Positions 1 through 64,000 of a stretch of DNA of 64,000 nt are shown here, piece after piece. This DNA comes from an uncultured Ruficoccus sp. GTDB lineage: Bacteria; Verrucomicrobiota; Verrucomicrobiia; Opitutales; Cerasicoccaceae. Below the pieces are notes generated by a model that saw nothing but the letters and a program-made list of their open reading frames with translations, made no database searches and was not told the DNA's origin. The stretch covers positions 672,001 through 736,000 of the forward strand of contig OZ223481.1 in assembly GCA_965140785.1 (NCBI GenBank), written 5' to 3'. Both the position numbers and the translations under genes were made by a program. The number at the start of each line of letters is the position of its first letter. Positions within the stretch are counted from its first letter, which is position 1.

Positions 1-65
1 AGGTCGATGAACAGAACCAGGAAGACCACGCCCAGGGCGCGCCGATTGTGGGGAGCTTGCGGCAT
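1..65 (-). CDS. N-terminus of a probable MFS transporter (Tet/TCR-like), runs off the window
   Basis: Manual translation from ATG at 65: MPQAPHNRRALGVVFLVLFIDL, typical first TM of Tet-type MFS; starts 10 nt after coaD stop. Confidence 0.5.
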   Translation of the reverse strand, partial: MPQAPHNRRALGVVFLVLFID

Positions 66-75
66 GTCGCTAGTG

Positions 76-558
76 TTAAGCGCCGAGCGCTTCTTGCAAG
101 GCCGAGAGCGTATTTGCGGGGACAAATTTTTTCGTCCGGCCCGGATCGTACTGGGCAATGGCCTTGACCAGGCTGGAGGAGGTGTAGAAGTGCTCCTGCT
201 TGGGCATGAGAAAGATGGTCTCGATCTCGGGGGCCAGGTCGCGGTTCATCTGAGCGAGCTGGAACTCGAACTCGAAGTCCGAGATGGCGCGCAGCCCGCG
301 CACAATGGTGCGGGCGCCCATCTGGCGGGCGAAGTCCACCGTCAGCCCGCTGAGGGTGGCGGCCCGGGCGTTGGGGATGTCCTCCAGGTTCTCCTCAATC
401 AGCTTCATGCGCTGTTCGATCGAGAGCAGGGGGTTCTTTTCCCGGTTGGGGGCCGCCGCCATGATGACCTCGTCGAACAGATCGCATGCGCGCCGAAGCA
501 CGTCGAGGTGGCCGTTGGTGACCGGATCGAAAGTTCCTGCGTAAAGTGCGCGTCGCAT
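76..558 (-). CDS. coaD: phosphopantetheine adenylyltransferase
   Basis: [12 protein letters not shown] (HxGH) and [13 protein letters not shown] motifs; ATG at 558. Confidence 0.95.
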
Positions 559-680
559 GGGCCTATGCGGTAACCCCGCCGGGCGCGCCTTGGCAAGCTT
601 TCTCGGGAAAACAAGGGACTCGGCAGGGCCGAAAAGTTCTCGCCAAGCGCGGGGCAAGCCGGAAAAATGTCCCTCCTTTC

Positions 681-1280
681 ATGAATCTGCCGAACTTGCT
701 TACCCTGTCGCGGATTGCGTTTTTATTCGTAATCGTGGCCCTGCTTTACGCGCCGTTCCGGGGGGCGGGCGCGCTGGCCTTTCTCCTGTTTATCGTGGCC
801 GCACTGACGGACTGGGCGGACGGCTACATGGCCCGTAAGACCGGGCAGATCTCGAACTTTGGCAAGCTGATGGACGCCTTGGCGGACAAGGTGCTGATGG
901 TGGGTATTTTCGTCACGCTGCTGGCTCTGCCGAGTTTTTTGCCCTGGTGGTGCATCTTTCTGGTCCTGCTGATCATCATGCGCGAGTTTCTCATCACCGG
1001 GCTGCGGCTGGTGGCGGCTTCGCAGGGTAAGGTCCTGGCGGCGGAAAAAGGCGGCAAGGTCAAGACCGTGGTCCAGATCGTGGCCGCGGCGGTGCTGCTG
1101 GCGGCTCGCTCGCTGGCGTTGGACTTTCACGCGGGGACCGCGGTGTACGATTTCTTTTTCTGGGTCGGGATGATCGCCTTTGTGCTGGCGGCGATCCTGA
1201 CCGTGCAGTCCGGCAGCGTGTACATGATTAAATACTGGTCGCTCTTTCAGGGGGACAGTGGCACGGGGAAGCGCGGATGA
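681..1280 (+). CDS. pgsA: CDP-diacylglycerol--glycerol-3-phosphate 3-phosphatidyltransferase
   Basis: [11 protein letters not shown] start and DWADGYMAR...[14 protein letters not shown]-alcohol phosphotransferase motif. Confidence 0.92.
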
Positions 1281-1816
1281 GTCAGACGGGCTGGAAGGAC
1301 TATTTTCCCTGGACCAAGCTGCTGCCCACGCCCGTGGTGGTGCATGTCGCCACGCTGGGGCCGCTCGGGACACGCTTCAAGGCGCCGGGGACGATCGGCT
1401 CGGTCGCGGGCATCATCTGGTACACGCTCGTGTTCCATTATGCGTCGCCCTTCGCCTACCTGATCCTGCTGCTGCTCACGCTCTACGTCGGCACCGGGAT
1501 CTGCGGCGAGGCTGAGCAGCGCCTGCGCAAGCGCGATCCCGGCGAGGTCATCCTGGACGAATTTGTAGTCATACCGGTGTGCTTCCTCGGTCTGCAAGGA
1601 GTGATAGCTGGCCTCGGTGGCTGGGCCTGGGTGCTCATGCTGGCCGGGTTCGGGCTCTTCCGGCTCTTCGATATCCTCAAGCCTTTTGGAATCTCCAAAC
1701 TCCAGGACCTGCCGGGCGGCTACGGGGTCATGGCCGACGATCTGGCCGCCGCGGTGGTTACGTGCATCCTGCTGCACGTGGGGGTGATTTTTCTGCTGCC
1801 GCTGCTTCCGGCCTGA
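1277..1816 (+). CDS. pgpA: phosphatidylglycerophosphatase A
   Basis: [34 protein letters not shown] motifs; ATGA overlap with pgsA. Confidence 0.9.
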
Positions 1817-1852
1817 GACTGTGAGAGTCGCTTTGGGAGAAAGCTGCCGGGG

Positions 1853-2359
1853 CTATTGCTTTTCCACGCGCACGCGGAAGAATCGGACTGGCGAGGAGCT
1901 GGCATCGTAGGTGCCGGGGGGTGACAACCGACCACGAGACCATGTCCGCGGAGCCTTCGAGGACGACGTTGTAGTTGCCCGTGCTGTTGGTGGGGATGAC
2001 CACGGCGTTACTCGGCGTGGTGCTGGCCTTTTCCATTTCGTACAGGTAGGCGTCGTCCACCATCAGGGTGATGACGTCCTTCTGGCCCGGGAGCTGGATT
2101 TTCTTACCTGAAGCGATGTAAATGGGCAGGACCGGCACATCGCCGGTGGCGGGGTAGCGGTCGGCACACTCACGGCGAGGCCGTCCACGGTCATGTCCAC
2201 CGTGCCGTTATCGGAGAGCACGGTGACAATCTTCGCCACCTGGCCGCCGGGGACGGTGTAAGAGCCGCCGGAAGTGAGCGTGACGACAGCGGCACTCAGC
2301 ACGTTGGCGGTGAGCAGGGTGCTGGCGACGAGTAGAAAAGTGCGGAGGAGAGTTTTCAT
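1853..2359 (-). pseudogene. small secreted protein interrupted by two single-base frameshifts (possibly assembly errors)
   Basis: Signal peptide MKTLLRTFLLVASTLLTANVLSA; reading continues in ORF 1758..2138 after the G4 run at 2151-2154, and again after the G6 run at 1916-1921 to ...GTYDASSSPVRFFRVRVEKQ* (stop 1853). Confidence 0.6.
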
Positions 2360-2590
2360 AACGGGGATCGGTAGAAGGTTTCACCCAGTAAATAAAGCAT
2401 GCGGTGGGTAGAGTCAAATAGTCGCAACTAAAGGTTTGGTTAATAAGGTGTTAAAATACAGGGGCTTCCTTGCTGGATGGGCGGTGGAGCGCGAAGCGTT
2501 TTTTCAGTGGGGATTGCGATTGGGGCGGAGATGATCCATAATTGGACATTACCCGGGCGTGCGTACAACCCGAATTGACCTTATTTGCTT

Positions 2591-3376
2591 ATGAATCTCG
2601 ACCCGCAGCAACAAAGCTCCCAAGCCCAGTTTGACCGCAACAGCGCCAACTACGGCCGCCAGCATATCCTGGCCCGGACCGACGACCTGGAGGCGGCCTT
2701 CGCTCATGTGCCGGCACCGGCTCGGGAGGCCCGCGCGCTGGATGTCGCCACCGGCGGCGGGCACACGGCGCTTTTCGCCGCCCGGCGCGGGTGGCAGGTG
2801 ACGCTGGCCGACCTCTCCGCCGCCATGCTGGAGAATGCCCACCGCCTACTTCAGGAGGAGGGATTCGGGGCCGAGCGGCGGCAGTTCCCGGCGGAGGAGT
2901 TTCCATTCGCGGACGGGGAGTTCGGTCTGGTCACCTGCCGGGTGGCCGCACACCACTTCAGCGACCCGGCGGCGTTTGTGCGGGAGACCTTTCGAGTGCT
3001 TGCGCCCGACGGCACTTTTGTCCTGATCGACGGCAGCCTGCCCGACGACCGGCCCGACGTGGACGCCTGGATGAACGCCGTTGAAAAATGGCGCGATCCC
3101 TCCCATGGCCGCCTGATCAGCCGCAAGGAGTGGACACAGATGGCCGAAGCTGCCGGATTTGAGGTCGTTTCGGCGGAGCTGAAGCCCTTTCTCCAGCCTG
3201 ATCTGGAGTGGTACTTCGAGACCGCCCGGACCAGCCCGGAGAACCGGCAAAAGGTGCTCGATGCCATTACCGCCATCTCCCCTGAAGTGCGTAAGAGCGT
3301 GCAACTGGCCGAGATGGACGGTAAAATTACCTGGGTCTGGCAACGGCTGGAGCTGGTTGCGCGCAAGCCGGCCTAA
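2591..3376 (+). CDS. class I SAM-dependent methyltransferase
   Basis: ALDVATGGGHTA motif I; FPFADGEFGLVTCRVAAHHF. Confidence 0.88.
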   Translation: MNLDPQQQSSQAQFDRNSANYGRQHILARTDDLEAAFAHVPAPAREARALDVATGGGHTALFAARRGWQVTLADLSAAMLENAHRLLQEEGFGAERRQFPAEEFPFADGEFGLVTCRVAAHHFSDPAAFVRETFRVLAPDGTFVLIDGSLPDDRPDVDAWMNAVEKWRDPSHGRLISRKEWTQMAEAAGFEVVSAELKPFLQPDLEWYFETARTSPENRQKVLDAITAISPEVRKSVQLAEMDGKITWVWQRLELVARKPA

Positions 3377-3436
3377 ACGGTTTAAATAATGGCAGAGCCG
3401 CTCCGCTCTTTACAGGCCCGGACGACTTTTATTTTT

Positions 3437-3520
3437 AACCACAGAGACACAAAGGCAAAAAGAACACAAAGAGGATTAGCCGTGTATAGTTCCAAACACC
3501 ACTCTGTGCCCTCTGTGGTT
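3437..3520. repeat. imperfect inverted repeat with short internal periodicity
   Basis: aaccacagagacacaaag (3437) pairs with ctctgtgccctctgtggtt (3502-3520); between convergent genes. Confidence 0.65.
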
Positions 3521-3535
3521 ATAACATAAAATACT

Positions 3536-3973
3536 TTAATGGTGGTAGCCGGTCCCCTGGAGGATGGTGAAGGCGCGGTAGAGCTGCTCCAATAGGACGA
3601 CGCGGGCCATCTCGTGGGTGAAGGTCATGGGCGAAAGAGAGAGCAGGGTGTCAGCGCGGGCCTTGACCGCATCGCTCAGCCCGTAGGCTCCGCCGATGAG
3701 GAAGACCGCGTCCTGTCCGCCGGTGCGCAGGCTGTCGAGCCTCTGGGCCAGGGCGGTGGAAGGGCCACAGCGGCCCTCTTCGGCCAGTGCGAAAATATGC
3801 CCGCGCTCCTTTTCCAGGGCCTTGAGGATGCGCTCGCCCTCGCGCCCGGCGTCGGCATCGCGCAGCTCGATCATCTCCAGAGCGGTGTAAGGGCGCAGGC
3901 GCTTGGCGTACTCGCCGGCCCGTTCGCGCCAGGAGGGCTCCTTGAGTTTACCGACGGTGATGAGCTTAAGCAT
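3536..3973 (-). CDS. rlmH: 23S rRNA pseudouridine-1915 N3-methyltransferase
   Basis: ITVGKLKE start; FLIGGAYGL, SLSPMTFTHEMARVVLLEQLYRA, C-terminal GYHH. Confidence 0.93.
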   Translation of the reverse strand: MLKLITVGKLKEPSWRERAGEYAKRLRPYTALEMIELRDADAGREGERILKALEKERGHIFALAEEGRCGPSTALAQRLDSLRTGGQDAVFLIGGAYGLSDAVKARADTLLSLSPMTFTHEMARVVLLEQLYRAFTILQGTGYHH

Positions 3974-4059
3974 GGGCGGTGGGCGTCTGTGGCCAACGCG
4001 GATGTGGGGCCATGGCAGGGGACACGCCGGGTTGAGCCGTTGCCTGCATCGCGACGGTT

Positions 4060-5217
4060 TTACTTGGCCTGGGGCTCGGCAGCGGCGAGGAAGCCGCCGA
4101 CCAGCTCGTACAGCTCGGGAGCCTTGATGAGGAAGGAGTCATGGCCCAGGTCCATGTTGACCTCGGCGTAGCTGGCGTTCTTGCCGCAGCGGAGCATGGC
4201 GTGGACGATCTCGCGGTTTTGCTCGGGCGGAAAGAGCCAGTCCGAGGTGAAGCCGACCACGAGCGCGCGCGCCTGCATCTTCTCCAGCGAATCCTCCAGG
4301 CGGTTGCCTTCGCCGTAGAGGTCGAAGCGGTCCAGCGCCTTGGTGAAGTACAGGTAGGTGTTGGCGTCGAAGCGGTTGACGAAGCTCTTGCCCTGGTAGC
4401 GCAGGTAGCTCTCGACCTCGAATTCGACGTCGAAGTAGCCGCCGGCGTCGCGGGCCCGCTTGCGTACGCGGCCGAACTTGCGCTCCAGCCCCTCGTCGGA
4501 AAGGTAGGTGATGTGGGCCATCATGCGGGCCACGGCGAGGCCGACGTTCGGGCCCTGACCGGGCTCGTAATCGCCCTCGTGCCAGCCGGGGTCCTGAACG
4601 ATGGCGCTGCGGCCGACCTCGTTAAAGGCGATGGCCTGGGCGCTCTGGCGCGAGGTGGTGGCCATGGGCAGGATGGAGCGGACGCGCTCGGGGTACTCGA
4701 TCGCCCACTGGAGCGCCTGCATGCCGCCCATGGAGCCGCCGATGGCGCAATGGAGCACATCGATGCCGAGATGGTCGAGCAGACGCCGCTGTGCCCGGAC
4801 CATGTCGCGGATGCTGACCTGCGGGAAGGCCAGCCCGAAGCGCTTGCCGGTGGTGGGATTAATCGAGGCGGGGCCGGTCGAGCCCTGGCAGCCGCCCAGG
4901 CAGTTGCTGCACACGACGAAGTACTTCGTCGTGTCGATGGGCTTGCCGGGGCCGATCATGTTGTTCCACCAGCCGGGCTTGGCGTCCTGCAGGGAGTAAA
5001 CCCCGGCGCAGTGGTGGTCGCCACTGAGGGCGTGAAAGATGAAGATGGCGTTGTCGCGGGCGGCGTTGAGCTTGCCGTAGGTCTCGTAGCGCAGCGTGAA
5101 ACCCGGCAGCTCGCCCCCCTCCTCGAAGGTGAACGGCTCCTCACAGACAAAGTCGTGGTACTCGACCAGCCCGACTTCGCCCTCGTCGAGCACGGGCGCT
5201 GCTTCGGCATCATTCAT
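4060..5217 (-). CDS. metX: homoserine O-acetyltransferase
   Basis: HALSGD, GGCQGSTGP, GGSMGGMQ nucleophile elbow, RFDANTY, GHDSFL. Confidence 0.93.
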   Translation of the reverse strand: MNDAEAAPVLDEGEVGLVEYHDFVCEEPFTFEEGGELPGFTLRYETYGKLNAARDNAIFIFHALSGDHHCAGVYSLQDAKPGWWNNMIGPGKPIDTTKYFVVCSNCLGGCQGSTGPASINPTTGKRFGLAFPQVSIRDMVRAQRRLLDHLGIDVLHCAIGGSMGGMQALQWAIEYPERVRSILPMATTSRQSAQAIAFNEVGRSAIVQDPGWHEGDYEPGQGPNVGLAVARMMAHITYLSDEGLERKFGRVRKRARDAGGYFDVEFEVESYLRYQGKSFVNRFDANTYLYFTKALDRFDLYGEGNRLEDSLEKMQARALVVGFTSDWLFPPEQNREIVHAMLRCGKNASYAEVNMDLGHDSFLIKAPELYELVGGFLAAAEPQAK

Positions 5218-5263
5218 GGAGGCAGTACTAAAAGCCCAAAACGGGCCGAAAGCACGCGAAAAC

Positions 5264-5890
5264 TTAAAACGCTTTTTCCGTTTTAATCAGCCGGATAAAC
5301 TGGCGGACGTAATCCTGAATGGAACCGTCAATGGCCATTGTGCACTGGTTTATCATCTCATAGCCGCTGCCACTCTGACTGGATTCACTCATAATGGGGC
5401 CGTATGTTCTTTTCATGCCCTGCATCTCAACCGTTATGAGGGTTGTGACCTGAGCTATCGTCTCAACCGAGCCCCAGCCGGCATCCAGATGGATTTCGGC
5501 TTTCTGGACATTGCCAGTCAGGAGGCCATCATACTCGTTTTTCAGTTGCTGATATTCGCTCATCGTGACCACATCGGCGTTGATGCCTGCTTTCCGGAGG
5601 GCGTCAACGCTGGCTTCAGCCAGGATCAGGCCGAGATTATCATTGCTGAGTATATCATCAATTTCCATGTCCCAGATGTTGAACACCGTGAAGAGGGTCT
5701 CGCCCTCCTCATTCTGGGGATAAGTGAACTCAACAACGGCAATGGTGGGCGTAGTCCCTGTTTCGGTGCGGATGGTGGGGACCGCCGCCACCGGCGTGTA
5801 CTTGAGCGTGGCCTTGGGGCTGGCACAACCAGCAAGGAGCGCGATGAATAATACAACAGATGGGACGAAGAGATAGCGTATGGTTTTCAC
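5264..5890 (-). CDS. hypothetical lipoprotein
   Basis: GTG start, signal peptide with lipobox LLAGC; visibly lower GC than flanks. Confidence 0.7.
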   Translation of the reverse strand: MKTIRYLFVPSVVLFIALLAGCASPKATLKYTPVAAVPTIRTETGTTPTIAVVEFTYPQNEEGETLFTVFNIWDMEIDDILSNDNLGLILAEASVDALRKAGINADVVTMSEYQQLKNEYDGLLTGNVQKAEIHLDAGWGSVETIAQVTTLITVEMQGMKRTYGPIMSESSQSGSGYEMINQCTMAIDGSIQDYVRQFIRLIKTEKAF

Positions 5891-5962
5891 ACGCTACTTC
5901 TCGCCAGCAGCCGCAAGGGCGGCAAGCTAATTTGCCGTTGACGCTGTATTAGCTGCGCGTCG

Positions 5963-6703
5963 TTAGCCCAAGAGGGACTCGTCGATGTCGAAATTGTGGT
6001 GGACGGCTTTGACGTCCTCCAGGTCTTCGAGCAGGTCCACCAGCCGGAGAATCTGTTTGGCGGTGTCCTTGTCGGTGATGCTGATCTCGTTGTTGGGCAG
6101 ATAGGCGATTTCGGAGGATTCGCAGGCGATGCCTTTGTCGGCGAGGGCCTGGTCAACGGTGTGGTATTCGCCGATCTCGCAGGTGACCTCGAAGTGGTCC
6201 TCGGCGTTTTCGACGTCCTCGGCGCCGGCTTCGAGGGCGACTTCCATCAGGGTGTCCTCGTCGGTGGCGTCGGCGGAAATGATGAACTGGCCCTTTTTCT
6301 GGAAATTGAAGGCGAGCGCACCGGCGCCGGCCAGGTTACCGTTGCACTTGGTGAAGGTGCTGCGGATTTCTGAGGCGCTACGGTTTTTGTTGTCGGTGGT
6401 GACTTCGACGATGAGGCCAACGCCGCCCGGGCCGTAGCCCTCGTACACCAGTTCGTCGTAGCTGACGCCGGGCAGTTCCCCGGTGCCCTTCTTGATGGCC
6501 TTTTCGATGTTATCGGCGGGCATGTTAGAGGCCTTGGCCTTCTGGATGCAGGTGCGCAGGCGCGGGTTGAACTCGGGGTCGCCGCCGCCTTCGCGGGCCG
6601 CGATGGTCAGCTCCTTGGAGATGACACTGAAAATCTTGCCGCGCTTGGCGTCAACCGCCGCCTTGGCGCGTTTAATTGTAGCCCATTTGCTGTGTCCGGA
6701 CAT
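5963..6703 (-). CDS. yebC: YebC/PmpR family protein
   Basis: MSGHSKWATIKRAK and YEGYGPGGV signatures. Confidence 0.93.
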   Translation of the reverse strand: MSGHSKWATIKRAKAAVDAKRGKIFSVISKELTIAAREGGGDPEFNPRLRTCIQKAKASNMPADNIEKAIKKGTGELPGVSYDELVYEGYGPGGVGLIVEVTTDNKNRSASEIRSTFTKCNGNLAGAGALAFNFQKKGQFIISADATDEDTLMEVALEAGAEDVENAEDHFEVTCEIGEYHTVDQALADKGIACESSEIAYLPNNEISITDKDTAKQILRLVDLLEDLEDVKAVHHNFDIDESLLG

Positions 6704-6875
6704 GGCGAAATCTCAATGAAGGGGTTGGCTCTTCGTCAAGTGCGAAGAATCTGGGTAAACGGGGATTTTTGGGCCTCGGCGGGCGATGTCGATAGAAAAA
6801 AATGGCGCGGGCCTCCGCGGCCGAAGCCGGTGGGGTGGGTCTCTTTTTCCAAGGGTGAGAGGATTCGGGGAAGAC

Positions 6876-6915
6876 AAAAAAGCCGGGAAACACATGGTGA
6901 TTCCCGGCTTTTTTT
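6876..6915. terminator. intrinsic terminator downstream of yidC
   Basis: A6-gccgggaa...ttcccggc-T7 hairpin. Confidence 0.75.
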
Positions 6916-6931
6916 ATAAAATGAGCGTGCG

Positions 6932-8908
6932 CTAGCGCTTTTTCTTTTTCTGCTGGGGCAGACCCTTTCCGGTCAGGCTGCGTTTGGCGGCGCGCTGCTG
7001 CTCTCTGGCTGATTCCAGGCGGTCCCGGAAAGACTGCTTCTTGGAGCCGCCTCCGGGGTTGTCCTTGCTGCCGGCAGCGGCGAGGGCTTCCTCTTCGGGG
7101 TCGTCCTTACGGTGGTTGGTGATCCACTGCTGGCCGATGGTGAAGAGGTTCTGGCAGGTCCAGTACAGGACCAGGCCGGCGGGGAAATTATAGCAGAAAA
7201 ACAGGAAGACCAGCGGCATGAACTTGAACAGCGTGCGCTGCATGCTGTCCGTCGTCGGGGTGGGCGTCATCTGCATCTGGAAGAACATGGTGATGCCCAT
7301 GAGCAGCGGAAGCGGATTGATGGGGAACCCGGCGATATGGCCGACGGTGTCCGGGATGGACAGGTCGGGAATCCACAGGAAGGGCGCGAAGCGCAGCTCC
7401 GAGGCCGTCCGCAGCATGAAGTAAAACGAGAAGAAAATCGGGATCTGCACGAGCATCGGCAGGCAGCCGGCGGCGGGGTTGACCCGGTGCTCCTTGAACA
7501 ACTCCATGGTACGCTTCTGCATCTCCTGGGGGTTGTCCTTGTACTTCTCCTTGAGGTCGGCCATCAGCGGCTGGATCTTCGACATGCGCTTGGCCGAGCG
7601 CACCTGCACCTGAGTCAGCGGGTAGAGCAGGCTCTTGATGATGATCGTGATGATGATGATCGTGAAGCCCCAGCCCCAGGTCGGCGCGACATGGACCACG
7701 ACGCCGTGGACGGCGATCATGGCGTGGAGGAGAATCTTGCTGATGGCGCCGAAAAACCCGAACTGCATGACCAGGTCCTGCCGGTCGCCGAGGGCGGCCA
7801 GGCGGCTGTACTCCTTGGGCCCCACATAGTACTGCATGTGGTAGAGTTGTTGGCTGCCCTGGGTGAGGGCGTTGAGCTGGAAGCGGATGGCGCCGGTCAT
7901 ACCCTGCTCGGCCTCGGGGTCGTCCTCACCCTGGGTGAGGGAAACGGGCTGGGCGTAGATGCCGATGCCGGGCTCCTTGGGGGAGAGCACACCGGTGAAA
8001 AACTGGTTCTTGATCGCGCCCCATTCGACGGGCTCGATCGTCTCTTCGACCTTGTCCACGGGGGCTTTCTGGCCCATCCCGAAGAAGCCCTTGCTGCCCT
8101 TGAAGGTCTTCATCTGAATGAACTCGGCGTCCTCGCCGTTGTAATAGCCGAAGTTCAGGTAAGCGCCCCAGACGTCGCCCTCGGTGGGCGGGGCGGTGCC
8201 CACGTTGACGAAGATTTCGTTCTCGTTAAAGCTGACGTCAGACTCGTTGACGAAGGCGGTGGTGTGCTGGATGACGTAGGGGTCCTTGTCATCGCCGGTG
8301 CCCTGAAGCTGGTAGCCGCGCTTGATGCGCAGGCCATTCTCGGTCACGTACTCGAAGTTGACGCGGTCGTCCTCGTCGGAGTGGTACGTCATCTTGTAGT
8401 GCGGGGCGAACTCGTCCGGGGTGCCGTCGTTGTTGGTGTCGAGGCTGATGGCCAGCGCGGGCAGGACACCGCCGGCGTTAAAGACGTACGGCTGGTCGGA
8501 GTCGAGGGTAGCCGGGTACTTGAGCGTGCCGTTTTTGTCCTGGGCGACGAACTCGACGTGCTTGATGGCTCCGCCCCAGGTGGTGAAGGTGACGCGGATG
8601 GCGTCGTTTTCGAGGGTGATGAGCTCCTCGGCCTTGTCCGGCTGGGCGGCAGCCTCGACGGGGGCGGCGCTGTCGTCGGCCTGGACAAAGAAGTCGCGGG
8701 AGTCGCCCGTGTCGGTGGCTGTCTCAGCGGGGGCCGCCGGGGTGGTCCCGGTGTCGGGCTTGGCCGGCGTTTGCGGCTTCTGAGCGGTCTGGACTTCCTG
8801 GATCTGCTGCTGGAGGGCGCGTTCCTGCTGCTGGCGTCCCTGCCAGAAAATCATGAAAAAAGCGCCGCCGAGGAAGAGCAGCCCGAGAAAAATATTCTTT
8901 TTATCCAT
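6932..8908 (-). CDS. yidC: membrane protein insertase YidC
   Basis: YVGPKEY, WGFTIIIITIIIKSLLYPL, VNPAAGCLPMLVQIPIF, LVLYW; conserved gene order. Confidence 0.95.
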   Translation of the reverse strand: MDKKNIFLGLLFLGGAFFMIFWQGRQQQERALQQQIQEVQTAQKPQTPAKPDTGTTPAAPAETATDTGDSRDFFVQADDSAAPVEAAAQPDKAEELITLENDAIRVTFTTWGGAIKHVEFVAQDKNGTLKYPATLDSDQPYVFNAGGVLPALAISLDTNNDGTPDEFAPHYKMTYHSDEDDRVNFEYVTENGLRIKRGYQLQGTGDDKDPYVIQHTTAFVNESDVSFNENEIFVNVGTAPPTEGDVWGAYLNFGYYNGEDAEFIQMKTFKGSKGFFGMGQKAPVDKVEETIEPVEWGAIKNQFFTGVLSPKEPGIGIYAQPVSLTQGEDDPEAEQGMTGAIRFQLNALTQGSQQLYHMQYYVGPKEYSRLAALGDRQDLVMQFGFFGAISKILLHAMIAVHGVVVHVAPTWGWGFTIIIITIIIKSLLYPLTQVQVRSAKRMSKIQPLMADLKEKYKDNPQEMQKRTMELFKEHRVNPAAGCLPMLVQIPIFFSFYFMLRTASELRFAPFLWIPDLSIPDTVGHIAGFPINPLPLLMGITMFFQMQMTPTPTTDSMQRTLFKFMPLVFLFFCYNFPAGLVLYWTCQNLFTIGQQWITNHRKDDPEEEALAAAGSKDNPGGGSKKQSFRDRLESAREQQRAAKRSLTGKGLPQQKKKKR

Positions 8909-8909
8909 G

Positions 8910-9206
8910 CTAACGTTTCATAGCTCCACTGCGCATCAGCAGGGTTGAGCGGCCGGGTTTTTCCGGCACAGGGTCGTGACCGCCAGGGTGGAACGGGTGG
9001 CAGCGGAAAATCCGCAGTAGGGCCATCCAGCTACCGCGCCACAGGCCGAAGCGCAGCAGGCTCAGGCGAGCGTACTCCGAACAGGTCGGGTGGAAGCGGC
9101 AGCCCGCATTGGGCCCGAGCAGGAGGCGTTTCATGGGAGAAAACACGACCTGATAGACCACCACGAGGGCGGCCGCGGCTCGGGCGGACAGGCTGGGAGG
9201 GTTCAC
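8910..9206 (-). CDS. yidD: membrane protein insertion efficiency factor
   Basis: [11 protein letters not shown] and [17 protein letters not shown]; start GTG 9206 (overlapping rnpA stop) or ATG 9218. Confidence 0.9.
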
Positions 9207-9553
9207 GGAAGGCGGCATTTTTTCGCCGCACGCAGGTATTGCTCCTGCAATTCGGCGAAAGTCAGTTGGTCAAATTGGGAACGGACAATGATGAGGACAT
9301 CGCATTCCGGCGGCAAGCATTCCTGGTTGAGCCGGAAAATCTCCCGCACCTGGCGCTTGGCCCGGTTGCGTTTGACGGCGTTGCCCACTCGGCGCGAGGC
9401 GATAACGCCCAGGCGGCGCTGCCCCGGAGGCACTCCCTCGCGCAAAGGATAGATGCGCATAATAAAAGCGTCGCAGTCGGCCCGGAAGCCTTCCCGGCGC
9501 GGCCGGTCGAAGTCAGCCCGCGTGCGCAGGTGCTGAGCGGCCCGGAAGCGCAT
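9203..9553 (-). CDS. rnpA: ribonuclease P protein component
   Basis: [21 protein letters not shown] motif; downstream of rpmH. Confidence 0.92.
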
Positions 9554-9565
9554 CGGTGGGCGAGG

Positions 9566-9703
9566 TTAGACTTGCGTCAGACGCTTGCGGCCCTTGGCGC
9601 GGCGGGCGGTGAGGACCTTGCGGCCCCCGCGGGTCTTCATACGGGCGCGAAAGCCGAACTTGCGGATGCGCTTCACGCGGTGCGGACGATAGGTTGGTTG
9701 CAT
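9566..9703 (-). CDS. rpmH: 50S ribosomal protein L34
   Basis: Not in the ORF track; manual translation [45 protein letters not shown]. Confidence 0.95.
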
Positions 9704-9965
9704 GGTAGGTGCTGGTTAGAAGTTGGGAAATTGCGAAACCGCCTGAGAAAAGCGTTTTTTAGGCATGAGTCAAGCTTTGCTGAGGGAGAATACGCACCGT
9801 GTAAAAATCTTGTACTCATGAAAAATACCGGAACGGCTGCTCAAGCGGCCCTTTCTGTCCTTTGCGGGGAGGGTTTTATGAGTAATAAGCCCGTTCAGAT
9901 CCCCTACTGATTTTAGGTTTTACTTTTTTTTATTAATTGGATACAAAAAAAGAACAAAAAACAGT

Positions 9966-9992
9966 TAAAGGGCTTGGGAACTTCTCCGATAA
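9966..9992 (+). promoter_or_regulatory. sigma-28 (FliA/WhiG)-type promoter
   Basis: TAAA(9966-9969)-N15-TCCGATAA(9985-9992) versus consensus TAAA-N15-GCCGATAA; conserved at the same distance in the paralog. Confidence 0.65.
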
Positions 9993-10016
9993 GACGACTC
10001 GAACTATTTTATAGAT

Positions 10017-10922
10017 ATGCATACTACGAAATTCGCCATCCTTGCCGGCAGCCTGTCTCTGCTCATGGCTGCCCCCTTCGCATCCGGCGTTACTTACGCT
10101 ACCGATGATTTTGAATCCTATTCCGCTGGCTCTATTAATAATCAAGGCGGAGGTTCCGGCTGGTCCGGAAACTGGGCCGGGGGAGCCGGCCAGAGTATCG
10201 TCGATATGACGGGTAACGAGCTCAGCTACACGGTGAACGGTGGTAACACCATCAGTGGTGGCAACCGTTCCCTCCAGTTGAGTGGGACCAGCGAGATGGC
10301 GGCCAGCCGCGCATTATCCAGCCCGGAGAACGGCACGATCTACATCAGCTACCTGATGCGCGTGACGGGTACGACGATCCAGAACAACGACTTCGCCAGC
10401 ATGTGGCTGAACGAGCCCGGCGTTGCCGCGACGAATCCCGGCCCCTCCACCGGATTCAAGGCCAACAATGGGAACGGCACGGGCACAGAAGACTTCTTTA
10501 TCCGTCCCAACTATGACGGTAACCCCACCCATGCCGGCTATGCCGGAGATGTTGCCATGGATACCACCTATCTGGTGGTGGCCAAGTTCGAAGCCAGCGG
10601 TGGCGCCGGGACCAACTACGACACTTTCAGCCTCTGGATCAATCCCGACGCCTGGGATGAATATAATCCCGATGTGACTTATACCCGCACGAGTGACTGG
10701 GACGAGGTCGGCGTGATCGGCTTCCGTTCGGCCAACCTGAATACGTCCAGCGTCTATTTCGATAACTATTCGGTCACCGACAATTTCGAGGAATCCATTG
10801 GTGGGTTCGCTCCGACTGTGGTGCCCTTTGATCCAGGTTCCGGCCTGGGAATGGCTTTCGTCGGCTGGTTTGCCTGGCGCCGCTTCAAGCGTCGTCTGAG
10901 GGACAAGCAGGCGGCTGCTTAA
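10017..10922 (+). CDS. secreted surface protein with variant PEP-CTERM-like sorting signal (VPFDPG), copy 1
   Basis: Signal peptide; Gly/Asn/Thr-rich body; C-terminus VPFDPGSGLGMAFVGWFAWRRFKRRLRDKQAAA (motif + TM + basic cluster). Confidence 0.85.
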   Translation: MHTTKFAILAGSLSLLMAAPFASGVTYATDDFESYSAGSINNQGGGSGWSGNWAGGAGQSIVDMTGNELSYTVNGGNTISGGNRSLQLSGTSEMAASRALSSPENGTIYISYLMRVTGTTIQNNDFASMWLNEPGVAATNPGPSTGFKANNGNGTGTEDFFIRPNYDGNPTHAGYAGDVAMDTTYLVVAKFEASGGAGTNYDTFSLWINPDAWDEYNPDVTYTRTSDWDEVGVIGFRSANLNTSSVYFDNYSVTDNFEESIGGFAPTVVPFDPGSGLGMAFVGWFAWRRFKRRLRDKQAAA

Positions 10923-10930
10923 ATTTTTAC

Positions 10931-10959
10931 GGGGTCCTCTCCACGGGGGACCCCTTTTT
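10931..10959 (+). terminator. intrinsic terminator
   Basis: ggggtcctc...gggggacccc followed by T5. Confidence 0.7.
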
Positions 10960-10998
10960 ACGTCTGTCCTCTTCTTAAGCTCTCCTGTTTTACGCCTT

Positions 10999-11727
10999 AT
11001 GTCCTCCAGTGTGCTGTCGCTGCCGTCTGACAATCGGACGTCAACCCGTAGTTTTTTGCGCATTATCGGTTGGGCCCTGCTTTTGCTGGGCCTGATTGAT
11101 TATACTTACATCCTGATCGGGACGGATTGGATGAATCCGGTGGCCGAGCTGCGGACGGGGGGGCGCCTGGCCGAGCACATCGTGGCTCCGCTGCTGGGCT
11201 TGCTCTTCCTTCTGATCCCCGTCGGGGGGGATAAGTTTACCGTGGGCGAGGCCCGCGCACGTGCCCGTTTGGCCCGTTTGAGTCTGCTGCTGGGTATTTT
11301 TAGCCTGGCGCTGGTGCCGTTCATCCTGATCAGCGCCATCCGTATCCATCGCGCCTACGACAAGCAGGTGAGCACCTGGGTGAATCAGCAGGAAGAGCTG
11401 ACCGAGGGAGCGATCAAGAAACTCAACGACAAGCGCAGCCATGAGGAGGTGGAGGCCTTTGTGAGACCGCTTCCATTGGATGAAAACATGTTTTACGAGC
11501 CTGACTTGGAGGTCCTTAAGGAAAACTTGATTGAGAACTTCCACGAGATGAACACCGGTAATATCGAGCGCGCGAAGGCCCAGTTGGGCGCACGTCTGCG
11601 CAGCGTCTGGACGGACGCGGCCAAGTGGATGTTGACCGCCCTCATTGGGGCCGTGTCCTATTGGTTGATCGGGTGGAAAGGGCGCCGCTACGCGCGCTTG
11701 GCTGCCTCCGCCAAGGGGAAGAAGTAA
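10999..11727 (+). CDS. HpsJ-like membrane protein
   Basis: Three TMs + coiled region + C-terminal TM; LRIIGWALLLLGLID..WMNPVAELRTGGRLAEH..PLLGL and KWMLTALI resemble HpsJ-family motifs recalled from cyanobacteria. Confidence 0.7.
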   Translation: MSSSVLSLPSDNRTSTRSFLRIIGWALLLLGLIDYTYILIGTDWMNPVAELRTGGRLAEHIVAPLLGLLFLLIPVGGDKFTVGEARARARLARLSLLLGIFSLALVPFILISAIRIHRAYDKQVSTWVNQQEELTEGAIKKLNDKRSHEEVEAFVRPLPLDENMFYEPDLEVLKENLIENFHEMNTGNIERAKAQLGARLRSVWTDAAKWMLTALIGAVSYWLIGWKGRRYARLAASAKGKK

Positions 11728-11924
11728 AAAACTCTGCTCTCTAAAGAAGGTGGAAGGCCTTATTTCCCCCCTTTTTTAAACAGGAAGGCGAAAAAAAGCG
11801 CCCAGCTCGTCATTTTTGCCGCTGACGTGGCGGCCATAAGGTTATGGCACCCTTTAGGTGCCCTACTGCCTTTTGGTTTTACTCTTTCTTATAAAATGCA
11901 TACAAAAAAATAATAAAATTCTGC

Positions 11925-11951
11925 TAAAGGGCAAAGAAATAGCTCCGATAA
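11925..11951 (+). promoter_or_regulatory. sigma-28 (FliA/WhiG)-type promoter
   Basis: TAAA(11925-11928)-N15-TCCGATAA(11944-11951), same spacing to ATG as copy 1. Confidence 0.65.
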
Positions 11952-11975
11952 GACGAACCGCACCATTTTATAGAT

Positions 11976-12878
11976 ATGCATACCAAGAAATTTGCCATCC
12001 TTGCCGGCAGCCTGTCTCTGCTCATGGCTGCCCCCTTCGCATCCGGTGTTACTTATGCCGTAGATGACTTTGAGTCTTATTCAGTGGGTTCCATCGCTGG
12101 CAATAACGGCGGTACCGGCTGGGCTGGCGCCTGGTCTGGAGCTCCCGGCCAGGGTGTCGTCGACACCTCCTCCAATCCGCTGACCTACACTGTAAACGGC
12201 GGGAACACGCTGACCGGCGGTAACAAGTCGCTCCAACTGACGGGCTCCACCCAGTATGCGGCCTCCCGCGATCTGGCCAGCCCGCAAACCGGCGCGATTT
12301 ACATCAGCTATCTGATGCGCGTGGACGGGACGACGATTCAGGACAACGATTTCGCCAGCATGTGGCTGAACGCCCCCGGCACCGCCGCGAGCAATCCCGG
12401 CCCCTCCACCGGCTTTAAGGCTAACAACGGCGACGGTGCGGGTACCGAAGACTTCTTCATCCGCCCCTATCATGACGGCAACAACGCCGGCTACGCGGGG
12501 GACGTGAACCTCGGCGAAACCTATCTGGTCGTGGCCAAGTTCGAAGCCAGCGGTGCCAACGGGGCCAACTACGACACCTTTAGCCTCTGGGTGAATCCGG
12601 ATGCCTGGGACGAATTTGCCCCGGACGCCACTTATTACGGGGAGAGCTACATCACGCAGCTCAATACGCTGGGCTTCCGCTCGGCCAACCTCGACAATGG
12701 TACCTCCGTCCTGATCGACAACTTCACCACCACGGACAACTTTGAGGAGTCCATCGGTGGATTCAGCCCGACCACGGTCCCCTTCGATCCGGGGGCCGGA
12801 CTTGGGATGGCTTTCGTTGGCTGGTTCGCCTGGCGCCGCTTCAAGCGTCGTTTGAGCGACAAGCAGGCAGCTGCTTAA
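11976..12878 (+). CDS. secreted surface protein with VPFDPG sorting signal, copy 2
   Basis: Clear paralog of 10017..10922; C-terminus VPFDPGAGLGMAFVGWFAWRRFKRRLSDKQAAA. Confidence 0.85.
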   Translation: MHTKKFAILAGSLSLLMAAPFASGVTYAVDDFESYSVGSIAGNNGGTGWAGAWSGAPGQGVVDTSSNPLTYTVNGGNTLTGGNKSLQLTGSTQYAASRDLASPQTGAIYISYLMRVDGTTIQDNDFASMWLNAPGTAASNPGPSTGFKANNGDGAGTEDFFIRPYHDGNNAGYAGDVNLGETYLVVAKFEASGANGANYDTFSLWVNPDAWDEFAPDATYYGESYITQLNTLGFRSANLDNGTSVLIDNFTTTDNFEESIGGFSPTTVPFDPGAGLGMAFVGWFAWRRFKRRLSDKQAAA

Positions 12879-12884
12879 ATTTTA

Positions 12885-12917
12885 AGAGGGGCCCTCACCA
12901 TGGGGCTCCTTTTTTTT
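12885..12917 (+). terminator. intrinsic terminator
   Basis: GC-rich hairpin ggggccc...ggggctcc followed by a T run. Confidence 0.65.
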
Positions 12918-12971
12918 AACAGGAAGTCCGGAAAGGACGTAAAGCAGGCTCATGCAGGGGTCTTCGGCCTT

Positions 12972-13406
12972 TCAACCCGCCTGAGACAAAAAGCTTAACG
13001 CGGCGCTGTAGCCGCTGAAGCCGAGCCCGGAGATGACGGCCTCGCAGACCGGGGCAGTCAAGCTCTTGTGGCGAAATTCCTCGCGCTGGTAGATGTTGGA
13101 GATGTGCACCTCCACGCAGCGCAGGCCGGTCCCGGCGATGGCGTCGCGCAGGGCCACGCTCGTATGGGTGAAGGCGCCGGGATTGACGACCGCGCCCGCG
13201 AACCCCGCGTCGGCCCAGGCAGCAAGCTTGTCGATCAGCTCGCCCTCATGGTTGGACTGGAAGCAATCGAGGCTCACCCCGGCCGTGTCGGCTTCTTGCT
13301 GGAGCTGGGCGAGCAGGTCGTCGAGGGTGGCATGACCGTAGATGTCCGGTTCGCGCTTGCCGAGCCGGTTCAGGTTGGGACCGTTGAGGATGCCGATTTG
13401 CTTCAT
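12972..13406 (-). CDS. aroQ: type II 3-dehydroquinate dehydratase
   Basis: LNGPNLNRLGKREPDIYG, QSNHEG, NPGAFTHTS, EVHISNIYQREEFRH. Confidence 0.95.
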   Translation of the reverse strand: MKQIGILNGPNLNRLGKREPDIYGHATLDDLLAQLQQEADTAGVSLDCFQSNHEGELIDKLAAWADAGFAGAVVNPGAFTHTSVALRDAIAGTGLRCVEVHISNIYQREEFRHKSLTAPVCEAVISGLGFSGYSAALSFLSQAG

Positions 13407-13615
13407 GGGGAGGAGTTTTACCGCAGAAAAACACGAAAGGGGAGACTGAAATTGCAGGACAGAGTCCTGCACCTGTGATCTTTACGGATCACGGATGCTG
13501 CCGCCAACGCTGCAGCATGGGCCGTAGTGGTGGTCGCCAACTCAAACGAACTTCGTAAGCCTCGTACAGGCAGGGTACGAATCTTGTAGGTAGATTTCCA
13601 TCTATAGCGAGCAAT

Positions 13616-13677
13616 GGGGTAGCGGCCTTTTGGCCGCGTAGGGGCGGAGCCCCTCCATACCCGCGGGTGTAACCCGC
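13616..13677 (-). repeat. REP-like intergenic repeat, copy 1
   Basis: Reverse complement aggggctccgcccctacgcggccaaaaggccgctacccc nearly matches 38732-38771. Confidence 0.65.
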
Positions 13678-14432
13678 TAGAGGGGGCAGTCGGTAGGGAG
13701 GAATTCCCACTCCAGGCCGAATTTTTCGGCGCACTCGGCGGCGAGCGCCATGACACCGAAGACCTCGGTCGCGTAGTGGCCGCCGAGGTAGAGGTTAAAA
13801 CCCTCCTCCTGGGCGATGTTGAAATGCTCCTGCTTGAGCTCGCCGGTGAGAAAGGTGTCGATCCCGGCGGCTTTGAGGTGGGCGATGGCGGACTGGCCGC
13901 TGCCGGAGAGCAGGCCCATGCGCTTGGGTTGCTCGGGGCCGCACTCGATGGCGGTGAAGCTGGCCGGGAACAGCTCCTGGATGCGCTGGCGCAGGACGGT
14001 GCGCAGGGGAACGTTTTCGATGATCGCACCGATGCAGTGGCCTTCGTAGGGCAGGAACCAGTCGGTGATCTCCAGGGCCAGGCGGCGGGCGATGCAGGCG
14101 TTGTTGCCGATCTTGCGGTGCAGGTCCAGCGGCAGGTGGCTGCTGTACACGGCGATGTCGGCCTCGAACAGTTTGCGCACCTTGCGGTAGTTCGCCCCGG
14201 TCATCGGCAGGGGGGGCTTCCAGTTCATGCCGTGATGGACGATGAGAAAGTCCACCCCCGCAGCGGCGGCCAGCTCGAAGGGCACGGCCCCGGCGTCCAC
14301 GGCGGCGCCGATCTTCGTGACTTTCCCCGAGTTGGCGGCCTGGAGGCCGTTCATGGCAGGCGCAAAGTCCGTGATTTGCGAGCGGTTTGTGCGCTCGTCA
14401 CAAAAGGCTACGAGGTCTTCCAGTCGCGGCAT
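13677..14432 (-). CDS. Nif3-like dinuclear metal-centre protein (YbgI family)
   Basis: NGLQ, LIVHHG, SSHLPLD, GNN, LSGSG, TGE, GGHYATE. Confidence 0.9.
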   Translation of the reverse strand: MPRLEDLVAFCDERTNRSQITDFAPAMNGLQAANSGKVTKIGAAVDAGAVPFELAAAAGVDFLIVHHGMNWKPPLPMTGANYRKVRKLFEADIAVYSSHLPLDLHRKIGNNACIARRLALEITDWFLPYEGHCIGAIIENVPLRTVLRQRIQELFPASFTAIECGPEQPKRMGLLSGSGQSAIAHLKAAGIDTFLTGELKQEHFNIAQEEGFNLYLGGHYATEVFGVMALAAECAEKFGLEWEFLPTDCPL

Positions 14433-14567
14433 GCCTCCTAATTAGAGGCAATACGGGACCGACTTCCATGAAAAAACCTCAGGTAATGGAATTTCCCCCG
14501 GCCATCTCAGGGGCAAAAGGGATTGCTCCTGCGCAACTTCGGGGGGATAATAGGCGTTTCTTTACCC

Positions 14568-15242
14568 ATGCCAGATTTTAAGCAAATTCGGGGTGTTGTC
14601 TTCGACATGGACGGGCTCATGCTCGATACGGAGCGTCTGTTCCGGCGGGCTTACCAGCAGGCCGCGATGGAGGTCGGGGTACACTTTCCGGACGAATTGT
14701 ACGCCGAAATGATCGGTCACCGGGCTGATTCGAGCCAGCGCATCCTGCGCGAGGGGCTGGGCCCGGGCGTCCCCCACGAGGAGATCATCGAGGGCGCGCG
14801 CCGGCACTACTACGCGCTGCTGGAAAAAGACGGCGTACCCGTGCGCCCCGGCCTGTTGGAAACGCTGGACTACCTCGATGAAGTTTCGATGCCCCGGGCC
14901 GTGGCCACCTCGACCCACGCCGGGCTGACTCAGAGTAAGCTGACCGCCGCCGGCCTTTCCGCCCGCCTGCCTGTCGTGGTGAGCGGGGACCAGGTCGAGA
15001 ACGGAAAACCCTCGCCGGACATCTACCTGCGTGCGGCCGAGTTGTTGGAGCTCGACCCGATACACTGCCTCGTGCTGGAGGATTCCGCCACCGGCCTGGA
15101 GGGAGCCCACCGCGCCGGTATGATGCCGGTGCTCATTCCGGACCTGCGCGAGCCCACCGACAGGATGCGCGAACACGCCGCTTGTATTTATTCTTCACTA
15201 CACGACTTTGCCGAAGCCTTCCGCCGCGGGCGGGAGAGCTGA
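14568..15242 (+). CDS. HAD family phosphatase
   Basis: FDMDGLMLDTE, ATST, GKPSPDIY, LEDS. Confidence 0.88.
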   Translation: MPDFKQIRGVVFDMDGLMLDTERLFRRAYQQAAMEVGVHFPDELYAEMIGHRADSSQRILREGLGPGVPHEEIIEGARRHYYALLEKDGVPVRPGLLETLDYLDEVSMPRAVATSTHAGLTQSKLTAAGLSARLPVVVSGDQVENGKPSPDIYLRAAELLELDPIHCLVLEDSATGLEGAHRAGMMPVLIPDLREPTDRMREHAACIYSSLHDFAEAFRRGRES

Positions 15243-15279
15243 GCCCGCAATCGCATTGATTGCCAACCGCCGCCGCCCC

Positions 15280-16417
15280 ATGCACCGATTTCTCCGCCAC
15301 CGCCCCTGGTTCCTTTTGCTGGGGCTGCTGCTGATAACCGCCTCTCCACTGGAGGCCGCCCGCACCATTGGTAAGCTGGAGGCCGGGGACAAGGTTTACT
15401 ACAACGTCCGCGTGAAGGAAGTACTGCCGGATGCGATCATCATCCTGCACCAGGAGGGAATCGCCAAGGTTCCGCTGGAGGACCTGCCGGAAAATCTCCA
15501 ACGGGCCTTCCACTACGATCCCGAGCGGGCCAAGGCGTACCGGGCTTACCTGGCCAAGCAGGAGGAGGCCCGTCGCCAGCAGCAGGCGCAGGAAAAAGCG
15601 AAGCGGGCGAAAGAGCAGAAGGCCAAAAACAAGCCCGTGACCCTGGCCGACCGGATGCTGCCCCTGTTCGGCAGCCCGCCCGAACTTCAGGAGCGCGTGG
15701 ACCTGCGGCCCGAGTTCCGCGAGATGGGCTTTTATGCGAAAAGCCAGGGACGCCGCCCGAGCTGCGCGGTCTTCTCCGTGGTCAGCGCGCTGGAGTACCA
15801 ACTGGGGCGCAACACCGGCGAACCCCGTCGGCTCTCCGAAGAGTACCTCATCTGGGCCACGCGCCAGTCACTCGGGATGTCGCAGATCCGCATGAAAGAC
15901 GGCGGGGACATGACCGGCGACGAGGACCTGGGTTTTACGCTGATGGAGGTGGTGCAGGCGCTGCGGGCCTACGGCGTGGCGGATGCCGAGGACTTGCCCA
16001 ATACCTTCGGCGCATCCATGGCCGAGATCGAGGAGCCGCCCACCGAAACGGTGGAAAAAGCCCGCGACCGCCGCCGCGTCGAGGCCTACTGGGTCAGTGG
16101 CCGCACCCCGGAGGAGCAGCTCGACGGCATTTTTCATCTGCTCAACAACGATGTGCCCGTCGTCATCGGCCTGGCCTGGCCCAACTACGCGGCGGTTTCA
16201 CGCTCGCCGCTGATCGACGACCAGACGCCGCGGGCGGGGGGCCGGGCACGCCGTCACCCTCGTGGGCTACAAGTGTGAGTCCGGCAACCCCGAGGACGCG
16301 CGTTTCCAGTTCAAAAACTCCTGGGGCCCGCGCTGGGGCAACGGCGGTTACGGTTGGGTCTCCTGGGACTACCTGCGAGACAACCTGCACAGCGCGGTCT
16401 TCCTCGACTGCGAGTGA
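15280..16417 (+). pseudogene. secreted C1 (papain-like) cysteine peptidase, frameshifted (possibly assembly error)
   Basis: QGRRPSCAVF in ORF 15208..16278; GHAVTLVGY and FKNSWG lie in another frame after the G6 run at 16236-16241; stop 16417. Confidence 0.8.
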
Positions 16418-16482
16418 GTGCTTCCGAGCGCTCACTCTTTCAAACCGTCAAACGCTCAAGCATGTAAACTTCCCCGCGTGGA

Positions 16483-17649
16483 TCACGCCGGAGGCAGGCG
16501 GCTGATGATATCGTCGCGGTTGGCGTGAAAGATCGCTTCCTCACGGGTGATGACGCCTTCCTCGCACAGGTTGACCAACTGGCGCTCCAGCGTTATCATG
16601 CCGACCTCGGCGCTGGTTTCCATCGCCGAGTAAACCTGGGCGAGCTTGGCGGTGCGCAGGAAGTTGCCCATCTGCGGAGTGTTGCGGAAGACCTCCATGG
16701 CCACCGCGCGGCCATTGCCGTCGGCGCGGGGGACGAGCTTCTGGCTGAGCACGTAGGAGAGGCTGAAGGAGAGCTGCGTGCACAGTTCGCGCTCCCGGTC
16801 GGAGGGGAACATGTCGATCAGACGGGTCAGCGCGCCGATGCAGTCGCGGGTGTGCAGCGTGGCGAAAACGAGGTGGCCGGTTTCGGCGGCGGTGAGGGTG
16901 AGGGCGGCGGTTTCGAGGTCGCGGATTTCACCGACGAGGATGATGTCCGGGTCCTCGCGCAACGCGCTGCGCAGCCCCGCCGAAAAGGACGAGGTGTGCA
17001 TGCCCACCTCCCGCTGGGAAATGAGCGAGCGGTCGCTTTTAAAGATGTACTCGATCGGGTCCTCCAGCGTGATGATGCGCAGTGAGCGGGTGCGGATGAT
17101 CGCGTGCAGCAGGCTGGCGATGGTGGTGGACTTACCGCTGCCGGTGACCCCGGAGACGATGACCAGCCCCTGGCGCATGCCCACGATGCGCTGCCAGATA
17201 CTGTCGTAGGGGAAGCCGACCTCGGAAATTTCGGGGATACGCGGAGGGAGCAGCCGGATGACCGCAGCCAGGCCGGTGCTGTCCCGAAAGGCGTTGATGC
17301 GGTAGCTGTAGGTGCCTTCGGGCAGATCCAGCGCGTAGCCGCAGTCGATGTCATCCATCAGGTTCTGCTGCATGTGTGCCCGGTCGGACTCGGACAGCAG
17401 GGGGTAGATCAGCGCCTCGGCCAGCTCCTGGGTGAGCACCTCTCCCCCGGGGATGGAGTGGAGGTCCTCGTCCATGCGGAAGCGCACTGGCTGGCCCACC
17501 TTGAGGTGAAAGTCCGAGATGCGCGGCAGCCCGTTGCTCATGTACTCCGGATCAATCGCGCTGCTGAGCAAGTCCACGATGCTGTAGCGCGTGTCGTTGG
17601 CGCTATAGACTTTGTTCTCGAGGTCGTAGGTGGGCGGAGGCGTGGACAT
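16483..17649 (-). CDS. pilT: PilT/PilU family type IV pilus ATPase
   Basis: GVTGSGKSTT, TLEDPIE, LREDPDIILVGEIRD, AETGHLVFATLH. Confidence 0.85.
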   Translation of the reverse strand: MSTPPPTYDLENKVYSANDTRYSIVDLLSSAIDPEYMSNGLPRISDFHLKVGQPVRFRMDEDLHSIPGGEVLTQELAEALIYPLLSESDRAHMQQNLMDDIDCGYALDLPEGTYSYRINAFRDSTGLAAVIRLLPPRIPEISEVGFPYDSIWQRIVGMRQGLVIVSGVTGSGKSTTIASLLHAIIRTRSLRIITLEDPIEYIFKSDRSLISQREVGMHTSSFSAGLRSALREDPDIILVGEIRDLETAALTLTAAETGHLVFATLHTRDCIGALTRLIDMFPSDRERELCTQLSFSLSYVLSQKLVPRADGNGRAVAMEVFRNTPQMGNFLRTAKLAQVYSAMETSAEVGMITLERQLVNLCEEGVITREEAIFHANRDDIISRLPPA

Positions 17650-17673
17650 GAGTGGATAAAGGGGCGGAAAGGG

Positions 17674-18423
17674 TCAAGGTTTCGGGGCGAGCTTTGCGTC
17701 GTCCGTTTTTTTCTCGATCGTAAAGATGACGTAGATATAGCTGCGGAAACTTATGGTCTGGGGAAGGTAATAAACGGAGCCTTCGTCGCTGGACGCAGGA
17801 GCGTATTGGATACTATAGCTTTCATCCGGGACATATCGCAGGTGGATGTTCATGAAATGCTCTTCGGAGATCGTGTAAACGCCTTTAACTTGCATGCCAA
17901 ACTTACCGGTCAGCAGGTTGGCTTTTTCTTTGGCATTAGCGACGGCTTCGTTCAGCAGTTCGTCTTCAATCGTTTTCTCCTTGGTCGAGCCGAAATAGAC
18001 ATACAGTCTTCCAGTGCTTTCCCGCTGGTTGAGGTAATCCACCAGCAACGGAAAGGCATCCAACTGATCGAGCGTAATTTTTACGTCTCGGTTGGTTTCG
18101 TAAACCTGCGGCTTGGTCTTTTCCCAAGAGTTGGCCCGCTTACCCTCAGTCTGGATTTCATAGGAGACGATGCCTGTTGTCGGCAGATGGTTGCTCTCAA
18201 AGAAATCGAGCAACTTCGTGAACTCGCCATTGTTGGCGCTCAGGGCGTCGTCATAGGTCTCGCCGCGGGTCAGAATGTCGAGCGAGAGGGTGAACTGGTC
18301 GGGCGGGACTTTCCGGATCGCCTCACCCTCGACATGGATGAAGGGCTCGTTGGGCGTGACCTCGGCATTGAGCCAGGCTGTGAAAAAGAGGAGAAGGAGG
18401 AAAACTTTCGGAGAGTGGGGCAT
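17674..18423 (-). CDS. SIMPL domain (DUF541) periplasmic protein
   Basis: Signal peptide; IHVEGEAIRKVPPD and EAVANAKEKA motifs. Confidence 0.75.
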   Translation of the reverse strand: MPHSPKVFLLLLFFTAWLNAEVTPNEPFIHVEGEAIRKVPPDQFTLSLDILTRGETYDDALSANNGEFTKLLDFFESNHLPTTGIVSYEIQTEGKRANSWEKTKPQVYETNRDVKITLDQLDAFPLLVDYLNQRESTGRLYVYFGSTKEKTIEDELLNEAVANAKEKANLLTGKFGMQVKGVYTISEEHFMNIHLRYVPDESYSIQYAPASSDEGSVYYLPQTISFRSYIYVIFTIEKKTDDAKLAPKP

Positions 18424-18477
18424 AGGGATAAATATCACTTTCCGGCAAGAAAAGCGGCCTCCGTCTTCGAGGCCTCC

Positions 18478-19173
18478 TCAGGGTAGGAGGCCGCGGGCGC
18501 GTTTGCGCTGGAGGGCGCTGGTCAGAACCTGGCGGATGTGGGCGGAGTTGCCCTCGAAGCCCGGCATGTTGACCAGCCAGGCGTAGATGGCTTCGGCCTG
18601 GTCGGGGGTCATCAGCGAGGGGGTCTCCAGCACGCGGTCGAAGGCGTCCACCACGGCCTGGGCGATGACGCGCACGAGGGTCTTGGCCACATCGGAGCTG
18701 CGGCGCTCGATCAGCATGTCGGCGGCCTCGACGAGCGGGAACTCCTTAAAAATGTTCTGGTAGATGCTCATGGCATCGATGATCTCGACCTCGGTGCGCG
18801 GGTAGAAGCACGCCATTAGATTCCACGGGTAGTCCTTGGCGTCGCCCACGCCGGTGCGGAAGTCGCTGCGCACGATCACCGTCGGGATGTCCGCGAACTT
18901 GGCGAACATGTACTCGACCACGGTGCCCGAGTCCAGTTCGGCCCCGTCGAAGCCGAACAGCGCCAGGTCGCACTCAAGCAGGTTGAGGATGTTGTGATCG
19001 CGCAACTGCTGCGGGGTGCTCTCGGGGCGGGCGAGATTCTGCGGGAGCACGCTGCAATAGCGCCGGTCGGACAAATCGGAGATGGCCTCGGCCAGCAGTG
19101 CGTTGCCGGCAAGGTCTTTGTGGGTAAACAACTCTCCGGCAAAGTAGATATTCAAAGAGGGTACGTCGGCCAT
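18478..19173 (-). CDS. nucleoside 2-deoxyribosyltransferase / N-glycosidase family protein
   Basis: IYFAGELF and FDGAELDSGTVVEY motifs. Confidence 0.8.
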   Translation of the reverse strand: MADVPSLNIYFAGELFTHKDLAGNALLAEAISDLSDRRYCSVLPQNLARPESTPQQLRDHNILNLLECDLALFGFDGAELDSGTVVEYMFAKFADIPTVIVRSDFRTGVGDAKDYPWNLMACFYPRTEVEIIDAMSIYQNIFKEFPLVEAADMLIERRSSDVAKTLVRVIAQAVVDAFDRVLETPSLMTPDQAEAIYAWLVNMPGFEGNSAHIRQVLTSALQRKRARGLLP

Positions 19174-19281
19174 ATGCCACCTACCGATGGCAGGTGAACC
19201 GCCCGAAAACAACAAAAAAGCGGCCCGCCCGGCGGACCGTTTGCGCTTTGCAAGGCTCTGTCGCGGCCATATCATAACCGC

Positions 19282-20226
19282 ATGCAACCCCTCATTCTCG
19301 TCATCGGTAGCTACAATCAGGATCTCTTCTGGCAAATCCCCGCTTTCCCCGCGCCCGGCCAGACCTGTGTGGGCGCTTTTAGCACACTGCCCGGCGGCAA
19401 GGGTTCCAATCAGGCCGTGGCCATTGCCCGGTTGGGCGTGCCGACCGCCTTTTGCGGCTCAGTGGGGGAGGACACCTTTGGCCGGGCGCTGCCGGCGTTT
19501 TACCGCAGCGAAGGGATCGAGGATCATCTTGTTTACAAAAAAGACCAGCCCACCGGAAATGCCGCCATATGGGTCAACGCCGAGGGCGAAAACCAGATCG
19601 TCATCTCCGCCGGGGCGAACGGCTCGCTGCAACCGGCAGACATCCCGCTGCCGCTGCTGGGGCAGGTCCGCCTGCTCGTCTGCCAGAACGAAAGCTGCCC
19701 GTCGACCACTGCCTGGGCCTTTGAACAGGCGCGCGCCAATGGCGTGACAACCGTGCTCAACCCCGCACCCATGCGGGCGGATTTTCCCTTCTCACTCCTG
19801 CGCCACACGGACGTCCTCGTGCCGAACGAAAGCGAATTCGCCGAATTGCTCGTGCGACTGGGGGAGGCGCCGTCGCCGACTTTTGACGCCGACAGCGTGG
19901 CCGCACTTTCCGCCGAGGAAATGCACGGGCTGTGCCGTAGACTCGGTGTGCCCACGGTGATCGTTACCCTCGGGCGACGCGGGTCGTTTGTCGATCAGGC
20001 GAGCGGTTTTACGCAGGTGCCCGCGCACAGCGGCGTGGAGGCGGTCGATACGACCGGAGCCGGAGACGCCTTTATCGGCGGGCTCTGCGCCCACCTGGTT
20101 GAAAAAGCCCAAGGCCCCGTCGCTGCCGCCCGCTATGCCAGCGCCGTGGCCGCCCTGTCTGTGACGAAAAAAGGCGCAACTCCTGCCATGCCCACCCGCG
20201 CCGAGGTGGAGGCGTTTTTGGGCTAG
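19282..20226 (+). CDS. rbsK: ribokinase
   Basis: GGKGSNQA, LNPAP, PNESE, DTTGAGDAFIG. Confidence 0.9.
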   Translation: MQPLILVIGSYNQDLFWQIPAFPAPGQTCVGAFSTLPGGKGSNQAVAIARLGVPTAFCGSVGEDTFGRALPAFYRSEGIEDHLVYKKDQPTGNAAIWVNAEGENQIVISAGANGSLQPADIPLPLLGQVRLLVCQNESCPSTTAWAFEQARANGVTTVLNPAPMRADFPFSLLRHTDVLVPNESEFAELLVRLGEAPSPTFDADSVAALSAEEMHGLCRRLGVPTVIVTLGRRGSFVDQASGFTQVPAHSGVEAVDTTGAGDAFIGGLCAHLVEKAQGPVAAARYASAVAALSVTKKGATPAMPTRAEVEAFLG

Positions 20227-20457
20227 TGCCTATTCAGATAAACGAAAAAGCTCAATTTCAGAACGAAAAGACACATTTCAGCCGCTTTGAGCGTTTCTGG
20301 CGGATTGATTGATGAAGAACAGGGTAATTTTAATTTATGCTACGACCGCAGAGGCTCGTGAGCGTGTGCTTGACAATATACGTTATAATATAAATCATTA
20401 TAGGGTGAATGAGTATAATGATGCGCTTAGTTCATTCTCTTCAAGATGTAATTAAAT

Positions 20458-20724
20458 ATGGTCCAAATATATATATACTTTTCGTCTTTTGTTTTAATTG
20501 TCATTGTTTCAATCTATTTGGCCTTTAAGTCTGAATACGGTATTGCAATTATATTGTTTTCTATGATTTTTTTTCCAGCGATAGAGCAGTATGATATTGA
20601 TTATAATTTCATAGGTATGAAGCACATTCAATATTTGCTAATTGAGCGGGTTTTTGTTTTGATTGGATGCTTGTTGGTGGTTCATAAGGTTATAGGTTTA
20701 AGTGGGTTAAGGAATGATGTGTAA
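20458..20724 (+). CDS. small AT-rich hypothetical membrane protein
   Basis: 88-aa hydrophobic ORF in a low-GC patch. Confidence 0.4.
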   Translation: MVQIYIYFSSFVLIVIVSIYLAFKSEYGIAIILFSMIFFPAIEQYDIDYNFIGMKHIQYLLIERVFVLIGCLLVVHKVIGLSGLRNDV

Positions 20725-20912
20725 GTTTGTGAATGCATTTTCCGTCTTGTTTTTATTTTAACTTGCATTTATACTTTTGGCCAGTCCGACCTAACGTGGA
20801 TGGTGGTAGGGGAGAACCGTGTGGCTACGTATGAACAGCGGGTGGGGCGGAATCTAACAGGCCCTAGAGTATCATTAGTTTAAAAGCGCACCGCAATGGG
20901 AGGTTTCTCTGT

Positions 20913-22133
20913 TTACTGCTGCGTCAGGCGCAACTGGTAAAAGATCGCCTGGCCCGGAGCGGGGGCGTCGGTTTCGCTCCAGCGATACAGCGTGTGTGCA
21001 TCGCTGCTGCCGAGGGTTTCCACGCCTGCGCTCCAGGCAGAGGAGCCGGTCTTGGTCGCGACTTCGGACCAGGTTCCGGCGGTCAAATCATACGTGCGCC
21101 AAATGGCGTAGGTAACGTCCGGGCGGGCGGGTTCGGGCAGTTCGAGCTGGAAGCCGGGGACGCCGCCATCGCTTACGGCGCTGGGCAGGCCACTGCCGGT
21201 TGAGCCGTCGTCGATGCCGAGCGCGTAGCGGACGCCGTTGGGCAGGGCGGCGGGCGTGGTGCTTTCGGCGAATCCGATGCCGGTGAGGCCGTCGGCCCAG
21301 AGCCAGTTGTCATACTTTTCCACGACAACGGTCGTCATGCGAAAGGTGACGGCGTAGTCACCCGGCTGGGTGAAAGCCCAGTTGCAGTGATGGTGCCAGC
21401 CGGCGGCGAGGTAGATGCAGTCGTCCGCGTCGATGCCATCGGAGGTGGCCATGTAAACACTCGGGGGAGCGCCGGCGTTGCCAAAGTTGAAGAGCGTGAA
21501 CTCGCCGCCCGTGGGGCCGGTCACCTTTACCAGTTCGAGGCGAACGAATTTATCGGTACTGCCCGCGCCGATGGCGGGGGCTCCGGGGTTCCAGGGGACC
21601 AGTTGCGGGTCTTCCTCGGAATCATCGGCAACACGGAGGCCGGGATAAATCCAGGTTTGGCCCGGAACTACGTCTTGTTGGACAATCCAGAACTTTTGCC
21701 CGACTTCGGCTCCGATGAAGCCGAAGCCGGCATCGATGCTCGCCTGCCCCATGATCTGCCCGCAAGCCTCGTTGAAGTACAGGTAGGCTTCGTCCGGGGT
21801 GTAGTACAGGTCGTCTGCCGGGTTGTCCGGCTCTGAGAGGTTGGCCACGGCGATGAACGGGTTGCCCGCGCCGCCGACGTAGGAAATATTCAGGTCCACA
21901 TGCAGGCCGTCCAGCTTTTCCCGCCCGGCCTGCTCGGTCGTAACGCCGAAGTAAAAGGTATGCTCGGAACTGGTTACGGTCAGGCCTTGGGCTTGCGCGT
22001 ATCCAAAGCTGGATACAATCATGCCGATTGTGAGCGCCAACCGTCCGATCATTCCGCGCAGGTGCGAAAACCGGGAGCGGCGAGGGCCGGTGACGCGATG
22101 GGGAGAGCGGTGGATGTCGGTGGACGTGTTCAT
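20913..22133 (-). CDS. secreted protein with TIGR03769/choice-of-anchor-M-like His domain
   Basis: HVDL...VRLELVKVTGPTGGEFTLF...HHHCNWAFTQPGDYAVTF; ATGA overlap with the upstream prepilin; true start could be ~22052. Confidence 0.75.
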   Translation of the reverse strand: MNTSTDIHRSPHRVTGPRRSRFSHLRGMIGRLALTIGMIVSSFGYAQAQGLTVTSSEHTFYFGVTTEQAGREKLDGLHVDLNISYVGGAGNPFIAVANLSEPDNPADDLYYTPDEAYLYFNEACGQIMGQASIDAGFGFIGAEVGQKFWIVQQDVVPGQTWIYPGLRVADDSEEDPQLVPWNPGAPAIGAGSTDKFVRLELVKVTGPTGGEFTLFNFGNAGAPPSVYMATSDGIDADDCIYLAAGWHHHCNWAFTQPGDYAVTFRMTTVVVEKYDNWLWADGLTGIGFAESTTPAALPNGVRYALGIDDGSTGSGLPSAVSDGGVPGFQLELPEPARPDVTYAIWRTYDLTAGTWSEVATKTGSSAWSAGVETLGSSDAHTLYRWSETDAPAPGQAIFYQLRLTQQ

Positions 22134-22834
22134 CGTTGCGGGGGCTGGGCTGGGTTGACGCCGCGGGCGAAAATTTCTTTAAGTTTACTGGCGAGCATAT
22201 AGTCCACGTGACCGTCGGCGTAGAGGTAGTTGGCCCCGCCGCGGTGGCGGTCGGGCTGGATGTCCAGCCGCGCGTAGGCGTAGCCGTTAGCCCCGGTCCA
22301 GGTGCGCGAGTGGGTGTGGTCGGAGTTGACAGTGACTGGGCGGTTGTCGGCACCGGTGAAGACCGTGATTGTGCGGGCGGGATTGGGCAGCTGCATGAGA
22401 TTGGTATAGTCCTCGTTGACTTCAAACTGGCCGGTGGCGAAGTTGAAGCTCTTGCTGGTCACGGCCACGTACTCGTTCATGACGTAGCTGGAGGAGCCTT
22501 TTTCGAGGCGCTCGTCAGCCTTCGGGTCGCCGGGGCAGATGCGGATCGCATCCACGTTGCCGGTGTAGGGGGCGAGGGTTTGAATCCACGACTTGCTGGC
22601 GGCGGTGTCATGGGTGGTCTTCGGGAACTGACCGCGATTGGCTTGGCAAAACAGCGTGATACCGGTGCCGATTTGGCGCAGGTTGGAGGCGCACTGGGTC
22701 TGACGGGCCATGTCCCGGGAGGAGGACAGTCCGGCATGAACGAGGCAGGCCAGCACCGCCAAAATGGCAATGCCGGCCAGCAATTCGACCAGGCTGAAGG
22801 CGCCTGGTCGGTTTTTACTCAAGCCACTGTGCAT
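22130..22834 (-). CDS. prepilin-type N-terminal cleavage/methylation protein with H-X9-DG C-terminus
   Basis: GAFSLVELL, CASNLRQIG, RHRGGANYLYADGH. Confidence 0.88.
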   Translation of the reverse strand: MHSGLSKNRPGAFSLVELLAGIAILAVLACLVHAGLSSSRDMARQTQCASNLRQIGTGITLFCQANRGQFPKTTHDTAASKSWIQTLAPYTGNVDAIRICPGDPKADERLEKGSSSYVMNEYVAVTSKSFNFATGQFEVNEDYTNLMQLPNPARTITVFTGADNRPVTVNSDHTHSRTWTGANGYAYARLDIQPDRHRGGANYLYADGHVDYMLASKLKEIFARGVNPAQPPQR

Positions 22835-22838
22835 CGGT

Positions 22839-23610
22839 TCAGGTCAACGATCGATTTACGGGGCGTGAGCCGCGAGCGCCGAAGCGACGGCGCAGCAGGA
22901 CCACCCCGAGGCAGGCGGCCCCGGCCATGGCGGCATAGGTGGACGGTTCGGGCACGACATTAAAGGTGTAGGTGGCGGTATCGCTTTGCAGGATGCCCTC
23001 GATGGTGCCGGTCACCGTGAACTCCAGCTCATAGACGCCCGCCTCGGTGAAGCCCCAGTTGACGTGCTGGTGACCGGAAATGCCGAGGTCCAGCGTGATG
23101 GCGTCGGCGGCGCTGATGCCGTCGGCGGTGCTCATGAAAAAGGTCGGCGTGAAGCCGCCCACCCAAACCGAGAATTCGCCTGAGGCGGGCATGTTTGCCC
23201 CTACCAGGGTGAGCGTGAGGGTATTGTCGTCGAAAGTTCCGAGCGTGATTTCCTCGCCGCCGACTCCGAGGTACGGCGCGTTCAGGTCCGCCGCGCCGCC
23301 TGCCCCGAGGTTGCTATCGGGCAGGTACCAGTAGTTTCTCACCCGCGCTGACACCGAGCGGGTCCCAGGCGCTGCCGCTGGGGCGGCCGCCGTTGCTATT
23401 GACAAAGGCGTAGCTGCTTTGCGGCACGACGATGACGGCCTCGTCGGGCGCGTATTCGGTTTCGGTGGATTCGTCGTGGACGTGCAGCTCCAGTTCGGTG
23501 CCTTCGCCCAGGCCGAGATCCATGTGCCCGGAGGTGAGGTTGACCGCTCCCTGAGAGATGCTGACAGAAATAAGGGCGCCCAGCCCGATCAGTAAGGTAG
23601 ATGACTTCAT
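22839..23610 (-). pseudogene. PEP-CTERM protein with TIGR03769/choice-of-anchor-M-like domain, frameshifted near 23336 (possibly assembly error)
   Basis: Signal peptide + GHMDL..LHVHDE in ORF 23314..23619; GHQHVNWGFTEAGVYELEF and VPEPSTYAAMAG...RRR in ORF 22839..23405. Confidence 0.8.
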
Positions 23611-23622
23611 GGGGGGCAAAAA

Positions 23623-23672
23623 TGCAACAACCTTGCATTAGCCGTCAAGGCTTTTAATGCAACTATATTGCA
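23623..23672. promoter_or_regulatory. two TGCAA-N5-TTGCA palindromes (putative Zur-type operators) flanking a minus-strand TTGACG -35
   Basis: TGCAAcaaccTTGCA 23623-23637 and TGCAActataTTGCA 23658-23672; cgtcaa at 23643-23648. Confidence 0.7.
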
Positions 23673-23731
23673 ACAAACAAATCTTCCGCCCGTTATCCCG
23701 ATTTCAACCAGCAATCATAAAATACCCATTT

Positions 23732-23808
23732 CCCGCGAAGTCACGCGAAGGAACACGAAGTGAGTCACTCCCTCATCGACTTTGCGTATCTTCGCGTGAC
23801 TTCGCGGG
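23732..23808. repeat. 19-bp perfect inverted repeat with 10-nt internal periodicity
   Basis: cccgcgaagtcacgcgaag / cttcgcgtgacttcgcggg. Confidence 0.8.
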
Positions 23809-23984
23809 CCATCTCTTTATCGATATACTTGAAAACGGTATTATCCAGCCCGCTACGCTCCCAGCCGCCTGGCGAACCTTCAACACATTTCCCCACTGAG
23901 TGCGACAGATTAAAGCGAAAGTGCTCTAGTTTTTATTTTACTAAAAAATCTGGTGTATCCATCCATGAATACACAATCAGCCAA

Positions 23985-24068
23985 CCAATGACCAATGACC
24001 AATGACCAATGACCAATGACCAATGACCAATGACCAATGACCAATGACCAATGACCAATGACCAATGA
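23985..24068. repeat. heptamer tandem repeat (CCAATGA)12
   Basis: 12 perfect copies counted directly. Confidence 0.95.
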
Positions 24069-24071
24069 CGC

Positions 24072-25097
24072 TTAAGGCTGGGCGCGCGCGGAGGCGGATC
24101 CGAGCTCGGCTTCGACTTCGGCCCGTGCCTCCTGAAGGGAGGGGCGTTCAACAGTGGCGAGTACTTGGCGGGCCTCGTCGGTGCGGCCCATTTTTATGAG
24201 CACCCGTGCTTCTTGCAGGTGGATGAGGTCGAGCTTGAGCGGATCGGTGACGCCCTTGCCGAGGATGCGCCACTGGTTGAGGGCGTCCTGCCAGTCGGGG
24301 TCTTCCACCTCGAAGAAAGCCTCGGCGTAGCGGATGTGGTAGTCGCGATTGGCCGGGGCGAGCTGAGAGGCGCTGTGAAAGGCGTCGAGCATGTTGCGAT
24401 CGAGCGTCTCGGGCTCGAAGATACCTTTGTCGATGTAAAACTTACGGTAGCGCGAGAGCAGTTCGCCCAGTTCGTAGCGGTAGAGGGGCTCTTCGGGTTC
24501 GAGGTCGATGGCGGCGAGGTAGTAGGGCAGGGCGAGGGCGTACTCCCCCTCCTCGGCGAGGTAGTTGCCGATCTGTTGCTTGGCCACGGCGAGGTTAGGG
24601 TCGAGCATATTGGCCTTCATGAAGGCCTTGTTGGCCGCTTTAGTCTCACCGATGCTGCGCAGGAATTTCCCGTAGAGCAGGTAGCCGTAGACGTACTCGG
24701 GATTGTCGAGGAGGAAGGAGTCGTACTCGGTTGCGATGACCTGGAGGCGACGTTCGTACTCGGCCTCGCTGCGGTGGGCGGAGTTCGCCGCCATTTCTTC
24801 AAAGAGCGCGTCCTGGCTTTCGAGGATGTCGATGAGGCGGGCGTCGGAGAGGGTTTCGCGATAGGGCTCATGCTCGCCCTCGGTACTGGCGGCGTCGGTG
24901 GTGGTGGCGGCTCCCTGGGCGGTCGGGGTGTCGTCCGTTTTTTCTTCTTCGCTGGGGCCGAAGAGCCCGTCGTAAATGTCGTCAAAAAAATCTGCGCGGG
25001 CCGCTGTGCCGGTGCCCAGCCACAGAGTCAGCGCCAGTATCAGGAGTTGGCAGCCGGTGAAAAAACGGGCCGGGTGGTGACGCGTGTTGCAGTGCAT
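24072..25097 (-). CDS. secreted tetratricopeptide repeat protein
   Basis: Signal peptide; TPR-like helices (YLLYGKFL..AFMKANMLDPN; YYLAAIDLEPEEPLYRYELG). Confidence 0.8.
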   Translation of the reverse strand: MHCNTRHHPARFFTGCQLLILALTLWLGTGTAARADFFDDIYDGLFGPSEEEKTDDTPTAQGAATTTDAASTEGEHEPYRETLSDARLIDILESQDALFEEMAANSAHRSEAEYERRLQVIATEYDSFLLDNPEYVYGYLLYGKFLRSIGETKAANKAFMKANMLDPNLAVAKQQIGNYLAEEGEYALALPYYLAAIDLEPEEPLYRYELGELLSRYRKFYIDKGIFEPETLDRNMLDAFHSASQLAPANRDYHIRYAEAFFEVEDPDWQDALNQWRILGKGVTDPLKLDLIHLQEARVLIKMGRTDEARQVLATVERPSLQEARAEVEAELGSASARAQP

Positions 25098-25281
25098 GGA
25101 AAAAGCGGATTGTGGATTCAGGCTGGTAATCGAGACCCCGCATTGTACCGGCGGCAAGCGTAAACGCCCCGGCGGGTGGTGGTGGGGGAGGTCCGGATTG
25201 TTCGGCCAGGATGGATAAAACAGGGTCGTGCGGCGGTTTGTTCCCTGGATTGCGACGCACGGGTTACGAGGGCCTGTTGCG

Positions 25282-26580
25282 TTACTCTGATGGGGGTGAG
25301 GCTGGCGGTCTTTTCGGAATACCCGCCTCCCAGGGGTCGAAACTGAGCCGGGGAAGCCCGCCCGTGACGCACAGGCGCAGGTGGCGGTGGCGGGCCAGGT
25401 AGTGCAGGCCTACGAGCACGGCGGCGATGCCCGAGGCGGCGCCGATCATGAGCGCCCAGCGCGGGCCGAAGCGGTCGGCCACCCAGCCGACGATCGGTCC
25501 GCCGATGGGCGCGCCGCCCATGAAGATCGCCATGAGGATGGCGACCACGCGTCCGCGCATGGCCGGCTCGGTCGAGAGCTGGACGGTGCTGTTGACCGTG
25601 GTGGTAAAGGTCTGCGCGCACAGCCCGACGAGGATGAGCATGGCGCCGAAAAACCAGAAGGTCGGCAGCAGCGCGGCCAGTACGAAGGCCCCGCTGAACA
25701 CGCTCGCCGCCACCAGCACGAGGCTGATCCGTGGGCGTTCGCGGCTGGCGGAGAGGAGCGCGCCGATAACGGCGCCGACCGCGGCCAGCGAACTGAGCAG
25801 CCCGTACTGGTCGGCCCCGGCGTGAAAGACCGACACGGTCATGGTCGAGACGTAGATGGGGAATTTCAGGCCGAAGGTGCCGATCAGGAACAGCATCAAA
25901 AGCAGGGCCTTGAGGTCGGGCCGGTCCCAGACGTAGCGGAAGCCGGCCAGCAGGCTTCCGCGGTTGCGCAGGGCGCGGTCCACCGGGGTCAGCTCCTCTT
26001 GCCGCAGCAGGCACAGCGAGGCGAGCACGGTGATATAGGAGGCGGCGTTGATGAGAAAAACCCAGCCGCTGCCGATGGCTGCGATGAGCAGCCCGGCCAC
26101 GGCTGGGCCGACAGTGCGCCCGATGTTGAACGAGGTTGAGTTGAGCGCGACGGCATTGGAGAGATTGCCTTCGCCCACCAGGTCGGCGACGAAGGTCTGC
26201 CGCGCCGGGGCGTCAAAGGCCGCCGCGCAGCCCAGCAGGAACGCGAAAAGATAAACCTGCCACAGCTGGACCCAGCCGCCGACGGTGAGGATGCCCAGCC
26301 CGAGGGCGAGCAGCCCCATGGCGGCCTGGGTGGCCAGCAGGATCTTGCGCCGGTCGCAATGGTCGGCGGCAAATCCGGTGATCGGCAGCAGCAGGACGGG
26401 CGGGCCGAACTGCAGGCCGATTACGATCCCGATGGCGGTGGCGTTCTTGTCGGTGAGCTGGGTGAGGACGATCCAGTCCTGCGCCGTGCGCTGCATCCAG
26501 GTGCCGACATTGGAGACGATCGCCCCTCCCGCCCAGACGCGGTAGTTGTAGTGGCGCAGTGAGCGAAACGTTCCCCTCAT
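25282..26580 (-). CDS. MFS transporter
   Basis: About 12 TMs; SNVGTWMQ, GFAADHCDRRK, FDAPARQTFV. Confidence 0.88.
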   Translation of the reverse strand: MRGTFRSLRHYNYRVWAGGAIVSNVGTWMQRTAQDWIVLTQLTDKNATAIGIVIGLQFGPPVLLLPITGFAADHCDRRKILLATQAAMGLLALGLGILTVGGWVQLWQVYLFAFLLGCAAAFDAPARQTFVADLVGEGNLSNAVALNSTSFNIGRTVGPAVAGLLIAAIGSGWVFLINAASYITVLASLCLLRQEELTPVDRALRNRGSLLAGFRYVWDRPDLKALLLMLFLIGTFGLKFPIYVSTMTVSVFHAGADQYGLLSSLAAVGAVIGALLSASRERPRISLVLVAASVFSGAFVLAALLPTFWFFGAMLILVGLCAQTFTTTVNSTVQLSTEPAMRGRVVAILMAIFMGGAPIGGPIVGWVADRFGPRWALMIGAASGIAAVLVGLHYLARHRHLRLCVTGGLPRLSFDPWEAGIPKRPPASPPSE

Positions 26581-26599
26581 ACAGATCCTTGGTCGGCGA

Positions 26600-27322
26600 C
26601 TAAAAGAGCTCGCCGAAGAGCGAACCCTGCTGCGGCTTTGTCGGGGGCGGGGCGGTCTCCGCAATCAGCTCGGGGCCGTCGTTGCGGGCGCTGTTGACAG
26701 TTTCCGAGACCGGATGGCGCACGAGGGCGTCCTCCGGTGGGGGCTTGAGCAGGTCGGCCACGTCGGAGGCGCGTTCGCGGCTGGTGTCGAGCCAGCGCTC
26801 GTAATCCGCCGGGGCGATGAGGACGGGCATGCGGTGGTGCAGGGGCTGCATCCAGTCGTTGGCGGCGGTGGTGAGGATAGAGCACGACTCGATCTCCGAG
26901 CCGTCGGGGCTGCCCCAGTGCTCCCAGAGCCCGGCCAGGGCGAGCAGGCCGCCGTCCGCCGGGCGCACGTAGTAGGGCTGCTTGCGCCCGCTGCCGAGGT
27001 CTTTCCACTCGTAGAAGCCGTCGGCGGGGATGAGGCAGCGCTTGTGGCGCATGGGCCCGCGAAAGGCCGGCTTGCCGGCGGCGGTTTCGGAGCGGGCGTT
27101 GATGAGCTGAAAGGCGATGCCGGGGTCCTTGGCCCAGAAGGGGACGAGCCCCCAGGTCAGTACGGCGCATTCGCGGCCCCCGCGGTTGCGGTCCTCACGG
27201 ATGGCGGCGACCGGCTGGCCGGGGGCGATATTGTAACGGGCCTTGAACTGAGGCGCGTTGCGCAGGACGAACTGCCGGATCAGTTGCTGCATTTTGGCCG
27301 TTAAGACGAAGCGTCCGCACAT
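26600..27322 (-). CDS. SOS response-associated peptidase (SRAP/YedK)
   Basis: MCGRF start, YNIAP, INARSET, ADGFYEW, HHRMP. Confidence 0.92.
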   Translation of the reverse strand: MCGRFVLTAKMQQLIRQFVLRNAPQFKARYNIAPGQPVAAIREDRNRGGRECAVLTWGLVPFWAKDPGIAFQLINARSETAAGKPAFRGPMRHKRCLIPADGFYEWKDLGSGRKQPYYVRPADGGLLALAGLWEHWGSPDGSEIESCSILTTAANDWMQPLHHRMPVLIAPADYERWLDTSRERASDVADLLKPPPEDALVRHPVSETVNSARNDGPELIAETAPPPTKPQQGSLFGELF

Positions 27323-27403
27323 CCCGTGATTTTCGCAGCCTGGCCGGGCGGGGCAATGGAAAACCTTTGCCACCGGCGCGGGAATGTCCCAAATGCAGAG
27401 GGC

Positions 27404-28567
27404 ATGTTTGACTTTGACCAGGTAATCGACCGGACGGACACAGGCAGCCTCAAGTGGGGCAAGTACGCCGGTAAGGACGTGCTGCCGCTGTGGGTGGCGG
27501 ACATGGACTTTGTCTCGCCTCCGCCGGTGCTGGAGGCGCTGGAGGCGCGCACGCGGCACGGGATTTTCGGCTACACGCTGGCTCCGCCCTCGACCCAGGA
27601 CGCGGTGCTGGCCTATCTCAAGCGCGTTCACGGTTACGAGGCCAAGCGCGAATGGCTGGTCTGGCTGCCGGGGCTGGTCCCGGCGCTTAACGTCGTGGCG
27701 TGTGCCTTCGGCGAACCCGGCGACTCGATTCTGACCTGCACGCCGGTGTACCCGCCGTTTCTGTCGGCCCCCGGCTGGCAGGGGAAGGACCTGATCACCA
27801 GCCATCTCAAGCTGGAGGACGGGGCGTGGACGTTCGACTTCGACGATCTGGAGGCCAAGGTCACGGCCCGCACGCGGAGCTTCATCTTGTGCAACCCGCA
27901 TAATCCGGTGGGGCGCGTTTACCGCCCCGAGGAGCTGGAGCGCCTGGTCGCCTTCTGCGAAAAGCACGACCTGGTGCTGTGTTCGGACGAAATCCACTGC
28001 GACCTGCTCTTTGACGGAGCCAGGCACACGGTGACCGCGTCGCTCTCGCCCGAGGCCGAGAAGCGCACCATCACCCTGATGGCCCCGAGCAAGACCTATA
28101 ACCTGCCGGGCCTGTGCTGCTCGTTCGCCATCATCGCGGATCCGAAGCTGCGGCTGCGTTTCCAGCAAGCGGCGCGGGGGCTGATCACCGAGGTCAACTG
28201 CCTGGGCTACGCCGGTTGCGAGGCCGCCTATAATGAAGGCGAGCTGTGGCGGCTCGAGCTGATGGAGTACCTGATGTCCAACCGGGACTTTCTCTATAAC
28301 TTTATCAACGAGCGTCTGCCGGAGATCACGCTGCGCCCGATGGAGGCGACCTACCTGGCCTGGCTCAACATCGAGGGCGTGCGCGCGCTCGGCTGCGAGA
28401 ACCCGCATAAGCTCTTCGAGGAGCACGGGGTGGGGCTTTCGCCGGGGGCGGACTTTTATGACGCCGACTATGTGCGGCTCAACTTCGGCTGCACCCGCGC
28501 CATGCTGGAGCAGGCGCTGCTGCGGATGGAGAAGGCCGTGGCCAGCCTGCGTAAATCCACTGACTGA
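27404..28567 (+). CDS. PatB/MalY-type PLP-dependent C-S lyase
   Basis: SLKW, LWVADMDF, CNPHNPVGR, SDEIH, APSKTYNLPG, RLNFG. Confidence 0.88.
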   Translation: MFDFDQVIDRTDTGSLKWGKYAGKDVLPLWVADMDFVSPPPVLEALEARTRHGIFGYTLAPPSTQDAVLAYLKRVHGYEAKREWLVWLPGLVPALNVVACAFGEPGDSILTCTPVYPPFLSAPGWQGKDLITSHLKLEDGAWTFDFDDLEAKVTARTRSFILCNPHNPVGRVYRPEELERLVAFCEKHDLVLCSDEIHCDLLFDGARHTVTASLSPEAEKRTITLMAPSKTYNLPGLCCSFAIIADPKLRLRFQQAARGLITEVNCLGYAGCEAAYNEGELWRLELMEYLMSNRDFLYNFINERLPEITLRPMEATYLAWLNIEGVRALGCENPHKLFEEHGVGLSPGADFYDADYVRLNFGCTRAMLEQALLRMEKAVASLRKSTD

Positions 28568-28604
28568 ACCGGGGTCCTTCGATGGGGCCGCCCGCGGTTA
28601 AGAT

Positions 28605-29603
28605 TTACTGGAGCCAGCGGGTCCAGTTGGTCTGGAATTCCTCAAGGTTGCCCCGGGTGATAACGACGGGTGGGACGGTGTAGATGGACTTCTCCGGGTC
28701 CTTCTTATTATTGATCTTGTCGATCAGGAGGTTGAGCCCGAGCTTGCCCATGGCGAAGTAGTCCGTGGCGAGGACAGCCTGGACCTGGCCGCTGGCGATA
28801 AAGGGGATGACGTGCGGGTCGGCGTCCATGGCGACGCAGACTTTGGCCTGGGGCTTCCAGGGCAGGGGGCGGCCGCCGAGCAGGGGCCAGTTGCCGAGGA
28901 TGAGCCAGCCGCGCAGGTTCCGTCCGTAGTCGGCGTCGGTGACTTCCTGGATTTTGGGGAAGCTGCTACCGAAGGTCTCCTGCGTATAGTAGGGGCCGTC
29001 GATCTCGATGTCCGTGACCTCCGCCAGAGCGGCTTTGGCTCCGGCCAGCCGGAGCCGGGCCACCGGGTCGTCGGCACTGCCGGCCATGACGGCGATATTG
29101 TCGCGCACGAAGCGGAGGTTCTTGATAAAGGTTTCGGCGGCCAGACGGCCTGCGGCCTCCTCGTCGGTCATGATGCTGGCCAGACGTTTGGAGGCGATGT
29201 CGCTGCCGACGGTCACGACCGGAATGCCGTGTCTGGCCAGGAAATCGATCTCCTCGGCCACTTCGCTCGAGCTGTCCACATTGAGCAGGACCGCATGGTA
29301 GCCATCGACAAAGGCCTGGTGGATGGCCTGGCTGCGGCCCCGGGCGGAATTATCCACCGGAGAGAGATTGTCCACGGTGAGGGCGAGGTAGTACTCGTCT
29401 TCGAGCGCGGGGACAGCCTGGCGTGCGCCGGCTTCGATCGCCTTGGCGGCGGGGGATTCGCCGTGGTCGGTGATGACGGCGATCTTGTAGGTTTCCCACA
29501 CTTCGCGGGGCTTGGCCGCCAGCGTCAGTGGCAGCACGGCGAAGCCCAGCCACAGGAGCCGGGCCAGTGGTCGCAAGCGTGGGTAAAGTCGGGACGGGGT
29601 CAT
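28605..29603 (-). CDS. periplasmic sugar-binding-type protein
   Basis: Signal peptide; GIPVVTVGSD, DEEAAGRLAA, RLAGA features of the RbsB-like fold; no permease adjacent. Confidence 0.7.
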   Translation of the reverse strand: MTPSRLYPRLRPLARLLWLGFAVLPLTLAAKPREVWETYKIAVITDHGESPAAKAIEAGARQAVPALEDEYYLALTVDNLSPVDNSARGRSQAIHQAFVDGYHAVLLNVDSSSEVAEEIDFLARHGIPVVTVGSDIASKRLASIMTDEEAAGRLAAETFIKNLRFVRDNIAVMAGSADDPVARLRLAGAKAALAEVTDIEIDGPYYTQETFGSSFPKIQEVTDADYGRNLRGWLILGNWPLLGGRPLPWKPQAKVCVAMDADPHVIPFIASGQVQAVLATDYFAMGKLGLNLLIDKINNKKDPEKSIYTVPPVVITRGNLEEFQTNWTRWLQ

Positions 29604-29659
29604 CTGGTCTTTGACACCCTGCACGGGAATGCTCAGGATGAACAGTACATTAACACATT

Positions 29660-31081
29660 ATGGACCCCATCATTTCGGTTTTGTTGTTTATTTTCGGTGC
29701 AATCGTGGGCGCCGGGGTGCTCTGGGCGGTCCTGAAGAAGGCCGCCGGGGACGCTCAGGACCGGATCCGTGCCGAGGGTGAGACCGAAAAAGCCCTCCTC
29801 TCCCAATCGCTGGAGCGTGCTCAGGCGGAGCTGGAGCAGGTGCGTGGCGAGTGGCAGGCCAAGAGCGTCGAGGTGTCCCGGCTGGCCGGGGATCTGCGCG
29901 AGAGCGAGACCCGCCGCGAAGCCGAGACCCAGGCCGCTCAGGAGAAGCTGGCCGTGATTGACCAGGCTGAAAAAAAGCTCCGCGAAGCCTTTCAGGCGCT
30001 CTCCGCCGACGCCCTGCGCAGCAACAACGAGAGCTTTCTCAAACTGGCTAAAGAGTCGCTGGAGAAGTTCCAGCAGGGGGCGCAGGGGGACCTGGAAAAG
30101 CGCCAGCTCGCCATCAACCAGCTCGTCAACCCGGTCAAGGAGTCGCTGCAAAAGGTGGACGAAAAAATCCACCTCTTGGAAAAAGCGCGGGTCGCCGCCT
30201 ACGAGGGCCTGCAGGAGCAGGTGCGCGGTCTGCTCACCGCCCAGCAGCACCTCGGCACCGAGACGCACAACCTCGTGCGCGCGCTGCGCGCCCCGCAGGT
30301 CCGGGGGCGCTGGGGCGAGATGCAACTGCGCCGCTGCGTGGAGTTCGCCGGGATGGTGGCGCACTGCGATTTCACCGAGCAGGAGAATGCCAGGACCGAC
30401 GAAGACCGCCGCCTGCGTCCGGACATGATCGTGCGCCTGCCCAATGGCCGCCAGATCATCGTCGATGCCAAGATGACCTTCGACGCCTTCGGGGAGGCCA
30501 TTCTGACCGAGGACGCCGACCGTCAGGTCGAGCTTTTCCAGAAACACGCCCGCCAGGTGCGCGACCAGGTCAAAAAACTCAGCGAAAAGGCCTACTGGCG
30601 CCAGTTCGAGTCCACACCGGAGTTTGTGGTGCTTTTTCTGCCGGCGGAGTCGTTTTTCAGCGCCGCGCTCGAACACGACAGCTCGCTCATCGACTACGGC
30701 TCCGAGCAGCGCGTCATCCTGGCCACACCGACGACCCTGATCGCCCTGCTCAAGGCCGTGGCCTACGGCTGGCGGCAGGAGGAAATCGCCCGCGAGGCTC
30801 GTGCCATCAGCGAACTGGGGCGCGACCTCTACACCCGCCTGGGCACGCTCGCCGGGTATTTCGAGGAGCTGCGCAAGGGGCTTGACCGCGCCGGGGACGC
30901 CTACAACAAGGCCGTCGCCTCGATGGAGTCGCGCGTCCTCGTGACCGCCCGCAAGTTCAAGGACCTGCACGTGGCACCGGACAGTGATATTCCCGACACC
31001 CAGCCGGTGGAGAAAGTTCTGCGCGAACCCCTGGCCGACGAATTACGCCTCCCCGACGGCGGGGATGCTCCCGAGACCTAA
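29660..31081 (+). CDS. rmuC: DNA recombination protein RmuC
   Basis: RGRWGEMQL, RPDMIVRLP, IVDAK, EFVVLFLPAES, ATPTTL. Confidence 0.92.
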   Translation: MDPIISVLLFIFGAIVGAGVLWAVLKKAAGDAQDRIRAEGETEKALLSQSLERAQAELEQVRGEWQAKSVEVSRLAGDLRESETRREAETQAAQEKLAVIDQAEKKLREAFQALSADALRSNNESFLKLAKESLEKFQQGAQGDLEKRQLAINQLVNPVKESLQKVDEKIHLLEKARVAAYEGLQEQVRGLLTAQQHLGTETHNLVRALRAPQVRGRWGEMQLRRCVEFAGMVAHCDFTEQENARTDEDRRLRPDMIVRLPNGRQIIVDAKMTFDAFGEAILTEDADRQVELFQKHARQVRDQVKKLSEKAYWRQFESTPEFVVLFLPAESFFSAALEHDSSLIDYGSEQRVILATPTTLIALLKAVAYGWRQEEIAREARAISELGRDLYTRLGTLAGYFEELRKGLDRAGDAYNKAVASMESRVLVTARKFKDLHVAPDSDIPDTQPVEKVLREPLADELRLPDGGDAPET

Positions 31082-31105
31082 GGACTCTTTTCAGTTTATC
31101 CAGTG

Positions 31106-31516
31106 ATGGCCAAACGCGTACTGATTTTTATTTCATTTGTACTCTGCCTGACGATAGGAACGGCGCTTGGGGCTTACCTCGGCGCGTTGAAAGTACGGTA
31201 CGATGCCACCCAGGCCGCCCGCAATGCGGCCCGGAATTTTTTCAACACTCCGGTGTTGGGTAGCAACTACCGCGAAGGTGACCAAGTCTTCATCCGCCCG
31301 GATATCCCCCTTCCGGCAGGCTTCGTGCTCGCCGTGCCCGCGGATACGGAAAAGATACGTATTCAGGTTGGCGGACCGAGCGAGACTGTGCTTGCGTACT
31401 GCCAGCCGGTTTACGGCGAAGATAATTACGTGTTTCTCTATACAAACGGTATTGTCATAACCGGGCCAGGTACCGCGTTGACACGTGCTTCCGCGCCTGA
31501 GCTATCCGTCCGCTAG
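31106..31516 (+). CDS. hypothetical membrane-anchored protein
   Basis: N-terminal TM; fills the gap between rmuC and the Smr gene. Confidence 0.55.
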   Translation: MAKRVLIFISFVLCLTIGTALGAYLGALKVRYDATQAARNAARNFFNTPVLGSNYREGDQVFIRPDIPLPAGFVLAVPADTEKIRIQVGGPSETVLAYCQPVYGEDNYVFLYTNGIVITGPGTALTRASAPELSVR

Positions 31517-31552
31517 CTATCAAAACGCCCCTCCTAAATTTATAACCCTCTC

Positions 31553-31825
31553 ATGGACGACGACCCTGTAGAAGTACCCATCACCGATCAGCTCGACCTG
31601 CACACCTTTCGTCCGCAGGAAGTGGGCGAGCTGCTGCCCGCTTATCTGGAGGCCTGCCTCGAAAAGGGTTTTACGCGGGTGCGCATCATCCACGGCAAGG
31701 GGACCGGCACCCTTCGCGAAACCGTCCACGCCTGCCTGCGCAAGCTCGATTACGTGACCGGGTTCCGCCTGGCCGACGAGACCGCCGGCTCCTGGGGCGC
31801 AACCTGGGTCGAGTTAAAGCAGTGA
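31553..31825 (+). CDS. Smr/MutS2 C-terminal domain protein
   Basis: LDLHTF, IIHGKGTGTLR, GSWGAT. Confidence 0.9.
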   Translation: MDDDPVEVPITDQLDLHTFRPQEVGELLPAYLEACLEKGFTRVRIIHGKGTGTLRETVHACLRKLDYVTGFRLADETAGSWGATWVELKQ

Positions 31826-31855
31826 GGGTTTTCCGGGCTTACGCAGCCCGGACCT

Positions 31856-31909
31856 GCGGTGCGTGACCGCACAGGACATGGAGGGGGCGAGCCCCCGCGC
31901 CGCCAGAAC
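31856..31909 (+). repeat. REP-like intergenic repeat, copy 2
   Basis: ggtgcgtgaccgcaca-gacat shared with 38708-38729, followed by a gggggcgagccccc hairpin. Confidence 0.6.
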
Positions 31910-32047
31910 GACAGTTGTCCCTTGAATGCTCGACCAGCCAACCCGCGCAGCCCGGGGCAGGAGCCTTTTGGCTCTGATGGGGCAAATGCTGGTCCAGCCG
32001 GACCCCCATCCCGATCCGGAGGATCGAGGGTGCAGGGCATGCCCTGT

Positions 32048-32737
32048 CTAGAAGAGTTTGCCGGGGCGGGGTTTGAGCGGGAATCGGCCCAGCCAGAACT
32101 GGATCAAGAGGAAGCCGAAGACCATGCCGCCGAGGTGAGCGAAGTGGGCCACGTTGCGCATGGTACCGGTCAAGCCCATGATCAGCTCCACCGCGCCGTA
32201 GCCGATCACGAACCACCGCGCTTCTACCGGGAAGGCGATGAAGATCAGTTTCTGGCGGGGGAACATCATCCCGTAGGCCAGCAGCAGGCCGAAGACCCCG
32301 CCCGAGGCCCCGATGGTCGGGTAGCCCTTGCCGTAGGAGACGATGAGCTGGGCGATGGCCGCCCCGAAGACGCAGGCGAAGTAGTAGAAAGCGAAACGCT
32401 TCGCGCCCCAGACCCGCTCAATGACCGAGCCGAACATCCAGAAGGCGAACATGTTGAAAAACAAGTGCGTGTAACCGCCATGCAGGAAGCTGTAGCTGAA
32501 CATCTGCCAGGGGGCGAAGGGCGGCGTGTGGGAGACCATCAGTTGCCCGGCGTTGATGAAGACGATCTTATTCGTCAGTGGCCACAGGGCGAAAAGCTTC
32601 ATCAGGATGCCCTTCACCTGCGGGAGCTGCTGAAGCAAAAAAACGGCGACATTGGCCACCAGCAGGGCTTTCACCACGGGGGGAAAGCGGGAAAAGTTGG
32701 CGGGCCGGGATTCGTAATGGTAGGTCGTCTGGGTCAT
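32048..32737 (-). CDS. rhomboid family intramembrane serine protease
   Basis: HLFFNM, IGASG, AHFAHLGG. Confidence 0.92.
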   Translation of the reverse strand: MTQTTYHYESRPANFSRFPPVVKALLVANVAVFLLQQLPQVKGILMKLFALWPLTNKIVFINAGQLMVSHTPPFAPWQMFSYSFLHGGYTHLFFNMFAFWMFGSVIERVWGAKRFAFYYFACVFGAAIAQLIVSYGKGYPTIGASGGVFGLLLAYGMMFPRQKLIFIAFPVEARWFVIGYGAVELIMGLTGTMRNVAHFAHLGGMVFGFLLIQFWLGRFPLKPRPGKLF

Positions 32738-32824
32738 TAAAAGTTATCGGTACTGGATGTCCGGCGAGGCCCAAAGGTTCCATCAGCCGGCGATACAGCC
32801 GACCCTGGCAGTGCGCCGGACACG

Positions 32825-33558
32825 TTAAGTCCGGGCGTCTTTGCCCTCCCCATACCCCCATTTCGTACCGGGGTAGGCCGAAAGCGCAAACACAATGGTG
32901 GAAATAGTTACCGCCAGGCTGACAATCGCCCAGGTTTGTTCGTGGCCGGGGTACTCGATCAGGACCAGCGTAGCATAAAATAAAGCGGCCACCCCGATCG
33001 GGCCGAACCAACCGGCGAAGATCGCGTCCCGGCGCGAGAATTCCGGGATGGCGGGCCGGAGCACGAGCAGGGCGGGCAGGCGACGCAGGATGATCATGAT
33101 CGGCAGGCCGAGCCACAGGGCGGCGGGCTGGCTCTGGATGAGCCCGGCCCAGTCGGCCCAGGGCAGCATCGTGCCCAACAGCACGAACACCGGCACGATG
33201 AACAGCCGCTCCATCATGGATTGAACCCCGTGGCCAGCGCGCACATCAGCAGCATGCCGCCGCCGGTCAGGCTGAGGAAGCCCCGCAGGTGCCGCCGCAG
33301 GAAGCCGGGTGGCACGCGCATGGCCGCCGCCATCAGGGCCAGGCCGATACTGAAGCGGGCAGTCTGGTGCAGGATCCGGTACGGGTGCTCCCAGCTTAAC
33401 GGCTCAGCCCAGCCGAGCAGTTGGGGGCCGATCAGGACGCCGGCCAGAAGCGCGATCAGGGGCTCCGACAGGAGGGAGACCTCGAGGGCTCGTTTTATCA
33501 GACCCAGGCTGAGCAGTAGCAGGGCGGCACAGGCGAGTATGATGTTGATTTCATGCAT
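32825..33558 (-). pseudogene. cation:proton antiporter (CPA1-like) remnant with internal deletion
   Basis: N-terminal part (LSEPLIALLAGVLIGP) joined out of frame near 33230 to C-terminal part (GWFGPIGVAALFY); about 245 codons, well short of the ~400 aa typical of the family. Confidence 0.75.
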
Positions 33559-33637
33559 GAAGCGTCGGCGTGGCAGGCGGGCGGACGCAACGAGCCGTTA
33601 GTTTAAGCGCAAGTCATGCCTCCATCAACCCCGCGGC

Positions 33638-33841
33638 TCAGTAATGCGGGGGCTTTTCCTGGGCGGGCAGGCTCTTGTCGTCGAGCCCGTCCACGCGGCC
33701 TTTGAGCGCCTTGAACTCGCGCATAATCAGGGCCAGCCGCTCGGCCTGCTTGAGCATCTCGCGGTCCTGCTGCTCCAGGTGGCGTTCGAGATGGGCGATG
33801 CGGGCCTCCAGGTCGTGAAACCGTTCGTGGTCGGTGGACAT
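33638..33841 (-). CDS. slyX: SlyX family protein
   Basis: LEARIAHLE coiled coil and C-terminal EKPPHY. Confidence 0.88.
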   Translation of the reverse strand: MSTDHERFHDLEARIAHLERHLEQQDREMLKQAERLALIMREFKALKGRVDGLDDKSLPAQEKPPHY

Positions 33842-34025
33842 GGCACGCATCCTTGGACTTGGCATGTCCGTTGGCAACGTCACAGATAAGGATGTGACAA
33901 AATTGCTCGTGTCTTTTGGGGTGTCCCGTTGTTAGGTTTTGCGTGTGTCAATTTGGCCCACTGTTCGGCGGGTCTTTAATTCCACAAAAGGCTAATAATC
34001 AATGACCAATGACAAAAATTCCGTC

Positions 34026-34041
34026 TGGCATTCGGTATGCA
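34026..34041 (+). promoter_or_regulatory. sigma-54 -24/-12 promoter of the Hsp20 pair
   Basis: TGGCAttcggtaTGCA with GG-N10-GC spacing, about 50 nt before the ATG. Confidence 0.65.
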
Positions 34042-34090
34042 ATAGAAGGAGCGTTCACCAACTTTAACCTGAAAAGGAGGAATACACACC

Positions 34091-34510
34091 ATGAACTTCA
34101 TTACCCGTTATAATCCGTTCAACGAAGCGTTCCGTGAATTCGATCGCCTGTTTGACCTGAGCCTGCCGCGCAGCGGTGTGTGGGGCCGGGCGTTGGAGAG
34201 CGGACCCTTCAGCAATGCGCCGGCGACCGATTTCTATGAAGACCCCGACCACTACTACGTGAAAGCCGAACTGCCCGGTGTGAAAAAGGGCGACGTGAAG
34301 CTCGAGTTCGACAGCAACATGCTGACCCTCTCAGCCACCCGCACGCACAAGCAGGGCGAGAGCGAAGAAAGCTTCAGCTTCAACCGCACGGTCCGCGTGC
34401 CCGACGGCGTCAACAGCGGCGACATCAAGGCCGCCTTTGCCGACGGCATTCTGACCGTCACACTGCCCAAGGCCGAACAGGCCAAGCCGCGCCAGATCGA
34501 CGTTCACTAA
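34091..34510 (+). CDS. Hsp20/alpha-crystallin small heat shock protein
   Basis: AELPGV, FNRTVRVP, DGILTVTLPK, C-terminal IDV; AGGAGG RBS. Confidence 0.92.
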   Translation: MNFITRYNPFNEAFREFDRLFDLSLPRSGVWGRALESGPFSNAPATDFYEDPDHYYVKAELPGVKKGDVKLEFDSNMLTLSATRTHKQGESEESFSFNRTVRVPDGVNSGDIKAAFADGILTVTLPKAEQAKPRQIDVH

Positions 34511-34604
34511 AACAAAAAACTTCCGAGACCGGGCGCTACGTGCGCCCGCCCGATCAACCCAAACCATTTAACCACCAATCACTTAAAAAAGGAGAACCCT
34601 CACC

Positions 34605-34991
34605 ATGAAATGCGATATTGAAAAACGTGAAGACCAGACCCCTGTCCAGACCGCCCAGCGCCAGAGCACCCGCAAGCCCTGGTTCACCACCTCGGAGTCC
34701 GAGGACGGTTACCTGGTCGAGGTCTATGTGCCGGGTGTGAACAAGAGCGGCGTCGAAATCGGCTTCGAAGACGACACCCTCGACATCCGCGCCCACCGGA
34801 CGGACACCCAGACGCCGGAAGGCTGGAAGGCCCTGCGCCGGGAAATCCCCCGTGAGGACTACCACCTGCGCCTGCACCTGAACGTGCCGGTTGACACGGC
34901 CAGGATCCAGGCCCGCGTCGAGGACGGCGTCCTCACGCTTGAGTTGCCCAAGGCCGAAGAAGCCAAGCCGCGCAAGATTTCCGTGAGCTGA
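34605..34991 (+). CDS. Hsp20/alpha-crystallin small heat shock protein
   Basis: VPGV, DGVLTLELPKAEEAKPRKISV. Confidence 0.9.
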   Translation: MKCDIEKREDQTPVQTAQRQSTRKPWFTTSESEDGYLVEVYVPGVNKSGVEIGFEDDTLDIRAHRTDTQTPEGWKALRREIPREDYHLRLHLNVPVDTARIQARVEDGVLTLELPKAEEAKPRKISVS

Positions 34992-35121
34992 TCACGGGAG
35001 CGGTTTTTTTTGAGAAAAATTGTGAGTTTAGGCATAGCGAATGGAATAAATCAGGAAGGTGCGCGCTCTTACTTTCGTAGCAGACAATCCTAGCAGTAAG
35101 TAAGTAGCAGCACATCAGCGG

Positions 35122-35156
35122 CCGGGCCCCCTCCAGTGAGGGGGCCCGGTTATTTT
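35122..35156 (+). terminator. strong hairpin/terminator
   Basis: ccgggccccct...agggggcccgg-ttatttt. Confidence 0.7.
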
Positions 35157-35176
35157 GCAGGGTTTGCCTGCACCCT

Positions 35177-35234
35177 GGGTGCTTCGCACCTGGATGAGGC
35201 TCTGCCCCATCGCAGCCAGACGGGCCGCTGCCCC
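35177..35234 (+). repeat. REP-like intergenic repeat, degenerate copy 3
   Basis: gaggctctgccccatcgcagccagacgggccgctgcccc aligns with the copy at 38733-38771. Confidence 0.45.
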
Positions 35235-35356
35235 GGGGGGCATGATGAGACCGGATATGAAGGGCTGGCCGGAAGCGGCCACCCGCCGTTACGCGGCCTT
35301 TCGCACGCTCCGCAGCTGACGCGGCCGCTATCGGGGGGGTAGGATCGACGGACCTT

Positions 35357-36001
35357 TTAGCGGCCTTTAGTCCGCCGGAATCTCCGCCAGCTCAGGGTGA
35401 TGAGCAAGGCCCCGGCGGCGAAAGTCGCGGCGTAGGTGGTCGGTTCGGGGACCACTACCTGCTGGTGCCCTTGCCAACGGCCTCCGTCGACGTTGAAAGC
35501 CGCTCCGCTTCCCCAGATCAGGACGAGCCGATCGATACCGCTGAGGTTGAACAAATCGTAATTTTCGTTATAGAAATGCAGGGTGTAGTCGGTCGTCCCG
35601 GTGCTGACCGGGCCCACCGCGTCGCCCACGGAGATCGTTCCGACGTTCAACCAGGGATATTGGCCGTCAAAGCCGGTGCTGTCCACCAGGCTCTCGCCGA
35701 TGTTGAAGTTCGGCTCATCCACGCTGTACGACGACTCGATCACGTAATTGACAAGGTCGTTACTACTGTCCACGGCCGCGATGTAAATCTTGTCGGTCTC
35801 TTCCTTCGGGGGCGTCCCGAACTGATCCCCGATCACGATGCTTCCGGCGCTTATGGTGATGCTCAGGGAGCGGGCGTTAAACTCGTTGATGGTAAAGCTG
35901 ACCTGCGCGTGCACCGCGGTCGCGAAGGCTAACACCCCAAGCAGGAGCGAGGCACGCTTCCAGGTTTTGAAGGAAAGACAATGCGACGGTTTTTGTGGCA
36001 T
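35357..36001 (-). CDS. PEP-CTERM sorting domain protein
   Basis: Signal peptide (..AFATAVHA); VPEPTTYAATFAAGALLITLSWRRFRR. Confidence 0.85.
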   Translation of the reverse strand: MPQKPSHCLSFKTWKRASLLLGVLAFATAVHAQVSFTINEFNARSLSITISAGSIVIGDQFGTPPKEETDKIYIAAVDSSNDLVNYVIESSYSVDEPNFNIGESLVDSTGFDGQYPWLNVGTISVGDAVGPVSTGTTDYTLHFYNENYDLFNLSGIDRLVLIWGSGAAFNVDGGRWQGHQQVVVPEPTTYAATFAAGALLITLSWRRFRRTKGR

Positions 36002-36046
36002 AATGATAAATAAAACTAATAAAGATGATTAAATTTCACAATAATG

Positions 36047-36061
36047 AGCAATTCACTTGCA
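36047..36061. promoter_or_regulatory. putative Zur-type operator
   Basis: AGCAAttcacTTGCA 45 nt upstream of the PEP-CTERM start; nearly identical to the site before znuA. Confidence 0.5.
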
Positions 36062-36173
36062 AAGACTAGCCTAAAAGAGTGGGGCCGCAGGATTTAGCTG
36101 CCGGTCACAAATCGCTCGCCCCCCGTCATTCGGGCTTGTCGCGGGGGCGGCGGTGGTTTGCGCTGGGGCTTTT

Positions 36174-38705
36174 ATGGCGAGAACCCACTTACCGATCGAA
36201 GAACTGCGGGCGGACCTGGCCGCGGCTTTGCGCGCGGGCAACCGCGCGGTGCTCTCGGCGCCGACCGGTTCGGGCAAGTCCACCCAGGTGCCCCAGATGT
36301 TGATCGACGAGGGGCTGGTGCCGGAAGGGCGCGAGGTCATCGTCCTGCAACCGCGGCGGCTGGCCGCCCGCATGCTGGCCCGGCGCGTGGCCGAGGAGCG
36401 CGGGGTGCAGCTGGGCGGCGAGGTCGGCTTTCACATCCGGTTCGACCGGGTGTTCGGGGCGGACACGCGAATCAAGTTCGTGACCGAGGGCATCCTGCTG
36501 CGCATGATGCTGAGCGACCCCGAGCTCAAGAGCGTGGGCGCGGTTGTCTTTGACGAGTTTCACGAGCGTCACCTGCACGGTGACCTCGGCATCGCCATGG
36601 TGCGGCAGCTTCAGGAAAAATCCCGTCCCGACCTGCACATGGTTGTCATGTCGGCCACCCTGGAGACCGGCCAGCTCTCCGGGTACCTGGGCGACTGTCC
36701 GATTCTCAAGGCCGAGGGGCGGCTCTTCCCCATCGAGGTCCAGTACGCCGGTTCCGGCGGGGACGCGCCCGTGTGGGAACGCGCGGCCCAGCAGACGGCG
36801 AAGCTGATGCAGGATTTGCCGGAGGGGGATGTTTTGATTTTCATGCCCGGGGCCTACGAGATCCGCCGCACAGTGGAGGAGCTTCAGAGCACCCGTTCGC
36901 TGCGGGAGTGCGTGGTCCTGCCCCTGCACGGTGAGCTGCCCCCGACCGAGCAGGACGCCGCCGTGGCCCGCTATGACAAGCGTAAGATCGTGGTCGCGAC
37001 CAATGTGGCCGAAACTTCGCTCACCATCGACGGCGTCCGGGGCGTGGTCGATGCCGGGCTGGCGCGGGTGGCGCGTTTCGATCCGCACCGGGGCATCAAC
37101 ACGCTTTTGATCGAAAAGATCAGCCAGGCCTCTGCCGAGCAGCGGGCCGGGCGGGCGGGGCGTACCGCGCCGGGCGTTTGCCTGCGGCTGTGGACGCAGA
37201 AGGAGCACGAGCACCGCCCGCCGCGTGAGCTGTCCGAGATTCGCCGGGTCGATCTGGCCGAGACGGTGCTCACCCTCAAGCTGGCCGGTTACGCCGACCT
37301 GGGAGCCTTTCCCTGGTTCGAGCCGCCGGAGGAGAAATCGTTCCGTCGGGCGCTGACGCTGTTGCAGGACCTGGGCGCGCTGGACCACGCGGGCGGGCTG
37401 ACCGAGATGGGCCGCCGGATGGCCTCCTTCCCCATGCACCCGCGCTACGCACGGCTCTTTCTGGCCGCTGACGAGCTGGGCTGCGTCTGGCACGTGGCGG
37501 TGATCGCCGCGCTGGCTCAGGGGCGCAACCTGCTCCTGCCCATCGATAACAAGCGTCGCCGCGAGGAGCGTGAGGACTTGCTGGGCGAAACCGAGTCCGA
37601 CTTTTTCCACCTGCTGCGGGCCTGGGGCATGGCGCGCAAGCAAAACTACAACATGGGCTTCTGCCGCCAGTGGGGGCTTCACGCCGGGGCTGCCCGCGAG
37701 GCCGAGCGCGGCGCCCAGCAGTTTTTACGCCTGGCGAAGGCCCAGGGGTTGACCGTAAACGAAGGCCCCCTTGATGACGAGGCGGTGCGCCGCTGCCTGC
37801 TGCTGGCCTTTTCCGACCAGTTGGCCAAACGGCTCGACCGCGGTACGCTCCGGTGCGACCTCGTGCACGGGCGACGGGGCGAACTGCGCCGCCACAGTGC
37901 GCTGCGTGACGCGCCCCTCTTCGTGGCCGCCGAGATCGACGAGATCGAGGCCCGCGGCGACGTCACGGTTTTCCTCTCGCTGGCCACGGCGGTGGAGGAG
38001 GACTGGCTGCGGGAGTATTTCCCGGAGGACTTCAACGCGAGCGGCGAGACCTTTTACGACGCCGACTTCAAGCGCGTCGAGTGCCGCCGGCTGACGCGCT
38101 TCCGCGACCTCCTGCTCGCCAGCGGCGAGGGTGACGAGCCCGATCCCGACACCGCCGCCCGCCTCCTGGCCGCCGAGATCCACGCCGGGCGTCTCCCGCT
38201 CAAAAGTTGGGACAGCGGCATCGAACGCTGGATCGCGAGGGTGAACTTCGCCGCCGTGCACTGCCCGGAGCTCGATATCGAACCCCTCGACGAAGAGGGC
38301 CGCCTCATGATCCTGGAACAGATCTGCCACGGGGCCGTCAGCGCGAAGGAACTGCGCGAGGTGCAGGCGCGGCCCTACGTGTACGACTGGTTGACGCAGG
38401 AGCAGCGTGCCGCGCTGGAGACGCTTGTGCCCGAGAGCATCGTGCTGCCGCGCCGCCGCCGGTCCGTCACCCTCCGCTACGAGGACGACCGGGCGATTGT
38501 GTCGAGCAAGTTGCAGGACTTTTACGATGTGCCGCACCAGCAGCTTACCATCTGCGCCGGTCGCTACCCGCTGGTGGTCGAGTTACTCGCCCCCAATGGC
38601 CGTCCCGCCCAGCTCACCACCGACCTCGACGCCTTTTGGGAAACCTCCTACGAGGGCGTGAAAAAAGAACTGCGCGGCCGCTACCCCAAGCACGAATGGC
38701 GCTAG
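36174..38705 (+). CDS. hrpB: ATP-dependent helicase HrpB
   Basis: APTGSGKST, DEFH, MSAT, QRAGRAGR, C-terminal RGRYPKHEW. Confidence 0.93.
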   Translation: MARTHLPIEELRADLAAALRAGNRAVLSAPTGSGKSTQVPQMLIDEGLVPEGREVIVLQPRRLAARMLARRVAEERGVQLGGEVGFHIRFDRVFGADTRIKFVTEGILLRMMLSDPELKSVGAVVFDEFHERHLHGDLGIAMVRQLQEKSRPDLHMVVMSATLETGQLSGYLGDCPILKAEGRLFPIEVQYAGSGGDAPVWERAAQQTAKLMQDLPEGDVLIFMPGAYEIRRTVEELQSTRSLRECVVLPLHGELPPTEQDAAVARYDKRKIVVATNVAETSLTIDGVRGVVDAGLARVARFDPHRGINTLLIEKISQASAEQRAGRAGRTAPGVCLRLWTQKEHEHRPPRELSEIRRVDLAETVLTLKLAGYADLGAFPWFEPPEEKSFRRALTLLQDLGALDHAGGLTEMGRRMASFPMHPRYARLFLAADELGCVWHVAVIAALAQGRNLLLPIDNKRRREEREDLLGETESDFFHLLRAWGMARKQNYNMGFCRQWGLHAGAAREAERGAQQFLRLAKAQGLTVNEGPLDDEAVRRCLLLAFSDQLAKRLDRGTLRCDLVHGRRGELRRHSALRDAPLFVAAEIDEIEARGDVTVFLSLATAVEEDWLREYFPEDFNASGETFYDADFKRVECRRLTRFRDLLLASGEGDEPDPDTAARLLAAEIHAGRLPLKSWDSGIERWIARVNFAAVHCPELDIEPLDEEGRLMILEQICHGAVSAKELREVQARPYVYDWLTQEQRAALETLVPESIVLPRRRRSVTLRYEDDRAIVSSKLQDFYDVPHQQLTICAGRYPLVVELLAPNGRPAQLTTDLDAFWETSYEGVKKELRGRYPKHEWR

Positions 38706-38771
38706 CGGGTGCGTGACCGCACAAGACATTCAGGGGCTCTGCCCCTACGCGTCCAGAAAGGCCGCTAGCCC
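38705..38771 (+). repeat. REP-like intergenic repeat, copy 4 (most complete)
   Basis: gcgggtgcgtgaccgcac...aggggctctgcccctacgcgtccagaaaggccgctagccc directly after the hrpB stop. Confidence 0.65.
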
Positions 38772-38884
38772 AAATATGAATGAGGGTGATGTAAATTCGT
38801 AGATTGGAGCGTTCCGGTAGTGAACCAATGAGACCCTCTGGAATTTACAAATTTACGAATCTCTGAATTAATGAACCTTCCTCG

Positions 38885-39703
38885 TCATTGTCCCTGTGGG
38901 CGCAGCAGCCGATAGACCCACGCCAGTAGAAAGCACCCGGTGGCCACCAGCACGATGCAGGCCCCGGAAGAAACGTCGAAGTGGAAGGACAGCAGCAGCC
39001 CGACAAATCCGGCCAGCACGGAGACGGCGGAGGCCAGCGCCATGATGCCCGAGACGCTTTTCATGATCAGGGCGGCGCAGGCGGCGGGGGTGATGAGCAA
39101 GGCGATGGTCAGCAGTGCGCCCACCACCTGCACGGCGGAGACGACGGCGAGCGAGGCCAGCAGCAGCACCAGCAGGCGCATGCGGTTGGGCTCGATCCCG
39201 ATGACGCGGGCGTACTCGGGGTCGAGCGAGGTCAGCTCCAGCTCCTTGTGCCACAGGGCCAGGATGAGGACGATGATCACCGTGACGGTCGCCACCAGCG
39301 CGAGGTCGCCCATGGTCACCCCGAGCACGCTGCCAAAGACGATGGCCTCGAAGTCCCGGTACGAGCTGGCCATGCTCATTAAAAGAATCCCCAGCGCGAA
39401 CATCCCGGCCAGCACGACGCCGATCGCGGTGTCTTCGCGCACGCGCCGGTGGGAGGACAGGACTGCCACGCCGAGCGCGGTGGCCAGGCTCGCTCCGAGC
39501 GCCCCGAAAAACAAATTGAAGCCCTTGAGGAAGGCGAAGGCCACGCCCGGCAGGATCGTGTGCCCGAGCGCCCCGCCGAGGAAGGCCATCCGGCGCAGGA
39601 CCACATAGGTGCCGACCAGAGCACAGTTGAGCCCGGCCAGCAGGACGGCGGCGAGCGCCTTTTGCAGGAAGGCGTAGGAAAACGGTTCGGTCAGCCAGTC
39701 CAT
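38885..39703 (-). CDS. znuB: Zn/Mn ABC transporter permease
   Basis: VGTYVVLRRMAF, GHTILPG, EDTAIG, FGSVLGV, LLITPAA. Confidence 0.88.
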   Translation of the reverse strand: MDWLTEPFSYAFLQKALAAVLLAGLNCALVGTYVVLRRMAFLGGALGHTILPGVAFAFLKGFNLFFGALGASLATALGVAVLSSHRRVREDTAIGVVLAGMFALGILLMSMASSYRDFEAIVFGSVLGVTMGDLALVATVTVIIVLILALWHKELELTSLDPEYARVIGIEPNRMRLLVLLLASLAVVSAVQVVGALLTIALLITPAACAALIMKSVSGIMALASAVSVLAGFVGLLLSFHFDVSSGACIVLVATGCFLLAWVYRLLRPQGQ

Positions 39704-39705
39704 GG

Positions 39706-40431
39706 TCAGTCGGGGGCGACGCGGCCGTTTTCGAGGGTGAGCACGCGGTCGAAATGATCGATGAAGTGCGCGATGTCATGCGTGGCCATGACGACCGTGC
39801 AGCCGCGTTCGCGCAGGCGGTCCAGCGCCTGCCAGATGAGGCCGCGGCTGGTCTCGTCCACGGCGTTAAAGGGTTCGTCGAGCAGGTAGAGCTCGGCCTG
39901 GTGGAGCAGGGTGCGGGCGAGCAGGGCGCGCTGCTGCTGGCCGCCGGAGAGGCTGCCGATCTGCCGTCTGGAATAGGGACTCAGGCCGAGTTGGTCCACG
40001 GCGGCCTCGGCGGCCTTGCGCTGCTGACGCCCGGGGCGGCGGAACCAGCCCAGGCGCACATAGGTGCCGGTCAGCACGAAGCGGCTCAGGTTGATGGGAA
40101 ATTCCCAGTCCAGGCTGCTGCGCTGGGGCAGGTAGGCGACCTCGTGCCGACAGACACCGGGCCGGTGCCCGAGCACGCGGATTTCCCCTTCATAAGGAAG
40201 CAGGCCAGCCAGACATTTTAAGAGAGTGGACTTGCCGGAGCCGTTGTCGCCGACCAGGGCGATGCGTTCACCGCGCCGGACGGAGAGGGAGACGCCGTCA
40301 AGCGCCGCCGGGCCGGTGGTGGCATAGCTCGCACTCACGCCCCCGAGGTGGATAGCGGTGGCGTCCGGGTAATGGCAGCCCCCGCAATTACCCCGGTAGG
40401 AGAGCAGCCCGCTGGCGATTCCTTTACTCAA
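39706..40431 (-). CDS. znuC: Zn/Mn ABC transporter ATP-binding protein
   Basis: GDNGSGKST, AYLPQR, LSGGQQQR, LLDEP; start uncertain (TTG 40431 overlapping the znuA end). Confidence 0.88.
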   Translation of the reverse strand: MSKGIASGLLSYRGNCGGCHYPDATAIHLGGVSASYATTGPAALDGVSLSVRRGERIALVGDNGSGKSTLLKCLAGLLPYEGEIRVLGHRPGVCRHEVAYLPQRSSLDWEFPINLSRFVLTGTYVRLGWFRRPGRQQRKAAEAAVDQLGLSPYSRRQIGSLSGGQQQRALLARTLLHQAELYLLDEPFNAVDETSRGLIWQALDRLRERGCTVVMATHDIAHFIDHFDRVLTLENGRVAPD

Positions 40432-41377
40432 TGTGTCGGCTACTTTGCAGAGAATCGGCGATCGTGTCCACTGTGTAGAGGAAAAGCGATTCATAATCCT
40501 GCGGGCCGTTCACCTCGCGGGCCAGGGAGCCCACGTAAAGGGGTTGGGGAGTGGGCAGGCCGGTTTCGCGGCAGAGCTGTTCGGCCAGGCGGGGATTGGA
40601 GCCGGGGTCGGTGAAGACGGCCCTGACCTGGTCCTGTTTAACCAGCCGAATCAGCCGGGCCATCTGGCGAGCGGAGGGCTCGCCGCTGACGGTGCTGACG
40701 GAGCCCAAAATGGTGGCGGGAATGCGGATGTCGTAGCGCTCGGCGAAGTAGCCCAGATTGTCGTGGTAAGTGATGATGACGCGCTCATCGGAGGGGAGCG
40801 TGGAGAAGCGTTTTATAGCGTACTGGTCGAGCTCCTGAAGGCGTTGCGCCCAGCGTTTTTCATTACGTCGGTAGTCCTCGGCATGGGCGGGGTCGAGCTG
40901 GCAGAGGGCCTCGGTCAGGACTTCGCCCATTTGCCGGACATTATCCGGGTCCATCCAGACGTGGGGATCGTGCTCGCCATGGTCGTGGTGCTCACCGACG
41001 CCGTGGCCGTCGTGGCTGTGTCCATGCTCGTCCTCCTCGGCTTCGTGCAGACTGAGGTGCTCGCTCAGGCTCAGACGGCGTCCCTGAAAGCGGGTGGCGG
41101 CCAACATGTCATCGAGCCAATACTCCAGCCCGGCGCCAATCTCCACCACCAGATCGGCCTCGGCCAGCGTAGCCAGGTCGCGCGGAGCCGCTTCAAAGGC
41201 ATGGATGTCCTGACCGTTTCCGGCCAGCACCGTCAACTCTACCTCGTCACCGGCGATTTGGCGCACCCAGTCGGCGGGCAGGCTGAAGCTGGCCACCACG
41301 CGGAGCTTATCGGCGTGGAGCAGGGTGGTGGAGGCCAGCCCCACCAGGAGCACGGCCAGCATTTTCCAACGTAGCAT
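40424..41377 (-). CDS. znuA: Zn/Mn ABC transporter substrate-binding protein with His-rich loop
   Basis: DIHAFE, EHGHSHDGHGVGEHHDHGEHDPHVW, YHDNLGYF. Confidence 0.88.
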   Translation of the reverse strand: MLRWKMLAVLLVGLASTTLLHADKLRVVASFSLPADWVRQIAGDEVELTVLAGNGQDIHAFEAAPRDLATLAEADLVVEIGAGLEYWLDDMLAATRFQGRRLSLSEHLSLHEAEEDEHGHSHDGHGVGEHHDHGEHDPHVWMDPDNVRQMGEVLTEALCQLDPAHAEDYRRNEKRWAQRLQELDQYAIKRFSTLPSDERVIITYHDNLGYFAERYDIRIPATILGSVSTVSGEPSARQMARLIRLVKQDQVRAVFTDPGSNPRLAEQLCRETGLPTPQPLYVGSLAREVNGPQDYESLFLYTVDTIADSLQSSRHIE

Positions 41378-41407
41378 GAGCGCAATCTGCCACGGGAGCC
41401 CGCTAAA

Positions 41408-41422
41408 CGCAATTCATTTGCA
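41408..41422. promoter_or_regulatory. putative Zur-type operator
   Basis: CGCAAttcatTTGCA 30 nt upstream of the znuA start. Confidence 0.6.
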
Positions 41423-41588
41423 AGAAATATTCTTCTTCCATGGCCCGTCTCTTTCCCCATTCGATTTCTGCGCCGCAAAGCGCGTGGTGCTTGGGGCGAG
41501 GTCAATCGCTTCGCTTCGTCCCGCAGAGACCGCTCCGAAACGTGCGCCTCCGTGTCTCGCTATGCCCGCACGTGCTTCAAAACGGCTC

Positions 41589-41963
41589 CTACGGGTGAAA
41601 GTAACCGTACACGATGATCTCGTGGCCGATGTACTCGAAATTCTTCGGGATGTCCTTTAGCTCAACCTCGACCGGTTTGGTAGCGAGCCAGTGGATTTGC
41701 CCGGTGCGCTGGCAGACCAGGATGGGGAACTTGCTCTGCCGGGGGAGGGTGTAGCAGGTGGCGAGTCCCGGGATCTCGAGCTTTTCCACGACCCCCTCTT
41801 CAAGCATGATCCGCAGATTGCGGTAAACAGTAGCTATTCCCAGGCTGTTACATTCTTCCTGCGCTAGTTCCTGGATTTCTTTCGGCTTAAGGGGGCGGTC
41901 TTGGGACTGTAGAGCATTTCGGATGGCTGTTCGCTGGCGGGTTTCTCTGACCGATGATGGCAT
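41589..41963 (-). CDS. Fur-family transcriptional regulator (atypical)
   Basis: TRQRTAI and LGIATVYRNL winged helix; C-terminal HEIIVYG. Confidence 0.85.
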   Translation of the reverse strand: MPSSVRETRQRTAIRNALQSQDRPLKPKEIQELAQEECNSLGIATVYRNLRIMLEEGVVEKLEIPGLATCYTLPRQSKFPILVCQRTGQIHWLATKPVEVELKDIPKNFEYIGHEIIVYGYFHP

Positions 41964-42268
41964 GGATGCAAAAAGGCTTCTGCTCAGGTTGTAAAAGGCC
42001 TGTCGGTTTCTAAAATGGGAAAACCCGGCCCTGCGTTTTAAGTAATTTAGTGATTAGATATTATTTTATCATATAAATTATGGGGTGAGTCAGAACCGTC
42101 AACCCATTAATCATATATCGCTTTAATAAATGGATACTTCTATTTTTATATTAATTCTGACTTTTTTTATCAGCTTTTAATGCCGAATGTAAGCTAACGA
42201 AAAAATGATGAGATGGATGTTCCCGGAAATCTGTTCGGTCACCCATTTTTTAGCGGCTTTTTTCGCTT

Positions 42269-42754
42269 CTATAAAATCCGCGGAGTGAGGAACCACTCCA
42301 GTGTCCATTCCCCAAAGGGGAGAGCGTGGCTGGGCGGGCACTGGCGCCGCAGGCACAGCAGTCCGGCTTTTTTGAACGTGATCAGGCCGCCCTCGCGGGA
42401 CTGGCGCATCAGTCCATCGGCCAGGATGGAGAGGTGGGGGTTGTGGCCGATGAGCATCTTGTCCGTTTCGGCTTCGGCCAGCTCCTTGAGCCAGGTAAAG
42501 GGATTGTCGCCCGGTCGCAGGCCGGAGCGCTCCAGCAGGGGTTGGGAGAGCTCCAGGTTCTCCTTGAAAAGCTCCGCTGTCTGGACGGCGCGGGTCAGTG
42601 GGCTGTGGAAAAGTTTTTCCACCCCATCGAATTCGTTTCGCTTGAGGGTCTGACAAAGTTTGCGGATAGATTTCTCACCTTTGGCGGTGAGTTTTCGGCT
42701 CTCGTCCGGGGCGGTGTCTTCGGCCTCGGCGTGACGCAGCAGATACAGTCGCAT
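42269..42754 (-). CDS. sixA: phosphohistidine phosphatase SixA
   Basis: LYLLRHAEA, SPLTRAVQTA, IGHNP, FKKAG. Confidence 0.88.
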   Translation of the reverse strand: MRLYLLRHAEAEDTAPDESRKLTAKGEKSIRKLCQTLKRNEFDGVEKLFHSPLTRAVQTAELFKENLELSQPLLERSGLRPGDNPFTWLKELAEAETDKMLIGHNPHLSILADGLMRQSREGGLITFKKAGLLCLRRQCPPSHALPFGEWTLEWFLTPRIL

Positions 42755-43011
42755 AGGGTTGTATTGTGTTCGAGTGAACTGACTTGCGCAATCCCTGAGT
42801 CGTAGGGATAAGCCTTGCCATTATGATAAATTAGAATTCGTTGTGAGGGCTTGTGTAACGCAACTGCCTTGCAGATAGGGACTTTTAAAGAAAGAAACGT
42901 TTTCGGTGTTGCATTTTCGTAACTTTTGGATTTATAAAGAACCTATAATTTACATGCTTTCACCCTTTCCCGGTTAACACCGAAGGAATGATAAAACAGT
43001 AGAGATGGCGG

Positions 43012-43044
43012 GAGGCCCCCAGGGATGGGGGCCTCTATTTTTTT
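43012..43044 (+). terminator. intrinsic terminator with no upstream plus-strand CDS
   Basis: gaggccccc-agggat-gggggcctc followed by ta-T7. Confidence 0.7.
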
Positions 43045-43235
43045 GTGGGGTTAAAAGGGCCCGGGCCGTGACTTTTTTCCAACGATGTGCCGGAGGATGG
43101 CAGCAGGTCTTTTGCCCGCGGGAGCTTGTCGCTGGGCCCCGAATCCTTCGATTGCAGACACGATGCCATCGGCATCGAAACTGCAGGCTCTGCCTGTCGT
43201 AGGTGTGGGCTGCGTAAGCCCGCAGAACATTCTGC

Positions 43236-43874
43236 CTAGGGGGCCAGACGCTCGATTTTCCAGGTCTCGCTGTCAAGCGGGGTGTACTGGAGCCGGTCGT
43301 GGAGGCGGTTCTCGCGCCCCTGCCAGAACTCAAAAAGCGCGGGCTGCACCCGGTAGCCGCCCCAGAAGGAGGGCAGCGGCACCTCGCCGCCGGCGAATTT
43401 GCGCTTCATCTCGTCGAGCTTCATCTCCAAAATCTTGCGCGAGGAAATGACGTGGCTCTGGTGCGAAACCCAGGCCCCAAGCCGGCTGCCGAAGGGGCGA
43501 CTGGCGAAGTAGCGCAGTGACTCGGCGGCCCCGATTTTCTCGGCCCGTCCCTGGATCTTGACCTGCCGCTCCAGATCCAGCCAGGAAAAGAGCAGGCACA
43601 CCTCGGGGTTGTGGGAGATGTCCTCAGCCTTGGAGCTGGCGTAGTTGGTGTAAAAGACGAAGCCCTTGCTGTCGTAGGCTTTGAGCAGGACGGTGCGCAG
43701 GCTGGGCTGGCCCTTGTTGTTGACCGTGGCCAGGGCCATGGCGTTGGGCTCGGCCAGGTCGGCCTGGAGGGCCTGCTCGAACCACTGCCGGAATTGTTTA
43801 AAGGGGTCCGGATCGGCGCTCTCCTCGGAAAGCCCGCTACGGGTGTAGTTGCGGCGCATGTCGGCCAGATTCAT
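43236..43874 (-). CDS. pdxH: pyridoxamine 5'-phosphate oxidase
   Basis: [38 protein letters not shown]. Confidence 0.95.
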
Positions 43875-43947
43875 CCGGCCTACTGTGAAGACGCATTCCC
43901 CCGCTGGCAAGCCGACAGGGCATTCCTCGCTCAGCGCCTGTGAGGGG

Positions 43948-44130
43948 TCAGTCCTTGCGCTTGGGGACGAGCTTGCCCTTTTTCACAGTCGGGCAGGCGC
44001 AGTCGGAGCTGCAGCAGCCTTTCGAGCGGGCCTTGCGCACCATTTGCCAGCAGAAAAACACCAGCGTCACCGCGACGATGCCGAGCGCGATCAGTTCCTG
44101 TGTGTCCAGTTGCGTGCCGAAAATTTCCAT
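43948..44130 (-). CDS. FeoB-associated Cys-rich membrane protein
   Basis: Single TM then [10 protein letters not shown]; directly downstream of feoB. Confidence 0.75.
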
Positions 44131-44177
44131 GGGGGTCGAGGCTCAGGTTGGTAGAGGAGGAAGGGCTGGTGCCATGT

Positions 44178-46286
44178 TTAGCTGAAGCCCAGCAGGTGTC
44201 CGCCTTGATAGATGAGGAGGGCTGCGATATAGGCGACGGCGGTCATGTAGCCGAGCTGGAACAGCGGCCATCGCCAGGAGTTCGTCTCTCGTTTTACGAC
44301 GGCGACCGTACTCAGGCATTGCAAGGAGAAGACATAAAAGACCATCAGCGAAAGACACGTCAGGGGCGTGAAGACCGCCGCCCCGTCGGGGCGTCTCTCA
44401 CTCTGGAGTACCTGGGCGAGCGAGCCGGTATCCTCGCCCTCGTCGCCAACCTTGTAGATGATCGCCATGGTGCTGACGAAGACCTCGCGGGCGGCGAACG
44501 AGGCCAGCAGGCCGATGTTGATCTTCCAGTCGTAGCCGAGCGGATCGGTGACCGGGGTGAGCGCGTGGCCGACCTGGCCGGCGAAGCTCTGCGAGATCTC
44601 CGTCTCGCCCAGGTCGTTTTTCGGATAGGAGACGAAGAACCACAGCAGGATCGACACCCCGAGGATGATCGTCCCGGCCTTGCGCAGAAAGAGCTTGGCC
44701 CGCTCGAACATGTCCATCAGCACCGAGCGGGTGGTGGGCAGGCGGTAGGGCGGCATCTCCATGATCAGCGTGGGGCTCTCGCCCCGCATCAGGGTCTTTT
44801 TGAAAATCCAGGCGAAGACGAAGGCCGACACCGTCCCGAGCGCATAGACGAAGAACATGAGCGCGGTCTTGATCCAGGGCGCGCCGGGGGCCAGCGCGGC
44901 GATCATGAGAAAATAAACCGGCAGGCGGGCCGAACAGCTCATCCAGGGCGCCACCAGGATCGTCACGAAGCGGTCCTTGCGCGAGTCGATGGTACGCGCG
45001 GCCATGATGCCGGGGATGGCGCAGGCGTAGGAGCTCAGCAGCGGGATAAAGGACTGGCCGTGCAGCCCGACCTTGTGCATGACGCGGTCCAGCAGAAAGG
45101 CCGCGCGGGCCATGTACCCGGTGCCCTCCAGCAGCGCGACGAAGAAAAACAAAATCAGAATCTGCGGCAGGAAGATGACCACCCCGCCGACCCCGGCGAT
45201 CATGCCGTCTACGATCAGGTCGCGCAGGGTGCCCGCGGGCATGTGCGTCTGCACGGCCTCACCCAGCCAGCCGAAAGCCCCATCAATCCAGTCCATCGGG
45301 ATGCTCGAAAGCGTGAAGATGGTATAAAAAATCGTCGCCATGATCAGGCTGAGAAAAAACCAGCCGCCGATCGGGTGCAGGAGCACGGCGTCAATCCGGT
45401 CCGTCAGGGTGGGGGCCTTTTCCGGGCCGCGCTGGACGGCCTCGCGGGAGATTTTACCCAGCTGCACATAGCGCTCGCCGACGAGTTTCTCCTTCCAGGT
45501 CGGGTCGGTGGCGGAAAGTTTACGCGTCCACTCGGCGGCGAACTCCCGGGCCGCGATGGGCTGCTCCATGACGTTGCGGTGAAGCTCGTCCGGAGTGGCC
45601 TCGGTCAGCAGGAGCCAGGCCTCGGCGCGGGCCTGGGCCTGTGTCATGTCGCAGAGTTCGCGCAGGCGCGAGGCGGTCTCATCGAGGGCGAGCTGGAAGT
45701 CCTCCGGCAAGGCGAAGCGCCATTTGGGCAGCGGAAGGTTCTCCCGACTCATGGCCAGGCGCAGCTCGGTCAGACCCTTGCCGGTGCGGGCCTGAGTCTG
45801 GACCACGGTGACCCCGAGGGCGTCCTCCAGGACTTTGGCGTCGATGCTTACCCCAGCCGCATTGGCGTCATCAATCATGTTGAGAACGAGGATGACGGGC
45901 AGGCCCAGCTCCAGGAGCTGGGTGGTCAGAAAGAGGTGGCGCTCCAGGTTCGTGGCATCGGCCACGCAGATGATGCCGCTGGGGCGGGGCGTGTCGGTAC
46001 GCCGACCCATCAGGATGTCCTGAGTGATGGCCTCGTCCGGCGAATGCGCGGTAATGGTGTAGGCCCCCGGCAGGTCGATCAGGCGCAGGGGCTTGCCGTG
46101 CTGCGAGTAGCACACGCCCTCCTTGCGTTCGACGGTGACGCCCGGATAGTTCCCGACCTTCTGGCGAAGTCCGGTCAGGCCGTTAAAGAGCGTGGTTTTG
46201 CCGGAGTTGGGATTGCCGACGACGACGAAGACTTTCTCCGCAGTCGGAACCTTGGGCGCGGCAGGCGGCTGGGCGGTGGTAGGCAT
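44178..46286 (-). CDS. feoB: ferrous iron transport protein B
   Basis: GNPNSGKTT, VGNYPGVTVE, DLPG, NMID, MSCSARLP, MEMPPY. Confidence 0.95.
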   Translation of the reverse strand: MPTTAQPPAAPKVPTAEKVFVVVGNPNSGKTTLFNGLTGLRQKVGNYPGVTVERKEGVCYSQHGKPLRLIDLPGAYTITAHSPDEAITQDILMGRRTDTPRPSGIICVADATNLERHLFLTTQLLELGLPVILVLNMIDDANAAGVSIDAKVLEDALGVTVVQTQARTGKGLTELRLAMSRENLPLPKWRFALPEDFQLALDETASRLRELCDMTQAQARAEAWLLLTEATPDELHRNVMEQPIAAREFAAEWTRKLSATDPTWKEKLVGERYVQLGKISREAVQRGPEKAPTLTDRIDAVLLHPIGGWFFLSLIMATIFYTIFTLSSIPMDWIDGAFGWLGEAVQTHMPAGTLRDLIVDGMIAGVGGVVIFLPQILILFFFVALLEGTGYMARAAFLLDRVMHKVGLHGQSFIPLLSSYACAIPGIMAARTIDSRKDRFVTILVAPWMSCSARLPVYFLMIAALAPGAPWIKTALMFFVYALGTVSAFVFAWIFKKTLMRGESPTLIMEMPPYRLPTTRSVLMDMFERAKLFLRKAGTIILGVSILLWFFVSYPKNDLGETEISQSFAGQVGHALTPVTDPLGYDWKINIGLLASFAAREVFVSTMAIIYKVGDEGEDTGSLAQVLQSERRPDGAAVFTPLTCLSLMVFYVFSLQCLSTVAVVKRETNSWRWPLFQLGYMTAVAYIAALLIYQGGHLLGFS

Positions 46287-46292
46287 CGGACC

Positions 46293-46529
46293 TTAGGCGC
46301 GGCGCACTTCGATGGCGCAGGCTTCGGTTTTGCGCAGGCACAGGTGGAAGCCCGGCAGCTTGATCTCGATGGGATCGCCCAGCGGCGAAATGCGGACGAC
46401 CTGAAGGTTTTGCCCCGGCGTCAGCCCCAGCTCATGCAGGCGCAGGAGAGTGCCGTTGCGGGCATTAAAGGAGTCGAGAATCCCGGCTTCGCCCGGTTTC
46501 ATCTCGGAGAGTGTGCAGGTACTTGCCAT
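46293..46529 (-). CDS. feoA: ferrous iron transport protein A
   Basis: RLHELGLTPG, SPLGDP, LRKTEA. Confidence 0.92.
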   Translation of the reverse strand: MASTCTLSEMKPGEAGILDSFNARNGTLLRLHELGLTPGQNLQVVRISPLGDPIEIKLPGFHLCLRKTEACAIEVRRA

Positions 46530-46556
46530 CGTAGTTATTATTTATAGTTGGGCGAA

Positions 46557-46571
46557 TGAGACCCGTTTTCA
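46557..46571. promoter_or_regulatory. putative Fur box
   Basis: aaTGAGAcccgtTTTCAatt 27 nt upstream of feoA; same 5-N5-5 geometry as the Fur core TGATA-N5-TATCA. Confidence 0.55.
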
Positions 46572-46607
46572 ATTATTTTCTTTCGATGCGTCCTAAAAGT
46601 AGATTTT

Positions 46608-47093
46608 CTAATGACGAGTGAGGGCAAGAATATCATCTGTCCACGTTGGGTAGGCGGCGCTCAGCGCGTCGCGTTGGCCCAGCTCGAAGCCCTCCCAGGT
46701 GAAGCCAGGGGCGGAGCAGGTGGTGAAAAGCGCGTAACCGGAGGTGCCGCCTGCGGCCAAGCGACAGCCTTGCCAGCTCTGAGCCGGGACCAGGGCGAAC
46801 GGTGATTCTCCCGCAACCGGATCGGCCCCCAGGCGGAGCTTTTTCCCGCTGCCGTCCGGGGCGAGCTGGAGCATTTCGACCGCATCCCCGCCGTGAAAGT
46901 GAAACGTCTCCTCCTGGTCGAGCCGGTGCAGGGCCGAAAAGTCCGCGGGTGTGATCAGGTAGTAGATGCAGGTGGACAGCGGGCGGTCCGTGGCCGGCAC
47001 CGTGGCCGGGTGGGTGTGGACGCGGCGGAAGTACCCGCCCTCATCGGGAAGCGGCTCCAGCTCCAGTACGCGTATGATACTTGCGGCGTCCAT
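46608..47093 (-). CDS. cupin domain protein (DUF985-like)
   Basis: EGGYF, TCIYYL, SALHRL, APGFTWEGF. Confidence 0.85.
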   Translation of the reverse strand: MDAASIIRVLELEPLPDEGGYFRRVHTHPATVPATDRPLSTCIYYLITPADFSALHRLDQEETFHFHGGDAVEMLQLAPDGSGKKLRLGADPVAGESPFALVPAQSWQGCRLAAGGTSGYALFTTCSAPGFTWEGFELGQRDALSAAYPTWTDDILALTRH

Positions 47094-47369
47094 GTGGTTA
47101 AAATTCCGCCCTGTTTATTGCAGGGGGCGTGCCAGTCGGGCGATACTGAGTCTCTATAGACTCGGCGACAAGCGTTCTTTACTTCCGCTTATTGGCACCT
47201 TTAGCAAACGTAAACTCAACCTCCGTTTTCTGGCGGGCGAGAAGCTTTTTCAAGGCCGGACCGGGGGAAGAAGGCGGATCGGAGCTTGAAGTCAGGCCGT
47301 TTTTCGTTTCATTTAAAGACAGAACACGCCATCCCCGCCCCAACCCCTATCTATTTGATTCCTAGGACC

Positions 47370-47600
47370 ATGGAGATCCAATCCTTTATCGAAAACTTCG
47401 CGGATGCCATCGACGGGCTCGAGCCCGATGGCCTCACCAAGCAGACGCCCTTCCGCGAACTGGAACAATGGGATTCGCTGGCCTTTCTGAGCGTCTTGGC
47501 CATGATCGACGCCGAGTACGGCGTCGAAGTCCCCGGCGACGAGCTCCTGACCTGCGATACGCTGGACGAGCTTTTCGAAATCGTGGCGGACAAACAATAA
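47370..47600 (+). CDS. acyl carrier protein
   Basis: Acidic 76 aa with WDSL phosphopantetheine site. Confidence 0.88.
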   Translation: MEIQSFIENFADAIDGLEPDGLTKQTPFRELEQWDSLAFLSVLAMIDAEYGVEVPGDELLTCDTLDELFEIVADKQ

Positions 47601-47605
47601 TCCCC

Positions 47606-48343
47606 GTGTCCGAGCTAGCCCACAAGCGCATCCTCATCTGCGGCGCCTCTTCAGGCATCGGACGGGTATGCGCCCTGGCTGCCGCGCAGGCCGGCGCCAC
47701 CCTCATGCTTAACGGACGGGACCGCGCCCGGCTGGAGGAGACGCTCGCGGCGCTGCCCGGAGAGGGGCATACCGTGCACGCAGCCGACCTGACCGACGCC
47801 GATGCCCGACAGGCCCTCGCCGCCGCTGCGCCAGAACTCGACGGAGTGGTTTTTTCAGCGGGCATGCACCGGATCAAACCGGTCAAATTTCTCGACGACA
47901 GCGCCTGGGAGGAAAGCTTCGGCATCAATCACCGCGCCCCCTGCCTGCTGACGGCGGCCCTGCTCAAGGCGAAAAAAATCAAGCCCGCCGCTTCTCTGGT
48001 CTATCTCGGCTCGATCGCGGCGGAGGCGGCCACGGTGGGCAACGCCCTCTACGCCGGTTCCAAGGGCGCGCTCCTCTCCAGTGTCCGCGTGCTGGCGCTG
48101 GAGCTGGCCCGTCAGGGAGTCCGCGCCAATGTCGTTTCCCCCGGCCAGGTCCAGACCGCCATGGTCGAGGCCAACGCCGCTCAGATCTCGGCCGAGGCTC
48201 TGGAGCAGAACGCCTCCCTTTACCCGCTCGGTCCGGGCACGCCGGAGCAGGTGGCCGACGCGGTCCTCTTTTTACTCAGCTCACGTGCGGCCTGGATCAC
48301 AGGCCAGAACTTGGTCGTCGATGGCGGCTACACCCTCAAATAA
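47606..48343 (+). CDS. SDR family oxidoreductase (FabG-like)
   Basis: GASSGIG, YAGSK, VSPG, ITGQNLVVDGG. Confidence 0.88.
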   Translation: MSELAHKRILICGASSGIGRVCALAAAQAGATLMLNGRDRARLEETLAALPGEGHTVHAADLTDADARQALAAAAPELDGVVFSAGMHRIKPVKFLDDSAWEESFGINHRAPCLLTAALLKAKKIKPAASLVYLGSIAAEAATVGNALYAGSKGALLSSVRVLALELARQGVRANVVSPGQVQTAMVEANAAQISAEALEQNASLYPLGPGTPEQVADAVLFLLSSRAAWITGQNLVVDGGYTLK

Positions 48344-48349
48344 AACGCG

Positions 48350-49000
48350 ATGCAGGAACTACTCATACTCGGAGCCGGCGGCATGGCCCGCGAAGTCTGG
48401 TGCTACCTCGAGCACCGGATCGCGGAAGACCCGCACTTCGCCGCGACTTATCACCTCAAAGGCTTTCTCGACGACGACCCGCAGGCGCTCGAAGGCTACG
48501 ATTACCCCGCCGGGGTGGTCGGGAGCATCGCCGACTACGTGCCGCAGGACCACCAGATGCTGGTTTGTGCGCTGGGCTCGCCCGCCGCCAAGGCCAAAGT
48601 TTGCCCGGACCTGAAAAAACGCGGGGCGCGCTTCCTCACCTTTACCCACCCGACCGCCATTATCGGGCGCAATGCCGTGCTGGGCGAGGGCGTCGTGCTG
48701 GCCCCGCACACCCAGGTCTCCTCTGACGCGCGGATGGGGGACTTCTCCTTTCTCAACTGCCACACCACCTGTGGGCACGACGCGCAGGTGGGCGCCTTCT
48801 GCACCGTCAGCTCGTACTGCGACCTGACCGGTTTCGTCGAGCTGGGTGAACGGGTCTTCGTGGGTTCGCACGCCACCGTCATCCCCGGTCGCCGCGTCGG
48901 TGACGGGGTCACCATCGGAGCCGGATCGAGCGTGGTAAGTCACCTACCCGCCAATTGCCGTGTGATCGGCGTCCCGGCCAAACCTTTTATGAGAGAGTAA
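48350..49000 (+). CDS. NeuD/PglD-like sugar acyltransferase (hexapeptide repeats)
   Basis: ILGAGG, FLDD, THPTA, GHD, GVPAK. Confidence 0.85.
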   Translation: MQELLILGAGGMAREVWCYLEHRIAEDPHFAATYHLKGFLDDDPQALEGYDYPAGVVGSIADYVPQDHQMLVCALGSPAAKAKVCPDLKKRGARFLTFTHPTAIIGRNAVLGEGVVLAPHTQVSSDARMGDFSFLNCHTTCGHDAQVGAFCTVSSYCDLTGFVELGERVFVGSHATVIPGRRVGDGVTIGAGSSVVSHLPANCRVIGVPAKPFMRE

Positions 49001-49004
49001 CGCC

Positions 49005-50081
49005 ATGTCCGCTGTCCGCGCCACCCTCACCGCTATGCACTACTGCCTTCCGCCCCGCGTGCTGGGCCAGGAGGAGCTGGCCGTGCGTTTCGGCGCCAAG
49101 CAGGTCGAGAACATCGCCAAACTCTCCGGGGTGACCGAGCGCCGGGTGGCCGAGCCGGACGTTACCTCGGTCGATCTGGCCGAATGCGCCGCCCAGCGGC
49201 TGATGGCCGCGCACGGGATTGCGCCCGAGTCGATCGATTTTGTCCTTTTTGCCACCCAGACCGGAGATTACCAGCTCCCGGCTTCGGCCTGCGTCCTGCA
49301 CGGCAGGCTCGGCCTGGCCAAGACCTGTGGCGCGCTCGACATCGGGCTGGGCTGCTCGGCCTTTCCCTACGCCCTGAGCGTGGCCAACGGCCTCATCGCC
49401 ACCGGTGTGGCCAAGCGCATTCTTTTAATCAACGCCGACACCCTGACCAAGGTCATCCACCCGCAGGACCGCGGGCTGGTTCCGCTGCACGGGGACGGCG
49501 CGGTCGCCACCCTCCTGGAGCCCGCCAGCGGCGAGGACGGGTTGCTCGGCTTCGAGCTGGGAACGGACGGCTCCGGCTGCCAGCACTTGATCATCCCCGC
49601 CTCCGGCGCGAGAAATCCGCGCACCGCCGAGACCGCCCGCGAGGTTCCCGACGAGACTGGCTCGATCCACACCGCCGAGCACCTCCAGATGAACGGCCCG
49701 GCGGTTTTTCAATTCTCCATCCGCGAGACCCCCGCCGCCCTCAAGCGCGCCTTCGAGAAGTGGGGCGTCGCCCCCGCCGACCTCGACCTGCTCGTCCTGC
49801 ACCAAGCCAACAAGATGATGCTCGACCTCATTTATAAGAAGGCGGGCCTCGGGCCGGAGCAGCAGTTCCTCTTCATGGAAAAAATCGGCAACATGAGCGG
49901 CGCCTCCTCGCCCATGGCCTTGGCCGAGGCCTGGCGCAGCGGTCGGCTCAAGCCCGGCACGCTCATCGCCGTGGCCGCCTTTGGCGTCGGCCTGTCCTGG
50001 GGAGCCGCCCTCATCCGCCTGCCCGAAACCCTTACCGACTGCTCCGGGGCCGACGTCGAGTACGCGCCGCCAGAGGCGTGA
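49005..50081 (+). CDS. ketoacyl-ACP synthase III family protein
   Basis: LGCS catalytic Cys, GDGA, HQAN, GNMSGAS, AFGVGLSWG. Confidence 0.88.
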   Translation: MSAVRATLTAMHYCLPPRVLGQEELAVRFGAKQVENIAKLSGVTERRVAEPDVTSVDLAECAAQRLMAAHGIAPESIDFVLFATQTGDYQLPASACVLHGRLGLAKTCGALDIGLGCSAFPYALSVANGLIATGVAKRILLINADTLTKVIHPQDRGLVPLHGDGAVATLLEPASGEDGLLGFELGTDGSGCQHLIIPASGARNPRTAETAREVPDETGSIHTAEHLQMNGPAVFQFSIRETPAALKRAFEKWGVAPADLDLLVLHQANKMMLDLIYKKAGLGPEQQFLFMEKIGNMSGASSPMALAEAWRSGRLKPGTLIAVAAFGVGLSWGAALIRLPETLTDCSGADVEYAPPEA

Positions 50082-50548
50082 AGTTCCCCATGGAGACGCC
50101 TGCTCCCCCCTTTACCCTGCACCACACCGGTTATCTGGTGGCGGATATCCCGGCAGCGGCGGAGCACTTCTGCCAACGACTGGGCTACCGGGTCGAGTCC
50201 GCGGTGATCGAAGATCCTATCCAGACCGCCCGCGTGCAGTTCCTGCGCCAGCCGGGCGCGCCGAGTTGGCTGGAGCTGGTCAGCCCCACCTCGGACAACA
50301 GCAAGCTCAGCGCCGCCCTGAAAAAAGGCGGCGGCCTGCACCACCTGTGCTACGAGGTGGCGGACCTGGCGGCGGCCTCGGCGCATCTGCGTGCCGGAGG
50401 GATGTTTCCCTTGGGTGAGCCGGTCCCGGCGACCGCCTTTCCGGGTCGGCGTATCGCCTGGTTCATGGACGCCCAGCGCCTGCTCGTCGAACTGGTCGAG
50501 GCAGGAAAGGGGCCGCTCTCGTTGGCTGCTTTGGCGGACGCGGAGTGA
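50078..50548 (+). CDS. VOC family protein (methylmalonyl-CoA epimerase-like)
   Basis: LHHTGYLV, LELV, GGGLHHLCYEV, VELVE; alternative start 50090. Confidence 0.85.
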   Translation: MKFPMETPAPPFTLHHTGYLVADIPAAAEHFCQRLGYRVESAVIEDPIQTARVQFLRQPGAPSWLELVSPTSDNSKLSAALKKGGGLHHLCYEVADLAAASAHLRAGGMFPLGEPVPATAFPGRRIAWFMDAQRLLVELVEAGKGPLSLAALADAE

Positions 50549-50628
50549 ACAGGGAAGAGGGTCTTCGCTTGCATAACCAGCACGATGGGGTTAGGCATGG
50601 CCTATCTCTATTCACCCCTGCCTGCCCC

Positions 50629-50862
50629 ATGAAGCCTAGCTCGCTCGCCGCTCTCGTTATCCGTTTCCTGGCCATCCTATTGGGAGCCTATGCCCTCTAC
50701 GGTTTTTATATCATTCTCCAGTTCACCGCCTTCCCCCGGAGCGGGGTGTGGCTACCGACAGGCCGGATGACCGTATTCTTCTCGGTGTGTCTGCTGGTGG
50801 CGGTTGTTCTGTGTTGGTTCAGTCGCCAGCTTGGCCAGTTAATCGCGCGGGGACTGGATTGA
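50629..50862 (+). CDS. small hypothetical two-TM protein
   Basis: Two hydrophobic segments; same strand inside the cluster. Confidence 0.5.
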   Translation: MKPSSLAALVIRFLAILLGAYALYGFYIILQFTAFPRSGVWLPTGRMTVFFSVCLLVAVVLCWFSRQLGQLIARGLD

Positions 50863-50932
50863 GGCGGTGTCGTTTCCAGCGTTGCCCGCCCGCGTTCCTT
50901 TCTATTATAGAGGGCGGAACATTTCCCCTCCC

Positions 50933-51178
50933 ATGCCAGACTCCACCACCATGTCCGATCCCCGCCTGCCGCGCCTGCAACGTATCTTCCGCGACGTGCT
51001 CGACGAGCCCGCGCTGCAATTGACCGAGGATTACGCGACCGCCGACCATCCCGAGTGGGACTCGGTCGCCATGGTGCAGATCGTGCTGGCGGTGGAGAGG
51101 GAGTTCGGCTGCGAGCTGGACATGGCCCAGGTGGCCGAGATCAAAGCCGTGCGCGACATCCTGCGCTTCCTGCCCTGA
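50933..51178 (+). CDS. acyl carrier protein
   Basis: IFRDVLD, WDSV site; alternative start 50951. Confidence 0.85.
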   Translation: MPDSTTMSDPRLPRLQRIFRDVLDEPALQLTEDYATADHPEWDSVAMVQIVLAVEREFGCELDMAQVAEIKAVRDILRFLP

Positions 51179-51231
51179 GTTTTTTCCAATCATCAAGCCC
51201 GCCGCTCCGAGTTCCTCAATCGTCTGCCGCC

Positions 51232-53472
51232 ATGCTGAACCTTTCCGACGAGCAACTCGCCCAACTCGACCCCGGTGCGCTGACCGCTCTGCTGCGGGCC
51301 GCGCCCAGCGCCGAGAGCGCCCGGGCGCTCTGGCCGGCGCTGGAAAAACTCCCCGCCGCCTGCCCGAAGCTGGCCGCCGCCTTTCTCGACGCGCTGGGTG
51401 GGGAAGGGGAGGAGGCTTTGCGTATCTGGTTGGAAAAAAACACCGGCAGGGGCGAACACCCCGGGGGCGAATCGTTCCCCGGGTCCGTTCCCCCGATGGC
51501 CCTGTGGCTGACGGCGGCCGGTTGGGAACAGCTGGGCGACGACGCCCGCACCCGCGCCGCCTGGGAAAGTGTCGCCGAGGCGGATGGCTTCGGCCAGCCC
51601 GGTGAGGCCCGGCTGGCGTTGGCCCGGCTGCAACTGCGCGCTGGTGAACCCGAAATGGCACTCGCCACCCTGCGCGAGGCCCTCCGGCGGGGCGGAGCGG
51701 AGTACGATTTCTGGAGCCGGGCCGACCGCCTTCTGCGCAAGCTTTCCCAAAAAATACCCACGCCGGAGCGCCCGTTGAAAATCGCCCTGCTCGGCTCGTC
51801 CACGACGACCTTTCTCGCCGCCGCCGTGCGGGTCGCCGCTGTGCGCGACGGATTTTTTCCGGCCATCTACGAGTCGCCCTACGGGGCCTGGCGGCAGGAC
51901 ATCCTCGACGAGGGCTCGGGCCTGTACACTTTCACGCCGGACGTGGTCATCCTGGCCACGCATGGCCGCGACGCCGGGTTGCCCACCTTCGCCGCGGCCG
52001 ACGAGGCCGATTCACCGCCGCCGATTTTCACGGAATTAAAATCCCTCTGGGCCCGGTTGCTGGAGCGGTTGTCGTGCACCGTGCTGCAACACAGCTTCGA
52101 CCTGCCCGCAGAGGACGCCGGGAGTATGCTCAGCGCCAACGCGCCCGCCGGGCGCGTTCGTCGCCTGCGTGCCCTCAACGAGTCCCTGCGCCGCGAGGCC
52201 CCGTCCGGCGTCGCCATGGTGGACCTGGAAGCGCTTGCCGCCGGAGCGACGGAAGGCGGTTGGAGCGACCCGCGTCAGTGGTTCCTGCACAAGCAGCACC
52301 CGGCGATGGAGGCGCTCCCGCTGCTGGCCGACGCCTATCTCGGCCTCATCCGCGCCGCCGCCGGAACCGCCCGCAAGGTCCTCGTCCTCGACCTGGACAA
52401 CACCCTCTGGGGCGGCGTCATCGGCGAGGACGGCCTGGCGGGCATCCGCGTGGGCCCGCCGCACGCCGAGGGCGAGGCCTACGCCGCGCTCCAGCACTAC
52501 GCCCGCGACTTGAAAGAACGCGGCGTCCTCCTGGCCGTCTGCTCGAAGAATAACGCCGCCGACGCCCGCCTGCCTTTTGAAAAACACGACGGCATAGTTC
52601 TGAAGCTGGACGATTTCGCCGCCTTCGTTGCCAACTGGGAGAGCAAGCCCGCCAACCTGCGCGCCCTCGCCGCCGAGCTCAACCTCGGACTGGACAGTTT
52701 CGTTTTCGTTGATGACAACCCGGTGGAGCGTGCCCAGGTGCAGCGCGAATTGCCGGAGGTCGCCGTGCCCGAACTCGGGGCCGATCCGGCGCAGTTCGTC
52801 AACATTCTCGCCCGCGGGCATTGGTTCGAGGCGCTGCGGCTCTCCGGGGAGGACCGCGCCCGCCACGCCGCCTACCGCGCCAACTCCGAACGCCGCGAGC
52901 TGGAGCAGGCCGCCCCCGACCTGGAGTCCTTTCTGCGGCAACTGCGCATGACGGTTGCGCACGGCCCATTTACGCCGGAAAATCTCGACCGCGTTGCTCA
53001 GCTCATCGGCAAGACGAATCAGTTCAACCTGACCACCCGCCGTCACTCGGTTGAAAGATTGCAGCAATTAGCCGCCGATCCCGCCACCTGGACCCAGGCT
53101 TTTCGTTTAAAAGACCGCTACGGCGACAACGGGCTGGTCGGCGTCATCATCGCCATCCCTTCCGGTGAAGAGGAGTGGGAAGTGGACACGTTCTTAATGA
53201 GCTGCCGGGTTATTGGGCGCGGTTTGGCCGATTACATGGCCCTGACTCTCCTGAAAGCCGCCCGTACGCAGGGTATCAAGCGCGTGACCGGTATATATAT
53301 ACCGACCGCGAAAAACGCGATGGTGGCGGATTTTTATTTTCGATACGGGTTTGCTGCACGGCTGGATCCTGCCGATCAGATCCGGGCCGGAGCGCCCCGT
53401 CATTTTGTTTTTGAGGTCAGTAAGCAGGAGCTACCCGCAATAGCCGACGACTTGTTCACCGTTTCAGAGTAG
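51232..53472 (+). CDS. FkbH-like HAD-IIIC protein with N-terminal extension
   Basis: VLDLDNTLWGG, CSKN, FVDDNPVER, KTNQFNLT, DRYGDNG, LMSCRV. Confidence 0.9.
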   Translation: MLNLSDEQLAQLDPGALTALLRAAPSAESARALWPALEKLPAACPKLAAAFLDALGGEGEEALRIWLEKNTGRGEHPGGESFPGSVPPMALWLTAAGWEQLGDDARTRAAWESVAEADGFGQPGEARLALARLQLRAGEPEMALATLREALRRGGAEYDFWSRADRLLRKLSQKIPTPERPLKIALLGSSTTTFLAAAVRVAAVRDGFFPAIYESPYGAWRQDILDEGSGLYTFTPDVVILATHGRDAGLPTFAAADEADSPPPIFTELKSLWARLLERLSCTVLQHSFDLPAEDAGSMLSANAPAGRVRRLRALNESLRREAPSGVAMVDLEALAAGATEGGWSDPRQWFLHKQHPAMEALPLLADAYLGLIRAAAGTARKVLVLDLDNTLWGGVIGEDGLAGIRVGPPHAEGEAYAALQHYARDLKERGVLLAVCSKNNAADARLPFEKHDGIVLKLDDFAAFVANWESKPANLRALAAELNLGLDSFVFVDDNPVERAQVQRELPEVAVPELGADPAQFVNILARGHWFEALRLSGEDRARHAAYRANSERRELEQAAPDLESFLRQLRMTVAHGPFTPENLDRVAQLIGKTNQFNLTTRRHSVERLQQLAADPATWTQAFRLKDRYGDNGLVGVIIAIPSGEEEWEVDTFLMSCRVIGRGLADYMALTLLKAARTQGIKRVTGIYIPTAKNAMVADFYFRYGFAARLDPADQIRAGAPRHFVFEVSKQELPAIADDLFTVSE

Positions 53473-53561
53473 CGGCCGCGTAGTAGCCCCTTCATGTCCT
53501 GTGCGGTCACGCACCCATGTTTGGGCTTTAATTTTTCGGGTGGCTCGTTCATCGTTCGCGG

Positions 53562-54835
53562 ATGGTCACGGAGACCCTGAAATTTTTGACGCCGCAGAGC
53601 ACCCGCGAGATCGCGGAGGGCTTCGGCACGCCTGTTTATGTGTACGACGAGGCCGCGCTGACCCGTCATGCCGAGGCCGCGCTGGCCTTTCCCAACGCTT
53701 TTGGGCTGACGGTGCGCTTCGCCATGAAGGCTTCGCCCAACGCCGCCATCCTGCGCGTGTTCCACCGGCTCGGGCTGCACATCGACGCCTCCAGCGGCTT
53801 TGAGGTCCGGCGCGCCCTGCGTGCGGGCATCCCCGCCGAGCACATCTCGCTCAGCACGCAGGAGTTTCCGGAAGACTTCGTCAGCCTGTACAAGAAGGGC
53901 ATCCGCTTCAATGCCTGTTCGCTGGCCCAGCTCGAGCGCTTCGGGGAGCTTTTCCCCGGCTGCCGCTGCGGCCTGCGCGTCAACCCCGGCCTGGGCTCCG
54001 GCGGCACCGGCAAGACCAACGTCGGCGGCCCGCACTCGAGCTTCGGCATCTGGCACGAGTGGCTGGGCGAGGCCGAGGCGATCATCCGCAAGCACGGGCT
54101 GAGCATCATCCGCATCCACACGCACATCGGCTCGGGCAGCGACCCGGTGGTCTGGGAGCGGGTGGCGCTGATGAGCCTGGAGACGGTCAAGCGCTTCCCC
54201 GACGTGATCACGCTCAACCTCGGCGGCGGCTACAAGGTCGCCCGCATGGCCACCGAAAAGGCGACCGACCTGCAACAGATCGGCGCTCCCGTGAAAGCGG
54301 CCTTCGAAAAGCTGGCGGCGGAGACCGGACGCGAGCTCAAGCTCGAGATCGAGCCGGGCACCTTTCTCGTGGCCAACGCCGGGGCGCTCGTTGCCACCGT
54401 GCGCGATGTCATCCGCACCGGCGGCCCCGACGGCATGCACTTTTTGAAACTCGACTCGGGCATGACGGAGATTCTCCGCCCCTCGCTCTACGCGGCCCAG
54501 CACCCGCTGGTCATCGTCCCGGCACAGGAGCGCGACACCCCCGCCGAGCGCGACTACCTCGTGGTCGGTCACTGCTGCGAGTCGGGCGACATCCTCACCA
54601 CCGGCGCGGACGATCCCGAGGCGCTCCAGCCCCGCACCCTGCCGGAGACTTTCCCGGCGACCTGTGCGTGGTCGAGGGCGCGGGCGCGTACTGCGCCGCC
54701 ATGACGGCTAAGAACTACAACTCCTTCCCCGAAGCGCCCGAGGTGCTCGTCGGCCTCGACGGCCAGCCGCGCCTCATCCGCCAGCGTCAGACCCTGGACC
54801 AGATATTCCAGAACGAGGTCGAGCCCGAGGAATAG
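53562..54835 (+). pseudogene. lysA: diaminopimelate decarboxylase, frameshifted near 54654 (probably assembly error)
   Basis: [40 protein letters not shown] continues in another frame to stop 54835. Confidence 0.85.
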
Positions 54836-54955
54836 TTTTCAACAGGAAGGGCGGAAAGACCGAGAGAGCTTGTCGTTGATTGCTTTTCGTTATCTCAAGC
54901 GCGGCTCTCCGGTTTGAGCGTGATTTCTGCCGGACAGATGGTGTAAGCTTGTCCG

Positions 54956-56611
54956 GTGAGTTTATTCAGCCAGTCCCTTCGTTTGTTTTTTTTATGCTCG
55001 CTCGCTATGGCGGCGGTGTGTGGGCCTGATCTGTACGCGGCGGACCCTGCCGACTCAGGACAAGAGCCCTGGCCCGACGACTACGAGCTGACCCTGCGTG
55101 TGGCACAGCAAGACCCGGCGGCTGATTTTTCCACTATCAACGCGGCGGCACGGGCGGCCTTGACGGAAGCGGCCGCGGGAACAAGCGTGCGTGTGCTGAT
55201 TGCGCCGGGCCTGTACCGTGAGCACGTGGAGCTGGTCGGAGAGGCCGGGCGCACCTATGCGCCGATGGCGATCGAGGCCGAGGAGGCGGGCCGGGCGGTC
55301 ATCAGTGGGAGCGAGATTGTCAACGGCTGGGAAGTCGGCGACAGCGACTATTTCGAAAAGGATTTCTCCCCGGATGAGAGGATCGTGACGGTTTTTGTGC
55401 AGAGCGTCCGCCTGGCGCGGGCGCGCCCGGACCGGAAGTTGGGCGGCGGGCAGTTCCGGTTGGTGGGCGATCAGGTGCAGCTCGTTCCTCCCGGCAATGC
55501 AACCGTGGCCGACGGGCTGGTCGAGGTCGCCACCGAGGCGAAAGGCCAACTGCTGAGTATCCAGAATTTGGATACAGTGTTTATTTCCGGGCTCTACCTG
55601 CGCCAGAGCGGGGGCGAGGGGATGCGCGTACAGGCTTGCCGCCGGGTGAAACTTGAGCACACGACCTCCGAGCATCATTATATTTCGGGCTATCACTTCG
55701 AGGATCTGGAGCGGCTGGCCCTCGTCAACACCGACGCCCTGCGCAACGGCAAGGAAGGCATTGACGCGGTCAATGTGGGCGAACTGACAGCCGTCAGCGG
55801 CGCGGCCTCCCTGAACGGTTACCGGGTGGACGAGGAGCGGATGCTGGCCGGGGACGCCTTCGGTCTGGTGGTCAACACCGCCAAGCGCCTGAGCCTGCGA
55901 AACTTTCAGGCAGCGGACAACCGCGGGGCCGGACTGGGCATCCACTACACCGAGGATGTGCTCATCCGCCGCAGCAAGCTGCTCAACAACCAAGTGGGCA
56001 TGCTGGCCTTCCGAGCGGGGCAGGTGCAGCTCAAAGAAGTCGTCGTCGCGGCCAACCAGGCCGCGGGTGTCGTGCTTATCGAGACGGACTGCGCGGCGGT
56101 CTGGTCTGTTTTTAGCGGCAACGGCGAGACGGGCGGAGACGGGCTCTCCGCCCAGATCTTAGCCGGGGACGACGTAAGCGTATCGCTCGATCACTGTATT
56201 GTCTCCAGCACCGACGCACAAGTGGCGCTGGTGGCGCTCGAGGCTCCCGAGCAGGTGGATACTTTTACCGGGAATCTTTACTGGGGGTCGGACCAGCCCT
56301 TTATTATTGGTTCATTGATGCCGCATAAGGACGGAACCGATCCGCTGGACGAGGCGCTCGACTTCGCCGCCTGGCAGGCGGTCACGGGGCAGGACCTGGA
56401 TTCGGCCTGGGGGGACCCGATGTTCAACGACCCGAAGTACTTCGAGTTTATCCCGCTTAACGACAGCATCTGGTACCAGCAGAAAAACTGGCCCGTGCGC
56501 ACTCTGACCGAAGCCGAGCAGACCGCCGCCCGCGAGAAGTACCTCGCTCCGGCGAGCAGCGGTGAAAGCGCCCCCGAGCCGGTTCCCGATCCGTTCGCCC
56601 CCGCGCCTTAA
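54956..56611 (+). CDS. secreted right-handed parallel beta-helix protein
   Basis: Signal peptide; FSTINAA, IAPGLYRE, VISGS, repeated N..G beta-helix turns, DPMF. Confidence 0.75.
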   Translation: MSLFSQSLRLFFLCSLAMAAVCGPDLYAADPADSGQEPWPDDYELTLRVAQQDPAADFSTINAAARAALTEAAAGTSVRVLIAPGLYREHVELVGEAGRTYAPMAIEAEEAGRAVISGSEIVNGWEVGDSDYFEKDFSPDERIVTVFVQSVRLARARPDRKLGGGQFRLVGDQVQLVPPGNATVADGLVEVATEAKGQLLSIQNLDTVFISGLYLRQSGGEGMRVQACRRVKLEHTTSEHHYISGYHFEDLERLALVNTDALRNGKEGIDAVNVGELTAVSGAASLNGYRVDEERMLAGDAFGLVVNTAKRLSLRNFQAADNRGAGLGIHYTEDVLIRRSKLLNNQVGMLAFRAGQVQLKEVVVAANQAAGVVLIETDCAAVWSVFSGNGETGGDGLSAQILAGDDVSVSLDHCIVSSTDAQVALVALEAPEQVDTFTGNLYWGSDQPFIIGSLMPHKDGTDPLDEALDFAAWQAVTGQDLDSAWGDPMFNDPKYFEFIPLNDSIWYQQKNWPVRTLTEAEQTAAREKYLAPASSGESAPEPVPDPFAPAP

Positions 56612-56650
56612 GCTCTCCCTGTCGATGATCCGCGCATGGTTCTGGGGTGT

Positions 56651-56686
56651 TGTCATCCTGAGCAAGCGCAGCGCGTCGAAGGATCT
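56651..56686. repeat. REP-like palindrome
   Basis: tgtcatcctgagc-aagcgcagcgcgtc-gaaggatct, a widespread intergenic palindrome type; single copy here. Confidence 0.55.
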
Positions 56687-56889
56687 CCCGGTTCGTGTTT
56701 TTATCGAAGGGAGCAAAAGAGAGCGCGAGAAAAATTCCACCGCCGGAAAAATATGCTCCCGCCGTGATCCGTACTGGATTTCCTCCCGCTTATCATGCTA
56801 TCTAGAGTATCTTGCGCAGGTAAACTAACTTTACGGCCCTTTCGCGGGTCCGCTCCCGGTTCCCGCGCTTTTGCGTTTAACAATTTCCC

Positions 56890-58373
56890 ATGTCCAACCT
56901 CCGTCATCATCCCCTCGGTAAGCCCGTCCCCGACAGCGTCCACGCGGTCTGCGTGAGCCTGCCCACGCTGCACGATGTCATCGGCTACGAGGAAAAGCGG
57001 GCCGACACCCTGCGCGGCGGTCAAGTTCGCCTACCCGCGCTTTGTCTTCCATGACTACGTGCTGAGGGCCGCCGCCCAGGGGGCGAAGAAGCACGGGTTG
57101 GCGGGCCGGGCGGTGTACGCGGTCGCCTCCGAGCGTTCCGCCCGGGAGATGGCGGTCTGGATGAAGCTGTCCGAATACGCCATCGTGGCGGAGGCGGATT
57201 TCGTGCTCATGCACTTCGCGGACCGCCCCGAGGCCTGCGCCGCCGCCAAGGCCTTTCTCCAGCACACCGGGGCGAGCATTTCCTCTCGCCAGGCCGAGAC
57301 TTACCTGCGGGCCGAGGGCTTGTTAATAAATGTCCAGGCCGAGGAACGCCAGGCCGACGGGGCGAGGGACAAAGTTCTCACCACGCTGCGCGACTACCTG
57401 CCGACCCCCGCGCTGCATCTGTGCACCAGCGGCATGAACGCCTTTTACGCCGCGCTCAAGGCCACCCGGCGGCTCCAGGCCCCGCGCGGGGCGACGCGTC
57501 TATGTGCAACTGGGCTGGCTCTACCTCGACACGATGAAGATCCTCCAGCACTTTCTGGAGCCGGACGAGGAGGTTATCGTGCAGACGGACGTCTTCGATT
57601 GGGCGGCGATTGAGAAAATCTTCGCCGACTGCGGCGACCGGCTGGCGGGCGTGGTGACGGAGCTGCCGACCAACCCCCTCGTGCACACCCTCGATGTGGA
57701 GCGGCTCTCCGAGCTGTGTCGCCGGCACGGGGTGGTGCGGATTTTTGACCCGAGCCTGGCCGGCGTCGTCAATGTCGATATCCTGCCGCATACCGATCTG
57801 CTCATGACGAGCCTGACCAAGTACGCCGCGCACGCCGGGGATGTCATGAGCGGAGCCCTGGCAGTCAATCCTGATTCGCCCTTTTTCGCGGAGTTGGGCG
57901 ACCTGGCCGCGGGAGAGGTTGAGGCCCCCTACGCCGGGGACGTTGCCCGGCTGGCGACCCAGATCGCGGACATGCCGGCGGTGGCGGCGAAGGTTAACGC
58001 CAACGCCCGGGCGGTGACGGAGCACCTGTCGCGTTCGCCGCGCGTCGCGCGGCTGTTCACGCCCCTGGAAGGGCGTTCGGCGGGGAACTACCGGCGCATC
58101 GCCCGAAGTGATGAGGCGGTCGGCGCGATTTTGACTTTCGACCTGGCCGGGAAACTGGCGGACTTTTACGATCACGCCCGCGTGGTCAAGGGGCCCAGTT
58201 TCGGCACGGACTACACGATGATGTGCCCGTTTCTGTATATTGCCCACTTCGATTTGGTGACCACGGTGGAGGGGCGGAAGCTGCTGCGCGCCCACGGGCT
58301 CAACCCCGAGCTGATCCGCCTCTCAGTGGGGACGGAGCCGGCGGACGAGATCATTGAGGCGCTCGGACTGTAG
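56890..58373 (+). pseudogene. cystathionine gamma-synthase-like PLP enzyme (long form), two frameshifts (possibly assembly errors)
   Basis: [54 protein letters not shown]; shifts near 57013 and at the G5 run 57487-57491. Confidence 0.8.
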
Positions 58374-58501
58374 GGCGGTTTTATCGGCTGGGGGGGCAAC
58401 GCCGCTCTTGTTGGCTGGAATATGCGTGCATCGGTTTTGAATAAGATCGACTTTTTAGGAGTATAAGATTTCACTCCGTAATTGTTTTAACTTTATTCGG
58501 C

Positions 58502-59958
58502 ATGACAAAGACAGCGGTTTCCCAGCGCACTCCTTGGCTCGGGGCTGTCATACTCCTTCTCGCGGCGCAGACGGTACTGGTTGCCGATTATGCTTCCAGC
58601 TACGACTTGCGGGACTACGGCTTGGTCACCCGCGTCGAGGACCAGGGGGATCTCGGCGACTGCTGGGCCTTCGCCTCGACCACGACCTTCGAGAGCGCCG
58701 TGCTCAAGTCCGGGCTCGAGACGGATCCCTACAGCCCGAATGTCCAGCTCTTGCAGTGGCACCTGGCCACCCGCAGCGGCGTCTCGCTGGTGCTCACGCC
58801 CACTTTCGAGGACGGGTACCCGAGCTACCAGGGCTGGGGCGGTAACGTATATGAATCCGTCGCCTACTATATACGCGGCCGGGGAGCCTGGAACTCGCCG
58901 GAGCCGGACCCCAGCATTCCGCAGATCGGTGGTGGCGCTGTCCTTCTGGGCTCAAGCCCACTCAACGACTACCCGCTGCAGGCGGCCGAGTCCGGCCAGG
59001 ATCTCAGCCCCTACATCCCGCCGGTATCCCAGCCCCTGGCCTACGGCGTGCGCAACGCCTACATGATCAACAAAGACAACTATTCCGCCGCCCAACAGGT
59101 CAACCGCATCAAGTCCGCCCTCAACAATTACGGGGCGGTGGGCACGACTATCTATATGGATCAGTCGCAGGTCAACCCGACGACGTACACCTATCTTTAT
59201 GAGGGTCGAAGAACACGAACCACGTAGTGACCATCGTCGGATGGGACGATAACAAGGCGGTCACGGGCGCTACCAGTAACGGCGCCTGGCTCATACAGAA
59301 CTCCTGGGGAGACGACTGGGCGGATGCCGGCTACTTCTGGATTTCCTATGAAGACACGCATGCCGGTAAGACCTCGAACATGGCGCTCGAGGTTATGTCG
59401 ATGGGCGAGTACGCCTCCACGGTGCTGCAAAATCAGCTATTTTTCCCCGGACAGGTGCGTCAACTGGAGGATCTCAGCACCATGCAACTGGCCAGTATCC
59501 TGACCTCCTCCGAGGCGGGCGTACTTGATGCTATTGGCATCGTCACTTACTACGACGAGCTCATTGTCACCATCAGCATCTATGTCAGTTGGGATGACGT
59601 GAATAACATGCCCGATACCCTCTTGCCGGAGTACACGGTGACGACGCAAATCGACCTGGCCGGGTATCACCTGATCGACCTGGAGGAGGACTACGCCTAC
59701 TTCGCCGACCAGGAGATTGTTGTCGTGGTCGAGTACGAAGGGGACGTATTTTACTATGACGACGAAAGCGAGCTGCACGAAGGCGTTTCCTATGTCTTCG
59801 ACGGCGAGGAGTGGGTGGACCTGGCTCTGGTCGATTCGCCCGGCACGCTGTTTGTCAAAGGCTACACGCTCGTGCCTGAGCCCGCCGAATGGGCTGCGCT
59901 GGCCGGGCTGGCCGCCGTCGTGTTCGTCGTGATCCGCCGCCGGAAGGCGGTTGCCTAG
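58502..59958 (+). pseudogene. C1 (papain-like) peptidase with PEP-CTERM anchor, frameshifted near 59204 (possibly assembly error)
   Basis: QGDLGDCWAF; NHVVTIVGWDD, IQNSWG and VPEPAEWAALAGLAAVVFVVIRRRK in the second frame. Confidence 0.82.
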
Positions 59959-59986
59959 GCCGGGCTTTACGCCCAGACTCCCCGGC

Positions 59987-60844
59987 ATGGATACGCTTAC
60001 CGTGCGCCCCATGCGGCGTGAAGAACTCGACACCGCCGTCGAGTGGGCCGCCTGCGAAGGTTGGAATCCCGGACGGAGCGACGCGGATGTGTTTTGGGCG
60101 ACCGACCCGGAGGGCTTTTTCGTGGCCGAGGCGGACGGGGAAATCGTCGGCAGCGGTTCGATGGTTTCCTACGGGGGCGAGTACGGCTTTATCGGGTTTT
60201 TCATCGTCAAACCCTCCCGGCGGCATGAGAGCATTGGCTTTCCTCACCTGGGCAACGCCCTCATGGAGAGCGCCCGCCGCCGCCTCCAGCCCGGCGCGCC
60301 CGTCGGCATCGACGGAGTTTTCGCCGCCCAGCAGGCTTACGCCCGTTACGGATTTGTTTTCTCCCATCGCAACCTGCGCATGGCCGGAATCGGCAAGTCA
60401 GCCTCGCCCGCAGGCACCCTGAGCGAGCTCTCCCGCGTGCCCTTCGACGAGATCGAGACCTACGATTTGCGCCACTTCGGTTTTTCCCGGCGGGCTTTTC
60501 TCGAACGCTGGATCGAGCCCGAGGGCGGGCTTGGACTCGGCGCGGTGCGCGAAGGGAAACTGTGCGGCTATGGCGTAGTCCGTCCCTGCCGCGAGGGCTA
60601 CAAGATCGGGCCGCTCTTCGCCGACGATGCCGACGTGGCCGAGGATTTATACTGCGCGCTCAGCGATCGCGCCTGCGGCGAGCCGGTCTTTCTCGACACG
60701 CCCGAGAACAACCCCGACGCGCTCGGCCTGGCCGAACGCCACGGGCTGCGGGAGGTCTTCGGCTGCGCCCGTATGTACCTGGGCGAAGCCCCCGCCACCC
60801 CCTGGCAAAACATCTACGGCGTCACCACCTTCGAACTCGGCTAA
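59987..60844 (+). CDS. GNAT family N-acetyltransferase
   Basis: [27 protein letters not shown]. Confidence 0.85.
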
Positions 60845-61015
60845 GGCAGGCAGCGCATGCTCTGCAACCTGGATGCAAAGGCAGGGAAAATTCCTTCGGA
60901 CGACTTCCTCTTTGTCTTCTTATGCCGTCTCTTACATCCGACAAGCATTCATGGTAGAGTCGTAGCTATTGGCTGATAGCTCCCGTGTCTTTACGCCTCT
61001 TCGGTTCATTGATTT

Positions 61016-61106
61016 TTTAACCACAAAGGCACAAATGACACAGAGGCTTTTTAAGGGATAAGCCCTGTGCCATTTTCGTGCTTCTTTGTGTTTTTCGTGG
61101 CTTAAA
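61016..61106. repeat. imperfect inverted repeat with ~9-nt periodicity (same class as 3437-3520)
   Basis: ttaaccacaaaggcacaaatgacacagagg ... ttcgtgcttctttgtgtttttcgtggcttaa. Confidence 0.6.
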
Positions 61107-61154
61107 ATGTCCTAAAAGTGAACTGAGGGTCGCTTCTAAAGAAGGCAGCAAGAG

Positions 61155-61321
61155 CTAGGCGACGTGGACAAAATAGCTCATGTCGCCCCCTTTGCCGCTT
61201 TTAGGCCCAAAATCCATGTCCTCAGCTCGACAATTCGTCAAATTGCCTCGCTTCGAAGCCTGAATTTCGGACCCAAAATCGCCTTCGGCTGCTCGTTCCG
61301 TATTTTGTCCACGCGGCCTAG
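61155..61321. mobile_element. MITE (non-autonomous miniature inverted-repeat element)
   Basis: 21-bp terminal inverted repeats ctaggcgacgtggacaaaata / tattttgtccacgcggcctag (2 mismatches); CTAG at both ends; no transposase. Confidence 0.75.
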
Positions 61322-61395
61322 GCGAGCCCACGAACAATAGCGGCAGCGCTTTGCGCCCTTTGCGTCTTTGCGGTTAAATAAACCTCATTTCAACA

Positions 61396-62712
61396 TCAAC
61401 CGTCCGCCGTGGCCGGATCGTAACGCCTTCTGCCGGCGACAGCCAAGAAGCCCGCCCCGAGTAAGAACAGCAGCGAGATCATGCCCATGCCAATGCGGGT
61501 GCTGAGGGTGGGGTGCGCCGGGTTGTTAAAGAGGAGGGCCGAGAGCGCCATCAGGCCCGGCCCGAGGATGGCCGCGCTCTTGCCGATCATCGAGTAGAAC
61601 CCGAAAAAGGCCACCGTCTTCTCCGGCGGGATGATGCTGGTGAAGTAGCTACGGCTGAGCGCCTGGATGCCGCCCTGACAGAGCCCGATCAGGATCGCCA
61701 GGATGTAGATTTGGGAGATGTTGAAGCCGAAAACGACGATCGGCGTGGTGTCGATAAAGGCACCGAAGAAGCTCACCCCGAGGTAGATCAGGATGGCGAC
61801 GAAGATCATCTTGCGCGGTCCGATCTTTTGCCCGAGCAGGCCGAAGAGCAGCGCGCACGGCACGCCCGCTATCTGCACGCAGAAAAAAGCGGTATAGATC
61901 TGCTTCTCGTCGAAGCCGATCGTGCTGCCGTAGTTGGCGGCGGTGGTGATGATCGTATTGACCCCGTCGATGTAGCACTGGTAGGCGATGAGGAACCACA
62001 GGATGTTGCGGCGGCGGATGATCTCCTTGAGCGTTTGCCACGCCTCGACCAGCCCGAGCTGCGCGGTGCGGGCGAGCTTGTGGGGGTTGTACTTGCGCTC
62101 TTCGTGGAAGCGCAGCGCCAGCGGGAGGGTGAAGACCGCCCACCACGCCGCCGCCAGCACAAAGAGAAACCGCGCCGCGGTCTGGCCCGAGGCGAAGCCC
62201 AGCTCCTCGTGAAACTGGGTGATGCCTAAAATCATCACCAGGATAAGGAAGCCCGCCGCATACCCGAAAGAGAAACCGAGTCCGCTGATCGTGTGGCGGT
62301 TCTGCGCGGTGGAGACACGCTCCAGCATCGAGTCGAAAAAAATGTTCGCGCTGTAAAAGCACACCGTCCCCACCAGATAGACGAGGCTGGCCAGCAGGTA
62401 GTCGCCCTCGTTGATCAGGTACATGCCCGCGCAGGCGATCATCCCCACCGTGGCGAAGCGCAGCAGGAGCTTTTTACGGATGCCGCCCAGCTCGGCGATA
62501 CTTCCCAGGATCGGTGCCAGGATAAAAACGCAGAAGCTCGACACGCCCACCGTCAGTGTGAACCAGAAGGTCTGGTCGGCGTCGCTCAGGTGGCCGCCCC
62601 AGTAGGTCTTGTACAGGCGCGGAAAAATCAGCGCCAGCCCGATCATGGCATAGCCGGTGTTGGCCCAGTCGTACAGCGCCCAGGCCAGCGCGCCCTTGGG
62701 AAGTCTTTTCAT
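61396..62712 (-). CDS. MFS transporter (UMF1/YxiO-like)
   Basis: WALYDWAN, GGIQALSRS, FFGFY..GK. Confidence 0.88.
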   Translation of the reverse strand: MKRLPKGALAWALYDWANTGYAMIGLALIFPRLYKTYWGGHLSDADQTFWFTLTVGVSSFCVFILAPILGSIAELGGIRKKLLLRFATVGMIACAGMYLINEGDYLLASLVYLVGTVCFYSANIFFDSMLERVSTAQNRHTISGLGFSFGYAAGFLILVMILGITQFHEELGFASGQTAARFLFVLAAAWWAVFTLPLALRFHEERKYNPHKLARTAQLGLVEAWQTLKEIIRRRNILWFLIAYQCYIDGVNTIITTAANYGSTIGFDEKQIYTAFFCVQIAGVPCALLFGLLGQKIGPRKMIFVAILIYLGVSFFGAFIDTTPIVVFGFNISQIYILAILIGLCQGGIQALSRSYFTSIIPPEKTVAFFGFYSMIGKSAAILGPGLMALSALLFNNPAHPTLSTRIGMGMISLLFLLGAGFLAVAGRRRYDPATADG

Positions 62713-63464
62713 GCCTGGTCGGTCGGGGGGTGCGGTTCAGCCGGTGAGGCGAGGCGCTTGGCCCGGGGGGCTGGCATGACGTTGCGCAGCGGCGAGACGG
62801 AGATAATCTTGCCGATAATGACGGCGATGTACAACTGCCCGGTGACGGCCTCCAGCACGGCGAAGACCCGCGCCGGCACCGCGATGGGCACGATGTCCCC
62901 GTAACCGAGCGTGGTCAGCGTGACGAAGCTGAAAAAGAAGAAGTCCGTGTTCCCGATCACGCCGGCCTCAGGCAGGGCCGAGGAGTGGATACTGAAGGAG
63001 TTGGGATTGAGCATGTCCAGAAAGGTATAGACCAGTGTCCAGTTCATCCCCAGTAGCAGGTACACGCTGATCGCCCCGCACAGGATGTCCCAGTTAACCT
63101 CTTCAGCCGTCACCACCGTGCGCAGAATCTTGACGTTGACCAGCATGTAAAAGGCGAAGGCCATCGGCACGGCGAAGTAGGCGTAGCGGTCTGTATCGGC
63201 GATGAAGTTGACGATATTGATGGCGAAGGCGGGCGCGGCCAGCAGCGCGGTGAAGATGAACGCCCACTTGCTGTCGCTCACTGCCCACAGCGCCGAGAGG
63301 ATGGTCAGAAAACCGATCGCGGCGATAATCGAGCTCAGCCACGGAAAGTCGTCGATGAACGGGTAGGTGATGATCGTGCCCAGCAGCACGACCAGCAGCA
63401 GGGCGAACTTGCCCATCGGCAGATTGCGCCGGTTGCGAAAGCGGATTATTTCGATCAGGTTCAT
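62709..63464 (-). CDS. potassium channel family protein
   Basis: TLTTLGYGD selectivity filter; EAVTGQLY. Confidence 0.88.
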   Translation of the reverse strand: MNLIEIIRFRNRRNLPMGKFALLLVVLLGTIITYPFIDDFPWLSSIIAAIGFLTILSALWAVSDSKWAFIFTALLAAPAFAINIVNFIADTDRYAYFAVPMAFAFYMLVNVKILRTVVTAEEVNWDILCGAISVYLLLGMNWTLVYTFLDMLNPNSFSIHSSALPEAGVIGNTDFFFFSFVTLTTLGYGDIVPIAVPARVFAVLEAVTGQLYIAVIIGKIISVSPLRNVMPAPRAKRLASPAEPHPPTDQA

Positions 63465-64000
63465 GCCAGCATTTCCACGGTTTGGTGTTTTTTAAGGCTA
63501 AGCACCTCGCGGGCGCTGCCGCCGTTGACGGCGATTTCCAGAAAACCTCCCGAGCCGAAGTAGGCCAGCGGCGCCCCTTTCGGCACCTCGCCAAAGGTGT
63601 TGACCAGCGGCAGTCGGTCCGGGTGGAGCGAGACGTGGAGATCGTCCAGATTGAAATGTTCGGTCACCGTTTCGCGCCGCAGGTTGGTGATGGCGTTGCC
63701 GAAATGATCGAAGATGAGGATGCACCCGTGCATGCCCTTGCGCATGACTTCCACCTCCGGCCAGGTCAGGGGGACGAGCTTCTCCTGCGCCGGACCGACT
63801 GCCTCGAACTGTGCGCCCGCCGCCAATTGCGCCGCTGCCGGGGCGAAGATGTCGCGCCCGTGAAAGGTGTTCGAGCACGCCTCGCGCTGGAAGCCCTCGC
63901 CGGTGATTTCGCGGGCTTCATAGTCTTCGAGAAAGCCGAACAGGCCGTTGTCTGGGCCGACAAAAAAACGTCCCCCGGCACGCACGGCGACGGCTTTTCT
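63461..64000 (-). CDS. SAM hydroxide adenosyltransferase / chlorinase-fluorinase family protein, 5' end outside the window
   Basis: GPDNG, TFHGRDIFAP, DHFGN, LEIAVNGG. Confidence 0.88.
   Translation of the reverse strand, partial: RKAVAVRAGGRFFVGPDNGLFGFLEDYEAREITGEGFQREACSNTFHGRDIFAPAAAQLAAGAQFEAVGPAQEKLVPLTWPEVEVMRKGMHGCILIFDHFGNAITNLRRETVTEHFNLDDLHVSLHPDRLPLVNTFGEVPKGAPLAYFGSGGFLEIAVNGGSAREVLSLKKHQTVEMLA

Follow-up and report, generated by a model that had tools for sequence, protein, structure and literature searches.

Do two secreted proteins of an uncultured Ruficoccus sp. (Verrucomicrobiota), which end in unusual VPFDPG tails and are encoded on either side of a membrane protein gene, belong to a sorting system of their own? 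The question arises in a stretch of 64,000 nucleotides of this genome (hereafter, the window), for which the initial annotation proposed a new sorting subsystem of cyanobacterial style, with its own signal, operating in parallel to the general PEP-CTERM system. Exosortase systems decide the surface display of proteins in many environmental bacteria, and to our knowledge little of the mechanism of exosortase sorting is understood beyond the enzyme itself. The analyses below led us to consider that the three window genes probably belong to a second, small exosortase system, which is distributed over three loci of the genome and is present beside the general PEP-CTERM system.

Secreted paralogs in the window

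Gene A (10017-10922, plus strand, 301 aa) and gene B (11976-12878, plus strand, 300 aa) are open reading frames encoding paralogs with an overall identity of 74.2%. B is nearer to the orthologs of related species (84, 82, and 73% identity to P0007, P0008, and P0009, respectively), and A is the more diverged copy (69-74% identity to the orthologs). In the DNA alignment, the similarity of the two copies begins approximately 115 nt 5' of each ATG; the AT-rich, promoter- or 5'UTR-like region upstream of A (9902-10016, plus strand) is thus duplicated upstream of B (11860-11975, plus strand). A sigma-70 consensus scan of positions 9400-13100 gave no promoter match. A terminator-like hairpin (10931-10954, plus strand; a 10-bp stem that includes seven GC pairs, with a T run behind it) is located 3' of A, and a weaker hairpin 3' of B (12893-12905, plus strand) aligns with it.

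A Pfam search with the protein of gene A found no match. Foldseek comparison of its AlphaFold2 model (pLDDT 77) retrieved ERGIC-53, calreticulin, legume lectins, alginate lyase Aly36B, and glucuronan lyase (E = 1e-8 to 1e-6, TM 0.3-0.56), suggesting a ConA-like lectin/glucanase fold. An N-terminal signal-like helix was read by eye.

The VPFDPG tail

As the initial annotation had described, the translations of both genes end in a VPFDPG motif, a transmembrane helix, and an RRFKRRL cluster. The C-terminal ends are VPFDPGSGLGMAFVGWFAWRRFKRRLRDKQAAA in A (tail at 10821-10919, plus strand), where the basic cluster is followed by a seven-residue extension, and VPFDPGAGLGMAFVGWFAWRRFKRRLSDKQAAA in B (tail at 12777-12875, plus strand). 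This is the three-part layout of the PFE-CTERM type (VPFD, then PGSGLGMAFVGWFAW, then RRFKRRL), with D replacing E. The tail is much more conserved than the passenger: the 33-residue tails of A and B are 93.9% identical and their passengers 71.8%, and the identities to the orthologs are 84-91% and 67-71%, respectively. Distant homologs of the passenger (P0010 and P0011) terminate in ordinary VPEP or IPEP tails, which indicates that the tail is both exchangeable and specific.

The scores against the PFE_CTERM model (NF050011) were below its cut-off of 24 bits, with 16.3 bits for A and 12.8 bits for B (16.8 and 15.0 bits for the tails alone), and a whole-genome PFE_CTERM search at E<=0.1 did not recover the two tails. 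Neither tail matched PEP_CTERM (TIGR02595) or Pfam PF07589 at E<=1. The other three sorted proteins encoded in the window (22839-23588 and 35357-36028, both minus strand, and 59203-59958, plus strand) do use VPEP, as first noted; they score 18.6, 24.2, and 18.9 bits with the NCBIfam PEP_CTERM model, all above its cut-off of 16 bits, and have no match to PFE_CTERM. The signals thus discriminate in both directions, A and B matching PFE_CTERM alone and the VPEP controls PEP_CTERM alone.

When all six frames of the complete 4.36-Mb genome were scanned, about 95 tails proved to be of the PE type, of which 78 carry PEP. Tails in which VPF[DG] is combined with a helix and a basic cluster were both rare and specific, accounting for only three of the approximately 98 tails. 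An HpsJ-like gene adjoins all three, which, set against some 95 PE-type tails, is more than chance. The third VPF-tailed protein (C43) passes PFE_CTERM with 32 bits, and the motifs of the genome occur in two variants, VPFDPG and VPFGVNP. In databases, VPFDPG proteins are annotated either as "hypothetical" or as "PEP-CTERM".

The HpsJ-like membrane protein

The gene between A and B (10999-11727, plus strand) is an open reading frame of 242 aa. The initial annotation regarded its product as an HpsJ-like protein with four transmembrane helices. The sequence patterns on which that description relied, LRIIGWALLLLGLID, MNPVAELRTGGRLAEHIVAPLLGL, and KWMLTAL, are present in the translation; the hydropathy profile contains three strong hydrophobic segments, and the AlphaFold2 model (pLDDT 89.6) contains four membrane helices, the third and fourth of which are separated by a long helical hairpin. 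The family assignment was borne out by profile searches: the protein scores 147.5 bits with NF050013 HpsJ_like_A (cut-off 140; model positions 3-217) and 102.9 bits with NF038305 HpsJ_fam (cut-off 60). With NF050014 HpsJ_like_B it scores only 42.5 bits (cut-off 260), and these scores place it in the A branch, not in the B branch. PF28006 is precomputed for this protein in the database, and the Pfam search run here gave no PF28006 match. The clusters closest to it in the atlas belong to PF28006 HpsJ and are most frequent in Cyanobacteriota, and the ortholog in Ruficoccus sp. ZRK36 is already named an HpsJ family protein by NCBI/UniRef. Foldseek of the model against the PDB gave no match at E<=0.001, and thus no fold is assigned.

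A cyanoexosortase-A-like enzyme

A short exosortase is encoded 185 kb from these genes on the same contig (G000:C10:496502-497224; hereafter, the C10 exosortase), with a third HpsJ paralog directly upstream; the CrtA-like enzyme of the genome is accordingly paired with an HpsJ paralog other than the one in the window. The enzyme scores above the cut-offs of two models of the exosortase superfamily, PF09721 (82.8 against 25.7 bits) and TIGR04178 (39.3 against 23 bits), and C189, R234, and H252 are invariant in an alignment of 14 exosortase sequences. Among the NCBIfam models, its best match is cyanoexosortase A (CrtA, TIGR03763) at 77.4 bits, below the cut-off of 150 bits, followed by CrtB (42.9 bits) and CrtC (42.7 bits), with all others under 40 bits. 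The genome, which is 90.85% complete, gave no homolog in a TIGR04153 search. It also encodes a general exosortase (C34) alongside the PE-type tails.

Co-occurrence among relatives

HpsJ-like matches of at least 59 bits, PFE_CTERM tails above the cut-off, and an HpsJ-adjacent exosortase were found in the same eight of 41 related genomes. The eight genomes (G000-G004, G008, G020, and G026) span only four genera, and therefore represent few independent events. Eight of the 22 above-cut-off PFE tails in the 41 relatives lie less than 500 nt upstream of an HpsJ match on the same strand. The exosortases of the relatives score 46.9-132.5 bits with the CrtA model, and those of G026 and G020 carry the C-terminal TIGR04153 "cyanoexosortase A system-associated" domain. 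The HpsJ paralogs fall into three conserved orthogroups, and the type of neighbour to which they are tied differs from one orthogroup to the next. In a sample of 301 genomes of the phylum, HpsJ-like genes were found in this genus only.

Cyanobacterial counterparts

Protein searches by word index retrieved no more than 4, 7, and 6 proteins, none of them cyanobacterial. An alignment of ten high-scoring matches of an exhaustive HMM search served as the seed of a related-locus search, which yielded 80 HpsJ-like A loci. Every locus with an organism name among them is cyanobacterial. An exosortase on the same strand is present at 64 of the 80, and the cyanobacterial exosortases also carry the C-terminal TIGR04153 domain. 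At L037, L048, and L090 the order is PFE-tail gene, HpsJ, exosortase. A regular-expression search within 6 kb found a PF-type tail gene at only four of the 80 loci, so adjacency of the tail to HpsJ is not general. CrtA and HpsJ_like_A are naturally fused in one metagenomic protein, P0048, which scores 282 and 266 bits with the respective models.

In a careful exosortase tree, all eight verrucomicrobial enzymes fell into a clan with the cyanobacterial CrtA types (support 97/92), which leaves out two further exosortases from Verrucomicrobiota as well as CrtB and CrtC; the C34 exosortase, intended as an outgroup, was placed inside the CrtA group on a branch of 3.39. The Ruficoccus clade was nested among the cyanobacterial enzymes in a quick tree and was sister to the rest in the careful tree. 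In the HpsJ tree, which is unrooted and in which the row of L046 is a wrong ORF, the paralogs from Verrucomicrobiota are not part of the cyanobacterial cluster. Judged from sequence, and with one long-branch outgroup misplaced, the C10 exosortase resembles CrtA more than it does any other type of exosortase. The genome thus possesses the cyanoexosortase-like member that the initial annotation had suggested looking for.

Proposed mechanism

The system that we consider probable is built on features computed here: HpsJ-like family membership, specificity and conservation of the tail, linkage, co-occurrence, and the affinity of the enzyme to CrtA. The membrane topology, tail cleavage, attachment target, and action of HpsJ, as we infer them, would be as follows. 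Sec would export A and B, and the tail helix would keep them in the inner membrane. At the periplasmic face, the dedicated, short C10 exosortase, a cyanoexosortase-A-like enzyme that keeps its Cys, Arg, and His, would then recognise and cut the VPF motif, and the lectin-like passenger may be passed to the cell surface or matrix. The HpsJ-like proteins would be accessory subunits of this exosortase, with separate paralogs encoded alongside the enzyme and alongside each substrate family, and most likely act on the periplasmic side as substrate-linked adaptors or escorts. Complex prediction for the C10 exosortase and the window HpsJ-like protein gave 0.01 and 0.00 (mark 0.32, without controls), which speaks neither for nor against this.

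A bolder version, which we put forward tentatively, is that HpsJ-family proteins are a hitherto unrecognised class of exosortase co-receptors, each paralog, encoded next to its client, binding the tail of that client in the membrane or periplasm and handing it to the shared CrtA-type enzyme, so that substrate choice is set by the paralog rather than by the enzyme. If this is true, the Ruficoccus set of three substrates, three paralogs, and one enzyme would be the simplest natural system for its demonstration, and the role of HpsJ in the motility polysaccharide of cyanobacteria would also be accounted for.

The sorting system could be the same while the HpsJ-like protein, without recognising substrates, supplies or positions a polysaccharide or lipid acceptor or aids export. 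PMC10581220 places the founding HpsJ, Npun_F0077, in the hormogonium polysaccharide locus; PMC5702739, citing others, states that deletion of HpsJ changes the polysaccharide composition; and the long helical hairpin of the AlphaFold2 model could extend into the periplasm. However, no polysaccharide genes were seen beside any of the three loci of this genome, the neighbours being rnpA, aroQ, alanine-dehydrogenase-like, tRNA-editing, and EF-G genes, and three orthogroups with different types of neighbour suit substrate specificity better than a common acceptor. We therefore regard a role in acceptor supply or export as rather unlikely.

We give still less credence to the idea that the tails are permanent, uncut inner-membrane anchors, with A, B, and the HpsJ-like protein forming a periplasm-facing lectin complex, e.g., a glycan sensor, and the link to an exosortase being indirect. 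The tail, which has a seven-residue extension past the basic cluster, is very strongly conserved, as would be expected for a stable interaction surface, and every substrate gene is accompanied by an HpsJ paralog of its own. Nevertheless, in all eight genomes an HpsJ paralog shares an operon with an exosortase that keeps the catalytic residues, the CrtA-HpsJ fusion P0048 is known, and gains and losses of the exosortase coincide with those of PFE_CTERM tails and HpsJ-like genes.

That the VPFDPG tails are degenerate PEP-CTERM signals for the general exosortase, next to an unrelated HpsJ-like gene, is very improbable: the tails do share the three-part PEP-CTERM layout and fall below the PFE_CTERM cut-off, the genome does contain a general exosortase with its many PE-type tails, and one ortholog is named "PEP-CTERM sorting domain-containing" in UniRef, but A and B match neither PEP_CTERM nor PF07589 where the three VPEP controls pass, every VPF tail adjoins an HpsJ gene, the components share the same eight genomes although most relatives have other exosortases, and the VPFDPG tail is almost invariant across species.

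Comparison with known systems

On the reading of a second exosortase system with HpsJ-like accessory subunits, the CrtA/PFE-CTERM/HpsJ-like branch is present in this genome as a greatly reduced, non-cyanobacterial version, in which a single enzyme is accompanied by three HpsJ paralogs and three clients. The same genes are found in close relatives that are named Ruficoccus strains in culture; the role of HpsJ and the specificity of the variant signal are therefore directly testable by knock-outs and tail swaps. The annotation is also corrected, both for the VPFDPG proteins filed as "hypothetical" or "PEP-CTERM" and for the enzyme, which lies under the cut-off of the CrtA model.

The general PEP-CTERM/exosortase system (EpsH/XrtA-type), which runs in the same genome with about 95 substrates, shares the three-part tail, the Sec signal, and the polytopic Cys/Arg/His enzyme. 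Unlike this system, the present one has tails missed by the PEP_CTERM models, its own enzyme, and an accessory family. XrtD/VPLPA-CTERM and XrtC/VPDSG-CTERM (NCBIfam) similarly combine a second exosortase with its own motif and few substrates per genome, but the score here is weak (28.6 bits with the XrtD model), and no HpsJ-type accessory is named for XrtD or XrtC. HpsJ itself (Npun_F0077, NF050014 HpsJ_like_B) belongs to the same superfamily (NF038305, 102.9 bits), whereas the window protein is in the A branch and outside any polysaccharide locus.

The sole cyanoexosortase with experimental data found in our literature search is CrtB of Nostoc punctiforme. According to PMC12188702, CrtB processes tailed secreted proteins that mediate surface and polysaccharide adhesion; processing of tailed secreted proteins by an exosortase is also what we propose for the present system. 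CrtB differs in exosortase subfamily (42.9 bits here), in its PEP-CTERM signals, and in its Wzx/Wzy polysaccharide locus; HpsJ is absent from the text of that paper.

The closest counterpart is the cyanobacterial CrtA system, known as the NCBIfam models TIGR03763 (CrtA), NF050011 (PFE-CTERM), NF050013 (HpsJ-like A), and TIGR04153; the literature search for this branch found database models and no paper. In both systems, HpsJ-like genes pass NF050013, a tail (that of C43 here) passes PFE_CTERM, and the exosortase matches CrtA best and falls into the CrtA clan; the cyanobacterial gene order at L037, L048, and L090 likewise unites tail gene, HpsJ, and exosortase. The Ruficoccus set differs in that its host belongs to Verrucomicrobiota, its enzyme reaches only 77 bits (cut-off 150) and, within this genus, has no TIGR04153 domain, VPFDPG and VPFGVNP replace PFE with the window tails below the cut-off, and its genes occupy three loci, each substrate family having an HpsJ paralog of its own. 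The idea of a cyanobacterial-style parallel subsystem with its own signal therefore largely holds, given the rare tail, the HpsJ-like genes, the CrtA-like enzyme, and their co-occurrence. Calling it new was an overstatement, since NCBIfam already models PFE_CTERM, HpsJ_like_A, and cyanoexosortase A, and the ZRK36 ortholog already bears the family name. The Ruficoccus set therefore represents a divergent member, from Verrucomicrobiota, of the CrtA/PFE-CTERM/HpsJ-like system already curated in databases, and not a new kind of system.

The three-gene module and its secreted proteins

Gene A (10017–10922, 301 aa), a gene for an HpsJ-like membrane protein (10999–11727, 242 aa) and gene B (11976–12878, 300 aa) are ORFs on the + strand between rnpA (9203–9553, − strand, Pfam Ribonuclease_P) and aroQ (12972–13472, − strand, Pfam DHquinase_II). 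The placement between housekeeping genes is as expected of an inserted island, and the G+C content of positions 10001–12000 is 0.553, versus approximately 0.61 in the adjoining 2-kb bins. The N-termini of A and B, read by eye, are signal-peptide-like, and both C-termini carry VPFDPG(S/A)GLGMAFVGWFAW-RRFKRRL followed by 7 further residues. The two proteins are 74.2% identical overall, 93.9% in the 33-residue tail and 71.8% in the passenger. Their DNA is near-identical at both ends (10017–10100 vs 11976–12060, signal peptide; 10821–10922 vs 12777–12878, tail), with numerous synonymous and non-synonymous differences in the middle portions; the likeness of the ends could reflect gene conversion or strong constraint. 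The similarity reaches approximately 115 nt 5' of the genes and a terminator-like hairpin 3' of each, and the duplication spans entire transcription units. The corresponding loci of relatives (L012 and L014) contain a single such gene, 5' of the HpsJ-like gene, and B is nearer to orthologs in related species (82–84% identity) than A (72–74%), which makes one of the two copies a recent duplicate.

The product of gene A had no Pfam match. Its AlphaFold2 model (7 sequences, pLDDT 77) is a beta-sandwich, for which Foldseek returned concanavalin-A-like lectins and glucanases (E 1e-8 to 1e-6, TM 0.3–0.56), including ERGIC-53, calreticulin, legume lectins, alginate lyase Aly36B, and a glucuronan lyase. 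These matches point to a passenger fold for either glycan binding or glycan cleavage.

VPF tails and PEP tails

The VPFDPG tail had been considered distinct from the VPEP tails of the window, and the family models separate the two. The sole match of the A and B tails was PFE_CTERM (NF050011), below its NCBIfam cut-off (16.3 and 12.8 vs 24 bits), and no PEP-CTERM match in Pfam or NCBIfam was found for them at E<=1, whereas the three VPEP proteins of the window passed PEP_CTERM (18.6, 24.2, and 18.9 bits; cut-off 16) and gave no PFE_CTERM match. One VPEP-tailed protein (22839–23588, − strand) additionally matches the 'choice-of-anchor M' domain at 66.7 bits and the TIGR03769 repeat at 47.4 bits. 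Two distant homologs of the passenger (P0010 and P0011, 28–33% identical) carry ordinary VPEP/IPEP tails, which suggests that the VPF tail is a swappable address.

A six-frame scan of the host genome (50 contigs, 4.36 Mb, 90.85% complete) found approximately 95 PE-type tails, 78 of these PEP, versus only three VPF tails. The third VPF tail belongs to a 272-aa protein on contig 43 (C-terminus VAVPFGVNPLPGLALIGFFGWRRLRKRL...; PFE_CTERM 32 bits, above the cut-off), whose gene lies directly 5' of a second HpsJ_like_A gene (156.7 bits). A hydrophobic protein of 169 aa that matched no family is encoded 3' of this pair on the same strand (L031:7053–7562) and might be part of the contig-43 module. Six contigs of the assembly (C28, C41, C9, C44, C20, and C15) have a G+C content of 0.28–0.49, versus approximately 0.55–0.66 elsewhere, and may be bin contamination or foreign/mobile DNA.

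HpsJ-like proteins

The assignment of the middle gene to the HpsJ family was borne out by the HMM search: it scored 147.5 bits on NF050013 (HpsJ_like_A, 'HpsJ-like protein, cyanoexosortase A-associated'), above the cut-off of 140, and 102.9 bits on NF038305 (HpsJ family), above the cut-off of 60, and was far below the cut-off for HpsJ_like_B (42.5 vs 260 bits). Its AlphaFold2 model (23 sequences) is confident (pLDDT 89.6) and has four membrane helices (10–40, 47–72, 82–144, and 170–240), of which helices 3 and 4 are prolonged as a long antiparallel hairpin with short helices as caps; no resembling solved structure was found. The positive-inside rule predicts a periplasmic location for the hairpin and for the conserved NPxWEF-type loop, on the side on which exosortases would have their active sites and the VPF motif would lie.

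A third, shorter paralog (L008:2470–3222, on contig C10; 68.7 bits) lies directly 5' of an exosortase gene and, like its orthologs in L023, L024, and L025, aligns with just the N-terminal half of the model. Approximately 35 residues of the helical hairpin are missing from this enzyme-linked paralog of the genus; the equivalents in the related genomes G004 and G008 are full length. In an unrooted tree, the HpsJ-like proteins of the genus form three well-supported orthogroups, adjoining VPFDPG clients, VPFGVNP clients, and the enzyme, respectively, all outside the cyanobacterial cluster. An exhaustive HMM search for HpsJ_like_A yielded 1178 cluster representatives at E<=1e-3; P0020, P0029, and P0099 are tandem repeats of two or three HpsJ-like A units.

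Exosortases of the genome

Three exosortase loci were found. The general exosortase on contig 34 best matches 8TM_EpsH (90.7 bits). The second (G000:C26:28887–29671, L007) is split between two overlapping frames (model positions 2–141 and 140–253), a frameshift that marks a pseudogene or else an error of assembly; its downstream part, in a 453-aa ORF, has a long C-terminal continuation. The third is the cyanoexosortase-like member that had been sought: a 322-aa enzyme (C10:496502–497224) on the same contig as the window, 185 kb before it, with the HpsJ paralog upstream. Its top NCBIfam match is cyanoexosortase A (CrtA; 77.4 bits, below the cut-off of 150), followed by CrtB (42.9), CrtC (42.7), and all remaining types (<40 bits). 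When the enzyme was aligned with relatives and with cyanobacterial CrtA, Cys, Arg, and His did not vary.

All eight verrucomicrobial HpsJ-linked enzymes joined the cyanobacterial CrtA types in one clan (97/92) of a careful tree built from 40 exosortases; three CrtB, a single CrtC, and two further verrucomicrobial exosortases fall outside it. The contig-34 enzyme was also drawn inside this clan, on a very long branch. A quick tree nested the Ruficoccus clade, and the careful tree placed it as sister to the remainder.

Co-occurrence across genomes

Phylogenetic profiling showed that the components coincide. Among 41 related genomes, the host included, HpsJ_like_A was found at >=59 bits in eight (G000–G004, G008, G020, and G026), with a partial match (21 bits) in one other. 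PFE_CTERM matches above the cut-off occurred in exactly the same eight; five other genomes had partial, sub-threshold matches only. An exosortase adjoins an HpsJ-like gene in all eight. Of the 22 PFE tails above the cut-off, eight lie on the same strand 90–330 nt 5' of the HpsJ match, and one more lies within the G008 exosortase locus. Since the eight genomes represent four genera, independent events are few. In a phylum-wide sample (301 genomes, 148 genera), HpsJ_like_A was present in three, every one of the host's genus. The phylum of G336, the genome carrying the cyanobacterial locus L053, was sampled with 151 genomes; 53 of them had HpsJ_like_A at E<=1e-5, 22 above the cut-off.

Proposed mechanism

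The module is probably part of a dedicated sorting subsystem, in which A and B would be exported via Sec and retained in the membrane by the tail helix, the CrtA-like exosortase would recognise the VPF motif and cut there, and the lectin-like passenger would be released to the surface or matrix. Genetic linkage, co-occurrence, and a natural fusion of CrtA (282 bits) and HpsJ_like_A (266 bits) in a metagenomic protein (P0048, 560 aa) suggest that HpsJ-like proteins are accessory parts of the CrtA-like enzyme. The one-paralog-per-client pattern hints at a client-specific adaptor, a role we put forward only tentatively. The main alternative is that they act in export or together with the acceptor; no polysaccharide genes were found beside the three loci of this genome.

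Comparison with cyanobacterial systems

The exosortases of G026 and G020 (539 and 555 aa; CrtA-like, 130 and 82 bits) carry the 'cyanoexosortase A system-associated' domain TIGR04153 at the C-terminus, the same architecture as the cyanobacterial enzymes in L048, L053, and L090; no TIGR04153 match was found in the host genome (90.85% complete). Of 80 cyanobacterial HpsJ-like A loci, 64 have a same-strand exosortase, which precedes the HpsJ gene in 55 and follows it in 9, and four have a PF-type tail gene <=6 kb away. The gene order in L037, L048, and L090 is tail gene(s), HpsJ, exosortase.

A literature search of main texts found no paper using the term 'PFE-CTERM'; 'cyanoexosortase A' was not found in the main texts searched, and the literature found mentions hpsJ with hormogonium polysaccharide only in passing. 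The only experimental cyanoexosortase study found concerns CrtB (PMC12188702). Earlier mention of CrtA systems outside cyanobacteria may exist. The initial annotation called the module a candidate new one, which holds for the member and not for the kind: because NCBIfam already models every component, and NCBI and UniRef name the Ruficoccus sp. ZRK36 ortholog of the middle gene an HpsJ family protein, the type of system is already known, and the present one is a divergent new member.

Follow-up and report, generated by a model that had tools for sequence, protein, structure and literature searches.

Genes and domains of the operon

The window, that is, the whole stretch of 64,000 nucleotides that was analysed, belongs to the 4,361,983-bp genome of a marine-type Verrucomicrobium (G000; the genomes of relatives are numbered G001, G002 and onwards). 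Three genes and two copies of a palindromic operator lie at the locus:

20913-22133, minus strand: gene C, with a signal peptide, a choice-of-anchor M domain and an FnIII/Ig-like C-terminal domain
22130-22834, minus strand: gene B, a prepilin-type protein of the DUF1559/H-X9-DG group, DHxH subfamily
22839-23619, minus strand: gene A, with a signal peptide, a choice-of-anchor M/TIGR03769 domain and a PEP-CTERM tail
23619..23641, no strand: operator copy 1 (proximal), AATGCAA-N5-TTGCATT, core TGCAACAACCTTGCA at 23623-23637, abutting the start of gene A
23654..23676, no strand: operator copy 2 (distal), core TGCAACTATATTGCA at 23658-23672

The tight coupling of the genes on the minus strand is as originally predicted: 4 nt (22835-22838) separate the stop of gene A from the start of gene B, and genes B and C share an ATGA overlap (22130-22133). 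In the assembly, gene A is split into two ORFs, at 23314-23619 (101 aa) and 22839-23405 (188 aa). The NF038134 model of the choice-of-anchor M domain (cut-off 55) matched the C-part of gene A with 67.4 bits and gene C with 66.8 bits. The 101-aa N-part by itself reached 17.9 bits over profile positions 2-65, which is what a split gene should give. A profile check of TIGR03769, which had been proposed together with the original prediction, placed both genes above the cut-off of 30.9, gene A clearly (47.9 bits) and gene C barely (31.0 bits, 25 of 41 positions covered). TIGR03773 was matched in part, with 46.9 bits by gene A and 36.7 bits by gene C, below its cut-off of 190.3, and TIGR03772 was also partially matched by these choice-of-anchor M proteins.

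The tail of gene A reads VPEPSTYAAMAGAACLGVVLLRRRF. It is recognised by the PEP-CTERM model TIGR02595 (24.6 bits, cut-off 16) and falls slightly below the cut-off of the Pfam model PF07589 (19.5 against 20.7). The exosortase search of this genome returned the exosortase/archaeosortase signature TIGR04178 with 46.1 bits (cut-off 23) at G000 C26:28113-29474, in a gene that forms two ORFs in our ORF call; matches to TIGR02602 were below cut-off (75.9 against 105.55). The tail and the exosortase-family gene are consistent with the proposed anchoring of the gene A protein by an exosortase. The gene C protein carries no PEP-CTERM tail; its choice-of-anchor M domain covers approximately residues 51-271 and its FnIII/Ig-like domain approximately residues 296-406.

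The genes of relatives were called by tblastn and the longest ORF. In the gene A alignment, H30, H178 and H180 (G001 numbering) are nearly invariant, and in that of gene C, no variation is seen at D80, H247 and H249 and almost none at H78. The choice-of-anchor M protein of one relative contains an insert of approximately 60 residues rich in His, Asp and Glu. Conservation of the histidine motifs had been named in the original prediction as a point on which it could fail. The GHxD and HxHxNW motifs and the DHxH motif of gene B proved to be invariant or almost so among the relatives, whereas LHVHDE is only partly conserved.

No clear relative of the choice-of-anchor M domain was found among solved structures. 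A class A sequence profile gave a single chance-level match to them (E 0.021), and the best VIA-align hit to the domain (Z 4.3) was treated as chance. In the same comparison, the C-terminal domain of gene C was weakly FnIII-like (best Z 5.9). Foldseek with the gene C model returned TM-scores up to 0.16, all for generic beta-sandwiches.

The gene B protein has the features of a prepilin. Its class III signal, G/FSLVELL, is matched by TIGR02532 (17.0 bits, cut-off 16.3) and lies below the cut-off of the Pfam N_methyl model (19.7 against 21.2); F13, L15, E17 and L19 are invariant across 14 orthologues. The H-X9-DG model TIGR04294 (26.1 bits, cut-off 19) and Pfam DUF1559 (PF07596; 33.8 bits, cut-off 23.3) both match. 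The predicted model (pLDDT 88.8) consists of a long N-terminal helix and a head. Foldseek found nothing for it at E up to 0.001, and its best fold matches were type IV pilins, which were weak (probability 0.98 at E 0.2). In the orthologue alignment, D172, H173 and H175, which belong to the DHxH motif (D172-H173-T-H175), are invariant, as are D207 and H209. The first histidine of the H-X9-DG motif (H197-X9-D207-G208) is not universal and is replaced by F in three orthologues. Gene B falls into an orthologous group of its own (324.6 bits, with no paralogue above 112.5), and it is the only one of the 59 prepilin-like ORFs of the genome to contain DHxH. The role that had been suggested for an H-X9-DG pilin is thus supported in silico for the DHxH subfamily but not for H-X9-DG pilins generally.

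The operator and the genes that share it

Two perfect TGCAA-N5-TTGCA palindromes had been reported before the operon. Both are found at those positions, and the assembly contains no further perfect copy. Palindromes with at most one mismatch occur six times in the window against 1.47 expected, a number reached in none of 100 shuffles. The palindrome is the core of an operator of 21-23 bp that is kept upstream of the same module in relatives. Between copies 1 and 2 there is a conserved CCTTGAC, and the two-copy layout with TTGAC between the copies is also found in G001, G002 and G003. A sigma-70 consensus scan gave no promoter at the operators, its sole match lying elsewhere, and an Rfam scan of 20200-24300 returned nothing. 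Among the public sequencing runs listed as containing this stretch, none was of RNA. A third operator copy belongs to a further group of genes in the window:

38885-39703, minus strand: znuB (ABC-3, 238 bits)
39706-40494, minus strand: znuC (ABC_tran)
40424-41377, minus strand: znuA (Pfam ZnuA, 255 bits), with a His/Asp/Glu-rich loop
41404..41426, no strand: operator copy 3, upstream of znuA, 27 nt from its start codon
41589..41963, minus strand: short Fur-family gene, 124 aa (Pfam FUR, 66 bits), just upstream of znuA

The znuABC genes (38885-41377) lie approximately 15 kb from the operon and are not adjacent to it in this genome; the two are connected by the operator. Among the relatives, 30 sites with at most one core mismatch were found in 15 of 17 loci and gave the consensus TTAATGCAAATAATTTGCATTAA; of the other two loci, L036 had no site, and the single remote site of L037 was excluded. 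A weight matrix was built from these 30 sites only, and the sites of the present genome, including the znuA copy, were left unused. When the genome was scanned with this matrix, copy 2 ranked first (30.3 bits), the znuA copy second (27.7 bits) and copy 1 joint third to fourth (25.3). Other high-scoring sites precede genes for phosphatidylserine decarboxylase, sigma factors and a response regulator, which have no obvious link to zinc.

The operator is placed before znuA in four genomes, namely this one, G001, G012 and G013. Besides znuA, a MerC gene in G009 and a CobW/COG0523 gene in G013 are preceded by it, and in G009 a Fur-family gene is found at a distance of 262 bp. The relatives' sites that were annotated were picked by eye (22 places, including loci L049 and L059, of 64 distinct sites), with AT-rich spacers favoured. 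The operator can be read as a putative Zur-type box.

The 124-aa Fur-family protein is one of two candidate regulators of the operator. It contains no CxxC motifs, and its relatives adjoin the module in loci L113 and L123. Six Fur-family genes are present in the genome. Naming the regulator by orthology was given up because the module-adjacent Fur genes of other lineages were split in their best matches between two different paralogues of this genome.

The module in PVC bacteria and its proposed role in zinc capture

The survey of synteny suggested with the original prediction was carried out on 78 PVC loci from Verrucomicrobiota and Planctomycetota. It upheld the conserved pairing of the two protein types: a choice-of-anchor M gene stands beside the prepilin gene in 48 of the 68 DHxH loci and in none of the nine non-DHxH loci. 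Another 18 of the 68 were without a choice-of-anchor M gene in the DNA examined, some of them on short contigs. A gene for ZnuA, ABC-3, CobW, FUR or MerC occurs within 6 kb at 20 DHxH loci (of 68) and at no non-DHxH locus (of nine), and all 35 of these metal-related neighbours were confirmed by Pfam. In other PVC lineages, the module directly adjoins ZnuA, ABC-3, COG0523 or Fur genes. The operon of G008 runs from a choice-of-anchor M gene through the prepilin gene to a Fur-family gene, and in G007, two choice-of-anchor M genes are divergent to a TonB-dependent receptor gene that is followed by a Fur-family gene. This neighbourhood, together with the operator common to the operon and znuA here and in three relatives, is in keeping with the suggested link between metal capture and zinc, and the three-gene operon points to a widespread and so far undescribed zinc-capture device.

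Structure prediction suggests that the proteins of the module meet. The model of the B-C complex scored 0.82 (runs 0.81, 0.82 and 0.83; best control 0.01), a mark that 116 of 157 solved complexes and 2 of 215 mismatched pairs attained and that is a rough guide here because our own alignments were used. At least 85% of the contacts agree between the runs, with a partner pLDDT of at least 80. The gene B protein is thus predicted to bind the gene C protein with conserved histidines of both in the interface, which in the model includes H175 of B and H78, H247 and H248 of C. With the conserved adjacency of the genes, this model argues in favour of the pilin association that had been proposed.

From the observed gene content, family membership, motif conservation, operator sharing and synteny, it is probable that the operon represents a low-zinc (Zur-type) regulon module of PVC bacteria for the capture of zinc in the envelope. 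Under zinc shortage, a repressor of the Fur family, presumably Zur, would leave the two promoter-overlapping operators, and three secreted proteins would be made. The gene A protein, with the His/Asp site of its choice-of-anchor M domain, would be processed by the exosortase through its PEP-CTERM tail and displayed at the cell surface, while the gene C protein would carry a similar domain on an FnIII-like stalk without an anchor. The pilin-like gene B protein, with the invariant DHxH in its head, may bind a choice-of-anchor M domain in such a way that the histidines of both face each other. At this contact, a metal site could be shared or an ion passed on. The metal, most likely zinc, would end at periplasmic ZnuA and then reach the ZnuBC importer, with both under the same operator. 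A more specific version of this scheme, which is possible but tentative, makes the DHxH prepilin the active end of a pilus or pseudopilus, with a choice-of-anchor M protein attached. Both proteins would contribute histidines to a shared zinc site, and extension and retraction, or a piston movement, would take zinc that was caught outside or in the outer envelope to ZnuA in the periplasm.

The same regulon and proteins can be arranged differently. Gene B might encode a cargo-specific pseudopilin, used by a type II secretion system or a type IV pilus apparatus to drive the choice-of-anchor M proteins through the outer membrane. Contact between B and C would then serve secretion, and the histidines of B would be structural. 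The class III signal and the pilin-like model of gene B fit such a carrier, gene C is without an anchor of its own, and the 59 prepilin-like ORFs suggest diversified adaptors. Adjacency and the predicted complex suit a carrier and its cargo as well as a metal relay. However, every member of the subfamily has DHxH and none of the other 58 paralogues does, and H175 of B lies in the predicted interface near the conserved histidines of the partner, which would be needless in a pure secretion adaptor. We regard this arrangement as rather unlikely, and the roles of gene B as carrier and as metal partner are not mutually exclusive.

It is improbable that the module serves not zinc but manganese, iron, nickel, cobalt or copper under an operator of a Mur-, Fur- or Nur-type regulator. 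Some ZnuA-family binding proteins carry manganese or iron. The specificity of Fur-family proteins is unreadable from sequence, the 124-aa protein gave weak and mixed NCBIfam matches, and MerC-family neighbours occur. On the other hand, the operator is shared with a ZnuA whose His-rich loop is typical of zinc-specific ZnuA, COG0523 genes recur beside the module, and no matrix match above 12 bits was found near the feoB gene of the window. Additionally, homologous domains of Corynebacterium respond to zinc and Zur (PMC6711530).

As the original prediction noted, the assembly does contain a frameshift in gene A at 23336: a surplus base within the TTT at 23335-23337 puts the gene in two frames. 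The minus strand reads GAG-AAA-CTAC at this point, where relatives have ...AGE(N/S)YW..., and the gene is unbroken in G001, G002 and G003. A real frameshift would mean that the operon is decaying and that the module no longer works here. The extra base is, however, missing from a contig of run X1 that spans 23181-23434 (depth 6.09) and omits one letter at 23335, which restores the frame. Since the X1 contig lacks the base, an error of assembly is the probable cause of the frameshift. The assembly may itself derive from the sample of X1, which means that the reads do not compel a frameshift rather than that they supply independent proof. The contig of a second public run stops at 23336 and gives no evidence either way. 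With genes B and C and both operators intact, and with one-nucleotide length changes in short homopolymers being frequent assembly errors, decay of the operon deserves little credence.

The idea that these are ordinary PEP-CTERM surface or matrix proteins for adhesion or floc formation, with a palindrome for an unrelated regulator, is very unlikely. In its favour, many PEP-CTERM proteins are associated with the matrix, floc PepA-type models are weakly matched (19.8 bits against a cut-off of 80) and fold searches give generic beta-sandwich likeness only. Against it, znuA has the same operator in four genomes, COG0523, Fur and ZnuABC genes lie nearby, the His/Asp residues do not vary and His-rich inserts are present in some relatives.

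Extracytoplasmic zinc scavenging is known chiefly from small zincophores and TonB-dependent receptors, to which the exoprotein ZepA was added in 2024. The low-zinc module described here points to a second protein-based system, unrelated to ZepA, that extends through Verrucomicrobiota and Planctomycetota. It offers testable roles for two large groups of unknown function, namely the TIGR03769/choice-of-anchor M domain and one subfamily of the highly abundant DUF1559/H-X9-DG prepilins, and a candidate Zur operator for the PVC superphylum. A further suggestion is that a pilin-like protein helps to handle metal, a task that would be new for such machinery. If the zinc site at a pilus end is real, a function would be assigned for the first time to a DUF1559/H-X9-DG pilin and to the TIGR03769 domain, and a PVC-wide Zur box, TAATGCAAAT-N-ATTTGCATTA, would be defined. 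We found no PVC Zur operator described, except for one Luteolibacter palindrome in the ZepA paper (PMC10957091).

Comparison with known systems

The closest known analogue of gene A is ZepA (All3515) of Anabaena sp. PCC 7120, a Zur-regulated zinc exoprotein. According to its description (PMC10957091), ZepA shares with gene A a signal peptide, a beta-rich body and a PEP-CTERM tail, and it has a cluster of three conserved histidines. It is controlled by Zur through a palindrome that overlies the promoter, its neighbours include genes for COG0523, TonB-dependent transporters, ZnuA and Fur-family proteins, and it binds 1.48 zinc per monomer and supports zinc uptake; homologues occur in PVC bacteria (PMC10957091). 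On paper, gene A would act in a similar way. Nevertheless, the published motif, H-X2-9-H-[FY]-H (PMC10957091), differs from that of gene A, which is H-X13-H-V-H with a distant HxHxNW, and from those of its relatives, which are H-X12-HLH or H-X17-HYH. Membership of the ZepA family requires an identity of 35% or more at a coverage of 75% or more, and Lacipirellula limnantheis holds a homologue (PMC10957091). The genome of L. limnantheis gave no NF038134 match at E up to 0.01, and the class A profile recovered only PEP-CTERM tails in it. Judged indirectly through this genome and the published motif, the comparison argues against homology, and gene A as a ZepA homologue was rejected. When proteins were searched by words with the class A alignment as query, 25 matches were returned, none of which was cyanobacterial. 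The module of gene A also includes a prepilin, whereas the words "pilin" and "prepilin" occur 0 times in the main text of the ZepA paper (PMC10957091).

The actinobacterial "anchored repeat" system (TIGR03769/TIGR03772/TIGR03773; troA-dip0445, CmrA, CmrA2) contains a domain that is homologous to those of genes A and C. It adjoins a ZnuA-type ABC transporter, and the cluster of Corynebacterium diphtheriae, with CmrA and CmrA2, is repressed by zinc and Zur (PMC6711530); in Gardnerella, genes for choice-of-anchor M proteins and for the anchored-repeat transporter rank with those most strongly induced in one medium (PMC11979175). Strong induction of genes with the choice-of-anchor M/TIGR03769 domain is on record in both genera (PMC6711530, PMC11979175). 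The actinobacterial proteins are anchored by sortase through LPXTG in monoderm cells, in contrast to the PEP-CTERM tail of gene A, and they have no pilin partner and a different Zur box. Genes A and C share a domain with the actinobacterial TIGR03773 proteins but not the protein family.

With its class III signal and, in the predicted model, a long N-terminal helix and a small head, the gene B protein is similar to GspG, the major pseudopilin of type II secretion, and to type IV pilins. Unlike GspG, it scores 19.2 bits with TIGR01710 (cut-off 88.85) and is encoded in an operon without secretion or pilus assembly genes. With the DUF1559/H-X9-DG proteins of Planctomycetota and Verrucomicrobiota, for which the literature searched gave neither a published function nor any link between DUF1559 and zinc, it has in common the N-terminal methylation motif, the DUF1559 region and the H-X9-DG C-terminus. 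What distinguishes gene B from other DUF1559 proteins is the invariant DHxH, the fixed choice-of-anchor M neighbour and the operator.

Organization of the operon

The three genes behind two perfect palindromes that had been seen in the sequence are present, and that observation as a whole is confirmed. The end of gene A and the start of gene B are separated by a 4-base gap, and the stop codon of gene B and the start codon of gene C share the bases ATGA. The module is best filed as a putative Zur-controlled zinc-capture system of the envelope, whose parts would be an uncharacterised choice-of-anchor M domain and a dedicated DHxH prepilin.

Features of the module (window positions)
22839-23619, minus strand: gene A, in two reading frames in the assembly
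23314-23619, minus strand: 5' ORF of gene A, 101 aa, signal-peptide-like start, GHMDL and LHVHDE
22839-23405, minus strand: 3' ORF of gene A, 188 aa, GHQHVNW and PEP-CTERM tail
22130-22834, minus strand: gene B, prepilin cleavage motif, DUF1559, H-X9-DG C-terminus
20913-22133, minus strand: gene C, choice-of-anchor M
23623-23637: proximal palindrome core, perfect TGCAA-N5-TTGCA
23658-23672: distal palindrome core, perfect TGCAA-N5-TTGCA

Both halves of gene A, together with gene C, are assigned to the choice-of-anchor M family by NCBIfam (NF038134; 67.4 bits for A and 66.8 for C, cut-off 55). The predicted TIGR03769 region is borne out by HMM at 47.9 bits in gene A and 31.0 in gene C (cut-off 30.9), and the PEP-CTERM tail of gene A scores 24.6 bits against a cut-off of 16. 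A genome-wide search found these two choice-of-anchor M genes only.

The frameshift in gene A is probably an assembly error or a minority variant. The gene lies in a single frame in three relatives (G001, G002 and G003), and alignment with them locates an extra base in the plus-strand TTT at 23335-23337 (GAG-AAA-CTAC on the minus strand). The stretch was also found in contigs from two public runs. One contig, at a depth of 6.09, covers 23181-23434 and is one letter shorter at 23335, so that the frame is restored; its counterpart from the second run stops at 23336. The runs may derive from the assembly's own sample, so these contigs are not independent proof against the frameshift.

Several other features surround the operon. 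A perfect tandem heptamer, ACCAATG (23984-24069; 12.3 copies, 100% matches), follows immediately on the stop of a TPR gene (24072-25157, minus strand), with the distal operator some 310 bp further downstream. The unit is not divisible by three, so slippage could make the array variable. Some 690 bp of AT-rich DNA (20230-20912) separate gene C from a ribokinase gene and look like an insertion, since the two genes abut in G001; this DNA contains an 88-aa low-GC ORF (20458-20724) with no Pfam match. A PilT-type retraction ATPase gene (16483-17649) is located 3 kb from the operon in a synteny conserved in G001 and G002. Further away, a Na+/H+ exchanger gene (32825-33558), present as two short ORFs that cover only profile positions 255-368 and 3-89, may be broken or mis-assembled.

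An operator shared with znuA

In the whole 4.36-Mb assembly, perfect TGCAA-N5-TTGCA occurs solely as the pair ahead of the operon. Core sites with at most one mismatch, mostly paired and just upstream of the module, were present in 15 of 17 loci fetched from relatives; none was found in one locus (L036), and the single remote site of another (L037) was omitted from the set. The 30 relatives' sites give the consensus TTAATGCAAATAATTTGCATTAA, a palindrome of 21-23 bp whose length and symmetry match Fur-family boxes. A weight matrix built from these sites, none of them from the genome holding the window, was scored over that genome.

Highest-scoring operator sites in the genome
Rank 1, 30.3 bits: module operon
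Rank 2, 27.7 bits: window 41404-41426, 27 nt ahead of znuA
Rank 3-4 (tie), 25.3 bits: module operon
Rank 3-4 (tie), 25.3 bits: ahead of the phosphatidylserine decarboxylase gene

The matrix is partly circular in its core, because the 30 sites were chosen with a core taken from the window; the operator flanks and the znuA site are free of this circularity. His, Asp and Glu abound in a loop of the ZnuA encoded in the window, and a His-rich loop is a mark of zinc-specific ZnuA.

The motif ATGCAA-N5-TTGCAT (at most one mismatch) occurs 8, 18, 16, 6 and 16 times in five relatives, against 3, 2, 4, 5 and 3 for the reversed control. Of these 64 places, 22 were chosen for their AT-rich spacers and annotated, and 22 ORFs were run against Pfam, which returned no family match for 10. 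Sites stand ahead of znuA in G001, G012 and G013, with additional copies in G013 ahead of a COG0523 (CobW) gene and a class A gene (a counterpart of gene A). In G009, one site precedes a MerC gene that is divergent to an Rrf2 regulator gene, and a site lies 262 bp from a Fur-family gene. Other genes behind such sites encode two sigma factors, a response regulator, phosphatidylserine decarboxylase, a histidine phosphatase and a FitA-like protein.

The 25.3-bit site outside the window (C39:180541) is situated between the phosphatidylserine decarboxylase gene and that of a 165-aa membrane protein, and in G001 (L077) the decarboxylase gene has a comparable site ahead of it. A weak site (C26:30041; 20.4 bits, three core mismatches) is found between an exosortase-family gene, which appears as two overlapping ORFs in the ORF call (C26:28113-29752), and the gene of a secreted-looking, unannotated 372-aa protein. 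The genome has six Fur-family genes. The one beside znuA (41589-41963) encodes 124 aa without CxxC pairs, and 124-aa forms adjoin the module in loci L113 and L123; a paralogue at C48:285548-286027 is the best match for 8 of 13 module-adjacent Fur genes of other lineages.

Synteny, conserved residues and a modelled complex

The original interpretation, a metal-capture apparatus associated with a pilin, is supported by operator sharing, synteny over two phyla, residue conservation and a complex model. The labels given to close homologues are Ruficoccus sp., Puniceicoccales and Verrucomicrobiota. A choice-of-anchor M match was found in 18 of 61 genomes (this one and 60 relatives), including all 15 others of the same family, and a gene B orthologue adjoins the choice-of-anchor M gene in 13 of 17 fetched loci. 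G001 and G002 retain the complete order of TPR gene, A, B and C. At the loci of the family, genes beside the module encode COG0523 GTPases (G009, G013, G014), MerC-family membrane proteins (G012, G013, G014), TonB-dependent receptors (G007, G026) and Fur-family proteins (last in the operon in G008; after the receptor gene in G007).

For the wider distribution, the gene B alignment was scanned over one genome per species, and 78 loci from Verrucomicrobiota and Planctomycetota were kept, a few of the bins being labelled otherwise. Context labels came from our own seed profiles, with which Pfam agreed for all 35 ORFs submitted; NF038134 matched 48 of 48 submitted choice-of-anchor M ORFs, 43 of them over the NCBIfam cut-off.

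Counts over the 78 loci, a pattern and not a statistic because kin are not independent
B-like ORF: 77 of 78 loci
DHxH at the correct position: 68 of 77 B-like ORFs
Choice-of-anchor M ORF at DHxH loci (DNA examined): 50 of 68
Choice-of-anchor M ORF at most 400 bp away, DHxH loci: 48 of 68
Choice-of-anchor M ORF at non-DHxH loci: 0 of 9
ZnuA, ABC-3, COG0523, Fur or MerC genes within 6 kb, DHxH loci: 20 of 68
ZnuA, ABC-3, COG0523, Fur or MerC genes, non-DHxH loci: 0 of 9
Operator matrix above 18 bits: 28 of 78 loci

The pairing of DHxH prepilin and choice-of-anchor M protein extends across both phyla. Gene order is Fur, B, class A, COG0523, ZnuA in L123 (Methylacidiphilales) and ZnuA and ABC-3, class A, B, ZnuA, ABC-3 in L124 (Chthoniobacterales), and direct adjacency is much the same in L113 and L141. 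Unusual choice-of-anchor M proteins adjoin DHxH prepilins in L089 and L108 (Verrucomicrobiota MAGs) and in L106 and L121 (Planctomycetota). Giant proteins of 1083 and 1420 aa, with 5 to 7 tandem domains, occur in some lineages; in others the domain is joined to Calx-beta-like and tandem-95 repeats.

The His motifs had been expected to persist in orthologues, and most do. Fifteen class C proteins (counterparts of gene C) show no variation at D80, H247 and H249 and almost none at H78; the matching H30, H178 and H180 (G001 numbering) are near-invariant in 18 class A rows, only some of which keep the middle HxH (LHVHDE in the window). In 14 gene B orthologues, D172, H173, H175, D207 and H209 are invariant. 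The gene B profile matches 59 ORFs of this genome, and DHxH is found in gene B alone (324.6 bits vs at most 112.5 for the other 58). Two choice-of-anchor M paralogues, in G007 (L030:5572-6753; about 60 residues, rich in His/Asp/Glu) and G024 (class A, L036:5482-6372; HHHEEE), carry low-complexity inserts that resemble zinc-binding ZnuA loops.

The gene C model (mean pLDDT 68.7) has a confident beta-rich domain at about 51-271 and a less confident C-terminal beta-sandwich with weak FnIII/Ig likeness (best Z 5.9); no convincing relative of the choice-of-anchor M domain was found among solved structures. Gene B (pLDDT 88.8) is modelled as a helix (15-65) with a compact head, and its best structural matches, weak ones, are type IV pilins. 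A complex of the B head (30-234) with the C choice-of-anchor M domain (48-275), modelled from our own alignments, scored 0.81, 0.82 and 0.83 vs 0.01, 0.00 and 0.00 for three controls; the score mark, approximate with such alignments, is met by 116 of 157 solved complexes and 2 of 215 mismatched pairs. The runs have at least 85% of contacts in common and partner pLDDT of at least 80. The modelled interface comprises B 170-171, 175 and 177-178, around DHTHS, and C 77-78 and 243-248, with histidines B H175 and C H78, H247 and H248. The model supports binding of B to C. To our knowledge, no complex of this kind has been solved, so a score from a memorised structure seems unlikely.

Comparison with known zinc systems

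The literature searched contained no mention of TIGR03769 and no functional account under the choice-of-anchor M or anchored-repeat names. At the level of titles and listings, no description of the module was found in literature on DUF1559, DUF1559 with zinc, or Verrucomicrobi* zinc uptake regulators. In Corynebacterium diphtheriae, zinc acts via Zur to repress the anchored-repeat ABC cluster troA-dip0445 along with two related surface proteins, CmrA and CmrA2, and the authors describe the function of all of these as unknown (PMC6711530). Two choice-of-anchor M genes and an anchored-repeat transporter are among the top ten induced by Gardnerella in genital-tract medium (PMC11979175).

The nearest functional precedent is ZepA of Anabaena, a PEP-CTERM exoprotein under Zur control, which binds zinc, helps zinc uptake and has homologues in PVC bacteria (PMC10957091). 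Membership of ZepA in the choice-of-anchor M family was considered and rejected: the genome of Lacipirellula limnantheis, named as a ZepA holder (PMC10957091), has no NF038134 match, and the class A profile matches it at PEP-CTERM tails only. A pilin is absent from the main text of the ZepA paper (PMC10957091). The neighbours that the paper gives for ZepA closely resemble those of the module (PMC10957091).
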